Origin: an uncultured Acidobacteriota bacterium
Lineage (GTDB): Bacteria > Acidobacteriota > Blastocatellia > RBC074
Direction: 5' to 3'
Length of the DNA: 64,000 nt
Assembly (NCBI GenBank): GCA_902825875.1
Contig: CADECP010000005.1
Span: 50,168-114,167, forward strand
Within the stretch, counting starts at the first letter, position 1. Every line of letters starts with the position of its first letter. Under the pieces are notes generated by a model. That model was not told the origin of the DNA and did not search any database. It was given only the letters and a program-made list of their open reading frames with translations. The position numbers and the translations under genes are program-made. This document shows, one piece after another, positions 1-64,000 of the stretch.

Positions 1-491
1 CCGGACAAACCGGAAACGTAAGCAGGCAATTGATCCGCGAACGGCCCGCCGAGCAAATCGCAAACCCGCACGCCCAAAGCCTTGCCTTTAATGTCCCACA
101 ACGCGGTGTCAATTCCGGCAATCGCGTCCAGCATGAAAGAAGTCGTATGGCCGCGCACGCGCATTGCCGCGTACATCCGCGCCCACAATCGTTCGTGCGC
201 CATCGGGTCTTCGCCAATCAGAATCGGAGCCAGAATGGTTTCGATGATCGTCCGCACCACTTCGGGCGCGACAGGCGATTGCGATTCTCCCCAGCCGATC
301 GGCCCCGCGTCTGTTTCGATTTTGATGAGCGCGGTTTCGATCTTGGTCGAATACAGCGTTTGGTAATTCGTCGCCCAGCGGTAATCGTTCTGCGATTCCA
401 CCAGCGGCGCGGGCGAACCGGCGGTTCCGCGCGCGGCGTTTAAGTCTCTGGGAATTTTGATGGCGAAGGCTGAAATGCGCGTGATCTTCAT
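1..491 (-). CDS. Enolase-superfamily (mandelate racemase/muconate lactonizing enzyme family) sugar-acid dehydratase-like protein, N-terminal portion; gene runs off the window start
   Basis: Own minus-strand translation from ATG at 491-489: MKITRISAFAIKIPRDLNAARG...IKIETDAGPIGWGESQ...DAIAGIDTALWDIKGKALG (MR/MLE capping-domain pattern). ATG overlaps the stop of the MFS gene (ATGA). Absent from the ORF track because there is no stop inside the window. Confidence 0.7.
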   Translation of the reverse strand, partial: MKITRISAFAIKIPRDLNAARGTAGSPAPLVESQNDYRWATNYQTLYSTKIETALIKIETDAGPIGWGESQSPVAPEVVRTIIETILAPILIGEDPMAHERLWARMYAAMRVRGHTTSFMLDAIAGIDTALWDIKGKALGVRVCDLLGGPFADQLPAYVSGLS

Positions 492-1816
492 TGCGATTGC
501 TCCTGCAATTTCAATTCGACGGCGGCTTGCGAATCGCTTTTGACCAAGATTCGCACGCACAAATACGCCAGCGGATGCAGCACGCCCATCAACACCAGCA
601 GCGGCGTGTACGAATATTTATCAATCACCTGACCGGCAAAGGATTGAAACAGCGCGCCGCCTATGCCGCCGCCCATCGCCACAATGCCGTGAATGGTCGC
701 CACAATCGGGCGCGGAAAAATGTCCACAGTCAGCGTCACCAGATTGGTTTTCCACGCCGAATGCACTCCCAACACAAAGCTGATAATCGCCAACGCCACG
801 GGAATCGGTGGTCGCAAAACCAGCAACATCCCCAGCGGCATCATCAACGCGGTGACGATCATGACGGATTTGCGCGCGGCGACTGCGCCAATTTTTCTGG
901 CGATCAATCGCCCCGAATACCAACCGCCCGCCACTGAGCCGACATCGGCAATCAGATAAGGAATCCAAACCACGTAACTCATCCGCTGTTCCGTCATGCC
1001 TTCGCGTTCGGTCAGATACTTCGGCAGCCAGAACAGATAAAACCACCAGACCGGATCGGAGATGATGCGCGCCAGCAACAATCCCCAGGTTTGAGGCAAA
1101 CGGAAAAATGAAAGGAAAGCGGGACGGGGAGATTGAGGGACAGCGGGACTGAGGGAAGTTCGTTCCGTCTCTCCGTCTCCCCGTCTCTCCGTCTCTCCTT
1201 CCCGAATCAGCGCCAGTTCTTCAGCCGAAATGCGCGGATGTTTTTCCGGCAAGTGATAAAACCAGAACCACGCCGCCGCCCAAATCAAACCCAACGCGCC
1301 TGTGGAAACAAACGCCGATTGCCAGCCCCAACGGTCTGCCATCCACACGGCGATGAGCGGCGTGATAATCGCGCCTGTCACCGTTCCCGCCTGAACCCAA
1401 CCGTTGAGCGTGCCGCGATCTTTGGGTGGAAACCATTCCGCCGCCACTTTTTGCGCGCCGACGAAATTGGCTGATTCCGCCGCGCCAAGCAAAAACCGCA
1501 TGGCGCCGAAACCGAAAACAGAACCGACCGCCGCATGCAGCATCGCCGCGACTGACCACCAAACAGCCGCAACGCCGTAGATCAATTTCGTACCGTAACG
1601 ATCAATCAGCCAACCGGAGACGACGAACATGACTGTGTACGGAATCAGAAAAGCATTTGAGATCAGGCCGTAATCGCTGTTTGTCAGATGCAGTTCTTTG
1701 GTCAGACGCGGAGCCAGCGACGACAGCGTTTGGCGGTCAACGTAATTGATGACCGTGCCGAAAAAGACCAGCCCAGTGATCCACCAGCGCAAATTGGGAA
1801 TTGGCTTTTTCATCAT
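488..1816 (-). CDS. MFS transporter, hexuronate/sugar-acid (ExuT/DgoT-like anion:cation symporter) type
   Basis: ORF track 488..1846. Multi-TM with MFS signatures (GxLxDRxGxK: 'GWLIDRYGTK'). Start taken at the second Met pair (MMKKPIP) because that ATG overlaps the upstream stop as ATGA. Central cytoplasmic loop carries an unusual ETER/GDGETER insertion. Confidence 0.8.
   Translation of the reverse strand: MMKKPIPNLRWWITGLVFFGTVINYVDRQTLSSLAPRLTKELHLTNSDYGLISNAFLIPYTVMFVVSGWLIDRYGTKLIYGVAAVWWSVAAMLHAAVGSVFGFGAMRFLLGAAESANFVGAQKVAAEWFPPKDRGTLNGWVQAGTVTGAIITPLIAVWMADRWGWQSAFVSTGALGLIWAAAWFWFYHLPEKHPRISAEELALIREGETERRGDGETERTSLSPAVPQSPRPAFLSFFRLPQTWGLLLARIISDPVWWFYLFWLPKYLTEREGMTEQRMSYVVWIPYLIADVGSVAGGWYSGRLIARKIGAVAARKSVMIVTALMMPLGMLLVLRPPIPVALAIISFVLGVHSAWKTNLVTLTVDIFPRPIVATIHGIVAMGGGIGGALFQSFAGQVIDKYSYTPLLVLMGVLHPLAYLCVRILVKSDSQAAVELKLQEQSQ
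1121..1198. repeat. GA/TC-rich imperfect palindromic element lying in frame inside the MFS gene (encodes ...EGETERRGDGETERTSLSP...); related copy at 31557-31620
   Basis: Direct reading: 'gggactgagggaag...ccgtctctccgtctccccgtctctccgtctctcc'. Shares 'gactgaggga' and 'tctccgtctc' with the intergenic hairpin downstream of the PEGA gene. Confidence 0.5.
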
Positions 1817-3249
1817 TGGTAAATAAACGTCACCGTCGCGTTGCAATCCGCGTTTGCCGTCACACGTACCCAGTGGGCACTGAATCCGGCGGGAAATTCG
1901 TGGTGCTTGTATTCATTGTTGCCCAAGTGAACAACCTCGTAGCTTTCCCAGCTTCCATCGCCGAGAAAGTCCACTTCGATATTGAAGGCCACCGATTTCG
2001 GCGAGGCGTTTTTCAGATGCACGACTTTGCGATCAAAGCCCGTCATCAAAAACGGATCGGAGGGAACATTCGCTTTCACATCTTGTTTGTGCCACACGCT
2101 GCCCCAACCGGCAGGTTTGCCCATCTTCCACAGATCGTCTACTTGACCGAACCATAGGCCGGTTTGCGGCTGCCCCCACGAGTTGTCGGTTTGATCTCCG
2201 CCCAACACGAAGAGTCCGCGCCAATAACAAAAGTCAGGCACGATCCTCAAGTGATTGCTGATCGGGCGAATCGGCAGAATGCGTCCGTCATAAATTTGCG
2301 CGGGCAGTTCGTAAAAGATGCCGTGCAAATCCATCAGGAAGCGTTCCGTTTGCGCGTCGCGGATTCGCATCCATTCGGTGTTCCAGGCGTGATCGAAGGT
2401 TTGCGCGCCTTTCGGCAGACGGTAGGTCAGCCATTTGCCTTTGGCGAAAACTTTCAGAATCGCCGACGCCTGGTCCCAGCCTGTAGCAAAAATCGGATTG
2501 CCGTAAGTTTCCGCCGACCAGTGTTTGCCCGCGACTTCGACAAAAGGTTTGCGCTCCAGAATTGTCCAGGTTTTGCCGTTCCATTCGGCCAAACGACCGG
2601 AGGCGTCTTTGCCGAGATAGTCCGCTTCGTAATAAGAATTGTTGGCGACGACTACGCGTCCGTTGGCTGAAAACGCGGCTTTGAAATGGACGCGGCCTTT
2701 GATGTCGAGTTCTTTGACCAGATTGAAAAGCTGTTTGGCTTCGAGCGTCTTTACGTCCACTTCATAAAACTCGCCTTCCATCGCCAGCATATAGACTTTG
2801 TTTTTCGGATCGGTCAGGTGAGTCATCGTCGAAGTCAGCCGCACATTCTTGATCGCTTCGATGGTGCGCACGTTGCCTTTGACATCAATGGCGTGCGGGC
2901 CGAGAAACGCCTGATTTGACGGATTGTGAATGTAACGATTGGTGAACGTGCCGACGACCGAAGCCGGATGTTTGTGCATCTGCATCTTTTCGTCCAGCCA
3001 GAACAGCCCCGTGCCTTCGCCGCGAATGTGGGCGACATAAGCGACGAACCATAATTTGTCAGCCCAGGGCAACAACGCGCCGATGCCTGCTTCGCTGCGG
3101 TTTTCGTGTCCAGCGACGACGGCAAGACCGGGGAACGCGCCGCCAATTTGAATGGGTGGCGTTTCAATTTTCTTTTCCGGTTCTTGCGCGCGCGCCACAG
3201 TCACCAGCACGAACAGACAAAACATGAAATTTATGAGCCAATGTTTCAT
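1813..3249 (-). CDS. Secreted hypothetical protein (N-terminal signal peptide); possible polysaccharide-active enzyme in this sugar-acid locus
   Basis: 478-aa ORF with cleavable signal (MKHWLINFMFCLFVLVTVARAQEP). Stop overlaps the MFS start. No family recognised from sequence. Confidence 0.6.
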   Translation of the reverse strand: MKHWLINFMFCLFVLVTVARAQEPEKKIETPPIQIGGAFPGLAVVAGHENRSEAGIGALLPWADKLWFVAYVAHIRGEGTGLFWLDEKMQMHKHPASVVGTFTNRYIHNPSNQAFLGPHAIDVKGNVRTIEAIKNVRLTSTMTHLTDPKNKVYMLAMEGEFYEVDVKTLEAKQLFNLVKELDIKGRVHFKAAFSANGRVVVANNSYYEADYLGKDASGRLAEWNGKTWTILERKPFVEVAGKHWSAETYGNPIFATGWDQASAILKVFAKGKWLTYRLPKGAQTFDHAWNTEWMRIRDAQTERFLMDLHGIFYELPAQIYDGRILPIRPISNHLRIVPDFCYWRGLFVLGGDQTDNSWGQPQTGLWFGQVDDLWKMGKPAGWGSVWHKQDVKANVPSDPFLMTGFDRKVVHLKNASPKSVAFNIEVDFLGDGSWESYEVVHLGNNEYKHHEFPAGFSAHWVRVTANADCNATVTFIYQ

Positions 3250-3264
3250 AACAAGTCGTAAGCG

Positions 3265-4335
3265 TTATCCTGCTTTGAGTGGAATCTGCACGTTGAAGGA
3301 ATACTCGCGCGCTGCCGAAACATCCGCTGCGCACAGCAACACCGCCGGTTTGTCTTTTTCAAACCAAAGCTGCGGTCGCTCCAATGAATTCATTTTTTGC
3401 TTCGTGCCATTGGCCCATTTCACTTCCATCGTTGCCACCAACGGATGCCGTGACAATTTCCAGTCCAAGCCATCCGCCGATTCAAACAACGCGAGCGATT
3501 TGCCTGCGTTGGTGAAATAGCCTTCGTTGTCTTTGACGATGGCGCGATAGCGTTGACCGTCGTGCCAGATGAACGGGTCTTCAGCGGCAAAAGCTACGCC
3601 CTCTTTCACAAAGACCGGATTGGGATGTTTTTTGAAAGTGCCGGTCGGGCTGTCGCTGGTTGCCACGCAATGCAGCACGGGGCCGCCGAACGGCATTTTG
3701 TTTTTATCGCCGACCGCTTTGTAAACCATCAGGAACCCGCCGTCAGGTCGTTTGGTGACGCTCGGATTGGAACACATCAGCGCGTCATAAAATCCTGCCG
3801 TAGGTTCGATCAACGGTTTATCAAATCGCTGCCACGGCCCCAGCGGATGATCGGCGACGGCCACGCCGATGCGTTGATTGTTGCGATGCGTCCAGTTGAG
3901 CGACTTCATCGCCAGGCCATCGCCCGTGTTGCCCATGTAATACAGATAATACTTTTTCCCGAACCGCTGCACCGTTGGATTGTGCGTGCAAAGCCCGTCC
4001 CAGAGCTGCTTGCCACGCGCGGGCAACGCGACCGACTTGAAGGTGAACGGCCCCAGCGGACTCTTGCCAACCGCCACCGCAACTTCGGAATGCGTCACCC
4101 AGGCGTTGTGTCCCAACGCGCGCGGCCAGCGCGAAAACAGCAGGTAGTATTTGCCGTCGTCGCCTTTGGTCAGCGTGCCGCACCAGACGTAATAATCCGG
4201 CAACTCAAATTTCGCCGTCAGTGGCACAGGCTGAATCAACTTTTGAAAATTCAGGTTATCGGCATTATGTTGTGGCAATGCCAGCGCACTCGCCAAAATC
4301 TGTCCGATAAATTGTCGGCGCGTTGGATGGTTCAT
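3265..4335 (-). CDS. Tat-exported glycoside hydrolase, five-bladed beta-propeller type (GH43-like)
   Basis: Twin-arginine motif TRRQFIG followed by a hydrophobic stretch. Propeller-type motifs (YYLYYMG, ADHPLGPW, EDPFIWHDGQRY). 4-nt overlap with the upstream gene. Confidence 0.6.
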   Translation of the reverse strand: MNHPTRRQFIGQILASALALPQHNADNLNFQKLIQPVPLTAKFELPDYYVWCGTLTKGDDGKYYLLFSRWPRALGHNAWVTHSEVAVAVGKSPLGPFTFKSVALPARGKQLWDGLCTHNPTVQRFGKKYYLYYMGNTGDGLAMKSLNWTHRNNQRIGVAVADHPLGPWQRFDKPLIEPTAGFYDALMCSNPSVTKRPDGGFLMVYKAVGDKNKMPFGGPVLHCVATSDSPTGTFKKHPNPVFVKEGVAFAAEDPFIWHDGQRYRAIVKDNEGYFTNAGKSLALFESADGLDWKLSRHPLVATMEVKWANGTKQKMNSLERPQLWFEKDKPAVLLCAADVSAAREYSFNVQIPLKAG

Positions 4336-5639
4336 ACGATGACTTTCGCCAACTCCTTTTCATTAAACTCAACGCCGAGTCCCGGACGTTCGGGCACGCG
4401 CGCGCTGCCGGGTTTGAACTCCAGCGGCTCTTTCAGCAACACGTTGCCAAACGGCCCTTCGCTTTTGTTGCCGCCTTCGATGATGACGAAATTCGCTGTG
4501 GCTACTGCCAGATGCAGCGAAGCCGCCACATAAGGAGCAGTCCCCGTGCTGACATGCGGCGACCACAAAACGCCGTGCGCGTCGGCAAGCGTCGCAATGC
4601 GTTTGCATTCGGTGATGCCGCCCGCGCGGCAAACATCAGGGTTGATGATGTCGCAGGCTTTCGCGGCGAACAGGTCGCGGAACTGAAAACGATTCGACAA
4701 GCCTTCGCCCACGCAGACGGGCGTACTCAGCGCCGCCGCCAAACGCGGATAACCAGATGTGTCTTCGGGCATCAGCGCGTCTTCCCACCAACCGATGCCG
4801 GGCATTTGATCGAGTTCGCGTCCGAGTTGTTCGGCTTCGTGCAACTTGAACGCGCCGAGCGAATCCAGCAGCAATTGCCCGCGGCCTTTGACGGCTTGCG
4901 TGACGGCGGCCAGGCGATCCAGCCCGCGCGAATTTGCGCCTTTGCCGAGTTCGGTTTTCATCGCGGTGTAACCCGCTTCGACCGCGCGCACGGCTTTGTC
5001 TTTCAACTCTTCGGCAGACGCGCTGCTGATGCCGAGGTAGGTCGGAACCGTGTCGCGGTACTTGCCACCGAGCAGCACATACAACGGCTGTCCGGTGAAT
5101 TTGCCCAGGATGTCCCACAGCGCCAGATCAATGCCGGCGATGGCTTCGGTGAACGGCGCAGTGGCGTAACCGCGCAATCGTTCGCTGGAATACATCCGTT
5201 CCCACAGCACTTCGACGTTGCGCGCGTCTTGTCCAATCAACAGCGGCGCGAGCATGTCGCTGATGATCGTTTGATGAACGCGCGGCGCGGCAGGCGCGTG
5301 GCATTCGCCCCAACCGATCAAGCCTTGATCGGTTGTGACCTTGACGATCACCGCTTGCGTGTAGCCGTTGAAACGTGACGGACTCGCGTGATCCAACCGA
5401 TTCCACAAACCTACGCCGCCCGTGCGATTGCCGACCGGAGGCATGACGATCAACTCTTCGGGCGTTTTGTTGTCTTTGGGAGTGCGAATGACGAAGGGTT
5501 CGATCTTCGTGATTTTGAGCGGAGAGGTTCCGACGCGAGCGCGCTGCACGACGGACATTTGAGCGAAATTTGTCGTGGCGGCGACGACCAACGCGCCGCC
5601 GCTTTTGAGCCATTCACGTCGTTTCATGCGAAAAGGCAT
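4332..5639 (-). CDS. Enolase-superfamily enzyme (MR/MLE family) carrying an N-terminal Tat signal peptide
   Basis: KRREWLKSGGALVVAATTNFAQM = RRxFLK-like Tat motif plus h-region. Body has MR/MLE pattern (IGWGECHAP..., DLALWDILGK, metal-ligand region). Start could also be Met5 (5627). Confidence 0.75.
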   Translation of the reverse strand: MPFRMKRREWLKSGGALVVAATTNFAQMSVVQRARVGTSPLKITKIEPFVIRTPKDNKTPEELIVMPPVGNRTGGVGLWNRLDHASPSRFNGYTQAVIVKVTTDQGLIGWGECHAPAAPRVHQTIISDMLAPLLIGQDARNVEVLWERMYSSERLRGYATAPFTEAIAGIDLALWDILGKFTGQPLYVLLGGKYRDTVPTYLGISSASAEELKDKAVRAVEAGYTAMKTELGKGANSRGLDRLAAVTQAVKGRGQLLLDSLGAFKLHEAEQLGRELDQMPGIGWWEDALMPEDTSGYPRLAAALSTPVCVGEGLSNRFQFRDLFAAKACDIINPDVCRAGGITECKRIATLADAHGVLWSPHVSTGTAPYVAASLHLAVATANFVIIEGGNKSEGPFGNVLLKEPLEFKPGSARVPERPGLGVEFNEKELAKVIV

Positions 5640-5641
5640 AT

Positions 5642-5700
5642 AGTCCCAGCTTCAGCCGTAATGCTTCGATAATAAAGGCATTCCGGCTGAAGCTGGGACT
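5642..5700 (-). terminator. Perfect 17-bp inverted repeat hairpin between the TonB-receptor gene stop and the Tat-enolase start (terminator/attenuator-like)
   Basis: agtcccagcttcagccg ... cggctgaagctgggact. Loop itself contains aatgc/gcatt. Lies 6 nt after the receptor stop codon. Confidence 0.4.
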
Positions 5701-5706
5701 ACGAAC

Positions 5707-8700
5707 TTAGAAAATCAGCTTCAAGCCCAACTGCATCAAACGCGGATCGCGCGAACCGGTGATGCGTCCGAAAGCGTCGTTGTTATTCGTGCCGCCCGGC
5801 CCGGCACCGAACGAACCGTTCGGCGTGCCCAGGTTGACGTGATTCGGCGCGTTGAAGGCTTCGGCGCGGAATTGCAGCTTCAGCCGTTCGGTAATGGTGA
5901 AGTTCTTGAACACCGACAGGTCAATGATGATCGCGCCCGGATTGCGGAATTGGCTGATGGCGCGCGGCGTGTTGCCGAACACGTACAAAGCCGGATTCAC
6001 GAAGGCCGCCGGGTTGAACCATTGCACGCCGCGGTTTGGATTGGCATCGGTGAAACCGCTGGGCAATTCCAGACTGCCGATCCAGTCGGGACGATTTGCC
6101 AAACCGTTGTTCGCGCCGCGCACCGAAGTCGGCGTCCCGGCCACAATCGTCGTGATCGTGTTCAATTGCCAACCGCCAAGAACGTTGTTGGCCACTCCGT
6201 TTTTGAAATCGAAGCGTTTGCCCGCGCCGAAAGGCAGTTCGACCAAACCGCTGACCACCAAACGATGCGGCACGTTCGACGGGTCTTCCGAACGTTCGGC
6301 GCGACGATTGTACAAACCGTTCTGATAGCCGAAATCGTTGCCGCCTTCCGAACCTATGAAGTTCAATCCGTTGAAGATCGAATCGCTGATGAGTTTGGCG
6401 AAGGTGTATGAAGCCAGCACCGTGAAGCCTTTGGAAAAACGTTTTTCCGCCGACACCAGCATTGAGTGATAAATCGAATTGCCCGCGTGCGGCGCTTGGA
6501 CGGTGATGCCGCCGACATAAGGCAGCGGACGCAGCGCCTGAGCCTGTGTGATGGTCGCTCCGCCGAATGGGCCTGGGACTTTGCCCGCGAACGGATTCGG
6601 CACGTTGTTGGTCAGGCGTCCCGCCAAACCGAATTCACGAATCTTCGCCGGATCGGCTTGATTCAAATCGTAACTGCCGGACAGCAAGTGAGTGCCGTGA
6701 TTGGCCGAATAAGCGACTTCGACCAGAAAGCCTCCGCCGAGTTGTTGTTGCAAGGACAGATTCCATTGCTGCGACATCGGCGTGCGCGAAATTTGCTCTT
6801 TGAACGACGCGCTGGACGTGGCAAAAAAGTTCGGCCCTAAACGCGCGCCCAAGGGTTGATTCGGCGCGAAGGGAAAACCGTCCTTGAATTGAAATGCCGT
6901 CAGCAGGTTGTTGCCGTTCGGCGCAGGGTAAGCCGTCGTCGTTCCGGCAAAACCGTTCGTGCTTTCGTAATTGGCGTTCCAATAAGAAAACAGCGCCGAC
7001 ATAAAGATGCCGTAACCGCCGCGAACAACCGTTTGCTGATTGCCGCGCACATCCCACGAAAAACCCACGCGCGGCGCGAAGTCGTTTTTGTCGTCTTCGG
7101 AAAAGGTTCGCCCGTAATCAATGCAGGCGTATTGCGTCAAGCCTGGCAGACTGTTGGTCGGGTTCGTAGCGAAAGGATTGAACCTCGAAGTGCCGCAACG
7201 CCGTTCGTAAGGCTGTTGCTGGTAATCGTAACGCAATCCCAAACTCAGACTCAGGCGGCGGCGAATCTTCCATTCATCGTTGACGTAAAAACCGTAAGAC
7301 TTGCCGACTTCGGATTCGCCCAGATGCGTCGTCACGCTGGCGCTGCCGACCGCGCCGAGCAAAAACGTGGCGAATTGATTGCCGGTGTTGATGCGGTTGC
7401 CGGCGATGGGCGCGGCGTTGTCGGTCAAGGTTGTCGGGAATTGGAAATCGCCGGACGGCGAGCTTTTTTGCAGGTTGTTGGCCTGTGTCAGTCGCAACTC
7501 CGTGCCGAATTTGACTGTGTGATTGCCTTTCAACCAGGTCAGCGAATCAAACAATTGCCAGACCGAGCCGCCGCGTTTGCCCACAGTGCCGGTGTTGAAT
7601 CCGGGCAAACCGTTGTTCGGACGCGGCAACACATCCGGCGGAACGATTGACGGCAAACCCAATTGCGACGGCAGGTTCTGATCGGCGCTCGCCACCTTGA
7701 ATTCAAAAATCTGCCGCGCCACGCCGATGCGGAATTCGTGAATCAGGTTCGGCGTGAAGTTGTGAATGTCGCTCAGCACGACGTTGTGTCCGCGAAACGG
7801 GTCGGTGCGTTGGCGCACAATCGGATCGGGATAAAGATTCGCCGTGCCGTTGTCGGTGAACTGTTTGTAAAAGGTGTAGCGCGCCGTGAAGTTGTTCTTT
7901 TCAGAAAAGCGATGATCCACGCGCGAAGTGTGATTGGTCAGCGTGCGTTTGTTGCTGACCGCGCCGAAGAAATTGTTCAGATTGGTGAAGGCGTTGTCCG
8001 CCGTGCGGTTGGGCAGCGGATAAAACCGCAGGAAGTTTTTCGAGACCGCATCAATCCGATTGGCCGGAATGATGTTGCCGGGAAACGGGTCGCGCAGAAA
8101 GCCTTGCCCGTTCGGATTCGGGCGAGTGGTCGCCGGATCGTAAATGATGATCGGTTTGCCTGTGGCGTCGGCCAGCTTGGAAAAATCGCCGTTGCGGAAA
8201 GCTTCGGTCGGCAAGGTGTAAAAGCCCGAAGCGTTGGTTACAAACTGATAGCCTTCATAGTTGTAAAAGAAAAAGCTCTTGTCGCGTCCGTCGTAACCCA
8301 GCGGCCCGAAGACTTTGCCGGGCAAACGGATCGGCCCGCCAATCGAACCGCCGTATTGGTTGTAACGCAGCGGCTGTTTCGGACGCCGCGCGCGATTGTT
8401 GGCCCAAGAATTGGCGTCGAGCGAATTGTTGCGGAAAAACTCGTAAACCGTGCCGTGATAAGCGTTCGTGCCGGCTTTGGTCACCAGGTTCACCACGCCG
8501 CCGAGCGTGAAACCGTATTCCGCCGACATGGTGTTGGTCTGGACTTTGAATTCCTGCACCGAATCCACGTTCGGATTGATGTTTGCGTCCGGCAGATAAG
8601 CATTGACGCTGCTCAAACCGTCCACAACCAGATTGTTGGTGGCGAACGGCGAGCCGTTGATGCGAATGAACGAGACCTGCGTGCCGCGATCCGCAAAGCC

Positions 8701-9252
8701 CGAAGCCGTCGGGCCAACGCCGGATTGAACGGCAGGCGCGAGCAGCACCAGCGACAGCGCGTTGCGCCCATTGACCGGCAATTCTGCGACGCGGCGGCTT
8801 TCAATCACTTTGCCAAACGTCGCCGTCGTGGTGTCCACGAGCGGAGCCTGGCTGGTGACTTCGACTGTTTCCGTCACCGCGCCGGTTTCCAACACCAGAT
8901 TGATTTCGGCGCGCTGATCTACTTCCAGCGTGATGCCGCTGCGAAGCGCCTTCTTGAAACCGGTTTTGGTCGCCGCGACGGTGTAACCGCCGACGTTCAA
9001 GTTCGGCACTACATACCCGCCGCTTTCGTTGGTGACGACAGTCGTGCCGGCGTTGGTTGCCGGATTTGTAATCATGACGGTTGCACCGGGAACCACCGCT
9101 CCGGTGGAATCGGTCACAGTGCCAAGAATGGTTCCGCGCCCGCGTTGAGCGAATGCGGTCAGTGATGACAGCGCCAACAGCGCCAGAATTGACAAAGTCA
9201 CGGTCGCAATTTTTACTGCGGTCAGTGACCTTTGGATAACAAGGTGATTCAT
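5707..9252 (-). CDS. TonB-dependent receptor with N-terminal carboxypeptidase-regulatory-like domain, plug and 22-strand barrel
   Basis: ORF 5707..9312. Start set at MNHLVIQRSL, which has GGAGG 7 nt upstream, and a signal peptide ending AFAQ. 'TVTDSTGAVVPGATV' CarbopepD_reg-like. C-terminal ...LKLIF (terminal aromatic). Confidence 0.85.
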   Translation of the reverse strand: MNHLVIQRSLTAVKIATVTLSILALLALSSLTAFAQRGRGTILGTVTDSTGAVVPGATVMITNPATNAGTTVVTNESGGYVVPNLNVGGYTVAATKTGFKKALRSGITLEVDQRAEINLVLETGAVTETVEVTSQAPLVDTTTATFGKVIESRRVAELPVNGRNALSLVLLAPAVQSGVGPTASGFADRGTQVSFIRINGSPFATNNLVVDGLSSVNAYLPDANINPNVDSVQEFKVQTNTMSAEYGFTLGGVVNLVTKAGTNAYHGTVYEFFRNNSLDANSWANNRARRPKQPLRYNQYGGSIGGPIRLPGKVFGPLGYDGRDKSFFFYNYEGYQFVTNASGFYTLPTEAFRNGDFSKLADATGKPIIIYDPATTRPNPNGQGFLRDPFPGNIIPANRIDAVSKNFLRFYPLPNRTADNAFTNLNNFFGAVSNKRTLTNHTSRVDHRFSEKNNFTARYTFYKQFTDNGTANLYPDPIVRQRTDPFRGHNVVLSDIHNFTPNLIHEFRIGVARQIFEFKVASADQNLPSQLGLPSIVPPDVLPRPNNGLPGFNTGTVGKRGGSVWQLFDSLTWLKGNHTVKFGTELRLTQANNLQKSSPSGDFQFPTTLTDNAAPIAGNRINTGNQFATFLLGAVGSASVTTHLGESEVGKSYGFYVNDEWKIRRRLSLSLGLRYDYQQQPYERRCGTSRFNPFATNPTNSLPGLTQYACIDYGRTFSEDDKNDFAPRVGFSWDVRGNQQTVVRGGYGIFMSALFSYWNANYESTNGFAGTTTAYPAPNGNNLLTAFQFKDGFPFAPNQPLGARLGPNFFATSSASFKEQISRTPMSQQWNLSLQQQLGGGFLVEVAYSANHGTHLLSGSYDLNQADPAKIREFGLAGRLTNNVPNPFAGKVPGPFGGATITQAQALRPLPYVGGITVQAPHAGNSIYHSMLVSAEKRFSKGFTVLASYTFAKLISDSIFNGLNFIGSEGGNDFGYQNGLYNRRAERSEDPSNVPHRLVVSGLVELPFGAGKRFDFKNGVANNVLGGWQLNTITTIVAGTPTSVRGANNGLANRPDWIGSLELPSGFTDANPNRGVQWFNPAAFVNPALYVFGNTPRAISQFRNPGAIIIDLSVFKNFTITERLKLQFRAEAFNAPNHVNLGTPNGSFGAGPGGTNNNDAFGRITGSRDPRLMQLGLKLIF

Positions 9253-9372
9253 CTTGAGCCTCCAATGGAAACAAGACAGCGTGTCGGTTTCAGTCGGACT
9301 GTCACTCGCCAAAGTCGTCTGTCCGCTGAAACCGCCCGCTGCTGATAGCTGCGTGTTGATAAATGTGATTGC

Positions 9373-10071
9373 TTAATCCTGTTTGACGGATCGTTCGACA
9401 TCTTCCAGCAAAGAAAAGCCGCCGCGTTTGATATGTTCGCCGATGGCGCGCGACACGCCTTCGGCGTCTTTCTGTTCCAGAGCGCGCAAAATGGCGCGAT
9501 GCTCTTTCTGCTCCTGTGCGATGCGCTCCAGCCAGGTTTCCGACCGATAATGAATGCCCGCCACCTGAATCGGCACGCGCAAGCGGTGATAGGTTTCTGC
9601 CAGTTTTCGATTGTCCGACAATTCCACGATCAGGCTGTGAAATTGAAAATTCAGTTCCAGGTGATGCGCGACCTCTGTGGACTTTTCCATTTCGGCAATC
9701 AGAGCACGCAATTTTTCGATGTCCGATTTTTTGACATGGGCTGCGGCCAGTTCACCGGCCAGCATTTCCAGCGCGCGACGCACTTCAAAAGTTTCAGCCA
9801 GTTCGCGCGGGTCCACGCGGCTGACAAATGTGCCGCGTTGCGCCTGAACATCCAACAAACCTTCCGTCGCCAATCGGCCAATGGCTTCCTTGACCGGCAT
9901 TTTCGACACCTTCAACCGCTCGACCAATTCGCCCAAATCCAGCCTGTCGCCCGGAGCAAACCTCCCTGTCAAAATTTCCGACCGCAAATAATCGTAAATC
10001 TGATCGCTCAGCGTGGCGCGATTGATAATGAAATCGTTTGCCGCACTCGTTGAAATCGCCGTTGAAGCCAT
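9373..10071 (-). CDS. GntR-family transcriptional regulator (FadR-like, FCD C-terminal domain)
   Basis: wHTH region (DQIYDYLRSEILTGRFAPGDRLDLGELVERLKVSKMPVKEAIGRLATEGLL) plus alpha-helical FCD-like C-terminus. Start chosen at MASTAIS, which has AAGGAGG about 8 nt upstream. Divergent from the cupin gene. Confidence 0.85.
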   Translation of the reverse strand: MASTAISTSAANDFIINRATLSDQIYDYLRSEILTGRFAPGDRLDLGELVERLKVSKMPVKEAIGRLATEGLLDVQAQRGTFVSRVDPRELAETFEVRRALEMLAGELAAAHVKKSDIEKLRALIAEMEKSTEVAHHLELNFQFHSLIVELSDNRKLAETYHRLRVPIQVAGIHYRSETWLERIAQEQKEHRAILRALEQKDAEGVSRAIGEHIKRGGFSLLEDVERSVKQD

Positions 10072-10129
10072 CGGTCGTTCCTCCTTAACCCTCTCAGTCC
10101 TCGATTCAAGTTTGAGATTATTTTCTAAA

Positions 10130-10161
10130 ATCACAGCAGCTAATATATTAGTCACTGTGAT
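10130..10161. promoter_or_regulatory. Palindrome ATCACAG-N18-CTGTGAT in AT-rich divergent promoter region (candidate GntR operator)
   Basis: Seen directly, about 60 nt upstream of the GntR start. FadR/GntR-type regulators commonly bind short GT...AC palindromes. Confidence 0.25.
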
Positions 10162-10453
10162 GCTAAGTTTCTAAGGAAAAATTGTCAACCGCCGCTTCTA
10201 CACTCAATGGCCAGCCATCGTAACTATTCAGTCCGCTCAGCCACGCAAACCGACTTTTGACACCCCGACAAACGACATGCTACAACGCCGCATCAACGCA
10301 CTGATTTCGCAGCATTTTCCGAATAATTATTGACGTTTGACCGTTTCGGCCCCATCCCGAAAGTAAAAAAACTGCGGTTGGAAATTAACCATCTGACGCT
10401 CGTTCCTTGTCGCTCTCCGAACGTCAACCAACACAAGAAAGGTGAGTACATTC

Positions 10454-10978
10454 ATGAAAGCAACCGGCGCTGCGCCTGCTCGTCAGCAGGAAGAGACAAA
10501 AATCGAACAACTGATTCGCACAGTTCACCTGACCGTTCAGCCAATGACGGCTGAAACTTTTTCACCTTACGGCGAAATCGTCACAGAGCGCGGAAGCATC
10601 AAGCTGGATTTTGACGGCGGGCAGGCCAGCGTAGCGGCTCAGACCGTCGAAGCGCGCCCGATGACGTTTGATTTCCTGGGTCGCCATTTGCGGTCGGAGC
10701 AATTTTTCGCGCCGTTGGGCGGGACGAAATCCGTGATTGCCGTCGCGGCTCCGTCCGAAAACGGAACCGCCATGCCGGATGTCAACAAACTGGCGGCGTT
10801 TTTGGTGGATGGTTCCTGCGCGTTCAAATTGCATCGCGGAACCTGGCACATCAGCGCGTTTCCATTGGCAGAAAACGCCACGTTTCTGGTGCTGGATCGA
10901 GAAAACACTTTGGAAGAAGATTACGATTTGCGCGATTTGAAAACTTCGCTCGGCGTCGTTGTCGAAATTCACAGATAA
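10454..10978 (+). CDS. Ureidoglycolate-lyase-family cupin protein (AllA-like)
   Basis: Recalled AllA-like alignment: ETFSPYGEIV / HLRSEQFFAPLGG / FKLHRGTWHISAFPL / TFLVLDR. ATG at 10454 preceded by AAAGGTGAG. Confidence 0.65.
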   Translation: MKATGAAPARQQEETKIEQLIRTVHLTVQPMTAETFSPYGEIVTERGSIKLDFDGGQASVAAQTVEARPMTFDFLGRHLRSEQFFAPLGGTKSVIAVAAPSENGTAMPDVNKLAAFLVDGSCAFKLHRGTWHISAFPLAENATFLVLDRENTLEEDYDLRDLKTSLGVVVEIHR

Positions 10979-10996
10979 CTCAAACCAAAACAAATC

Positions 10997-11434
10997 ATGA
11001 AGAACACCACGTTTATTGTCCGAAGTGCGCTGGTCGCGGCGCTTTTTTCAGTTGTTGCCGGAATGACGGCTTGCAGCAAAAGCAGTGTAGTTTCTGATTC
11101 GCCAGCGACGACGCAAGCCCCTGCTGCTCAACCGCAAACGGCGACACAATCGCAACCAGCGGCTCAATCGGCGGAACAGGCTCCCGCCGCTGAACAAGCT
11201 GGCGCAACGCAACCGCAACAACCGACGCCTTCGCCAACTCTGCATCCGATCATGAAACAGGCGCAATCCAAACCTGGCGTGCCGGTTTCAGTTCCCGATT
11301 CGATGCGTCGCCCGCTGAACGCCGAAGAAATGAAAAAAGCGATGGAAGCGATGCCGCCTGAAGTCCGCGCACGGCTTCAGGGAATGGCCGCCGCTCCGCA
11401 AGGCGCTAAACCGCAGGCAACGCCTAAACAATAA
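10997..11434 (+). CDS. Lipoprotein with Q/A/P-rich low-complexity region
   Basis: Signal plus lipobox-like AGMTAC, followed by ATTQAPAAQPQTATQSQPAAQ repeats. Confidence 0.55.
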   Translation: MKNTTFIVRSALVAALFSVVAGMTACSKSSVVSDSPATTQAPAAQPQTATQSQPAAQSAEQAPAAEQAGATQPQQPTPSPTLHPIMKQAQSKPGVPVSVPDSMRRPLNAEEMKKAMEAMPPEVRARLQGMAAAPQGAKPQATPKQ

Positions 11435-11441
11435 TTTCGTC

Positions 11442-11660
11442 ATGTCCAAGCCGTCTGAACAGGGAAAGTTCGCGCTGGCTTATTCGATGGGGTTGTCGTT
11501 TGCGTTCAACGTCATCGGCGGAATCGTCGTCGGAATTTTGGTGGATCGTTGGTTGACCACCACGCCCTGGGCGTTGCTGGCCGGAATCCTGCTGGGAGTT
11601 TTCAGCGGACTGGCCAGCATTTACCGCATCACCAACCGGCTGAACCGCACCGACGAATAA
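11442..11660 (+). CDS. AtpZ/AtpI-like small membrane protein (orphan, not next to an atp operon)
   Basis: 72 aa, two TM helices, pattern AYSMGLSFAFNVIGGIVVGILVDRWLTTTPW typical of the ATPase_gene1 family as recalled. Confidence 0.5.
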   Translation: MSKPSEQGKFALAYSMGLSFAFNVIGGIVVGILVDRWLTTTPWALLAGILLGVFSGLASIYRITNRLNRTDE

Positions 11661-11691
11661 CTGTCTGACGGACACAGCCCGGAACACAGTT

Positions 11692-14600
11692 ATGCACCGA
11701 ATCTCACTTGTCCTCTTCTTCGCTTTTCTCGCTTTCCCGCTCGCTTCGATCGTTACTGAATCTACTCAAGCGCAATCGGCTCAACCAATCAATGTCGTGA
11801 ACGGCTACCCGCAATTTCAACTTCACGGCCAGCCTTTTTTTGCCCACAGCACTGCGTTCTTTTACAACCGCATCCCGCGTGACGAATGGGCAAGCTCGCT
11901 GGTCAAGTTGAAAGAAATGGGCATCAACACGGTTGACCTTTACATCGCCTGGAATTGGCACGAACCCGAAGAAGGCAAGCTGGATTTTGACGGACGCTCG
12001 AATCCTCGCCGAGACGTGAAAGCTTTGATGCAGATGGCGACAGAAATGGGATTTGCCGTCATCGTTCGCCCCGGCCCGGTGATTCTGAACGAATGGAAAA
12101 ACGGCGGTTATCCCGATTGGTTGCTGGCTCGACCTGAATTCCAAATGAACGAAGTCGCTCGGCGAGACGGACATTACCCGCCGCTTTCGGGCGTCAGCGC
12201 CTCCAATTCCGAAGAAGCCAGCAAGCAGTGGATGGCCAACGAAACTCATATGCGATACACGCGGCGCTGGTTCGCCGATGTCATGCGCGAAGTTCTGAAA
12301 GGCAAACAAGCAACCGAAGGCGGCAACGTCATAGCCATTCAGCTTGACGACGATCAAGCCATCAACCGCGCAAATTACAACGGCCCTGTGTTTTGGAAAT
12401 ACATGAATTCGCTCGCCGCTTTCCTGCGTGAAGCCGGAGCGACCGTTCCCGTTTACATCAACCCAACAGACATGCGAGTTTCCGCCGCTGGCGCTCCGCA
12501 TCAAATCGGCGCAATGGGTCAGTGGTATTTCAATTTCGGAACCGATGCCGCGCTGCGTTGGGAAGACACTGCGACCTTGCAGTTTTACACCGAGACGCTG
12601 AAGACCCAGCCGCACTTCCCGCCTATGGTCATCGAGTATCAGGCCGGTTGGTACGGCAACGGCGAAGACAGTTACGCCAAAACCGCTGACCCGACAAACA
12701 CTTTGCTGTCTTCGCGCGTGATGATCGGACACGGGCTGCACGGGCTGAATTACTTCCCTGTTCAAGACACGCTGTACCCCGCTGGTTGGGAAGTTCCTTG
12801 GACGAATCATTACTACACTTGGGAATCGGCGTTGAACCTGGCGCGCGAAGAACGTCCGCGAGCCGCCGCCGTGCATCGCAACGGCAGATTGATTTCGGGA
12901 CTTGGCCACGAACTCGCCGCCGCGCACAAAGCCGCCGACCTGGGCTTGGTTTATCCCATAAGCTCCTTCGATCAACCTAAACTGACGCGCGAAGACATTT
13001 TGCGAATCTCCCGCGCGCAAATGCAGATTCAACAGTTCTGCCAACTCAATCAAATCTCAGTCGAATATCTCGATTTGGAATTTCAGCCGCTAGAATTGCT
13101 GAAACGCCACAAAGCGATTCTGCTGCCAACTTTCGACGACGAAGCCTTGAAGAAAACCGCAGCAACCGGTCGAGAGGAAATTACCGCCGCAAATGAGGAC
13201 AAGCGCGGAAACGCGGCGACGGGGAGACGCGGCGAGAGGAAGCTTGAGTTGTCAGTTGAAGCTCAGCGAAAGTTGGTTGAGTTTGTGAAGGGCGGCGGGC
13301 TGTTGGTTTGTACGCCTGCTTTGCCAACTGGCGAAGCGTTGAACGAATTGAAAACCGAGCCGTTGGCTTCGCGTGTGATCGTGGTTCCCGATTTCTGGCG
13401 AACGATTCCGACCGAGCCGGGCAAAACGAAACGCGAAGAATTGCTGGCCAGCGTGCAATCGGCGACTGTCGAATTCGTCAGCCGTTTGTCGCGGCTGGGC
13501 GTCAATCGCCGAGTCAAAGCTCGCGTGTTGAAAGCGGGCGAACGAACCATCGCGGCGGCTTCGGTTGGAGCCAGCGTTGAACCGGATTTGGTGGCGACTC
13601 AGTTGATTCCCGACGATGGCAAGCAGACTTTCGGCTTTGTCAGTCTGGCGAACTTCGACGACAAACACACTATGCGCGTCACGTTGAACGTAGCCGATCC
13701 GGCGTCAACTGGACGGCTGGAATTGCCAGAATTCAGTTTGCGAGCGCGCGATGCGTTGATGCTGCCGCTGCGATTGCCACTGGGTTCAAATGGCGAAGAA
13801 CTCGTTTATGCCACCGCTGAATTGTTAAGCCATGAAATATCGAACGGTAAAATCCAGCTACGATTTTATTCACCTGACAGGGCGGACATTGCACTGAAAC
13901 TGCCGCACAAACTTCAAGGTGGAGTAACGATTAATGGCCTCCCAGCAGTTTGGGCAACTGATGAAGCTGGCCACCTCACCATTAAGTTAGCCCCGCCGAT
14001 TCGACGAGCCAACGCCGACGACGAAGACGAATTGGCCGGACGCCGCCAGCACGAACTGGATGTTGAAGTTATCTACGAACGCGGATTGCCGGAACTGGCT
14101 GTCAAAACGGCGAAGCTCATCATCGGCGAAACGAATCAGGTGGCGGTTGAAATCTCGAATCGCACGGCTGCCGCAGCCGTGCGTGGAAAGCTGATACTCA
14201 GCGTTGATCGCCTGTTTCGCCACGAACAATTCACGCTGGACGTTGACCTGCCGCCGCAAGCAACTCGCGTCTTCAACTTCGCCGTGCCGCTCAGCAAACA
14301 AGCCGTCGCCGACGATCAAGTCACTCTACAAGCGACACTGACGACCAACACTCGGCAATTCAATTCGCCAACCGCGACCGCCGAAATCCTGCCGCGCTTT
14401 TCATGGCAAGTCTTTCCGAAAACGGCCATCCCGCTCAGAGCCGACACCGCGCTGACCATCAATCCGCCGCTGCTTTTGCCAACCGACGCTGGAGCGACTT
14501 CGGCGCAATTCAGTTTGCGCGTCGGCAACAACACCTCGCAGCCAATCACGCTGAAACGTGAATCGTTATTCCTGAACGCCTTGCCGCTGAAACTCGCCCC

Positions 14601-15513
14601 CGACGAAGAAATGCAGAGCACGTTCACCTTCAATTACGCGCCCGGCGAAAAGTCTGCGCTGAATCAATTCAACGTCACGCTCAGCGACGGCGCGTTGACC
14701 GAAACTGCGCGCGTTGTGCCGGTGACTTTGCGAAAAGGCGAAGCCATCGCTTTCGCTTACGACGTTGACCGCGACGGTTTTGACGATTACGTGATGGAAA
14801 ATGAATTTCTGCGATTGGTAATTTCGCCCAACGCCGGAGCGCGGGCTTTCACTTTGCTGAACAAACGCACAGGCCAAAATGTCTTCACCGGCATCGGCGG
14901 ATTGCGCGATAAATTCGTCGAACTCGATCCGGCTGATCCGACTCGAAATCCCAAACGAAAGCGCGGAGCTTACGGCACTTTCAACCGCGCTTATTCCGCC
15001 GAAGTCGTTTCGGGAATGGGCGCTCAATCGGTTCTGAAACTCAGCTACGACGCGCCGGACGTGTTCCCTTCAGGCGCTCACATCGAACGCACAATCACGC
15101 TGAAAGGCGGCGAAGAATTCTTCACGGTTGATTACCGAGTGACTCCGAAAGTGGCCAATAGCAAACAAGCGTTTTGGTCAGCTTCGTCCATTGCCGTTGG
15201 CGATCCGGCCAATCAGGCTCGGAAGTTTTCGGCTTCGGAAGGATCGTTCGATTTTGCGGCGAACAAAATTCGTGAAGTGAAAGGCGGCTGGCTGGCTGCG
15301 CCGATTGGCGGCCAAAACACTTTCGGAATTTTCTGGCGAGAAGCCGAAACCGAAACGGTGGAAGTCGAAATGAAAGACTTTTCTTCGCTGGTCAACCTGA
15401 AATTCAAACCATTCGCTTCAGCCACGGAGCATTCTTACCGGCTGGCCTTTTACTTCGGCGCGCTGCCTCCTGAGCGCCTGCAAGCAGAGCGAATGCGGCT
15501 GTTGGGGCAGTAG
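11692..15513 (+). CDS. Secreted multidomain glycoside hydrolase family 35 beta-galactosidase (1273 aa)
   Basis: Signal peptide. GH35 catalytic-domain motifs (NTVDLYIAWNWHEPEEGKLDFDG, VIVRPGPVILNEWKNGGYPDWL). Long C-terminal extension of unknown domains. Confidence 0.8.
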   Translation: MHRISLVLFFAFLAFPLASIVTESTQAQSAQPINVVNGYPQFQLHGQPFFAHSTAFFYNRIPRDEWASSLVKLKEMGINTVDLYIAWNWHEPEEGKLDFDGRSNPRRDVKALMQMATEMGFAVIVRPGPVILNEWKNGGYPDWLLARPEFQMNEVARRDGHYPPLSGVSASNSEEASKQWMANETHMRYTRRWFADVMREVLKGKQATEGGNVIAIQLDDDQAINRANYNGPVFWKYMNSLAAFLREAGATVPVYINPTDMRVSAAGAPHQIGAMGQWYFNFGTDAALRWEDTATLQFYTETLKTQPHFPPMVIEYQAGWYGNGEDSYAKTADPTNTLLSSRVMIGHGLHGLNYFPVQDTLYPAGWEVPWTNHYYTWESALNLAREERPRAAAVHRNGRLISGLGHELAAAHKAADLGLVYPISSFDQPKLTREDILRISRAQMQIQQFCQLNQISVEYLDLEFQPLELLKRHKAILLPTFDDEALKKTAATGREEITAANEDKRGNAATGRRGERKLELSVEAQRKLVEFVKGGGLLVCTPALPTGEALNELKTEPLASRVIVVPDFWRTIPTEPGKTKREELLASVQSATVEFVSRLSRLGVNRRVKARVLKAGERTIAAASVGASVEPDLVATQLIPDDGKQTFGFVSLANFDDKHTMRVTLNVADPASTGRLELPEFSLRARDALMLPLRLPLGSNGEELVYATAELLSHEISNGKIQLRFYSPDRADIALKLPHKLQGGVTINGLPAVWATDEAGHLTIKLAPPIRRANADDEDELAGRRQHELDVEVIYERGLPELAVKTAKLIIGETNQVAVEISNRTAAAAVRGKLILSVDRLFRHEQFTLDVDLPPQATRVFNFAVPLSKQAVADDQVTLQATLTTNTRQFNSPTATAEILPRFSWQVFPKTAIPLRADTALTINPPLLLPTDAGATSAQFSLRVGNNTSQPITLKRESLFLNALPLKLAPDEEMQSTFTFNYAPGEKSALNQFNVTLSDGALTETARVVPVTLRKGEAIAFAYDVDRDGFDDYVMENEFLRLVISPNAGARAFTLLNKRTGQNVFTGIGGLRDKFVELDPADPTRNPKRKRGAYGTFNRAYSAEVVSGMGAQSVLKLSYDAPDVFPSGAHIERTITLKGGEEFFTVDYRVTPKVANSKQAFWSASSIAVGDPANQARKFSASEGSFDFAANKIREVKGGWLAAPIGGQNTFGIFWREAETETVEVEMKDFSSLVNLKFKPFASATEHSYRLAFYFGALPPERLQAERMRLLGQ

Positions 15514-15577
15514 AAAAAGCCATGCCCATCGTGTAGCTTATTGCCCGTTCCCTGACAGAAAATAAAAGAGGTACTAA

Positions 15578-18133
15578 ATGAGAAGAAGGTGTTCGGAGTT
15601 TTCTTTGCTCAGTTCGTGGGATTTTTTTTTGCTTCGTGGCGCGATTGCTTCGCTGATAATTTGCCTGATTTCTGTTGCTGCGTTCGGCCAACAATCGCAA
15701 GTTCGCACACGGTTGCGAATCACAACTGTTGATGAAGCCGGTCAGCCTGTCGCAGGTGTCGCTGTTCAAATCAAACTGAAAAACGATGTTCTTTCTTCGA
15801 TCTTCACTGACGAAAAAGGCGAAGTCGTTGCCGCCAACTTTCCTCCGGGAACTTACGAAATCACAGTTTCAAAAGAGGGTTTTCAGCCACGCACTCAAAA
15901 CAAACTTGACCTCAACACAGGCCTGGAAGTTGCCATCAACTTCGTCATGGTTGCGCTGATTTCCATCAAAGACGAAGCCAACATTACGGCCAGCACTTCG
16001 GACAGTCCGCCGGAACAGACGACTTCGACTTCGATGGAACTGTCGCGCGTTACGCTGCGCGAACTGCCAATGCCGACCAATTCGGTCAAAGACGCTTTGC
16101 CGCTGCTGCCCGGCGTCGTTCGTTCGCAACAGGGCGAAATCAAAATCTCCGGCACGGGCGAAAATCGCAGCGCCTTTATAGTCAATTCCGCCGACGTGAC
16201 CGACCCGGCTACGGGACAGTTCGGAATGACTGTGCCGGTGGACAGCGTTCAATCCATCAACGTTTTCAAAACACCTTATCTGGCGCAGTACGGACGCTTC
16301 ACCGCCGGAGTCGTTTCGGTCGAAACTCGTCGCGGCGGCGACAAATGGCGGTTTGAGCTGAACGACCCTTTCCCGGAATTTCGCTTCTTGAATGGCCACT
16401 TGAGGGGTTTACGCGACGCCACTCCGCGCATTGTGTTCAACGGGCCGTTGGTCAAAAACCGGCTTTTCATTTCGCAAGGCACGGAATACACCATCAGCAA
16501 ACGCGCCGTGCAGACGCTGGAATATCCGAACAAAGAAATGATCAGCGAATCAGTCAATTCCTTTACGCAGCTTGATTACATCGCGTCGGGCACGCACACC
16601 CTGACAGGGACCTTTCATCTGGCTCCGCGCAAAGACAAATTTCACGGCCTGGATTTTTTCAACCGCCGAGAAGTCACTCCGAATTTCAGCGGCAAGGATT
16701 ACACAGGAACTCTGATTGACCGGCTGACGCTGGGAAGGAGTTTGCTGGAAAGCCTGGTGTCTGTGAAAAACTACAGCGCAAACGTCTGGGGGCAAGGCGT
16801 TCGGGAAATGACGCTGACCCCGACAGGCAATCGCGGGAATTATTTCAGCGAACAGGATCGTCAGGCGACGCGCGTGGAATGGACAGAAACCTTGTCGCTG
16901 CAACCGATCCGCAGTTCATCCATTGGCGGCACGCACAACCTGAAATTCGGCAGCGTCATTGCTCGCACCACCAATCGCGGCGAATTTGTCGCGCGTCCGG
17001 TGAACATCGTTGACAACGATAACAACCTGCTTCGCCGCATTGAATTTGTTGGCGGCACACCATTCGATTTGACCGATTTGGAAACGCACGGCTTCGCGCA
17101 GGATCACTGGAACATCACGCCGAAAATGGCGATGGACATAGGGTTGCGCGTCGAACGGCAACGCATTGCTGAAACGTTGCGCCTTGCTCCGCGAGTCGGC
17201 ATCGCCTGGACTCCGTTCGACAATCGCAAAACCGTGTTGCGCGCCGGAGCCGGATATTTTTACGACCGAGTGCCGCTGGGCGTTTACGCTTTCGACAAAT
17301 ATCCCGAACAGGTGTTGTCGTTTTACGGCGCGAACGGCGCAATCGTTGACGGCCCTCGCCGATTGGCCAACATCACCGACCGCGCCAAAAGCCGCAACAA
17401 CCCGTTCATCGTGGGCGACGGCGATGTCGGCAACTTTTCACCGTACAGCGCAACGTGGAATGTCGAACTGGAACACAGCTTCACGCGATTGCTGAAACTG
17501 CGCGTCAATTATCTGACCAGCAACTCAGACGGCGTGGTGGTTGTCGAACCAAAAGTTTTTCAGGGAAAAGACGCTCTGGTTTTGGGCGGCGGAGGCCAAT
17601 CGCGGTATCGCCAGTTTGAAATCACAGGCAAGTTGAATTGGAGCGAAGGCAAACAGAATCTGTTTTTGTCTTATGTTCACAGCAGCATTCGCGGCAACAT
17701 CAACGAATTCAACACCTACATCGGCAACTTCCCGTTTCCTGTGGTGCGACCGGATCAACTCGCCCGGCTGAGCGCGGATCTGCCACATCGCTTTTTGGGC
17801 TGGGGAACTTTCAACCTGCCGTGGAAAGTGCGGTACTCACCAATTGTCGAATTCCGCAACGGCTTTCCGTATTCGAAACTGAGCGCCAACCAGCAATTCA
17901 TCGGTGAAGCCAACAGTTTGCGAATGCCTAAGTTCTTTTCTCTGGACAGCCGCATTTCGCGCGACTTTCAGGTCAATCCGAAATACGCTTTTCGGTTTTC
18001 GCTGAGCGGATTCAACCTGACGAATCGCAACAATCCGCTGGACGTGCATCGCAATGTCGCCGATCCGCAATTCGGCAGGTTCTTCGGCAACTTCCCCAGA
18101 TTTTTCCGTCTGGATTTCGACGTCATCTTCTAG
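15578..18133 (+). CDS. TonB-dependent-receptor-like outer-membrane protein (CarbopepD_reg-like N-domain, plug, barrel; C-terminal F)
   Basis: 851 aa, 'TTVDEAGQPVAGVAVQIKL', plug-like region, ends ...LDFDVIF. AAAGAGG RBS upstream. T9 tract at 15622-15630 inside the N-terminal coding region. Confidence 0.7.
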   Translation: MRRRCSEFSLLSSWDFFLLRGAIASLIICLISVAAFGQQSQVRTRLRITTVDEAGQPVAGVAVQIKLKNDVLSSIFTDEKGEVVAANFPPGTYEITVSKEGFQPRTQNKLDLNTGLEVAINFVMVALISIKDEANITASTSDSPPEQTTSTSMELSRVTLRELPMPTNSVKDALPLLPGVVRSQQGEIKISGTGENRSAFIVNSADVTDPATGQFGMTVPVDSVQSINVFKTPYLAQYGRFTAGVVSVETRRGGDKWRFELNDPFPEFRFLNGHLRGLRDATPRIVFNGPLVKNRLFISQGTEYTISKRAVQTLEYPNKEMISESVNSFTQLDYIASGTHTLTGTFHLAPRKDKFHGLDFFNRREVTPNFSGKDYTGTLIDRLTLGRSLLESLVSVKNYSANVWGQGVREMTLTPTGNRGNYFSEQDRQATRVEWTETLSLQPIRSSSIGGTHNLKFGSVIARTTNRGEFVARPVNIVDNDNNLLRRIEFVGGTPFDLTDLETHGFAQDHWNITPKMAMDIGLRVERQRIAETLRLAPRVGIAWTPFDNRKTVLRAGAGYFYDRVPLGVYAFDKYPEQVLSFYGANGAIVDGPRRLANITDRAKSRNNPFIVGDGDVGNFSPYSATWNVELEHSFTRLLKLRVNYLTSNSDGVVVVEPKVFQGKDALVLGGGGQSRYRQFEITGKLNWSEGKQNLFLSYVHSSIRGNINEFNTYIGNFPFPVVRPDQLARLSADLPHRFLGWGTFNLPWKVRYSPIVEFRNGFPYSKLSANQQFIGEANSLRMPKFFSLDSRISRDFQVNPKYAFRFSLSGFNLTNRNNPLDVHRNVADPQFGRFFGNFPRFFRLDFDVIF

Positions 18134-18146
18134 CCAAAACTTTTTC

Positions 18147-18223
18147 ATCCACGAAGAAACACGAAGATGACACGAAGAAAACCAAAGTTTTTTCTTCGTG
18201 AAACTTCGTGTTCCTTCGTGGAT
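18147..18223. repeat. CACGAAG-decamer palindromic repeat forming nested hairpins between convergent genes (bidirectional terminator-like)
   Basis: atccacgaagaaacacgaagatgacacgaagaaaaccaaagttttttcttcgtgaaacttcgtgttccttcgtggat. Same family as 55018-55186. Confidence 0.6.
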
Positions 18224-18239
18224 AGAGATTTATGCTTTC

Positions 18240-18794
18240 CTACCTTCGCCGTCTGCTTCTTCCTTTCCCGCCCCCGCCAATGGATTTGACTGCCGACCAA
18301 GCAAGGTCAGCCGCCGTGTGAGACAACGCTCCCAGACACAATCCCAGAAATCCAGCCCACAAGTAGTTTTTGTCAGCTTGGTCGTAAAAAGAAAACATGT
18401 CGCTTTTGACCAGATTGAATTCCGCCGTCCAGGTGGTTTGCATTCCTCGCAAATAAGCGTGTCGCAAATACAACAACGTCGCCGCCACCACCGCGAACAT
18501 CAGCGCGAAATACATAATCCGCAACACAGTTCCCAAAACCGGCCCATGTGATAACGCCGAACGATGCGGCAAAGCGACTTGATACGGCTTCCAGATAAAT
18601 CGCAGCGGCCCCCAACGTTTGTACGGCCGGCTCATCAAATCCAGGTCAGGCCCGAACATCAACCCGGCGAACAACATCGCGGCTGTGGCGATGACGGACA
18701 TCAGGTGATCGCCGCCCCAATACATTTCCGCGCCCAGATACGTGAACGGAACCAACACATAAGTGATGATGTCGTGGGTGTCAGCATTTGGCAT
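18240..18794 (-). CDS. Membrane-bound metal-dependent hydrolase-like protein (DUF2227/YdjM-like)
   Basis: N-terminal MPNADTHDII, 4-5 TM helices, basic C-tail. Family assignment from memory, tentative. Confidence 0.5.
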   Translation of the reverse strand: MPNADTHDIITYVLVPFTYLGAEMYWGGDHLMSVIATAAMLFAGLMFGPDLDLMSRPYKRWGPLRFIWKPYQVALPHRSALSHGPVLGTVLRIMYFALMFAVVAATLLYLRHAYLRGMQTTWTAEFNLVKSDMFSFYDQADKNYLWAGFLGLCLGALSHTAADLAWSAVKSIGGGGKGRSRRRR

Positions 18795-18905
18795 AGACGC
18801 CTGCCTCCTTCTCTTTCATTGTTCTATCTATGAAACAGAAAGATACCGAAGCCGACAAGTTCAGGTCAAGCGGCGTAATTTCAGGATTCATTTCGGCGGG
18901 AAAGT

Positions 18906-20246
18906 TCAGGCGTAATCGGCTTGGGAGTATGGTTTGGGAATTGGCGAATCCACCAATCGCAACAATGAGTACACGCTCAACGCGCGTTCGGCCATCTGCG
19001 TCGAAGAGTAATGTTCGCGGACGTTTGCTGCTCCTTGCCGAGCCAGATCATTGGCAAGTTCAGGGTTTTTCCAAAGCGAATAAATGGCATCGGCCAACGC
19101 GGCGACATTGCCCGGTTCAAATAATAACCCACCATTGGTTCGTTCGATGATTTCGGTGAATGAACCGTGGCGAGGTTGCACGACTGGGACACCGCTGGCC
19201 ATGGCTTCGAGTACGGACAAACCTTTCGCTTCGACATAAGTCGTCGGGATGGAAATTACGTCTACGTTTTGAAAGAAATTGAGCTTGGATTCGCGCTCCA
19301 AAGCGCCGTGATAATGAAACTCGCCGGCCAAACCGGCTTCGCGCATTTCCCGCTCAATCTTTTGCAAATAGTGTTTGTGTTCCGGCGCCAGATAACCTGC
19401 GACCTCAAGCTGCGCAGGTGCAAAATCTCCTCGCCGTCTCAGCAGCCGGTAGGCTTCGGCCAGCACATGCAAACCTTTTTCCGGCGCGATGCGCGCGAAA
19501 TATCCAACACGAAACACTTCATTGCTGGTTAGTTGTTTCGGTTTGTACTCTTTCAAGTTGATGCCCAGCGGCACGACATGAATTTTGCTGCGCGGGATTT
19601 TCAGGTAGTCGGCCATGAAGTCGGCGTAATAATCGCTGACCGCCAGAAAAGCATCCACGTATTGCGAATGTTCGTGAATCAGACTGAGCGCCTGGCTGCG
19701 ATACGGTTCGCGCATTCCGTCAAGAAACAAATCTTCACCTTGCAACGTGCAGCAAATCGGACTACCTGTCGCTTCTTTGACGGGTTTGGCCAACCCGATC
19801 AACATCGAATTCTGCATATCCACAACATCGGGAGCGCCATCAAACGGGTCGGTTTTCAGCCAATCAGTCAGCTTGGCAATTTCTTTTCGTTGATTGCCGT
19901 GTTCACCTTTCAAAATCGAAAGCGTCATTTCACAGAGCGAATCCGGGTCAACGGCGATGGAACGTTTTGACGCGGCTTTGAGCGCGAACGACGAATCCCA
20001 CAACTTATCCAACCAGCGCGGTGTGTGACGAAAAAGTGCCGAGTGCTGTTCCAGATACACACTGATTCCACCAAAGAAGACCTTCTCGCTGCTGACGCTG
20101 GGTTCGTCGGTCAGCGGCGGGGTATACAACGGCTGCAACGTGACTTCGTGCCCTTGCCGCAACAACTCCGAGGCAAGCGCATTGTCCCGCAAACAACTGC
20201 CGCAATACATTCCAGCGGCTCCGGCTGTCAGGTACAGAATCTTCAT
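18906..20246 (-). CDS. Glycosyltransferase family 4 (GT-B, glycosyl transferase group 1)
   Basis: MKILYLT...GHEV N-domain and C-terminal EAKGLSVLEAMASGVPVV plus FEPGN (E-x7-E region). Start at MKILY (AGGTGA upstream). Unusual GMYCGSC in the first loop. Confidence 0.8.
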   Translation of the reverse strand: MKILYLTAGAAGMYCGSCLRDNALASELLRQGHEVTLQPLYTPPLTDEPSVSSEKVFFGGISVYLEQHSALFRHTPRWLDKLWDSSFALKAASKRSIAVDPDSLCEMTLSILKGEHGNQRKEIAKLTDWLKTDPFDGAPDVVDMQNSMLIGLAKPVKEATGSPICCTLQGEDLFLDGMREPYRSQALSLIHEHSQYVDAFLAVSDYYADFMADYLKIPRSKIHVVPLGINLKEYKPKQLTSNEVFRVGYFARIAPEKGLHVLAEAYRLLRRRGDFAPAQLEVAGYLAPEHKHYLQKIEREMREAGLAGEFHYHGALERESKLNFFQNVDVISIPTTYVEAKGLSVLEAMASGVPVVQPRHGSFTEIIERTNGGLLFEPGNVAALADAIYSLWKNPELANDLARQGAANVREHYSSTQMAERALSVYSLLRLVDSPIPKPYSQADYA

Positions 20247-20261
20247 AAAACTATTTATCAC

Positions 20262-20615
20262 CTACTGCAGGCCCAGAAGTTTTCTTTTCATTGATCTAGG
20301 GGACTGCCAGTAGCTCATTCCAGGTGGAATGCGCGGATTACGGGGAGGCGGGTACTGTTTCCGTAGTATTGCAAAAACGTTTTGAGTCAATTTGAGAGCG
20401 TCTTTATCATCTCCTACCCTGTCTTTCTGGGCCTCTAGCCAATGTGCGACATAGGTCGAAAAATTAGGGTGTGTGTTACCGTAAGCCTCAACCGACCTCC
20501 AATAGTGTCCTTCAATGAGCATCAAAGTTGCCCGCGCACGCTCCTCATCTGTTGTTGCGTTGTCATACATCGTCGAAGCTTGGTCTTTAAGCTTTTCCCG
20601 CTCGCAGTAATCCAT
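20262..20615 (-). CDS. Hypothetical protein, GC-poor gene embedded in operon
   Basis: 117-aa ORF abutting the GT4 start. Local GC clearly lower than flanks. No recognisable motif. Confidence 0.4.
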   Translation of the reverse strand: MDYCEREKLKDQASTMYDNATTDEERARATLMLIEGHYWRSVEAYGNTHPNFSTYVAHWLEAQKDRVGDDKDALKLTQNVFAILRKQYPPPRNPRIPPGMSYWQSPRSMKRKLLGLQ

Positions 20616-20676
20616 AAGAAACTTCTCCGCTTATCACAATTGAGCAAAAACTGATTGGACACTACAGCTTGACCAG

Positions 20677-22101
20677 TCAAGCTGTCATCGCGCGTTGAAA
20701 CGCTCGCCGTGCGTACAAATGTTCGAACAAATTGCCTTCGTGCGGTTGATCCCAGGCGATCTTCATCGTCGGAATCGCGCCTATGTTCAGGCGATCTACG
20801 TGCGAAGAATTCACCAACCGATTGATAAGCTTCAGGTCTTTGGTGATTGCCGTCACCACCAGCGAAGGCCCAAAGGCTTCGGGCATTTGTTCGGGTTTGA
20901 CTTCGACTACGCTGGCAAACGGGAACAGGAATTCTCGATTGGCCAGCGGGTGTTCCGGGCTTTCAACGTGAACGATGGTCGGCAGTAAGTACGTCGCGCC
21001 GTCAACTTCTACCAGGCGTTCGCCGCGAACTTTCGCCGAAACATCGGTCGCGCCCGATTCGCGCAAACCGGAATCCACGATCCCTGAAATGCGTTTGGCA
21101 ATGTCGGCATTGGCAAACGGAGCCAACAAAGCTTCGGGGTCTTCGGCGTCGCGCGGAACGATTTTGGCAACTCGTTCGGCCACAGCCTGAGCAATCTCTT
21201 TTCCGTGCCGAGTCACCCAAACGCCCGAAGCATTGATACAAGATCGTCCGCCGTTTTCCGTGATCGAAGCGACCATGACATCCAGGTATTTTTCCCAATC
21301 GTCCACCACGTCATCACCGAGCACGACTTTGCTGTAACCGGTTCCGTGCAATTCAACGCGAGAATCGCTGGCGTATTTTCCGACCGTAGACGAATCGCCA
21401 AAAAACATTCCGCGTCCGCACGATTGCAAGATCGCGCCCGCTCCGCCGTGATCCGCCGGGTAATAACCGAAAGCTTCTTTCGGTACGCCTGCTTTGATCA
21501 GAGCCTGAGCAATTCGATACGGCGACCAAGGCTCGCTGCTGCCGGGTTTCAAAACCAGCGGCACTTTCATCGCAATCGAAGGAATCCATAAGCTGTGAAC
21601 TCCCGGCGAATTGCTTGGCAAAATCACGCCGAGCGAATTTGTGCGCGGAAAGAAACTGACCGAGTGGCCTTCGTGAGTACCAAACCCATCATCCAGAATT
21701 TTCAGATCAATGCCGCGCGTCAGCCCGTCGAGCACGGATTTCATTTCCGCCATCACGCCGCTGATCTTGCTCATGTTTTTGCGAACCAGCACGTGCGGCA
21801 TTCCAGTTGTTGCCGACAACTGGCGAACGTAATCATCCGGCGTTTGCGATTCGTCACCGACCGGCAAGGTGTCGTTCATAAAATAATCCGCAGCCTGACG
21901 ACACATCGCTATCAACCGATCGGTCGTGAAGGCCGCCAGCATCGCCTGAATAGAGTCCAGGTCGCGCAAATCGCGCCGGATCAATCCGGCATTCGCCTGA
22001 CTGAGTTCAACAAACGTTTCGCGCGTTCGGAAATGCGGCACGCGCGAAACATCAACACTTTTATAAGAATTGCCTTTGCGAAGAATGGGTATGTGAAGCA
22101 T
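20677..22101 (-). CDS. ALDH-superfamily protein, LuxC-like acyl-CoA reductase
   Basis: About 475 aa. Architecture and motifs resemble LuxC/ALDH (ILPSNSPG..., catalytic-Cys region ITENGGRSCINASG). Start set at MLHIPIL to avoid a 14-nt overlap. Confidence 0.7.
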   Translation of the reverse strand: MLHIPILRKGNSYKSVDVSRVPHFRTRETFVELSQANAGLIRRDLRDLDSIQAMLAAFTTDRLIAMCRQAADYFMNDTLPVGDESQTPDDYVRQLSATTGMPHVLVRKNMSKISGVMAEMKSVLDGLTRGIDLKILDDGFGTHEGHSVSFFPRTNSLGVILPSNSPGVHSLWIPSIAMKVPLVLKPGSSEPWSPYRIAQALIKAGVPKEAFGYYPADHGGAGAILQSCGRGMFFGDSSTVGKYASDSRVELHGTGYSKVVLGDDVVDDWEKYLDVMVASITENGGRSCINASGVWVTRHGKEIAQAVAERVAKIVPRDAEDPEALLAPFANADIAKRISGIVDSGLRESGATDVSAKVRGERLVEVDGATYLLPTIVHVESPEHPLANREFLFPFASVVEVKPEQMPEAFGPSLVVTAITKDLKLINRLVNSSHVDRLNIGAIPTMKIAWDQPHEGNLFEHLYARRAFQRAMTA

Positions 22102-22108
22102 TGCGTTC

Positions 22109-23134
22109 TTAAATTTCCTCATCTGTTGTTTCTCTTAGGTACTCATTAATCAGAGATTCGACAACATAAAAGTTAAAACCACTTTGGTAATGAAGTCTGT
22201 AGAAGTTAACAATATCCGCAATTTCGTATAGCAACTGCATTGACTTCGGCAACTGGCCAATTTCGCGAAAACCAAAGCCGCTGTTAATACCACAACTTTC
22301 AATAACCTTTTCTTTTAAGTGCTCCAGCGCAGCAACTCTCCTGCCTTCCAATCCCATAATTTCGCTCAGCAGTGGCAGCGTCTGAGCAGCTTGCTCACAA
22401 AGATTCCTGAAATAGGTTTGACTGAACATCTCCAAACGAAGCAACTCAAGAAACTTTTCTCGCACATAAAAATGCACTTTCTCCGCATAGCGAACCCCAA
22501 GAGCTTTGATCTTTATCAGTTCTTGCACATCAACCAAGTCTTTTTGCCTTTGTGGATTTGTCATGCCAGAGGCAAGTTTCAAGCTGATGAGGTTATCAAG
22601 CGTAAGTGTTTTAACCTGATTAATGACAATGCTCGCTGTTCCAGGAATCGGAAAGCTAATGGGTTTTACTTCTCCATCTCCGGGATACTCACCCGCGGTG
22701 ATGATTTCAATTGGAACGTTCCTTAAAATCTCGCGGAAAGTTTTCTTCGCTCCCTTGAACTTTTCCACATATCCAAGCCCGACAAGTTCTTGATGAAATT
22801 TCTCAAGCCCTTCTTTTGTCATCAGCAAGTCTATATCCGAGGTAAAACGTGGATAACCATGTTGATTCAAGGCGACAGCACCAATCACGGCGTAATCAAT
22901 CCCATGTTTTTCCAAGTCTGCAACAAGTTTTTTTAGAGTTTCGTTCAGCATGCCTTTGCCCTCAAAGAAATCCAGCCCTTCTTCGTACGTCAACACCGGT
23001 GACAACAAGACCTGTTGAAAATCTGTTCCGCGTTGAAAGCTTTGTACAGCACTCATAACAAACTGCTTGCTCTGGAAAAAGGTTTTACAAAATCCATGAT
23101 CGGGAAAATTTGACGGCGAAACGATACCGGGCAT
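22109..23134 (-). CDS. Nucleotidyltransferase-fold protein (MNT/NTP_transf-like), GC-poor
   Basis: GAVALNQHGYPRFTSDIDLLM = G[SA]x9-13Dh[DE]h nucleotidyltransferase signature. Gene is about 45% GC by eye. Confidence 0.55.
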   Translation of the reverse strand: MPGIVSPSNFPDHGFCKTFFQSKQFVMSAVQSFQRGTDFQQVLLSPVLTYEEGLDFFEGKGMLNETLKKLVADLEKHGIDYAVIGAVALNQHGYPRFTSDIDLLMTKEGLEKFHQELVGLGYVEKFKGAKKTFREILRNVPIEIITAGEYPGDGEVKPISFPIPGTASIVINQVKTLTLDNLISLKLASGMTNPQRQKDLVDVQELIKIKALGVRYAEKVHFYVREKFLELLRLEMFSQTYFRNLCEQAAQTLPLLSEIMGLEGRRVAALEHLKEKVIESCGINSGFGFREIGQLPKSMQLLYEIADIVNFYRLHYQSGFNFYVVESLINEYLRETTDEEI

Positions 23135-23224
23135 CGCGCGTTTTCACAATCTCGTTGAGTCTAGGCTGGAAAACGAAAAGCGCGGCTGAGGAGGCGCTTT
23201 TCTCATCTTATCGGCAGAACCGGT

Positions 23225-24259
23225 TCAGGATTCAGCGCGAACAGGGTCTTCGACAATGTCGCCTGTGGGTGCGTGTTTCGGGAAAACTTCAGGAATGTCG
23301 AAGGGTTCTTGCGGAGCACGCCAGTTGTCCAGCATCGCCACTTGCTGGACGCAAGCGATGGTGCAGAATTTGGCGCAGGGTTTTTCCGACCGGAATTCAT
23401 GTTCAATATGTTCGCGCGTGTATTCTGCCAGCGGGATTCCAGGATAGCCGCGCTGTTGCGAGCAGTAATGCACAAGGCCGTCTTCGCAAATGTACAGGTA
23501 ACGTGCTCCGGCTCGGCAGCGCCAGTTGTGCGGACGCCCGTGAGCAAGATTGTCTTGAAACTGATTCAACCAGCCGAATTTCTTTTTGCCGAATCGGCGA
23601 AGCTTTTGATAAACCACTTCTTCCCTGCCACTCAACGGTTTCAACTGGCCGCTGTGGTCGTGAATGATGCCCAGCGTCGAACCGAAGCCGAGTTCGACCG
23701 CGCGTTCGGAAACCGTCACCGCATCTTCCGGATTTTGAATGCCACCGCCAATCACCGAATTGATATTGATGTGAAACTTGGCGTATTTCGACAGGTTGAC
23801 CAGATAGCGGTCAATCACCTTCAAGCTTTTCTGCGAAACCTTGTCCGGTTTGACGTTATCAATGCTGATTTGCAGGTATTCCAATCCGGCTTGATTGAGC
23901 TTTTCGATGTTTTCACGGGTCATGTAATACCCGTTGCTGATAAGCCCCGCGATCATTCCGTGAGACCGAATGTGGGTGATGATGTCGAAAATCTGCGGAT
24001 GCAACATCGGCTCGCCGCCGCTGATGGTAATGGTAGTTGTGCCGAACGAAGCCAGTTTGTCCAACCGTCGCTTCATTTCTTCAAACGGCACTGGGTCAGA
24101 AGTCTTGTCGTATTCGTTGCAATATCCACAGGCCAGATTGCATCGGCGCATTGGGATGACGTGCGCCAAAATCGGGTGACTGGTCGAAGCCAGTCCTTTG
24201 GCAACGAGTTTTGCTTCGCGCAGAGTTCGGCTCAGTTTGCTGCTGCTTAAGTCTGTCAT
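23225..24259 (-). CDS. Radical SAM protein with C-terminal SPASM/twitch-like Cys-rich domain
   Basis: CNLACGYC (CxxxCxxC), then the glycine-rich segment [11 protein letters not shown]-terminal [20 protein letters not shown]...CAKFCTIAC. Confidence 0.8.
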
Positions 24260-24348
24260 TGAAAGTCCATTGGTACGGATGAAGTACCTGCCTCCTGATT
24301 ACACAAAGTCGCTCCAAGTCGTCGTGGACAAGATTAGCGAAATTGGCG

Positions 24349-24384
24349 AAAAGGACGAGCTTTTATGAACTCGTCCTTTTCGCA
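24349..24384. terminator. Hairpin aaaggacgagc-N9-gctcgtccttt with T-rich tail (terminator for LolA-like gene / insulator before radical SAM operon)
   Basis: Seen directly between 24259 and 24423. Confidence 0.4.
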
Positions 24385-24422
24385 ACCGTTGAGTTATTTT
24401 TGAATCGTAAAGATGTGGTGGA

Positions 24423-25121
24423 TTACAGCTTGTCTATGATTTTCGTGCCGCCCGGCAGATTGATGACAAACGCCGAATCGGCAATGTTCGTGTTGACCTG
24501 CGTATTTTTCAGCGAAATGACGGTGTAATCGCCGTTGCGTTCGACCATCTTCCACTGCACAGGCAATCCGCTTTGCGAAACCCAGATGTCAATCGAAGTA
24601 AAATCGCTCTTGGTTTTCGGAGTCAGCCGCAGAATTGTCGCCATCTGTCCACTCACTTGAGCATCGCCTGCGATGTCCATGTTGTAACTGTTGAGCAATG
24701 CTCGCAGTGAACCATCCAAACCGACCAAATTGGCGGCAGTTTTGCCTTTGGTGGCTTTGCTGACCGTGCTTTTCATCGCCTGATTCAGCTTCGGTTCGTA
24801 AAACGTGAAGCTTTCGCCGATCACCGACAATGTCTTGATGCCGGGTTTGGTGTAATCAATCCGCAGCTTGCCTTTGTCTTTGCCGACACCCGGTTTGTAA
24901 ATCAACATGCCGTAATCGGAATCCTTGCTGCCGATTTGCGGATTCACTTTTTCCTGAACCAATTCGGCTTTCAGGCTTTTCATTTGTTTGTGGGCAGTCT
25001 CCATCTTGTTGAGAATGCCTGTGAGAATCTGGGGCGATGCTTTGACATCAAAAACCGGCTTCGCTCCGACCAGAGTCAGAACCAGACCGGTAATCAGCGC
25101 CAATGTCATAAATTTTTTCAT
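24423..25121 (-). CDS. LolA-like outer-membrane lipoprotein carrier/sorting protein
   Basis: Signal peptide, about 230 aa, beta-rich with LolA-like length and pattern. In a cluster with an ABC ATPase plus FtsX permease. Confidence 0.6.
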   Translation of the reverse strand: MKKFMTLALITGLVLTLVGAKPVFDVKASPQILTGILNKMETAHKQMKSLKAELVQEKVNPQIGSKDSDYGMLIYKPGVGKDKGKLRIDYTKPGIKTLSVIGESFTFYEPKLNQAMKSTVSKATKGKTAANLVGLDGSLRALLNSYNMDIAGDAQVSGQMATILRLTPKTKSDFTSIDIWVSQSGLPVQWKMVERNGDYTVISLKNTQVNTNIADSAFVINLPGGTKIIDKL

Positions 25122-25171
25122 TCGTTACTTCTCCATCTCCGTATGGCTTTCAGGTTACAACCGCTGGACTT

Positions 25172-25573
25172 TTATTTGATCCAGACCTTATAGCCGTTGC
25201 CCCGCGTTTGCGGGTTGATAAAGGGTTCGTATTTGCTGACGCTTACATCCTGATTGAGTTTGTCGCTCAGAAAAAGCGAAAGAGCTTCCTGTGGCGCATT
25301 CAAAATCAACTCAGCCTTGTTCAGCCTGTTCAAAAAAAACTGCAATTCGGCAACAGGGACCTCCTGAACCGTTTCGCCCGGCTTCGATGCCGAAACCGGA
25401 CGTTCATTTGCCCTGACGGTTTTGATACTTTCGCGGTCACGGTCGCCGAAGTATTCGCTGGGAACCAAAAATATCGTGCCAATAATCAACGCGCAAAGAA
25501 CGTCGTATTGCCAGGTTCCGCGCTCATGCGACCAGAGTATGATGTTTTTGATTTCCACGAATAACGATTTCAT
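25172..25573 (-). CDS. Hypothetical small membrane protein
   Basis: Start taken at MKSLFVEIKN. One TM segment (VLCALIIGTIFLV). Confidence 0.45.
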   Translation of the reverse strand: MKSLFVEIKNIILWSHERGTWQYDVLCALIIGTIFLVPSEYFGDRDRESIKTVRANERPVSASKPGETVQEVPVAELQFFLNRLNKAELILNAPQEALSLFLSDKLNQDVSVSKYEPFINPQTRGNGYKVWIK

Positions 25574-25616
25574 CTCACATCTTCTCTGCAATTCAGCAAG
25601 GTTGCGACGACAATTG

Positions 25617-26300
25617 TCATTTTTCGCCGACAATCATTCCGTCGCGCATGTGAACCGTTCTGGCGGCCACCGCAGCGGCTTCGGGATTGTGCGTAATCAT
25701 GACGATTGTCTGATTCAGTTCGCGATTGAGCTTTTGCAACATCTCCAAAACGATTTCGGAATTTTCCGAATCCAGATTCCCTGTCGGCTCGTCGGCCAAA
25801 ATGATCGCCGGACGAGTAATGATTGCTCTCGCTATGGCGACTCGTTGTTGTTCTCCACCTGAAAGCTCTAAAGGCTTGTGCCGCATTTTATTTTCGAGCC
25901 GCAATAACCGCAAGACTTCGCGGCGTACCTCTTCGTCCACAACCTTTTTTCCGTTGCCGTGAATTTGTTCGGCCAATCGCAAATTGCCTTCGGCGGTCAG
26001 GGTTGGAAACAGGTTGAACCGCTGGAACACAAATCCAATCTTGCGGCGGCGAGTGTCTGTTCGCTCAGCGTCGGTCATTCCGGCCATGTCTTCATTATCA
26101 ACGATCACCTTGCCCGAAGTCGGTTTCAGCAAGCCGCCCAAAATGTGCAGCATAGTGGATTTGCCGCATCCCGAAGGCCCCATAATTGAGACGAACTCGC
26201 CACGCCCAACCGACAAATTGACTCCGCGCAGCGCGTTCACGTCCACTCTGCCGACGCGATAAGTCATCACCAAATTTTCAGTTTTTAGAATTGCGTCCAT
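25617..26300 (-). CDS. ABC transporter ATP-binding protein (LolD/MacB/FtsE-like)
   Basis: Walker [11 protein letters not shown]-loop, signature [14 protein letters not shown], Walker [13 protein letters not shown]-loop ITHN. Confidence 0.9.
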
Positions 26301-26387
26301 AAAAGTTCACAGTTCTCAGTTCGCGGTTCACAGCTTTGGCAATTGCTCAGGTTCGGGATTCAACTGCGAACTGCCAACAGCGAACTC

Positions 26388-27482
26388 TTATTCGTAAGAC
26401 AAAGCCTGTACCGCGTCTTTGTTCGCCGCTCGAATCGCCGGATAAAGCGCGCCCAAAGCTCCGGCTCCCAAGCCGATCAAACCGGCGCGCAGAATCCACG
26501 ACCAGGTGAATTCCAGTTGCAGAGTCGTCGCGCGCTCCAGCGCCCAAGCCGCGATCATCGAAATTATCAATCCGACCAAAACTCCAATCAGGCTGATGGT
26601 CAAAGCTTCTTTTTCGATGACGCCGATGATGAAGCCTTTCGACGCTCCCAGCGATTTCAAAATGCCAATTTCGCGTGTGCGCTCGGTAATCGTCGTGTAC
26701 ATCGCCAGCAAAATCACCAGCGCACTGACAATCACCGACAACACCAGCACGGCGCGAACAAAGCCTTTGATACCAGGAATTTCGCGCCCAACACCGACGC
26801 CCAGGTCGCGCGTCAGCAGAATTTCATTACCCGGCAATTCATCCAGAATGCGCTGGCGAACATCATCCTGCTTTTCCGGGTCTTTTACTTTGACCAGAAT
26901 TTCAAAGCACTTGCCTTCGGCGGACAGCGCATTTTGCAACGCGCTGAGCGGCATCTTTATCCTTGATCCAACTTGCGGCGAATAAATTCCCGATACTTTC
27001 TTGGTTTCGCCGAACACTTGAATATCGCTGCCGACCTTTAACTTATTGTGGAGTGCCTTGAATTCGTCAATCATCACTTCCTGATCGGTTTTCGGCGCAT
27101 TGCCTTCAACAACTTTCGCGCCCGTGATCGCCGAATACGACTCGAACTCCACGCCTTCTACAATTTCCATTCCCAAACCGCTGTTGCCGCTTTGAATGTA
27201 ATACCCGACAGGGCTGACCTGTCCGACGCCTTCGATTTTCATCAGCCGATCGGCGTATCGAACGTCAACCGGATTGCTGGACGACGGCGAAAGCATCGCG
27301 CCGCTGCGTCCAAAGCGAATTTCTGCGCCGACACCTCGTTCGCGTTTGATGCGGTCGTTGAGCATTCCTTCGACCAGCCCGGTATTCAAAACAATCAGCA
27401 CCACACCCAAAGCTACGCCGGCCACACTGAGCAGAGTGCGCGTCGGTCGCTGACGAATGTTGGAAGCTACCAGATTGTCCAT
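26388..27482 (-). CDS. ABC transporter permease, FtsX/MacB-type with periplasmic domain (LolC/E-like)
   Basis: N-terminal TM, large periplasmic domain, C-terminal FtsX 3-TM bundle ([12 protein letters not shown]...). Confidence 0.85.
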
Positions 27483-27500
27483 AAAGTTTTGCGCTCTGAA

Positions 27501-28508
27501 TTACGGCGCAGGCGGTTTGTCCAGATCAACTTCTTTCAGTTTTTCGGTGTTTTCCAGCATGAACGCAGTGGCAGGAAGTTCGGGATCAATTTCAAAGCTC
27601 ATTTCGTTGAACAACAGCCGAGCCGAGTATCCATCGTGCGGGCGACTGACCAGAATCACGCTCGGCCAAAGATCGGCGCTGTTTTCGTTCAGCTTTTTGT
27701 AGTCGGAATAATAGACTTCAGTGGTCAGCGTGCCTTTAACATCAAAAAGCTGCTGGCGGGCGAACCTTAATCCGTTGGTTCGATCAAACCAGAGTCGGCG
27801 AACGATTTTTGAAATCCCCGTCCCCATTCCCGGCACACCAAGTTCGATCTCGGAAATCACATAAAAACTGCGAACAACGCGCGAACCTTTCGGCGCTTTC
27901 GGCGTCGGGTCGGCTTCTTCGACCAACGCTTCTTCCATCAAATAAGTGTAGCGCGAATCATTGACCATCAGCGGGCGCATCATGAGAGCTTCAGTAAAAT
28001 GAAACGGACGCGCCGCCACCAATCCGCTGTTTGCCTTTTCACCGAGCTTTTCACGCCACATGCTGTAATCGGCGTCATTGGTTCCGATCAAAAAGCTTGG
28101 CGATTGTTGGTAAAGAGCGACTTTGAACTTGCTGGATTCCGAAACCATTTCGGCAATTTTGATCTTGCCGATAGGAGCATTAATGATCAGACGAATCTTG
28201 TCCGGTCTCATCAACACCAGATTGGAATCCGTTTCCGGCCAACGTTCGGCAAGCCCAGTATCCTGAAAAACTATGCCGACACGTGTCCTGAGTGATTGAA
28301 GGCCGGCAAACGGCTTCACCTGTTTAACCAGGTCTTCAAAACTGGCATCCGCCAATGGAGTAATAAGTTTAGGAATTGAACGGTCTTTGGTGACGATCAA
28401 ACTTTTACAGGAAGCGCCGAACAAAGACAGTCCGATGACTGCCATCAACACGCCTGCATGCAGAAATTGACGCCTGATTTCCCACCGCAATCGGTCTACT
28501 TGAACCAT
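27501..28508 (-). CDS. Putative lipoprotein (LolB/DUF4292-like?)
   Basis: Signal with LFGASC lipobox-like cysteine, first gene of the ABC cluster. Family assignment weak. Confidence 0.55.
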   Translation of the reverse strand: MVQVDRLRWEIRRQFLHAGVLMAVIGLSLFGASCKSLIVTKDRSIPKLITPLADASFEDLVKQVKPFAGLQSLRTRVGIVFQDTGLAERWPETDSNLVLMRPDKIRLIINAPIGKIKIAEMVSESSKFKVALYQQSPSFLIGTNDADYSMWREKLGEKANSGLVAARPFHFTEALMMRPLMVNDSRYTYLMEEALVEEADPTPKAPKGSRVVRSFYVISEIELGVPGMGTGISKIVRRLWFDRTNGLRFARQQLFDVKGTLTTEVYYSDYKKLNENSADLWPSVILVSRPHDGYSARLLFNEMSFEIDPELPATAFMLENTEKLKEVDLDKPPAP

Positions 28509-28644
28509 AATTCGTATGATGCCTGCTAACCGCTAAAAACAAGGGCGCGAAGCTAACAGATGGTTTTTTGGATGTCAAATTTTGACGACAAGCAGCGAAT
28601 CAAACCGCCAGTCAGTCATCATTCGCCCTGTCGAAGATGCTGGC

Positions 28645-28674
28645 TTGACGCAATTTACGCGCCTCGCGTACACT
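28645..28674 (+). promoter_or_regulatory. Sigma70-like promoter candidate (TTGACG-N18-TACACT) for the GWxTD gene
   Basis: Seen in the divergent intergenic region. Hexamers inferred by eye only. Confidence 0.25.
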
Positions 28675-28873
28675 CCGACTGTCTCTTAAACCTTCCAACT
28701 CGGGTGACATTTTGGAGCTTGATCCGATGTTTCTTTGACTCAGAGTTGAAGATGGCAAACATTCACGGCAAAGACTTTGGCTTTGTTCGTTCTGAATTTG
28801 CCAACTCTGCGGATTTAGCTCAAACATAAAGAAGCAAAACAAGTAGGCCACCTTCGAGAGGAGAAAAGTTGTT

Positions 28874-30550
28874 ATGTTACACAGATTGTTCTCAAGAAAT
28901 GCCGCGCGCCGTACCGCGCTGCTGTTGATTGTTACGATGCTCGTATCGTCGCTGTCCGTCTTTGCCCAGGATACAAAGAAAAAACAGGATAAAGACAAAG
29001 AAAAACGTGCCGCTCAGGAAAAGCTGAAAAGCGTTTACAAACGTTGGGTGAATGAAGACGTGCTCTGGATCATCACCGACGAAGAGCGCAAAACATTCAA
29101 TTCGCTGAAAACCGACGACGAACGCGAAAATTTCATTGAACAGTTCTGGCTGCGCCGCGATCCAGACCCGGACACAGACGCCAACGAATACCGCGAAGAG
29201 TATTACCAGCGAATCGCTTACGCCAACGAACAATTCACCAGCGGTATTCCAGGCTGGAAAACCGACCGCGGGCGCATTTACATCATGTTCGGAGCGCCTC
29301 ACCAGAAAGAATCCCATCCTTCGGGCGGCAGTTATGACCGACCGATTTGGGAAGGCGGCGGTTCGACCTCGACTTATCCTTTTGAAATCTGGTGGTATCG
29401 CTACATTGAAGGCGTCGGTTCCGATGTGGAAATCGAATTCGTTGACCCGACCGGTTCCGGCGAATATCGCATCGCCCGCAATCCCAACGAAAAAGACGCG
29501 CTGTTGTACACGCCCAACGCCGGTTTGACGCTGGCTGAACAACTTGGACTTTCCAACAAAGCCGACCGCATCGCTTACGGCATGTTCGGACCGAGCGGCG
29601 GCGGGGCTGGTGGCGGACAGTTGTTCGGCACGCGCGCCAAAGACCAGCCGTTTGAACGTCTGGATTTGCTGGCTCGATTGCAAAAACCGCCGAAGGTCAA
29701 ATTCAACGATCTGGCTGCATTGGCCGCCGAATCCGATCTGCCCAAAGCCAGCTTCGACGTTCTCGCCGCCGGATTGAACATCAATCTGCTGCGCGTGACC
29801 GAAAACGCCGTGTTGTCTTCGTTCACCGTGCAACTGGAAAACTCCGATCTGGTGTACAAAGATATCGGCGGATTGCCGCAAGCGGCGATCAACGTTTACG
29901 CCAAAATCACCAACGTCGCCGGTCGTCGCGCCGGACAGTTTGAAGACGTGGTGACTTCCAGCTACACGCCAGAAGCGTTGGAATTGGGCATGCAGCAACG
30001 TTCGGCGTATCAGAAAAACGTTGTGCTGCCGCCGGGTAATTACAAAATTGACCTGGTTGTCCGCGACGTGAACAGCGGCAAAACCGGCGTCATCAAACAG
30101 GGCTTTGTCGTTCCGCGTTACGAAGAAGGCAAGCTTTCGACTTCAACCATGATCCTGGCTTCGCGCATTGAACCGATGGCTGGCCGTTTGTCCACAGGCC
30201 AATTCGTGCTCGGTTCGCTGAAAGTGATTCCGAACGCGACCGGCGAATTCAAACAGGATCAGCAAGTCGGTGTTTATATGCAGGTGTACAACATCGCCAT
30301 TGACCAGGCGACGTTGCGTCCCAGCGTTGACATCGAATACGTCATCACGCAACGCGACAAAGAAATTTTGCGCTTCAAGGAAGATGGCAAAAACGGCATG
30401 AGTTCGATCAACAGCCAACAAATTACGTTGGCGCGTTCGTTCCCGCTCAAGCAGTTCAAGCCCGGCTTTTACGACGTTCACGTCGAAGTGAAAGATAATG
30501 TCGCCGGTGTGATGGTGAAAACTGACAAAGACAACTTCCAGGTGAAGTAA
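28874..30550 (+). CDS. GWxTD-domain secreted protein
   Basis: Signal peptide. [17 protein letters not shown] = GWxTD motif. 558 aa. GGAGAAAAG RBS. Confidence 0.8.
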
Positions 30551-30572
30551 CTTTTCTATTCCGGTCTATTCC

Positions 30573-30656
30573 GGATGTTGGGTTTTGGATTTTGAAAAAC
30601 TGGCGCTTTGAGTGCGATTCAAAATCTAAAATCCAACATCCACAATTCGTTTTTTC
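30573..30656 (+). terminator. Rho-independent terminator: 24-nt imperfect inverted repeat followed by T-run
   Basis: ggatgttgggttttggattttgaa ... ttcaaaatctaaaatccaacatcc, then cgttttttct. Confidence 0.55.
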
Positions 30657-30725
30657 TCCCTCCCGCAGCACGTCAGCCCCCAAAGTTTCCGATTTCGCCC
30701 CTCACTTAGCTTCAAGAGGTTCCAA

Positions 30726-31553
30726 ATGAGCAAACGTACAATTCAAATTTTGACTTTCATCGTCACACTTTGCCTGATGTTACCGGCGCTGGCCGCATAC
30801 GGGCAGGACAGGCGGCTGACTTACGAAAACTGGTATGGCGACGTGAAAAAAACGCTGGCCGATCATTACACCGGCAAAACCGTCAAACTGAGAATGGCGA
30901 TTCCGGCAACCAGACGCGGACTGGAAATGGTGGATGGTTCGTTTGATCGCGCGGCGGTTCCGGTCTCCACCGAAACCCTGGCGCAATCCGGCGACGACGT
31001 AACTATTCAAAACTTCATCGTTCGTGACACCGACATCGAATTGTTGCTGAACAAAAACGGCGAAAAACCCAAAGGCTGGTTCTTTCCGAAAAAACCGCGC
31101 ATCAAGCTGCGGTTTTCGCGCGAACTGACGGCCAAAGACATGACCATCGAAACCATCAATCGTTGGCTGGCTCCGGCTTTGGATGTGACGGCATTGGCCA
31201 GCACTCAGGAGGCTTCGATTGCGCCGCCGGTCGCTCCGCCGAAAGAAGCGGCTCCACAGCCGGTTGTCGCCAAAACCTCTTCCGAAAACGCTGCCGGATT
31301 GCCTACGCCGGAAATCATCGGCGACCTGCCGAAATCAGAAGCTCGTTTGGCGGAATTGACGGTTGAATGTCCTGGCAAATACGCGCGCGTGTATATTGAC
31401 AGCGCCTACAGCGGATACGCCCCGCGCACGATCCGACTTCGCGCCGGAGTGCATTCGATTTTGGTGATGGCGGATGGTTATTCGGCTTGGGAACAGAGGC
31501 TGTTCATTCCCGGCGGCAAAGCGTCTGTGGTGAAGGCTGAACCCGCAAAATGA
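30726..31553 (+). CDS. Secreted PEGA-domain protein
   Basis: Signal peptide. C-terminal VYIDSAYSGYAPRTIRLRAGVHSILVMADGYSAW matches the PEGA pattern. Confidence 0.65.
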   Translation: MSKRTIQILTFIVTLCLMLPALAAYGQDRRLTYENWYGDVKKTLADHYTGKTVKLRMAIPATRRGLEMVDGSFDRAAVPVSTETLAQSGDDVTIQNFIVRDTDIELLLNKNGEKPKGWFFPKKPRIKLRFSRELTAKDMTIETINRWLAPALDVTALASTQEASIAPPVAPPKEAAPQPVVAKTSSENAAGLPTPEIIGDLPKSEARLAELTVECPGKYARVYIDSAYSGYAPRTIRLRAGVHSILVMADGYSAWEQRLFIPGGKASVVKAEPAK

Positions 31554-31556
31554 TGG

Positions 31557-31620
31557 AAAGACGGAGAGACTGAGGGATGGGGTGTTTTCTCTCCGTCTCT
31601 CATTCTCCCTGTCTCTCAAA
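31557..31620. repeat. GA/TC-rich hairpin (gacggagaga...tctctccgtc) between convergent genes; terminator-like; related to 1121-1198
   Basis: Seen directly. Shares 'gactgaggga' and 'tctccgtctc' with the element inside the MFS gene. Confidence 0.5.
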
Positions 31621-32296
31621 TCCCGCCATCGTCCCGCCTCAATTGATTGACCAGCAAATGCGCCTGTCGAGTCGGTTCCGGTTGGCGATATTTCGTCACT
31701 GACCTCATTGCCAGATCAACCGCCGTATTCAAATCCATCAAGTGCCCGGCGGAGATGTACACCGGCGCAACTTTCTTTTTCGTCCTGAGCGCAACGCCGA
31801 CAATTTCCTGTTTGTCTATCAATGGCGAACTGCTTCCGGCATCCAAATCAAGCTTGCCGTGCCGCCCAACCAGAATGCTTTTCGCACAACCAAGCGTTGG
31901 CAAATCCAGAATCAATCCGATGTGACAGGCGATGCCAAACCGTCGCGGATGAGCCAGCCCTTGTCCGTCCAGCATCAAGGCATCCGGCTTGGTCGTCAGC
32001 TTTTCCCAGCATTCCAAAAACGAAGGCGTTTCGCGGAAACTCAACAAGCCCGGCACGTACGGAAACTTTGCCGTGCTGCGAACGCTGGAGGTTTCGACAA
32101 TCTGCAAATCAGGCAGGCTGAGCACAACAATGCCGGAGTAGATCACGTCCGAAAATCGGTTGAAGGAAATGTCTGCTCCGGCAATGGTGTGGATTTCGTG
32201 GTTGGGCGGTTCGATGCGAACCAGCGAGCGCCATTCTTTCTGGGCTTCGATGGCTTCTTTAGGCGTCAGATTCCAATTAGTAAGCGAATAAGGCAT
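31616..32296 (-). CDS. nfi: Endonuclease V (deoxyinosine 3' endonuclease)
   Basis: AGADISF, YVPGLLSFRE, DGQGLAHPRRFGIACHIGLILDLPTLGCAKS match Nfi catalytic motifs. Confidence 0.85.
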   Translation of the reverse strand: MPYSLTNWNLTPKEAIEAQKEWRSLVRIEPPNHEIHTIAGADISFNRFSDVIYSGIVVLSLPDLQIVETSSVRSTAKFPYVPGLLSFRETPSFLECWEKLTTKPDALMLDGQGLAHPRRFGIACHIGLILDLPTLGCAKSILVGRHGKLDLDAGSSSPLIDKQEIVGVALRTKKKVAPVYISAGHLMDLNTAVDLAMRSVTKYRQPEPTRQAHLLVNQLRRDDGGI

Positions 32297-32318
32297 AGAC
32301 AGGATTTACAAGATTCAC
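32295..32318. repeat. Left arm of inverted repeat 'tagacaggatttacaagatt' flanking the GxxExxY gene
   Basis: 21-nt perfect match to the reverse complement of 32734-32757. Also present at 55059-55078. Confidence 0.7.
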
Positions 32319-32323
32319 AGGAT

Positions 32324-32713
32324 TCAAGAAGAAATTGTGCCAGATGTCTTGTAGATGCGATATTTGCGCCTGACTTGAACCGACGAACCGAAGTTGAGCA
32401 ACAACCCAGAATTATTTCCGGTCGCAACTAAATAGTTGACCAACTGAACCTCGTGATCTTTGCTCAACGACTGAACCGCTTTCAATTCAACAATGATTTG
32501 GTTTTCAACCCACAAGTCAGCGAAATACTCACCTATCGCCCGTCCGTCATAAAAAACAGTTATGGGAACTTCAACCATAGCTGACAGCCCAACCTTTTCA
32601 AGCTCAATACACAAGGCTTTTTTGTAAATCTTTTCGAGAAAACCAGATCCAAGGGTGTTATGAACTTTGTAAGCACAGCCAATGATGATTTCAGTCAATT
32701 CGTCATCGCTCAT
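32324..32713 (-). CDS. GxxExxY-family protein (PD-(D/E)XK-like small protein)
   Basis: 129 aa. GFLEKIY = GxxExxY motif. Family size and pattern as recalled for TIGR04256-like proteins. Gene lies exactly inside a hairpin-repeat loop. Confidence 0.75.
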   Translation of the reverse strand: MSDDELTEIIIGCAYKVHNTLGSGFLEKIYKKALCIELEKVGLSAMVEVPITVFYDGRAIGEYFADLWVENQIIVELKAVQSLSKDHEVQLVNYLVATGNNSGLLLNFGSSVQVRRKYRIYKTSGTISS

Positions 32714-32733
32714 AGACTACACACCATCCTGTT

Positions 32734-32757
32734 AATCTTGTAAATCCTGTCTATTAT
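32734..32757. repeat. Right arm of inverted repeat (aatcttgtaaatcctgtcta) flanking the GxxExxY gene
   Basis: Reverse complement of the left arm. Starts 21 nt past the GxxExxY start codon (32713). Confidence 0.7.
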
Positions 32758-32767
32758 CTGTGTTGCT

Positions 32768-33199
32768 TTAACCAGCGATTTCTACCAACTTCAAATCGAA
32801 ATGCAGTTCTTCGCCCGCCAATGGATGATTGGCATCCAGCGTGACGGTGGTTTCGGTCAGTTCGGTGATGACCAGCGGGATGGCTCCCTGCGGAGTTTGC
32901 ATTTCAATCGCCATGCCGAGTTCCGGTTCGACATCGCCGATGTTGAATTGTTCGCGGCTGATGGTTTGCATCAGTTCTTCCATTCGCTGGCCGTAGGCTT
33001 GATCGGCGGGAATGACGACATTCTTGGTTTCGCCGATTTGCATTCCAACCAACGCGGCGTCAAAACCCGGTATAACGTGACCGGCTCCGACCGTGAATCC
33101 CAACGGGTCGCCGCCTTCCGAAGAATCGAAAACCTGGCCGTCATCGAACTTACCTGTGTAATGCACCTTCACGGCGTCGCCGTTTTTCACTATAGACAT
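32768..33199 (-). CDS. slyD: FKBP-type peptidyl-prolyl cis-trans isomerase SlyD-like (FKBP with IF insertion domain)
   Basis: VKVHYTGKFDDGQVFDSS..GDPLGFTVGAGHVIPGFDAALVGMQIGE FKBP core plus insert-in-flap domain. 143 aa. Confidence 0.85.
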   Translation of the reverse strand: MSIVKNGDAVKVHYTGKFDDGQVFDSSEGGDPLGFTVGAGHVIPGFDAALVGMQIGETKNVVIPADQAYGQRMEELMQTISREQFNIGDVEPELGMAIEMQTPQGAIPLVITELTETTVTLDANHPLAGEELHFDLKLVEIAG

Positions 33200-33299
33200 G
33201 TAATTGTTCCTTTCAGAGTTGGAGCTTCGAGATGAAGCAGGATTTATGACTGTCCGCAGCTTCGCACACGATTTTGTAAAAAGCCAGTAACGATGATGC

Positions 33300-34352
33300 T
33301 TGAAAATGCCGGACGCTTACCGTAGCTTCGCGCGCGTGAAGGCATTACGTTTTGAACAAGGCGAATTGCATCTGGCTGAAATCGCCAAGCCCAACCGCGA
33401 AGGCGAAGCGTTGGTGCGCGTGACGCTGGCTGGAATTTGTAATACCGATCTGGAAATCGTTCGTGGTTACACCGGGTTCAACGGCACGCTCGGTCACGAA
33501 TTCGTCGGCGTCGTCGAAACTTCGCCCGACGCATCGCAAATCGGTCGCCGCGTCGTCGGCGAAATCAACATCGGCTGCGGCAATTGCAACTGCTGCCAAG
33601 CTGGCGATGCCCGGCATTGCACGACGCGAACGGCGCTCGGCATTCATCGCCGCGACGGAGCGTTTGCCGAGTTTCTGACCTTGCCGCCGCAAAATCTTTT
33701 TGTCGTTCCTGACAACGTCAGCGACCGTCAGGCAGTGTTCACAGAACCGTTGGCCGCTGCCTGCGAAATTTTGGATCAAGTCACGATAAATTATTCGCAC
33801 AAAGTCGCAGTCATTGGCGACGGCAAGCTCGGTCAATTGATCGCTCGCGTCTTGGCGACAACCGGCTGCGAATTGATTTTGATCGGCAAACACGCCGACA
33901 AGCTGGAACTTGCGGCCAAAGCCGGAATCAAAACATTCAAGTGCGGAGTCAGCGGGTACGGAACCGGGAGCGGTAGCGACCGGGTTCGTTCTGGCAAAGA
34001 AATAACCGGGGCGCTACACCGGAGTTTTGATTTTGTCGTCGAAGCCAGCGGTTCCGTCAGCGGATTGCAGACGGCGCTCGATTTGGTGAAAGCGCGCGGG
34101 ACAATCATTTTGAAATCCACTTTTCACGGCGGAGCGGTTCCAGTGGACACCACGCGCATCGTTGTAGATGAAATCTCGCTGGTTGGCTCGCGCTGCGGAC
34201 GATTTGAAGCTGCCTTGAAACTTCTGGAATCCGGCCAGATCAACGTCGAACCATTGATCGCCGCCGAATTCCCTTTAACCGAAGCCGTCAACGCGATGGC
34301 TTCTGCCGCAAAACTCGGCACGTTGAAAACTCTACTGACTACTGTCTACTGA
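33300..34352 (+). CDS. Zinc-dependent alcohol dehydrogenase, MDR superfamily (sorbitol/threonine-DH-like)
   Basis: GICNTDLE, GHEFVGVV, structural-Zn Cys cluster CGNCNCCQAGDARHC, Rossmann VIGDGKLG. Carries a 25-aa insertion encoded by a REP-like element. Confidence 0.8.
   Translation: MKMPDAYRSFARVKALRFEQGELHLAEIAKPNREGEALVRVTLAGICNTDLEIVRGYTGFNGTLGHEFVGVVETSPDASQIGRRVVGEINIGCGNCNCCQAGDARHCTTRTALGIHRRDGAFAEFLTLPPQNLFVVPDNVSDRQAVFTEPLAAACEILDQVTINYSHKVAVIGDGKLGQLIARVLATTGCELILIGKHADKLELAAKAGIKTFKCGVSGYGTGSGSDRVRSGKEITGALHRSFDFVVEASGSVSGLQTALDLVKARGTIILKSTFHGGAVPVDTTRIVVDEISLVGSRCGRFEAALKLLESGQINVEPLIAAEFPLTEAVNAMASAAKLGTLKTLLTTVY
33947..34024. repeat. REP-like element 'gaaccgggagcggtagcgaccggg' inserted in frame in the ADH gene (encodes GVSGYGTGSGSDRVRSGKEITGALH); homologous to the hairpin at 59152-59240
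   Basis: 25/26-nt identity of the core to the intergenic palindrome after hisS. Partner arm degraded here. Confidence 0.5.
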
Positions 34353-34365
34353 CTACTGTCTACTC
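34332..34365. repeat. Heptanucleotide tandem repeat (CTACTGA/CTACTGT)x4.7 spanning the ADH stop codon
   Basis: ctactgactactgtctactgactactgtctact. Same unit as the tract upstream of hisS. Confidence 0.6.
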
Positions 34366-34371
34366 AAAGAA

Positions 34372-35016
34372 ATGTATCCTGCTGGCAATCTTTTCATTCC
34401 TGCGCCACACGGCCAACTCGAAGCGATTTATCGTCCGAAAACCAACTCTGCCGAACGAGTCGCGCTGGTGCTGCATCCGCATCCGCTGCACGGCGGCACG
34501 ATGCACAACAAAGTCGTTTTTCGCGCGGCTAAGGCACTGGGCGAATCCGGCTTTGAAACCTTGCGGTTCAACTTTCGCGGCGTCGGCGCAAGCACAGGCC
34601 AATACGACGAAGGTCGCGGCGAATGCGACGACGCGCGCGTGGCGCTGGACTTTCTGATTGCCGATCAACCAAACGCGCGCGAAGTCGTCGTCGCCGGATT
34701 TTCGTTTGGCTCGATTGTCGGTTTGAACGTCGGTTGCGCCGATGCGCGAGTTGATCGGTTGATTGCGATTGGCGCTCCGGCGCGATTCGGCAAACTGGAT
34801 TGCCTGCTCGATTGCCTGAAACCGAAGCTGTTCGTTCACGGTGCGGAAGACGACATTGCGCCGCTGGCTCCGCTGGAAGAATTTCTGGCCAGATTGCCGG
34901 CCAACAGCAACCATCGGTTGGTGAGCATTGCCGGCGCAGGGCATTTTTTCGACGATCAGGCCAGCGAGTTGATGCAAACGATCAAAGATTTTGTTGGCGA
35001 TTTCATCGCCCAATAA
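34372..35016 (+). CDS. Alpha/beta-hydrolase family protein
   Basis: Nucleophile elbow GFSFGS. Asp and His positions consistent with a catalytic triad (HGAEDDIAP, GAGHFF). Confidence 0.75.
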   Translation: MYPAGNLFIPAPHGQLEAIYRPKTNSAERVALVLHPHPLHGGTMHNKVVFRAAKALGESGFETLRFNFRGVGASTGQYDEGRGECDDARVALDFLIADQPNAREVVVAGFSFGSIVGLNVGCADARVDRLIAIGAPARFGKLDCLLDCLKPKLFVHGAEDDIAPLAPLEEFLARLPANSNHRLVSIAGAGHFFDDQASELMQTIKDFVGDFIAQ

Positions 35017-35030
35017 CTTGAGAACCTTTC

Positions 35031-36209
35031 ATGCGCCTCAAACCATTCCAAGTCGCCCGTTTGTTCGGCATTCCGCTGATGATTGATTACAGTTGGTTGC
35101 CGATGGCGGCGTTGCACGTCTGGCTGGTAGCGCAATTCTGGCTGCCGATGAAAGTCAGTCCGCCATTGCCGTTGTGGCAAAACCTGTTGTTCGGCGCTGG
35201 CATCACGGCGCTGTTTTTCGCGTCGGTGTTGGGACACGAATTGGCGCATGCGTTTGTCGCCCGGCTGGAAGGCATCAAGATTTACGACATTCAACTGCAC
35301 ATCTTCGGCGGATGGGCGCGACTGGTTGGCGAACCGAGCACGGCGATGGCCGAATTTCGAGTCGCTGTGGCTGGCCCGGCAGCTTCGTTTTTGTTGGCGT
35401 TTTTTTTCTGGCTTTGCCTGTACACTGTGCAGGAATTCACCAGCAAAAATCAGATAGAGCGCGCTCTGGCCGCAGGCTTTCTTTATCTGGCAGCCGCAAA
35501 TCTGTTTTTGGCGATGTTCAATCTTTTGCCGGGTTTGCCTCTGGATGGCGGACGAGCCATGCGGGCGTATCTTTGGCACAAACGCGGAGACATTCTGTCG
35601 GCAACACGAACGATGAGCCGCATGGGCGTCGGCATCGCGTACATGCTGATGTCATACGGAATCTTTTTGGTCGGATACGGAATGATTCGCGGCACGTTCT
35701 GGCAGGATTTCGTCGTCGCCGTCTGGATGATGGTGCTGGGCGCATTTTTGAAAAACGCCGCCGAAAGCGATTACCGCAATCGCCAGCGCCTGGCCGCCGA
35801 ATCCACCTCGAACGGTCAGCGCGAACTGGTTATTGCTCCGGGAACCGTCGGCGAAGTGATGATCGCTCCGGCGGTGAGCATCGCGCCGGAACTTCGCGTC
35901 AGTGAATTCGTGGACAACGTCTTGCCGAAAAATCGGCTGGTGATGTTTGCCGTCGCCCACGAAGGCCGATTGCATGGAATTTTGTCGCTGGTGAAACTGC
36001 GCGAACTTCCCAGCGAACTGTGGGAGCAAACCATCATACGCGACGTGATGCTGCCCATCAGCGAAGACCTGTTCGTTCCCGTTCGCGCCTCCATCGAACA
36101 CGCCCAGCGCAAATTGAAATCCAATCAATTGGGCTTTTTGGCCGTCATTGACCAGGATGGATTTCTGGTCGGCTCCCTGAACCTCAGCGATCTGGAACGC
36201 GCCGTCTGA
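35031..36209 (+). CDS. Site-2 protease family (M50) zinc metalloprotease with C-terminal CBS pair
   Basis: HELAHAF (HExxH) in a TM helix, LLPGLPLDGG, two CBS-like repeats at the C-terminus. Confidence 0.85.
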   Translation: MRLKPFQVARLFGIPLMIDYSWLPMAALHVWLVAQFWLPMKVSPPLPLWQNLLFGAGITALFFASVLGHELAHAFVARLEGIKIYDIQLHIFGGWARLVGEPSTAMAEFRVAVAGPAASFLLAFFFWLCLYTVQEFTSKNQIERALAAGFLYLAAANLFLAMFNLLPGLPLDGGRAMRAYLWHKRGDILSATRTMSRMGVGIAYMLMSYGIFLVGYGMIRGTFWQDFVVAVWMMVLGAFLKNAAESDYRNRQRLAAESTSNGQRELVIAPGTVGEVMIAPAVSIAPELRVSEFVDNVLPKNRLVMFAVAHEGRLHGILSLVKLRELPSELWEQTIIRDVMLPISEDLFVPVRASIEHAQRKLKSNQLGFLAVIDQDGFLVGSLNLSDLERAV

Positions 36210-36333
36210 GAAAGCCAGAGTGTTTGGTGTTGATGGAAAAACCGCGCCGTTTGGCTTATGCTCTCGCGGCTTCGATGTCCCGCTCGAACTTCTTCACATA
36301 CGTCGAATTCATACTTTCGGAGGAATTATCCCA

Positions 36334-37935
<1,602 letters not shown>

Positions 37936-38105
37936 TTTTTTTCGTATCCCAACCGGCGCAAAGCCGGAAATCTTCATCATACACTCCGATCCCCACCGCC
38001 TTTGTTCGTAGGCGGTCGAACTGCAATTGTTTTCTACAATTGAATGCTGCCCCAGTAAGAATTCATAAGCTCAGGTTTTTTCCGAGCAAAAGGAGTGGTG
38101 TCGCA

Positions 38106-40172
38106 ATGAAAAGATCACGTTTTGTTGTTTTGCTGTTGCTCCTCACAGCAACAGGATTGTTGGCAGGCGGGTTGATCGCCCGCGCCAAATCATCGAATGC
38201 AGGTTCCCAAGAACTGCGACAGGCGGCGGCCAGAAAAATTGCGCCGTGGGTAATGGCTAAAACCTCTGACGGCAAAGCAGCCGAATTTCTGGTGTTGCTT
38301 GGCGACCGCGCCGATCTGAGCGCCGCCAATTCGCTGCCGACCAAAGCAGAAAAAGGCCGCTTCGTTTTCAACGCTCTACACGCCAAAGCCGAAAGCTCCC
38401 AAGCCGCGCTGTTGAACCTGCTGGCCGAACGCAAAGTTCCTCATCAATCGTTTTACATCGTCAATGCCGTACTGGTGACTGGTTCCGAAGAACTGGCGCT
38501 GGAAATCGCGGCTCGCCCTGAAGTCGTCAGCATCGTCGGCAACCCTGAAATTCAGGGCGTCCGTCCGGTCGAACTGGCTGAGTTGAGCGAAGCGGAAAAA
38601 ACTTCACTAAGTTCCGAAACCAGCGCGCCAGAAGATGCCGAACAAGGACTCAGCAACATTCGCGCAACCGAAGTCTGGGGGATGGGCTTTACCGGTCAGG
38701 GCATCACCATCGGCGGTCAGGACACTGGTATTGACTGGAATCATCCGGCGCTGAAAAACCGCTATCGCGGTTGGGACGGCACAAACGCCAGTCACGATTT
38801 CAACTGGCACGACAGCATTCACGCGGACAATAGCAATTGCAGCAAAGATTCTACTGCGCCTTGTGACGACGACAGTCATGGAACGCATACGATTGGTTCG
38901 GCGGTCGGAACCGACGGAGCCGCGAATCAAATCGGCGTCGCCCCCGGAGCCAAATTCATCGGCTGCCGCAACATGAATTTGGGCAACGGCACACCGGCAA
39001 CTTACCTGGAATGTTTGGAATGGATGCTGGCGCCGTATCCCAATGGCGCAACTCCGGCACAAGGCGATCCGACGAAAGCTCCTGACGTGACGGTGAATTC
39101 GTGGACGTGTCCGCCATCCGAAGGTTGCGAACCGAACACGCTGAAAGCCGCCATCGAAGCTCAACGAGCCGCCGGCATCGTGACAGTCGCCGCCGCTGGC
39201 AACAGCGGAGCCGCCGGTTGCTCTTCGGTCAAAGACTCGCCGGGAATTTACGACGCGGCCTACACCGTCGGAGCTTATTCGTCCAGCAGTAATTTGATCG
39301 CCGGATTCAGCGGACGCGGCCCTGTGGCAATTGACGGCAGCAACCGCTCCAAGCCGGACATCACCGCTCCCGGAGTTCTGGTTCGCTCGGCAGTGCGCGG
39401 TGGCAGTTATTCAATGCTGAGCGGGACTTCGATGGCGACGCCGCATGTCGCCGGAGCCGTCGCGCTGCTGTTGTCTGCTCGCCCAGAACTGCGCGGCAAA
39501 GTCGAACAGATCGAAAATATCCTGAACGAATCCGCCGTGCGCGTAATGACCACAGATTGCGGCGGGACCAATACCAGCATTCCAAATGCTGTGTATGGTT
39601 ACGGACGGCTGGACATCAAAGCGGCGGTTGATCTGGCCGCGACGACGCTCAACCAGACGGAGTTCATGTTCGGAGTCAAAGGCGGCGCGGATGAAATAAT
39701 CGTCAATGCCCTGCCCAACGTGACTTGGCGAGCAGTCAGCGATTCCGACTGGATCACTGTCACCGCCGGTCAAACCGGAACCGGCCTGAGCGCGGTGTTT
39801 TTCTCAGTCGCGGCCAATTCCAGTCCGAATCCCAGAACCGGCACCTTGCTGATTGCCGGTCGAACGGTGAAGATTTCGCAGCCGGGTTTGGCCCCGCTGT
39901 TCACGGTTTCCGGAAAGGTTGCCAGTTCGGCGGGCTTTGCAATTCCGGGTGTGCGGCTGAGTTTTTCGCGCGTATCCGGTGGCGGAGAAATTCCAGGCGA
40001 AGCACTGACAGACGCCGACGGCAATTGGAGCCAGTCGGGATTTGAACCGGGAACGACTTATCGCGTGACAGCCAGCAAGATTCGCTCGTCCTTCTCACCG
40101 GCTTCGATAGAGTTCAATGCTGCGAATTCGGCGTTGGATTTCACCAGCGTCGGACGCGCCATTTCCAGGTAA
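38106..40172 (+). CDS. Secreted S8-family (subtilisin-like) serine peptidase with C-terminal beta-domain extensions
   Basis: Asp DTGIDWNHP, His HGTHTIG, Ser GTSMATPHVAG. Signal peptide from MKRSRFVVLLLLL, which has AAAGGAG upstream. Confidence 0.85.
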   Translation: MKRSRFVVLLLLLTATGLLAGGLIARAKSSNAGSQELRQAAARKIAPWVMAKTSDGKAAEFLVLLGDRADLSAANSLPTKAEKGRFVFNALHAKAESSQAALLNLLAERKVPHQSFYIVNAVLVTGSEELALEIAARPEVVSIVGNPEIQGVRPVELAELSEAEKTSLSSETSAPEDAEQGLSNIRATEVWGMGFTGQGITIGGQDTGIDWNHPALKNRYRGWDGTNASHDFNWHDSIHADNSNCSKDSTAPCDDDSHGTHTIGSAVGTDGAANQIGVAPGAKFIGCRNMNLGNGTPATYLECLEWMLAPYPNGATPAQGDPTKAPDVTVNSWTCPPSEGCEPNTLKAAIEAQRAAGIVTVAAAGNSGAAGCSSVKDSPGIYDAAYTVGAYSSSSNLIAGFSGRGPVAIDGSNRSKPDITAPGVLVRSAVRGGSYSMLSGTSMATPHVAGAVALLLSARPELRGKVEQIENILNESAVRVMTTDCGGTNTSIPNAVYGYGRLDIKAAVDLAATTLNQTEFMFGVKGGADEIIVNALPNVTWRAVSDSDWITVTAGQTGTGLSAVFFSVAANSSPNPRTGTLLIAGRTVKISQPGLAPLFTVSGKVASSAGFAIPGVRLSFSRVSGGGEIPGEALTDADGNWSQSGFEPGTTYRVTASKIRSSFSPASIEFNAANSALDFTSVGRAISR

Positions 40173-40181
40173 TTTGCGGTT

Positions 40182-50204: not shown

Positions 50205-50756
50205 ATGAAGTTCGTTATGTCGCTTCTTGCATTGCTTGCGGTCTGTTCGACTCTGGCGATGGCTCAGAATAACCCGAAAGTGGAATTGTTCGGCGGCTAC
50301 TCGTACACGCGGTCGAGCTTTTTCCAGGATGAGTTGAGCAAGGTGAATGGCAATGGCTGGCACGGTTCTGTTTCGATGCCCGTGTGGTTTGCGATAGAAG
50401 GCGCGGTTGACGCGAGCGGACATTACGGTTCGGCAAAGGGCGTCAATTCCAGTTTGCACGTTTTCCTGGCCGGCCCGCGCTTCGCGTATCACGGCAAGCG
50501 GTTTTGCTTCTTTTCTCAAACGTTGTTTGGCCGCGCTCGCGTCCGTGTTGATGCTGCAATTCCGGGAGTGACTGCGGCAGCGACGACTGATTCAGCCTTC
50601 GCCGTAGCGCCAGGCGGCGGCTTCGACGTGCGAATCAAAGATAAACTTTCCCTGCGGTTGGTGCAGTTGGATTACATCAGCACCAATTTCAACGACTTTT
50701 CGCTGGGAACTCTCCGCGTATCCACCGGAGTCGTGTTGCACATTGGCAAGCGTTAG
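50205..50756 (+). CDS. Outer-membrane beta-barrel protein (OmpA-like barrel / OmpW-porin family)
   Basis: Signal MKFVMSLLALLAVCSTLAMAQ, alternating-hydrophobic beta strands, about 160-aa barrel, AGGAGG RBS. Confidence 0.7.
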   Translation: MKFVMSLLALLAVCSTLAMAQNNPKVELFGGYSYTRSSFFQDELSKVNGNGWHGSVSMPVWFAIEGAVDASGHYGSAKGVNSSLHVFLAGPRFAYHGKRFCFFSQTLFGRARVRVDAAIPGVTAAATTDSAFAVAPGGGFDVRIKDKLSLRLVQLDYISTNFNDFSLGTLRVSTGVVLHIGKR

Positions 50757-50793
50757 TTCGGATGCTTGAAAAAGTTGATCATCCGCAGGTTTG

Positions 50794-52122
50794 TTACTGA
50801 ACCGATGTCCCGCATCTAGCCAATAGATTGTAAAACTCCGGCAGCGAAACCGAAGCGGCTTCGGCTCCGGCAATTTCGGTTTCGCCGGTGGCGATCAATC
50901 CAGCAACCGCAAACGCCATGGCAATGCGATGGTCGCTGTAAGATTCCACGCGAGCACCTTTCAAAGTTTGTTTGCCGGTCAGACGCAAACCGTCGTCGAA
51001 CTCTTCGACTTCGATTCCCATTCGCCGCAAGTTATCCACAATCGAACGAATGCGGTCGCTTTCTTTGACGCGAAGTTCGCGCGCGTCACGAATCGTCAGA
51101 GTGCCTTCCAGTTGAGTTGCTGCGACAGCCAAAATCGGAATTTCATCAATCAGGTTGGCAATCACCGCTCCGGACAATTCCAGGTCGCCGCTGAGTTTTG
51201 ACGAACGAATCAGGAAATCAGCCACCGGTTCGCCGTGAGCCAGCCGCTGGTTTTCAACTTCGATCTGCCCACCGATTTGTTTCAACACGTCAATCAACGC
51301 CGTCCGTGAAGGGTTGACGCCAATATGTCGCAATAGAATTTCGGCGTCCGGCGCAATCAACGCCGCGACAATGAAAAACGCCGCCGAAGACAAATCGCCC
51401 GCAACAGTGTAATCGCCAAGCGGTTTCAGCCGCTGACGTCCTGTGACGGAAATCCGTTCGCCGTCGGCGGAAGTTTCCGGGCTTGCGCCAACTTCGCGCA
51501 GCATGACTTCCGTGTGATTGCGCGTCGGAGTTTTTTCGACCACTGTCGTTTTGCCTTCGGCAAACAGCCCGGCCAGCAACACGCAAGATTTGACCTGCGC
51601 GCTGGCAATCGGCGGAGTGTATTCGATGGCTTTCAAATTCCCGCCGGTGATTTTGATTGGCGCGAAGTTGCTATCCCGCGCTTCGATGGTTGCGCCAAAC
51701 AAACGCAACGGATCAATGACGCGCTTCATCGGACGGCGCTGAATGCTTTCGTCGCCGGTGATTTCAGTCGTGAAGTTCTGCCCTGCCAAAATCCCCGACA
51801 GCATGCGAATCGTGGAGCCGGAGTTGCCGACATCCAGCACCTGAGAAGCCTGCCGCAGCCCGTCAATGCCTACGCCTTCGACAGTGATTAAGTCCGGTTC
51901 GCGTTTGACCTGAACTCCCAGAGCTTCCAGGCAATCCAGAGTGCTTTGGCAATCGCGCGCCGAAGAGTAGTTTCGCAGTCGGCTCTGCCCGTCGCCAATG
52001 GCGGCGAACATTGCCGAACGGTGAGAGATTGATTTGTCTCCAGGCAGTTGGAAATCGCCGCGCAATTTTCCAACTGTAGTGATTTTGATTGTGGTGGTTT
52101 CGTGATTTTTGATTTCAGACAT
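50794..52122 (-). CDS. aroA: 3-phosphoshikimate 1-carboxyvinyltransferase (EPSP synthase)
   Basis: [10 protein letters not shown] and the rest of the EPSPS fold pattern. 442 aa. Confidence 0.9.
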
Positions 52123-52204
52123 TGGATTTTTTATCGCAGCGGAACTTTACCGGTAAACCTGCCGTAGAACCGGGCATCCTGCAAAGTGTCCGCAAGTCAT
52201 ATTC

Positions 52205-52233
52205 TTGACATAACTTTTTTCGCTGTGTTACAC
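52205..52233 (+). promoter_or_regulatory. Sigma70-like promoter candidate TTGACA-N17-TTACAC upstream of rsbW-like operon
   Basis: Seen directly. Adjacent tgtgttacacagtg palindrome could be an operator. Confidence 0.3.
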
Positions 52234-52358
52234 AGTGCGAGCTTTCAAAAGAGCATTAAGAAGCTTGATTGAAGCGCCTGACCGCATTTGCCGCAGCGAA
52301 AATTCGCGGGCATCTTAACAGATCAAAATTCGCCTGAAAAAAAGGAAGCAGCGGCTTT

Positions 52359-52841
52359 ATGATGCTAGCCGAAAACGTGGTCGAATTGACCATTGCCAGT
52401 CAACTAGAGTTCATTGATCTGGTTACCACACTCACCGACAACATCACACACATGATTGGTTTCGATGACGAGTCGGCGTACTGGGTCAACATGGCTGTGC
52501 GCGAATCTGTGGCCAATGCAGTCGAGCATGGAAACAAATACGATCCGCAGAAGTCCGTGGATATTCGCTTTACCATCGGAGTTGATGCGCTTCGAGTCAC
52601 CATACGCGATCACGGCGAAGGGTTCGATCCGTCTACGCTGCCCGACCCTCTTGACCCGAACAACCTGCTCAACCCGGCTGGGCGAGGCATTTTGTACATG
52701 CGAACCTTCATGGACAGCGTCGAATACGAACGCCATCCCGAAGGCGGGATGATTGCCACCATGTCTAAACGCCGCGCGCCCAAACTGGCCGGTCAGGAAT
52801 CCGGCGAAGGAGATCACAAACTCGATGCAGTTAGAAATTAG
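52359..52841 (+). CDS. Anti-sigma factor / serine-protein kinase RsbW/SpoIIAB-like (HATPase_c)
   Basis: N-box [11 protein letters not shown]-boxes DHGEGF, GRGILYM. 160 aa. Confidence 0.8.
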
Positions 52842-53169
52842 AGAACGCACCATCGGCGAAGTCACCGTTCTGGATTTGATCGGCAAGATCACCATCGGCG
52901 ACGGCAGCGTGCAATTGCGCGACGCCGTTAATCATTTGCTCGAAGCCGGGCGTAACCGAATCATACTCAATCTGGGCGGTGTGACTTATGTGGATAGTTC
53001 CGGCATTGGCGAACTGGTATCGCGTTTCACCACCACCAAAGGCACGGGCGGCAAATTGAAGCTGCTGAACCTGCCGAAAAAGATCAAAGACCTGTTGATG
53101 ATTACCAAGCTGCTGACCGTCTTTGAAATTCACGAAGACGAACAAGCCGCCATCGAAAGTTTTCAGTAA
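52825..53169 (+). CDS. STAS-domain anti-sigma factor antagonist (RsbV/SpoIIAA-like)
   Basis: Start [11 protein letters not shown] overlapping the rsbW-like stop. Phosphorylatable Ser in [10 protein letters not shown]. Confidence 0.8.
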
Positions 53170-53192
53170 CACCCTTCAACCTGCGAAAAAGA

Positions 53193-53238
53193 AAAACCGG
53201 AGTCGAAGTCAATCTTCTTCTCCGGTTTTCTTTTTTTG
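53193..53238. terminator. Bidirectional rho-independent terminator (aaaaccggag...ctccggtttt + T-run; A-run on other side)
   Basis: Seen directly between convergent genes. Confidence 0.6.
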
Positions 53239-53253
53239 ACGATTTCCAGGTCA

Positions 53254-53793
53254 TCACTTTCGGCGAAGCCAGCCCACCGCTTTCCACACGACTCCAATCA
53301 GAATCATGACAAGACAAATAGTCACTCCCCACCATTTGCCGGTTGAAAAGATCGGAGCCACGCTGGCCAAAACGTCGTTGCGCTCTGGCTTAAAAGTCGC
53401 AGCCAGATAAGCCGTCGTGAAGTTTTCCAGCAGATCGAAAAGCCCAGTCAGCAGCGGCAGCAACACCAGACAGCGAAGCTTTTCCCAGCGATAAAGAACC
53501 ACCAGCAAAACGGCAAACAGCAAGCAATACACCACCGGATAAATGACATCCAGCGTGACCTGAGTCCAGGCATAAAGCCGTCTGCCGCTTTCGCCAATCC
53601 CGCCGAGAAAAGCGTAAAGCTCTTCTGGCGAATAATGACTTTTGGCATCGGGCGGCTCCAGCTTCAACTGGTTATGCCGCCAGTTGAAACCAGCGATGCA
53701 AGCCAGATTGGCGACAAACAGGAAAATGCCGACTCGCCAGTTAGCGATACGATTGATGCGTTGATAAAGGGAATCACACATCTTCGCCTCCAC
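53254..53793 (-). CDS. Hypothetical integral membrane protein
   Basis: 179-aa ORF with 4 predicted TM helices. No family recognised. Confidence 0.5.
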   Translation of the reverse strand: MEAKMCDSLYQRINRIANWRVGIFLFVANLACIAGFNWRHNQLKLEPPDAKSHYSPEELYAFLGGIGESGRRLYAWTQVTLDVIYPVVYCLLFAVLLVVLYRWEKLRCLVLLPLLTGLFDLLENFTTAYLAATFKPERNDVLASVAPIFSTGKWWGVTICLVMILIGVVWKAVGWLRRK

Positions 53794-53800
53794 TCGCGGC

Positions 53801-54988
53801 TTAGTTACAAGCTTCGAACAAGCCAGCCATGCCTTGTCCGCCGCCGATGCACATCGTCACCACGCCATATTTCGCTTTGCGGCGAAGCAATTCGTTGCCG
53901 ATGGTTCCGACCAAACGCGAACCGGTCATGCCGAACGGATGCCCAATCGAAATCGAACCGCCGTTGACATTCAGTTTGTCAGGGTCAATGCCCAGAAAAT
54001 CGCGGCAGTAAACGACCTGCACGGCGAAGGCTTCGTTCAATTCCCACACGTCAATGTCGTTGACCGTCAGACCGTGACGCTTCAGCAGTTTCGGAATCGC
54101 GTAAATCGGGCCGATGCCCATTTCGTCCGGCTCACAACCGGAGACGGCGAATCCGCGAAAGATCATTTTCGGTTTGATGCCCAAGGCTTCCGCGCGTTCA
54201 CGCGACATCAGCAAATTGATTGCCGCTCCGTCGGACAATTGCGAAGAATTCCCAGCGGTGACGCTTCCCTGCCCGCTGTCTTTGTCGAAGTGCGGTTTCA
54301 ACGCCAGCAAACCTTCGAGCGTGGTGTCCGGGCGATTGCATTCGTCTTTGTCGCAAAGTCGTTCTTCTTGGCTGACCACCTGTCCGGTTTGTTTATCCAG
54401 AATGCCTGCCATCACTTTCATCGGAGCGATTTCGCCCTGGAAAAATCCTTCGGCCTGAGCGCGTGCTGTGCGTTGCTGGCTGCTGAGCGAGTATTCGTCC
54501 TGCGCCTGTCGGCTGACGCCATAGCGTTTGGCAACGATTTCCGCCGTGTCGCCCATGACCATGTAAATTCCCGGCTTCATTTCCTTGACCACAGGATGCG
54601 GATTGCTGTCGCGGCCCAGCATCGTGATGCTTTCGACTCCGCCGCCGATGGCAGCGTCCGCGCCTTCGACCATAATCTGGTGAGCCGCCATCGCCACCGA
54701 TTGCAAACCGGAGGAACAAAACCGATTGACCGTCGTCGCAGCCACCGACACCGGCAAGCCCGACAACACCGAAGCCACGCGAGCGACGTTTGTGCCTTGC
54801 GCTCCGCACGGATAACCCGCGCCGATGATGACGTCTTCGATTTCAGCCGGATCAAGTTGCGGAGTTTTGGCCAACACATCCTTGATGCAATGCGCCAGCA
54901 TGTCCGCAGGCAACGTCAGGTTGAACGATCCGCGAAACGATTTGGCCAGCGCCGTGCGCGAACTGGCGACAACAACTGCTTCTTTCAT
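53801..54988 (-). CDS. Acetyl-CoA C-acetyltransferase (thiolase II)
   Basis: Thiolase motifs VNRFCSSGLQSV (active Cys), NGGSISIGHPFGMTGSRL, CIGGGQGMA. Confidence 0.9.
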   Translation of the reverse strand: MKEAVVVASSRTALAKSFRGSFNLTLPADMLAHCIKDVLAKTPQLDPAEIEDVIIGAGYPCGAQGTNVARVASVLSGLPVSVAATTVNRFCSSGLQSVAMAAHQIMVEGADAAIGGGVESITMLGRDSNPHPVVKEMKPGIYMVMGDTAEIVAKRYGVSRQAQDEYSLSSQQRTARAQAEGFFQGEIAPMKVMAGILDKQTGQVVSQEERLCDKDECNRPDTTLEGLLALKPHFDKDSGQGSVTAGNSSQLSDGAAINLLMSRERAEALGIKPKMIFRGFAVSGCEPDEMGIGPIYAIPKLLKRHGLTVNDIDVWELNEAFAVQVVYCRDFLGIDPDKLNVNGGSISIGHPFGMTGSRLVGTIGNELLRRKAKYGVVTMCIGGGQGMAGLFEACN

Positions 54989-55017
54989 GATTTTTCCCTT
55001 CTGAAATGTAGGTTAAA

Positions 55018-55186
55018 TCCACGAAGTCACACGAAGCAGCACGAAGAAGAAAAGACCTTAGACAGGATTTACAAGATTGGACAGGATTGACTGGCAGTCT
55101 GTTGAATCAGGCTTTCATCCTGTTGCATCCTGTAAATCCTGTCTAAAAATTTCTTCTCTTCGTGTCCTCTTCGTGTGTCTTCGTGG
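55018..55186. repeat. Composite nested palindrome: outer CACGAAG-decamer arms enclosing an 'empty' copy of the tagacaggatttacaagatt hairpin
   Basis: Outer arms ccacgaagtcacacgaagcagcacgaagaag... / ...cttctcttcgtgtcctcttcgtgtgtcttcgtgg. Inner arms tagacaggatttacaagatt / atcctgtaaatcctgtcta. Confidence 0.6.
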
Positions 55187-55194
55187 AAGATAAG

Positions 55195-55809
55195 TTATTT
55201 CAACAGACCGCCCAGTGCGATCTTGCAAAGTTCTTCGGCGACTTGCTCGCGCGACAGTTCGCCGTCAGGCCGGAACCAGCGCGCCAACCACATAATCATT
55301 CCCAACAAACTGAACGCCGCCGCCGTCACATCAACAGCTTTCAGCTTGCCTTCGGCGTTCATTTCTTCCAGCGTCGAGCGAATCAAATCCACGTACAGAC
55401 GTTTTCGCTGACGCAGCTTGCGGCGATGCGCGGGCGACAATCCCAATTCTTCTTCGACCAGAATCGTCACCGGACTGTGACCTTCGTCCGTGCTGCTCCG
55501 AGCGATCAACATCGCGTGATTGGTGATGATGAACCGCAAACGTTGTTCGGCGTCAGCGACTTCCTTTGCCGGTTTGATGACCGCAGCCTCCAGCGTATCC
55601 ATGCCGTAGCTCATAATCGCAAAGAGCAATTCTTTTTTGCTGGGAATGAAATGATAGACACCGGCTTTGGTGATGCCGACGGCTTCGGCAATGTCGCTCA
55701 TTGAAGTGGCGTCGAAACCACGCTCGCAAATCATCTGCGCGGCGACGGAGTAAATCTGATCCGTGCGTTCTGAACCGCTCAATCGAATTTGTTTCTTGCC
55801 GTTTTTCAT
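55195..55809 (-). CDS. TetR/AcrR-family transcriptional regulator
   Basis: HTH region IYSVAAQMICERGFDATSMSDIAEAVGITKAGVYHFIPSKKELL. Confidence 0.85.
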   Translation of the reverse strand: MKNGKKQIRLSGSERTDQIYSVAAQMICERGFDATSMSDIAEAVGITKAGVYHFIPSKKELLFAIMSYGMDTLEAAVIKPAKEVADAEQRLRFIITNHAMLIARSSTDEGHSPVTILVEEELGLSPAHRRKLRQRKRLYVDLIRSTLEEMNAEGKLKAVDVTAAAFSLLGMIMWLARWFRPDGELSREQVAEELCKIALGGLLK

Positions 55810-55854
55810 AACTGACCGACCGGTAGGCAAGTTATCACGCAGCCCGACAGAGCG

Positions 55855-56850
55855 TCAATTTTTGGCCGTCAGGTCAAATCGCATGCCATCTTTGGCAAGA
55901 ACAACTTTGCCTTTGAAAATGTCTGCGACTCCGCGCAGAAACATTTGTTCGGTGACAGGCGGATTCAGCGGAGGAACCATGTGCGTGAAAACCAGCGTTT
56001 CGACTTTGGCTTCGTTGGCGATTTCGGCGGCTTCGGTGGGGCTGGCGTGGTAAGTCAAAATGTCTCGAACCAGCTTAGCGCGGCGTTTATCGCCGGAACG
56101 TTCGGCGTTGGCGGCTGCCATGATCATCACGTCTTTGGCCAGCACATCGTGAATAAGCAAATCGGCTCCGGCAGCGTGCTTGGCCAGATTCGCGCTTTTC
56201 GCCGTGTCGCCGGAAATGACTACGCTGCGGCCTTTGTAATCCAGCCGATAACCGTAAGCCGGTTTAACCGGATCGTGTTCGACTTTGAAAGCCGTCACTT
56301 TCAAACCATTACGGTCGAAAACAACAGCGGCTTCGGCGTCGTTTTTCAACTTCACTTCACGGGCGACGGCTACGGCGGCGGCGCGCGGCAACATCGCTTC
56401 GGTGTGATGAGCGATGCGGTATTCCACATCCTGGCTGAACGCCTGAGCAAAACCGGCAACGATTTTTTCAACGCCCGGCGGGCCAAAAACTTCCAGCGGT
56501 TTCGCGCGACCGCCCAGCCATGTTTGCGTGACGGCTTCGCCCAAATCGCCGATGTGGTCGGAATGAAAATGCGTCAGCAAGACGGCACTGACGGCTGCGG
56601 TGGGGATGCGATTGACCGCGACTTGCCGCCAGGAACCGGGTCCGACATCAATCAAAACGACTTCTCCGCCAGCGACAACCGCCACACACGACGAAGCCCG
56701 CGTCGCATCTGCCAGCGGCGAACCCGTTCCGCACATCACCACGTGCAATTGTCCGTCGCTGAGCATCGCGATGTCTGCTTGTTGTTGCGCCGACACCGCA
56801 CCAACCATCATCAACAATCCCACAACCAATCCAACCAAAAGCTTTTTCAT
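55855..56850 (-). CDS. Secreted MBL-fold metallo-hydrolase
   Basis: Signal peptide. HxHxDH motif (LLTHFHSDHIGDL) and downstream His/Asp ligands. Confidence 0.8.
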   Translation of the reverse strand: MKKLLVGLVVGLLMMVGAVSAQQQADIAMLSDGQLHVVMCGTGSPLADATRASSCVAVVAGGEVVLIDVGPGSWRQVAVNRIPTAAVSAVLLTHFHSDHIGDLGEAVTQTWLGGRAKPLEVFGPPGVEKIVAGFAQAFSQDVEYRIAHHTEAMLPRAAAVAVAREVKLKNDAEAAVVFDRNGLKVTAFKVEHDPVKPAYGYRLDYKGRSVVISGDTAKSANLAKHAAGADLLIHDVLAKDVMIMAAANAERSGDKRRAKLVRDILTYHASPTEAAEIANEAKVETLVFTHMVPPLNPPVTEQMFLRGVADIFKGKVVLAKDGMRFDLTAKN

Positions 56851-56871
56851 TGTCAGAGCTTCCTTTTGCCA

Positions 56872-56940
56872 GCGCGTTTGTAGTTCCGCCTTTAGGCGGC
56901 TGAAGTTACGCAGCCGCCTAAAGGCGGAACTACAAACGCG
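56872..56940. repeat. Perfect about 30-bp-stem palindrome (gcgtttgtagttccgcctttaggcggctg / loop aagttacg / reverse complement); each arm also self-palindromic
   Basis: Seen directly. Lies 2 nt after the crotonase stop and 22 nt before the MBL start. No T-run. Confidence 0.55.
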
Positions 56941-56942
56941 AT

Positions 56943-57692
56943 TCAGTTTCGTTGTTTGAGCTTGGCGACAAACTCCGTCGCCATTTGTTTATGTTCTTCG
57001 GATTGCAGCCGTTCGCGGATGGCTTTGCCCATTCGTCGAAACGCAGTTTGAGTATCCACATCAATCAATTCGCGCGTCAGGCGTTTGGTTTCAAACAAAG
57101 CTTCGCGCGGTCTGGCCGCCAAAGTTTCCGCCAGCGACATTGTGCTGCTGAGCAATTGTTCAGAATCGCAGACGTGATTGACCAAGCCGATTCGATGGGC
57201 TTCGTTGGAGTGAATGACTTCGCCGGTCATCGCCAATTCTTTGGCGCGTCCCAGTCCTATGATTTTGTAAAGCGGGAAAACCATCTGCGTCAAACCCAGC
57301 AGGATTTCGGTTTGAGCAAATGTCGCTTCGGGCGAACACAACCTGAAATCGCACATCACAGACAGATCGAATCCGCCCGCGATGGCCGGGCCATTGATGG
57401 CGGCAATCACCGGCTGCGGCTGAGTGTAGATTTGTTGAAACATCCTGAAGACGTTTTCCAGATAAACAACTTTCTCTTCAAACGAAGCTTCGAGCACGAA
57501 TCCAAGATCAAGCCCGGCGCAAAAGCTTTTGCCTGCGCCGGTGATAATCGCGACATTGACTTCAGGATTTTCCGCCGCTTCTTCCAGCCTCGCGGTAAGT
57601 TCGGCGATCAAATCAGGATGAAGCGCGTTACGTTTTTCAGGCCGATTGAGCGTGAGCAGCAACACTGCGCCGCGTTGTTCAGTAATCAACAT
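56943..57692 (-). CDS. Enoyl-CoA hydratase/isomerase (crotonase) family protein
   Basis: AIITGAGKSFCAGLDL oxyanion-hole motif and the second motif GPAIAGGFDL. 249 aa. Confidence 0.85.
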   Translation of the reverse strand: MLITEQRGAVLLLTLNRPEKRNALHPDLIAELTARLEEAAENPEVNVAIITGAGKSFCAGLDLGFVLEASFEEKVVYLENVFRMFQQIYTQPQPVIAAINGPAIAGGFDLSVMCDFRLCSPEATFAQTEILLGLTQMVFPLYKIIGLGRAKELAMTGEVIHSNEAHRIGLVNHVCDSEQLLSSTMSLAETLAARPREALFETKRLTRELIDVDTQTAFRRMGKAIRERLQSEEHKQMATEFVAKLKQRN

Positions 57693-57825
57693 TGAATTCT
57701 CTCCATTTTGCCGCAGACTTGGCTAAACCAACTGCTATGCTACAATCCGCGCCTTGTTCTGTCAGGCATTTTCCAGCCTGCAACACCAAAACCAATCCAG
57801 TAGCCATTCAAACAGCGGCTTCAAA

Positions 57826-57866
<41 letters not shown>

Positions 57867-57870
57867 CTTT

Positions 57871-59151
57871 ATGATTCAAACCGTTCGAGGAACCAGAGAC
57901 ATTTTGCCGAGCGATATGCCTTTGTGGCACCGCGTCGAAGCTGTCGCGCGCGAAGCTTTTCGCCGTTACGGCTTCCGTGAAATTCGCACGCCGATTTTTG
58001 AAAAGACCGAACTGTTCGCTCGCGGCGTCGGCGAAGCCACAGACATCGTTCACAAAGAAATGTACACCTTCACTGATCGCGCCCGTCAGGGCAGTGAAGG
58101 CGAATCGCTGACGTTGCGGCCTGAAAACACTGCTTCCGTCGTTCGAGCATACATTCAACACAAGATGTTTGCTGATAAATCTCCGGGCGAATTGACCAAG
58201 CTTTATTACATCGGCCCGATGTTTCGCCGCGAACGCCCGCAAGCCGGACGTTATCGCCAGTTTTATCAAATCGGCGTCGAAGTCATGGGTTCCAGCGACG
58301 ACGCAGCCATCGAAGCCGAAGTGATGGAAATGCTGGATTGGTTTCTGAAAGAACTGAAAATCACCAACACGACGTTGCTGATCAACTCCGTAGGCGAACC
58401 TGCAAGCCGCGCAGTGTATCTGGAAACACTGCGCGAAGCGATTCGCCCGAATCTGGACAAACTCTGCGGCGATTGCCACCATCGGTTTGAAACCAACGCG
58501 CTGCGCGTGTTCGATTGCAAGGTAGAAAGCTGCCAAACAGTCGTCGCCACTTTGCCGACGATTACCGATTCTTTGGACGAAGCTTCGCGCCAGCACTTTG
58601 AACAGTTCAAAGCTCACCTGGACGCGCGCGGCATCGCTTACACGGTCAATCCGCGAATGGTGCGAGGTTTGGATTATTACACTCGAACGGCGTTTGAAAT
58701 CGTTGGGCACGACGGACTTGGCGCGCAGAACACCTTGGTTGGCGGAGGCCGTTACGACGGATTGTCTGAAACCATCGGCGGCCCTCCGACCAAAGGTTTT
58801 GGCTTTGCGTTTGGGCTTGATCGAATGGTCATGGCTTTGTCGGAAGCTGAAGCCGAAAGCTTGCGCGCCGCTGACGCCCCAAGCATTTTCATAGTCTTTT
58901 TGGGCGAAGCGGCTCGTGCTCATTCTTTCGTCGTTGCCCAACAATTGCGCGCCGCTGGCGTTGCCGTGGCGATGGAATTTGAAGACCGGAAAATGAAAAA
59001 GGCTATGGCGGCTGCCGACAAATCTCGCGCCACTTACGCGCTGATCGTCGGCGACAACGAAGTCGCCACCGGCAAATACGGCTTGAAGAATTTGAAAACC
59101 GGCGAGCAGGAATCTCTGACGCTGGACGAAATCATTTTGAGATTAAATTGA
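57871..59151 (+). CDS. hisS: Histidine--tRNA ligase
   Basis: Start at MIQTVRGTRDILP. Class II motifs (FRRERPQAGRYRQF, GGGRYDGL), C-terminal anticodon-binding domain. Confidence 0.9.
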   Translation: MIQTVRGTRDILPSDMPLWHRVEAVAREAFRRYGFREIRTPIFEKTELFARGVGEATDIVHKEMYTFTDRARQGSEGESLTLRPENTASVVRAYIQHKMFADKSPGELTKLYYIGPMFRRERPQAGRYRQFYQIGVEVMGSSDDAAIEAEVMEMLDWFLKELKITNTTLLINSVGEPASRAVYLETLREAIRPNLDKLCGDCHHRFETNALRVFDCKVESCQTVVATLPTITDSLDEASRQHFEQFKAHLDARGIAYTVNPRMVRGLDYYTRTAFEIVGHDGLGAQNTLVGGGRYDGLSETIGGPPTKGFGFAFGLDRMVMALSEAEAESLRAADAPSIFIVFLGEAARAHSFVVAQQLRAAGVAVAMEFEDRKMKKAMAAADKSRATYALIVGDNEVATGKYGLKNLKTGEQESLTLDEIILRLN

Positions 59152-59240
59152 ACCCGGTACAGAACCGGGAGCGGTAGCGACTGGGTGATTTCGTGAAGCA
59201 CTCACCTAGTCGCTACTGCTCCCGGTTCCATACCAGTAAC
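59152..59240. repeat. REP-like palindromic element (gaaccgggagcggtagcgactgggtga / tcacctagtcgctactgctcccggttc) between hisS and aspS
   Basis: 27-nt arms with 2 mismatches, loop tttcgtgaagcac. Core also found inside the ADH gene (33961-33985). Confidence 0.6.
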
Positions 59241-59251
59241 AGGAAAGAACA

Positions 59252-61030
59252 ATGTTGGATCATCTTGGACAAACGAAACGCACTCATAATTGCGGCGAGC
59301 TTCGCCGGGAACACGCAGGTCAGACAGTCACGTTAATGGGCTGGGTGAATTCGCGGCGCGACCACGGGCCGTTACTGTTCGTGCATTTGCGCGACCGCGA
59401 AGGCATTACTCAAGTCGTCTTTGACGCCGAACGTTCCGCCGACGCGCACGCCAAAGCCAAAGACGCTCGCGGCGAATACGTGCTGGCCATCACAGGCAAA
59501 TGCGTGCTGCGCGAAGAAAGCAATTTCAACCCAGCGATGACGACCGGCGAAATAGAAATCATCGCCGACGAAATCAAAATCCTGAACGATTCGCGCACGC
59601 CGCCTTTTCAAATCGAACGCTGCGACGCTTCGGAAGACGTGCGCTTGAAATATCGCTACCTGGATTTGCGCCGCCCTGAAATGCAGAAGAATTTCAGGCT
59701 GCGCCATCAACTGGCTTTCACCACGCGCCGAGTGCTGGACGAACACGGCTTTTTTGAAATCGAAACGCCGATCCTGACCAAATCAACTCCCGAAGGCGCG
59801 CGCGATTATTTGGTTCCTTCGCGGACAATGCCCGGCAAGTTTTTCGCTCTGCCGCAATCGCCGCAGTTGTTCAAACAGTTGCTGATGATTTCCGGCTACG
59901 AGCGTTACTTCCAAATCGCGCGTTGTTTCCGCGACGAAGATTTGCGCGCAGACCGCCAGCCGGAATTCACGCAGATTGACATCGAAATGAGCTTCGTCCA
60001 GCCCGACGACGTGTTCAACGTCATCGAACCGTTGATCGTCGAATGCTTCAAAGTCGCGGGTTACGAAGCTCCGGCGCGTCCATTCCAGCGAATGAGTTAC
60101 AACGACGCGATGAACCGATTCGGCTCCGACAAACCGGATATACGTTTCGGCATGGAGTTCATTGATCTGACCGCGCAATTCGATGGCAGCGCATTTCCTG
60201 TCTTCGCCGACGCCATCAAAAAAGGCAGCGTAGTCAAGTCCATCGTCGTTCCCGGCGCAGCCACCTGGTCGCGCAAGCAGTACGACGACATCATCGAACA
60301 CGCCAAAAAGTTCGGCGCTGGCGGACTGGCTTACATTCAAGTGTTGGAAGGCGAAAACAAATCCGCGCTGACTAAAACGATGGGCGCTGACGGAGTTGCC
60401 AAAATCGTCGAAGCAGCCGGAGCCAAAGTCGGCGATTCGATTTTGATGATGTGCGCCAAATGGGAAAAGGCTTGCGACGTGTTGGGCGAAGTTCGTCTGG
60501 AAGTCGGTCGCCGCGAAAAACTCATCAACGAAGATGACAATCGGTTGCTGTGGGTGACTGAGTTCCCGATGTTTGAATACCACGAAGAAGACAAACGCTG
60601 GTACGCCAAACACCATCCGTTCACTTCGCCGCGCGACGAAGACGTTGAAAAGCTGAGCGGCGGCGATCTGGGTTCGGTCTACGCCAAAGCTTACGATCTG
60701 GTGCTGAACGGCAAAGAATTGGGCGGAGGCTCGGTTCGTATTCACCGTTCTGACGTACAAGCGACCGTGTTCAAAGCTTTGGGACTAAGCGACGAAGAAG
60801 CGCGCGAAAAATTCGGCTTCTTCCTGGACGCGCTCAGTTACGGAACCCCGCCGCACGGCGGCATCGCCTTGGGCTTGGATCGTTTGGTAATGCTGCTGGC
60901 CAAAGCGACTTCACTGCGCGATGTAATCGCCTTCCCCAAAGTCTCAACCGCTTCGGATATGATGACCGACAGCCCCAGCGAAGTCGCTCCGGCGCAATTG
61001 GCTGAGTTGAAAATCAAGACGTTGGTGTAA
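59252..61030 (+). CDS. aspS: Aspartate--tRNA ligase (bacterial type)
   Basis: OB-fold N-domain, class II motifs (FRDEDLRADRQPEFTQIDIE, GGGSVRIHR, GLDRLVMLL). 592 aa. Confidence 0.9.
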   Translation: MLDHLGQTKRTHNCGELRREHAGQTVTLMGWVNSRRDHGPLLFVHLRDREGITQVVFDAERSADAHAKAKDARGEYVLAITGKCVLREESNFNPAMTTGEIEIIADEIKILNDSRTPPFQIERCDASEDVRLKYRYLDLRRPEMQKNFRLRHQLAFTTRRVLDEHGFFEIETPILTKSTPEGARDYLVPSRTMPGKFFALPQSPQLFKQLLMISGYERYFQIARCFRDEDLRADRQPEFTQIDIEMSFVQPDDVFNVIEPLIVECFKVAGYEAPARPFQRMSYNDAMNRFGSDKPDIRFGMEFIDLTAQFDGSAFPVFADAIKKGSVVKSIVVPGAATWSRKQYDDIIEHAKKFGAGGLAYIQVLEGENKSALTKTMGADGVAKIVEAAGAKVGDSILMMCAKWEKACDVLGEVRLEVGRREKLINEDDNRLLWVTEFPMFEYHEEDKRWYAKHHPFTSPRDEDVEKLSGGDLGSVYAKAYDLVLNGKELGGGSVRIHRSDVQATVFKALGLSDEEAREKFGFFLDALSYGTPPHGGIALGLDRLVMLLAKATSLRDVIAFPKVSTASDMMTDSPSEVAPAQLAELKIKTLV

Positions 61031-61051
61031 ATCAGTGGAAGGGAGATGATT

Positions 61052-61309
61052 ATGGCAATTTCAAAGTTGATGCTTCTTGAATCGCGCATTGTGATTCTGG
61101 AAGCAGAGGTAGCACAACTCAAACAACAAATCTCCGTCACGCCGAACAATGAAACGCCTTGGTGGGAACAGCACTGGGGAATCTTTAATGACTATCCTGA
61201 TTACGAAAAGGTCGTGGCATTAGGCCGGCAGTACCGCGAATCGCTACGACCGAAACCAACGAAGAACAAAACCAGTAAGAACACACAAAAGAAACTCAGC
61301 GAGGATTAA
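61052..61309 (+). CDS. Small hypothetical coiled-coil protein (GC-poor), first gene of the aspS-purF insertion
   Basis: 85 aa. Heptad-like LLESRIVILEAEVAQLKQQI, basic C-tail. GGGAG RBS. Ends 5 nt before the ATPase gene. Confidence 0.45.
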   Translation: MAISKLMLLESRIVILEAEVAQLKQQISVTPNNETPWWEQHWGIFNDYPDYEKVVALGRQYRESLRPKPTKNKTSKNTQKKLSED

Positions 61310-61314
61310 TTGTT

Positions 61315-63030
61315 ATGCTCACCAATATCCACATCAAAAACTTCAAGCGATTTGAAGATGTCAGCTTTGAACTTGGGGAAAGAGTTGTGCTGATTGGGCC
61401 GAACAATTCCGGTAAAACAACAGCATTGCAGGCACTTGCTTTGTGGGAAATTGGGCTGCGGCGTTGGAATGAAAAGCGTGGCGGCAAATCACCCACTGAA
61501 AAAAGAAGTGGCGTCCCTATAAATCGCAATGATTTGATTGCCATCCCATTGCCGGGTGCAAATTTGCTCTGGCGAGACTTGCACGTCAGAAATGTCGAGT
61601 ACGTAGATAGCAAACCGAAAACCCAAAACATTCGCATTGATATTTGTGTTGACGGCATAACTGACGGACAAGCTTGGTCGTGCGGTTTGGAATTCGATTA
61701 TGCCAATGAAGAATCCTTTTATTGTCGAACGTTGCGTTTGAACGACGACAAACAGCCGCAACGAATGGAAGTCCCTCTTGCCGCTAGCGCGATGCGTGTT
61801 GCGTTTCTGCCTCCGATGTCCGGCTTGGCCGCAATTGAACCAAAGTGGGAACCCGGACGAATCAACGTGCTGCTTGGTGAAGGACAAACGGCACAGGTCT
61901 TACGAAATTTGTGTTATCAGATTTATGAACAGCACAAAGCGAACGGTCACTGGGAAAAGCTGCAAAGGGATATTGAGAAGCTGTTTGGTGTGCAATTACT
62001 TCCGCCGCAATACATCAGCGAGCGCGGCGAAATAACGATGGCTTACAAAGAACCGAATGGGGTGAATCTTGATCTGAGTTCCGCCGGGAGAGGTTTGCAA
62101 CAGACGCTGTTATTGCTGGCCTATCTTTATGCCAATCCTGGCACTGTCATATTACTTGACGAACCGGATGCACATCTTGAGGTGCTGCGCCAACGCCAAA
62201 TCTATCAACTCCTAACAAACATTGCTCAACAGCAAGGCTCTCAAATCATTGCTGCCAGTCATTCCGAGGTTATCCTTAATGAAGCCGCAGATCGTGACAT
62301 CGTCATCGCCTTCCTTGGCCAGCCACACCGCATAGATGATCGCGGCAGCCAAGTCCGAAAATCCTTGAAGGAAATCGGATTTGACCAATACTATCAGGCG
62401 GAACAGACTGGCTGGGTCCTATACCTGGAGGGATCAACGGATTTAGCTGTCTTGCAAGCTTTTGCCGATACACTTGGCCATTCGGCAGCGAATTTTTTAG
62501 AGCGCCCATTTGTTCATTATGTGGGAAATCAACCACCAAAAGCCGAAGAGCACTTTTATGCTTTACGTGAGGCTTACCCTGACCTTATTGGAGTGGCGAT
62601 CTTTGATCGTCTAAAGCGCGAGCCACAATCTACTGAGACGCTCAAAGAGACAATGTGGAGCCGGCGTGAGATCGAAAATTATCTATGCACTGAAACAGTT
62701 TTGCTCTCGTACGCGGAGAGAAGCATAAACATGAATTTGTTCGCTGAGATTTCTAAACAGTTAATGGTTGATGCAATAAAAGAAATCTCGCAAGCCCTCC
62801 TTACTTTGGGCATTGATCCTTGGTCTCACGATGTTAAAGCTTCAGATGAGTTTCTTGACAGACTTTTTGCCTTGTATTTCAAGAAGCTAAAGCTCCCGAA
62901 TCTTTTGACCAAAACGGATTACCACGTATTGGCGCAATTTCTGACGAAAGACCAAATTGATACTGAGGTGATTCAAAAACTCGATTTGATTGTTGAAACC
63001 GCTTCAAAAGCCAAGCCTCGTGTAAATTAA
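61315..63030 (+). CDS. ABC-type ATPase with C-terminal TOPRIM/DUF4435-like domain (OLD-family / Gabija GajA / PARIS AriA-AriB-fusion-like); candidate anti-phage defence nuclease
   Basis: N-terminal IHIKNFKRF plus Walker A GPNNSGKTT, Walker B LLDEPDAHLE, H-loop-like ASHS. C-terminal WVLYLEGSTD...GVAIFDRL resembles TOPRIM E/DxD. GC-poor. GAGGA RBS. Confidence 0.75.
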   Translation: MLTNIHIKNFKRFEDVSFELGERVVLIGPNNSGKTTALQALALWEIGLRRWNEKRGGKSPTEKRSGVPINRNDLIAIPLPGANLLWRDLHVRNVEYVDSKPKTQNIRIDICVDGITDGQAWSCGLEFDYANEESFYCRTLRLNDDKQPQRMEVPLAASAMRVAFLPPMSGLAAIEPKWEPGRINVLLGEGQTAQVLRNLCYQIYEQHKANGHWEKLQRDIEKLFGVQLLPPQYISERGEITMAYKEPNGVNLDLSSAGRGLQQTLLLLAYLYANPGTVILLDEPDAHLEVLRQRQIYQLLTNIAQQQGSQIIAASHSEVILNEAADRDIVIAFLGQPHRIDDRGSQVRKSLKEIGFDQYYQAEQTGWVLYLEGSTDLAVLQAFADTLGHSAANFLERPFVHYVGNQPPKAEEHFYALREAYPDLIGVAIFDRLKREPQSTETLKETMWSRREIENYLCTETVLLSYAERSINMNLFAEISKQLMVDAIKEISQALLTLGIDPWSHDVKASDEFLDRLFALYFKKLKLPNLLTKTDYHVLAQFLTKDQIDTEVIQKLDLIVETASKAKPRVN

Positions 63031-63163
63031 AGAGAAGGGGCACTGCCACAATTGAAGAAAATAGCTACTCCTAAAGATAAAACTCTCCTGCCTTTCGCCA
63101 TTTAGCCGGGTTGTTTATACTGTGGCTTACATTCATCGGGTACACCATTCACAACCAAAAACT

Positions 63164-64000
63164 ATGTTCGACAAATTACGCGAAGAGTGCGGAGTCTTCG
63201 GGATTTACGGCCACGAAGAATCTGTGCGGCTCACTTATTTAGGCTTGTACGCGCTTCAGCATCGCGGGCAGGAATCGGCAGGGATTGTTTCGTCCGATGG
63301 CTCGCGGCTGTATGCCGAACGGGGCATGGGCTACGTCGGCGATATTTTCCAGGAAGAAAATCTGGGGCGAATGACCGGGCGTTCAGCCATCGGCCACGTG
63401 CGATATTCCACAGCCGGCAAAGTCAGTTTGAACGAAGCGCAGCCGTTTTCGGTCAAATGCAGCTTCGGCCAGATTGCGCTTTGCCACAATGGAAATTTGC
63501 CTGATGCCACCGAAGCGCGGCTGCAATTGGAAAACGACGGCGCGATTTTTTCTTCGACTTCCGACACTGAAGTTGTATTGCATCGCATCGCGCGTTCGCG
63601 CGCGGGCGACGTGGTCGAAGCCATTGCCGAAGCATTGCGAAACGATGAAGGCGCTTTTTCGATGCTGTTTGTCACGCCGGACAAATTGATCGCCGTGCGC
63701 GACCCGCGAGGTTTTCGTCCGTTGTGCATGGGCGAATTGGAAGGCGCAACAGTCTTCGCTTCTGAAACCTGCGCTTTTGATTTGATCGGCGCGAAATACG
63801 TGCGCGATGTCGAACCGGGCGAAATCGTCGTCGTCGAAGCCAACGGCATTCGGTCGCTGAAACCATTCGCCGCGCGCCCGACTTCGCATTGCGTTTTCGA
63901 ACACGTCTATTTTTCGCGGCCTGATTCGCTGGTGTTTGGCCGCAGCGTCAACAAAAGCCGTCACTTGTTTGGCCGCCATCTGGCGCGCGAACATCCGGCG
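63164..64000 (+). CDS. purF: Amidophosphoribosyltransferase, N-terminal part (gene runs off window end)
   Basis: Own translation: MFDKLREECGVFGIYGHEE...YALQHRGQESAGIV (Ntn glutaminase domain with propeptide and catalytic Cys). No stop inside the window. Confidence 0.85.
   Translation, partial: MFDKLREECGVFGIYGHEESVRLTYLGLYALQHRGQESAGIVSSDGSRLYAERGMGYVGDIFQEENLGRMTGRSAIGHVRYSTAGKVSLNEAQPFSVKCSFGQIALCHNGNLPDATEARLQLENDGAIFSSTSDTEVVLHRIARSRAGDVVEAIAEALRNDEGAFSMLFVTPDKLIAVRDPRGFRPLCMGELEGATVFASETCAFDLIGAKYVRDVEPGEIVVVEANGIRSLKPFAARPTSHCVFEHVYFSRPDSLVFGRSVNKSRHLFGRHLAREHPA

Follow-up and report, generated by a model that had tools for sequence, protein, structure and literature searches.

Class 1 OLD nucleases, which include P2 Old, Thermus scotoductus OLD, V. 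cholerae OLD and E. coli YbjD, are among the closest described counterparts of a 571-aa protein encoded between aspS and purF in an uncultured Acidobacteriota bacterium. [quoted passage not shown] It differs from them in that Toprim_Old does not match it and its TOPRIM domain is structurally nearer to AriB; moreover, the canonical set of Glu plus DxD is incomplete, the 571-aa family having Dx[LIV] and an extra ExE-N-Y motif. The field has yet to settle if OLD-type proteins of class 1, which stand alone, give cells protection by themselves (PMC10568477).

The PARIS system has an AAA_15/AAA_21 ABC ATPase and an AriB effector whose fold resembles that of the 571-aa protein. In PARIS, a helical-bundle insert of AriA builds a hexameric scaffold and trigger pores, the acidic residues of AriB are E26, D30, D88, E90 and E122, and fused ariAB genes have been documented (PMC11464382). 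In contrast, the ATPase insert of the 571-aa protein is beta-rich in the structural model, the protein is only marginal in the PADLOC AriB and AriAB models, and by alignment its equivalent of E90 is lost. PARIS is carried on P4/P2-type elements, whereas the uncultured environmental bacteria that have the 571-aa gene carry it on the chromosome. Gabija GajA, retron Eco8 OLD (class 2/3 OLD) and Menshen NsnB have ATPase heads of the same OLD-ABC type, and GajA and Eco8 OLD also have the TOPRIM fold in common with the 571-aa protein, but their obligatory partners do not recur beside the 571-aa family, which has no UvrD-like GajB, reverse transcriptase/ncRNA, NsnA or NsnC next to it. For the small gene directly upstream, the closest described system is VapBC, since its homologs fit as the short gene upstream of a PIN gene of about 141 aa.

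Layout of the aspS-purF interval

The window, that is the whole 64-kb stretch of DNA analyzed here, carries the two genes in a tract that the preliminary description had called AT-richer than its flanks, with an 85-87-aa ORF followed 5 nt downstream by a 571-aa ORF. This layout holds (Table 1): GC is 0.41-0.51 over 61000-63250 and 0.53-0.58 on either side (ATPase gene 0.464, small gene 0.451, flank 0.538), and both ORFs and their spacing were found. GATase and Pribosyltran domains were called in purF in the identical contig L187.

Table 1 Coordinates of features in and around the aspS-purF interval of the window
Feature	Position	Strand	Remarks
aspS	59252-61030		Pfam tRNA-synt_2, 2e-123
Small gene	61052..61309	+	85 aa; the other ATG, at 61046, gives 87 aa
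Spacer, small-gene stop to ATPase ATG	61310..61314	+	5 nt, read from the sequence
ABC-ATPase + TOPRIM gene	61315..63030	+	571-aa single polypeptide, OLD/PARIS-like
ABC-ATPase head	61315..62334	+	Residues 1-340
Walker A GPNNSGKT	61396..61419	+	K34, kept in 56/56 diverse family members
Domain inserted in head	61447-62064	+	Residues ~45-250; beta-rich plus two helices
Walker B and D-loop VILLDEPDAHLE	62146..62181	+	D282 54/56, E283 55/56
H-loop AASHS	62251..62265	+	H316 kept in 55/56
TOPRIM domain with helical extension, OLD/AriB type	62410..63027	+	Residues 366-571
WVLYLEGSTD	62413-62442	+	Translated sequence
TOPRIM motif 1, E372-G-S-T-D376	62428..62442	+	E372 54/56, D376 56/56
IGVAIFDRL	62587-62613	+	Translated sequence
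Degenerate DxD, D431-R-L433	62605..62613	+	First Asp kept, D431 52/56; aligned to DRD of L177
W448-x3-E452-I-E454-N-Y456 motif	62656..62682	+	Aligned to RHIENY of L177 (hhalign)
AT-rich spacer before purF	63031..63163	.	133 nt
purF	start 63164		Protein begins MFDKLREECGVFGIYGHEE

The junction of the two genes reads TAA + 5 nt + ATG, and the Shine-Dalgarno sequence of the ATPase gene (GAGGA) overlaps the 3'-terminal codons of the small gene, within which it falls. Another Shine-Dalgarno sequence, GGGAG, lies 8 nt 5' of the small-gene ATG at 61052; because of this and because homologs start with MA.SK, 85 aa is the likelier length of the small protein. L081, an ATPase-carrying relative with 88 % DNA identity, shows the same TAA + 5 nt + ATG junction with AAGGA. 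A terminator, a repeat and a gene remnant were sought in the spacer at 63031-63163 and none was recognisable. As to signs of a mobile cassette, the locus has no flanking direct repeats, Rfam match or promoter-like site and no convincing inverted repeats, and its two terminator-like matches are no excess over a shuffled control.

The 571-aa protein and its family

Pfam AAA_21 and AAA_15 match the 571-aa protein, and the PADLOC NsnB (4e-27), AriA, AriAB, GajA (2e-15) and Old models match its ATPase head, the listed best stretch of the Old match covering residues 2-42, that is the Walker-A region only; none of the PADLOC models spans the protein in full. Walker A, Walker B and the H-loop are intact, which bears out the complete ABC-type head reported earlier, and all ATPase and TOPRIM motifs quoted there are in place in the translation. 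In the model, the domain inserted in the head consists of beta-rich strands at residues 94-139, helices at 190-224 and low-confidence loops, its invariant loops (residues 79-96 and 165-191) being among the parts of low model confidence.

The C-terminal part had been described as resembling a TOPRIM/DUF4435 module. The TOPRIM assignment is upheld by the fold and by a remote homolog, whereas the family models fail: Pfam DUF4435 (PF14491) does not match the C-terminal domain, and Toprim_Old (PF20469) does not match the C-terminal half at E up to 10. With PADLOC, the same half gave AriB at E 0.007 and AriAB at E 0.01. As a sequence profile search of the PDB with E values up to 10 retrieved nothing, not even AriB, the domain is tied to AriB and OLD by fold comparison only; in this comparison its closest structures are all defense nucleases, with AriB as the best match and GajA (6.4) and Eco8 OLD (6.8) also matching the TOPRIM fold.

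The acidic residues of this domain are largely conserved. By spacing, E372 and D376 correspond to E26 and D30 of AriB; hhalign pairs them with EGVSD in L177, a remote relative. The second TOPRIM acidic motif is indeed DRL rather than DxD, as the preliminary description had it, and this is a property of the family: among 56 members the six commonest residues at position 433 are L (22), I (10), V (4), T (4), Q (3) and D (3), so that the second Asp is missing in 53/56. Downstream, the W448-Y456 motif, which the PADLOC AriB match spans, is kept almost throughout (E452, E454 and N455 each in 53/56, Y456 in 54/56). Judging from the alignments, E452 and E454 are probably extra acidic residues that complete the metal site, one of them being the equivalent of AriB E122. 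The catalytic set as a whole is retained across the 56 members, down to 37 % identity, and maps to EGxxD / DxD / IENY of L177 and, by spacing, to E26/D30/D88/E122 of AriB. By spacing and alignment, E372, D376 and D431 fit the AriB set, E452/E454 are candidates for E122, and the E90 position is a Leu.

Members of the ATPase family were found in at least 535 species genomes from most bacterial phyla, forming 992 clusters at 50 % identity. Copies from other Acidobacteriota are 59-65 % identical to the window protein and copies from Proteobacteria, Nitrospinae and Planctomycetota 64-68 %. GC of the ATPase gene is below that of its host flanks by 0.05 on average, with 50/77 loci below -0.03 and none above +0.03. 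The patchy, taxonomy-incongruent distribution and this AT-rich bias suggest horizontal spread rather than a core function. Searches of 72,556 plasmids and 50,697 phages found no member of the family, and 2.9 million viral contigs contain two; a tRNA lies within 500 bp of the gene in only 3/60 loci. Mean column identity is 75 % and dN/dS is 0.03, indicating purifying selection. Such conservation is unusually high for a defense gene and speaks against a defense reading.

The ATPase gene stands alone in 80 other genomes, where its surroundings are unrelated, and no recurrent neighbor was found across these loci. The 38 small ORFs upstream of it in other genomes, considered as an alternative small partner, are mutually unrelated and mostly resemble out-of-frame artefacts. 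Neighbors were heterogeneous in two censuses (64 and 124 genes), with defense genes a minority: R-M-type domains among the 188 neighbors amounted to 5 N6_N4_Mtase and 5+3 ResIII. A Type I R-M or Rlo-like context, suggested by 850-1190-aa neighbors reminiscent of HsdR, was rejected as a general rule, the Pfam censuses having given ligA, ileS and other housekeeping genes.

These properties bear on whether the protein is a nuclease-based defense gene at all, or whether it is a conserved ATPase with some other role in the cell, for example nucleic-acid surveillance or repair, whose catalytically degenerate TOPRIM domain serves for binding or regulation. The family-wide loss of the second DxD Asp, the very strong purifying selection, the mostly housekeeping neighbors and the absence from plasmid and phage collections would fit the latter, as would E. 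coli YbjD, whose ATPase is reported to be essential and whose TOPRIM is reported to be dispensable for its phenotypes (PMC13261556). However, we consider this reading unlikely: E372, D376, D431, E452, E454, N455 and Y456 are near-invariant, as expected of a live metal site, distribution and base composition point to horizontal spread, and the nearest structures are without exception defense nucleases. The 571-aa protein may act as a nuclease with a one-Asp TOPRIM site, an activity that is not assured because the second Asp is so widely missing. By homology and by its class-1-OLD-like genomic habit, the family may have a role in defense, and by analogy with class 1 OLD and PARIS its substrate could be tRNA or DNA.

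The small gene and the slot 3' of aspS

The small protein combines an N-terminal leucine-zipper-like helix with an invariant C-terminal G.F..P...GR.YRESLRP motif. What stands of its earlier designation as a coiled-coil protein is a set of compositional matches to GCN4-type zippers. Neither the small protein nor any of 55 homologs has a Pfam match, and the small protein belongs to no Pfam or NCBIfam family and shows no recognisable AbrB, RHH, Phd or HTH DNA-binding fold.

Among about 83 informative homologs of the small gene, 66 have a PIN gene (~141 aa) directly downstream, the small-gene stop abutting or overlapping the PIN start, and these PIN genes score 28-38 bits against a Pfam cutoff of 23.6. 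The ATPase follows only three homologs, all from the nearest relative of the window. The arrangement typical of VapBC, an antitoxin gene abutting a PIN toxin gene, is thus present in the 66 homologous loci and not in the window, where no PIN homolog occurs across the whole 64 kb and six PIN proteins, used as tblastn queries on the spacer tail and on the whole window, returned nothing; the window copy of the small gene is an orphan. Small-gene/PIN pairs often lie in TA-rich regions (L086). In contig L187, purF is closely followed by another, different PIN pair; considered as a displaced module, its 94-aa gene and PIN gene were rejected, as neither family was matched by HMM.

The preliminary description treated the two genes as a single insertion between aspS and purF and saw in the small gene a candidate partner of the ATPase, of a kind not described before. 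Neither claim was supported by the comparison with other genomes. The small gene is preceded by aspS in 11 loci, the Acidobacteriota relative L084 has the order hisS-aspS-small-PIN, and in relatives with an aspS 73-90 % identical the small gene is present at the aspS 3' flank, without purF downstream of it; in every such relative, similarity to the window stops at the 3' end of the small gene. From this distribution, the small gene would be ancestral at this flank and the ATPase gene alone the newcomer. None of the 80 other ATPase loci carries a small-gene homolog.

Origin of the gene pair and its meaning

The solo status of the ATPase in 80 genomes, the PIN linkage of the small gene and the occurrence of the ATPase in the PIN position in the lineage of the window only lead us to interpret the locus as a VapBC-type slot with a replaced toxin. 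In our proposal, the small gene would be of antitoxin type and form a VapBC-like pair with the 141-aa PIN RNase, and this pair would occupy a variable slot directly 3' of aspS in the Acidobacteriota clade of the window. In the lineage of the window, a solo gene beginning at the former toxin start would have taken the place of the PIN gene and of anything downstream of it. Probably, then, a horizontally acquired ABC-ATPase/TOPRIM gene replaced the PIN toxin; that the PIN gene was the ancestral state is suggested by the distribution. The small gene is most likely a left-over antitoxin rather than a new defense partner. On the model of class 1 OLD and PARIS, the head with its conserved insert would sense a trigger and control the C-terminal metal-dependent TOPRIM nuclease, which would cut tRNA or DNA and halt the growth of the infected cell. 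The 571-aa protein would work alone and do without the small protein, with the small gene supplying co-transcription and, in its 3' end, a ribosome-binding site.

The small protein might instead have been co-opted, so that the ATPase-nuclease now has a VapB-type protein as its neutraliser, regulator or sensor, in a toxin exchange across superfamilies. The tight junction shared by the window and L081, in which the small gene contains the ATPase ribosome-binding site, would agree with this, as would purifying selection on the small gene after the swap (dN/dS 0.18 at dS 0.8 against L081), the retention of all family-invariant residues in both ATPase-linked copies, and the adjoining ATPase, at the same spacing, in 10/10 contigs with an identical small protein. 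That the small gene is intact under selection and that two diverged ATPase lineages share the junction is odd for a useless remnant. Nevertheless, co-option appears rather improbable, because the ATPase has no such partner in 80/80 other genomes, the pairing is limited to one lineage, and retention could be due to coupling at the promoter or in translation, or to PIN paralogs in other parts of the genome. In addition, no change in the small protein is specific to the ATPase lineage: the window variant DYPDY..KVVALGR is also found in the PIN-linked L088, and faster evolution on the ATPase branch was rejected, as the ratio of small-protein to aspS divergence (2.8-5.1) lies within the 1.1-9.9 of PIN-linked loci (L089 left out). 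A specific form of this idea, that the retained antitoxin gates the OLD/PARIS-like nuclease by binding or expression control, seems quite improbable; if true, it would be a natural toxin exchange between unrelated effector superfamilies and the first small-protein regulator of a class-1-OLD-like enzyme.

That the 571-aa protein is an ordinary member of the known fused PARIS ('merged' AriAB) clades is highly improbable: the PADLOC AriAB match (E 7e-20) does have a stretch, residues 277-460, that straddles the ATPase and the TOPRIM domain, no structure fits the C-terminal domain better than AriB, and ariAB fusions exist, but this match has 69 bits and a best stretch of 193/694 model positions, the AriB model alone gives no better than E 0.007, DUF4435 is unmatched, the protein falls short of the AriAB model by about 120 residues, its ATPase insert is modelled as beta-rich, unlike the helical bundle of AriA (PMC11464382), and by alignment the equivalent of AriB E90 is hydrophobic.

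Under the toxin-replacement interpretation, a mobile solo gene that came to sit exactly where the toxin gene of a TA slot had been produced a tight pair mimicking a new system. The small gene and the ATPase gene are almost certainly a misleading "operon" and not a new system, and the locus is a caution for guilt-by-association discovery of defense systems. The 571-aa family itself is caught neither by Pfam TOPRIM models nor by dedicated PADLOC models, and environmental defense censuses probably miss it. Its TOPRIM site, with five other acidic residues and without the second DxD Asp, is a natural experiment in TOPRIM catalysis by two metals. Being very conserved and easily synthesised, the family would be a good test case for stand-alone OLD-type defense.

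The small gene and its junction with the ATPase gene

Two ORFs lie between aspS and purF as the preliminary description had it, every ATPase and TOPRIM motif quoted there was found in the window sequence, and the segment is indeed AT-rich, with a GC content of 0.41-0.51 at ~61000-63250 versus 0.53-0.58 on either side (ATPase gene 0.464, small gene 0.451, upstream flank 0.538). Translation of the small ORF most likely begins at 61052, which predicts a protein of 85 aa, since GGGAG lies 8 nt 5' of that ATG and the MA.SK N-terminus is common to all homologs. Neither flanking repeats, an Rfam match nor a promoter-like site was found at the locus, and its two terminator-like matches did not exceed the shuffled control.

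Features of the window and of the loci compared with it
Feature	Locus	Coordinates	Strand	Remarks
Small ORF	Window	61046/61052-61309	+	ORF call; 85 aa from 61052
571-aa ATPase ORF	Window	61315-63030	+	ORF call
ATPase insert loops 79-96, 165-191	Window	61549-61602, 61807-61887
aspS	Window	end 61030		Pfam tRNA-synt_2, 2e-123
purF	Window	start 63164		MFDKLREECGVFGIYGHEE; GATase/Pribosyltran domains annotated in L187
Heptamer repeat	Window	57826-57865		perfect tandem, CTACTGT x 5.7
MBL-fold hydrolase gene	L081	691-1698		precomputed Pfam: Anti-Pycsar_Apyc1, Lactamase_B
Its ortholog	Window	end near 56849	-
94-aa gene, then PIN-domain gene	L187	6801-7470		L187 100 % identical to window 57840-64000
ATPase gene, Candidatus Bathyarchaeota MAG	L006	8001-9725		66 % identical to window ATPase
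84-aa ORF, Syntrophus MAG	L016	7688-7942		RelE/ParE-like by eye
Remote relative, IMG/VR viral contig	L177	2383-4237		25 % identical, full length
Extra tandem small-gene copies	L088	1216/1556/1689
Extra tandem small-gene copies	L089	2637/2995
Extra tandem small-gene copies	L095	22/423
Extra tandem small-gene copies	L100	2661/3037
Extra tandem small-gene copies	L106	2746/2992
Extra tandem small-gene copies	L137	15/247

The small protein belongs to no Pfam or NCBIfam family. Its 55 homologs (70-97 aa) share an invariant G.F..P...GR.YRESLRP motif and a zipper-like N-terminal helix, with GCN4-type coiled coils as the only matches. In a census of the downstream gene covering 78 metagenome loci and L081-L086, a PIN family gene directly followed the small gene in 66 (28-38 bits, above the Pfam cutoff of 23.6) and the ATPase gene in 3 (L081-L083, all encoding P0122, the nearest relative to the window); 14 had neither, about half of these being extra tandem copies 5' of a small+PIN pair, and in 7 the contig was too short to tell. 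The syntenic Acidobacteriota genome GCA_038211695.1 (L084) has the order TetR-ECH-hisS-aspS-small-PIN, in which the small gene and a gene for a 141-aa PIN protein are 1 nt apart, and the same pair occurs in an unrelated TA-rich locus (L086). These data indicate that the small gene is a member of an unnamed antitoxin-type family of PIN modules. In several loci one or two extra copies stand in tandem 5' of the pair.

A two-gene insertion between aspS and purF, as originally proposed, is not supported, because relatives carry the small gene at the 3' flank of aspS and their match to the window ends there. The aspS gene lies 5' of the small gene in 11 loci (73-90 % identical to that of the window, higher over partial matches), and in all 7 relatives compared, similarity to the window stops at the small gene 3' end (~61036-61305), with no downstream match and no purF within 3-5 kb. 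Divergence of the small protein relative to aspS is erratic, PIN-linked loci included (L088 versus L092: aspS 94 % identical, small protein only 52 %), so that the site 3' of aspS is a variable slot in which modules turn over. In the simplest reading, the ancestral order was aspS-small-PIN, and the PIN gene and downstream DNA were replaced in the lineage of the window and L081, which would have brought a complete ATPase gene to the position where the toxin gene had started. The ATPase keeps its native MLTNI... N-terminus, and no PIN remnant was found in the window.

It is quite improbable that the small gene has been co-opted and now serves the ATPase. The window and L081 share the TAA+5 nt+ATG junction, with a GAGGA/AAGGA Shine-Dalgarno sequence inside the small gene, which is under purifying selection in this comparison (dN/dS 0.18, dS 0.8); moreover, on 10 contigs among the matches listed that encode an identical small protein, a gene follows at the same 5-nt spacing in 10/10, and it is the ATPase gene wherever long enough for annotation. 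However, the ATPase occurs without the small gene everywhere else, their pairing is limited to one lineage, and no change specific to this lineage is seen in the small protein, whose variant DYPDY..KVVALGR is found also in PIN-linked L088. The same genome also has other PIN modules, namely an unrelated 94-aa+PIN pair directly after purF, which makes the region TA-rich. Explanations in which the small gene acts in trans are conceivable. A search of 80 ATPase loci (flanks up to 8 kb) with an HMM of the small protein gave no match to any ORF of 35 aa or longer, and with 66 PIN and only 3 ATPase genes 3' of the small gene, the idea of a dedicated new partner is not supported. The best account of the apparent partnership is accidental gene replacement within a TA slot.

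Several further observations concern this region. The 94-aa+PIN pair, situated just past the window end, gave no HMM match to the small or PIN families of this study, so that TA-type or mobile modules lie on either side of purF. When the window (59252-63030) is compared with L081, dS varies over a distance of 4 kb (ATPase N-terminus 0.30, aspS 0.52, small gene 0.8), for which codon constraint, a gene conversion at a later time or an exchange of the ATPase gene at a more recent date could be the cause. The heptamer repeat is intergenic, between an enoyl-CoA hydratase gene (- strand) and hisS. The MBL-fold hydrolase gene, 5' of the enoyl-CoA hydratase gene in L081, is chromosomal and of a type used by some phages against cyclic-nucleotide signalling.

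Neighbourhood and spread of the ATPase family

No other recurrent small upstream ORF was found at the ATPase loci, and BLAST clustering of the neighbours gave no cluster in more than 8 loci. Pfam censuses of 64 close same-strand neighbours and then of 124 further genes within two positions were both mixed (DNA ligase, Ile-tRNA synthetase, chorismate synthase, sulfatases, response regulators), with few N6_N4_Mtase (5), ResIII (5+3), DUF1156 (2) and DDE transposase (3) genes, and a tRNA gene lay within 500 bp in 3/60 loci. The ATPase gene is a solo gene, a habit described for class 1 OLD proteins (PMC10568477). The 84-aa ORF of L016 ends 58 nt 5' of the ATPase gene and may represent a second case beside TA-type genes.

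In a word-indexed search, each of the best 120 of 8000 matches aligned over the full length (~575 aa) at 65-77 % identity, mean column identity was 75 % among 25 sequences from many phyla, and at least 535 genomes were found to encode the protein when one genome per species was scanned. With the C-terminal domain as query, an exhaustive profile search gave 992 clusters at 50 % identity, 235 of them at E <= 1e-30, and every complete protein among the matches listed for 150 clusters has the same 546-632-aa architecture. Phyla among the matches listed for the genome scan include Proteobacteria, Planctomycetota, Chloroflexota, Verrucomicrobiota, Nitrospinota, Bacteroidota, Acidobacteriota and others. 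Acidobacteriota copies (59-65 % identical to the window ATPase) are no closer than those of other phyla (64-68 %), a pattern that speaks for horizontal spread. On average, the GC content of the gene is 0.05 lower than that of the host flanks; it is more than 0.03 below them in 50/77 loci and never more than 0.03 above (r = 0.82). No member of the family was found in 72,556 plasmids or 50,697 phage genomes, and among 2.9 million viral contigs just 2 carry true members. The Bathyarchaeota copy stems from transfer between domains or else from a binning error.

Fold and catalytic residues of the 571-aa protein

The complete ABC-type ATPase head originally recognized is borne out by its motifs and by Pfam matches to AAA_21 (4e-23), AAA_15 (5e-20) and SMC_N. 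PADLOC matches (NsnB, AriA, mad3, AriAB, GajA, Old, PtuA) all run via this head, and no NCBIfam model came near its cutoff. In the AlphaFold model (25 homologs, pLDDT 79), two loops of a conserved insert in the head, 79-96 and 165-191, have pLDDT below 50; these loops are nearly invariant across phyla (for example, LPPMSGLAA.EPKWEPGR..VL.GEGQTAQVLRN) and might form an oligomer interface or bind a trigger.

The C-terminal module had been likened to a TOPRIM/DUF4435 domain. Pfam was silent on the C-terminal 249 residues even at E = 10, and PADLOC matches were only marginal (AriB 0.007, AriAB 0.01), but the domain modelled alone (residues 340-571) was confident (pLDDT 89, pTM 0.85), with AriB as the closest structure, followed by class 2 OLD (8.5), PH0156 (8.4), class 1 OLD (7.0), retron Eco8 OLD (6.8) and GajA (6.4). 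An independent Foldseek search placed four class 2 OLD C-terminal structures on top (probability 0.98-0.99, weak E-values). Given these AriB/OLD-type matches, the TOPRIM assignment is correct at the level of fold.

In AriB, the metal-binding set is E26, D30, D88, E90 and E122, and E26A abolishes defence (PMC11464382). The remote relative L177, which has the insert motifs in common, shows a canonical set (IVEGVSD, IRDRDDD, HIENY) and a sub-threshold match of its C-terminal domain to Pfam DUF3226 (22.6 bits, cutoff 27); it may represent the ancestral state. Profile alignment to L177 places E372 and D376 on EGVSD, D431 on the first Asp of DRD, Leu433 on the second, and REIENY on RHIENY. Among 55 complete cluster representatives (37-61 % identical to the window protein) plus the window protein, K34 and D376 are kept in 56/56, E283 and H316 in 55/56, D282, E372 and Y456 in 54/56, E452, E454 and N455 in 53/56, and D431 in 52/56. 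Position 433 is L/I/V/T/Q in 43/56 and Asp in only 3/56, so that the DRL noted in place of DxD is real and a family trait. Judged from these alignments, the TOPRIM site of the family keeps five acidic residues and lacks the canonical second Asp; nuclease activity is therefore putative and not to be assumed.

Possible mechanism and relation to known systems

The PARIS TOPRIM cuts tRNA-Lys (PMC11464382; PMC12409363), and the single-polypeptide P2 Old removes the tRNA anticodon arm (PMC12445682). For the E. coli class 1 OLD protein YbjD, one study reports that the phenotypes do not require the TOPRIM (PMC13261556). Most likely, ATP binding and hydrolysis in the head would be coupled to a putative metal-dependent nuclease; by analogy with PARIS, a trigger sensed by the ATPase would release or activate the TOPRIM, and cleavage would arrest the infected cell. 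Since no structure is closer than that of AriB, RNA (tRNA) is a tentative first guess for the substrate.

The family resembles class 1 OLD in architecture and genomic habit, whereas its effector fold is closest to PARIS AriB. It matches neither the Toprim_Old model of class 1 OLD nor the DUF4435 model of PARIS and, with D-R-L in the window, lacks DxD, and is therefore filed under neither. The locus itself reveals no new kind of system. The 571-aa protein is a member of a widespread, uncharacterised OLD/PARIS-like single-gene family, which is worth testing and is mildly surprising for its conservation, its spread and its one-Asp TOPRIM.
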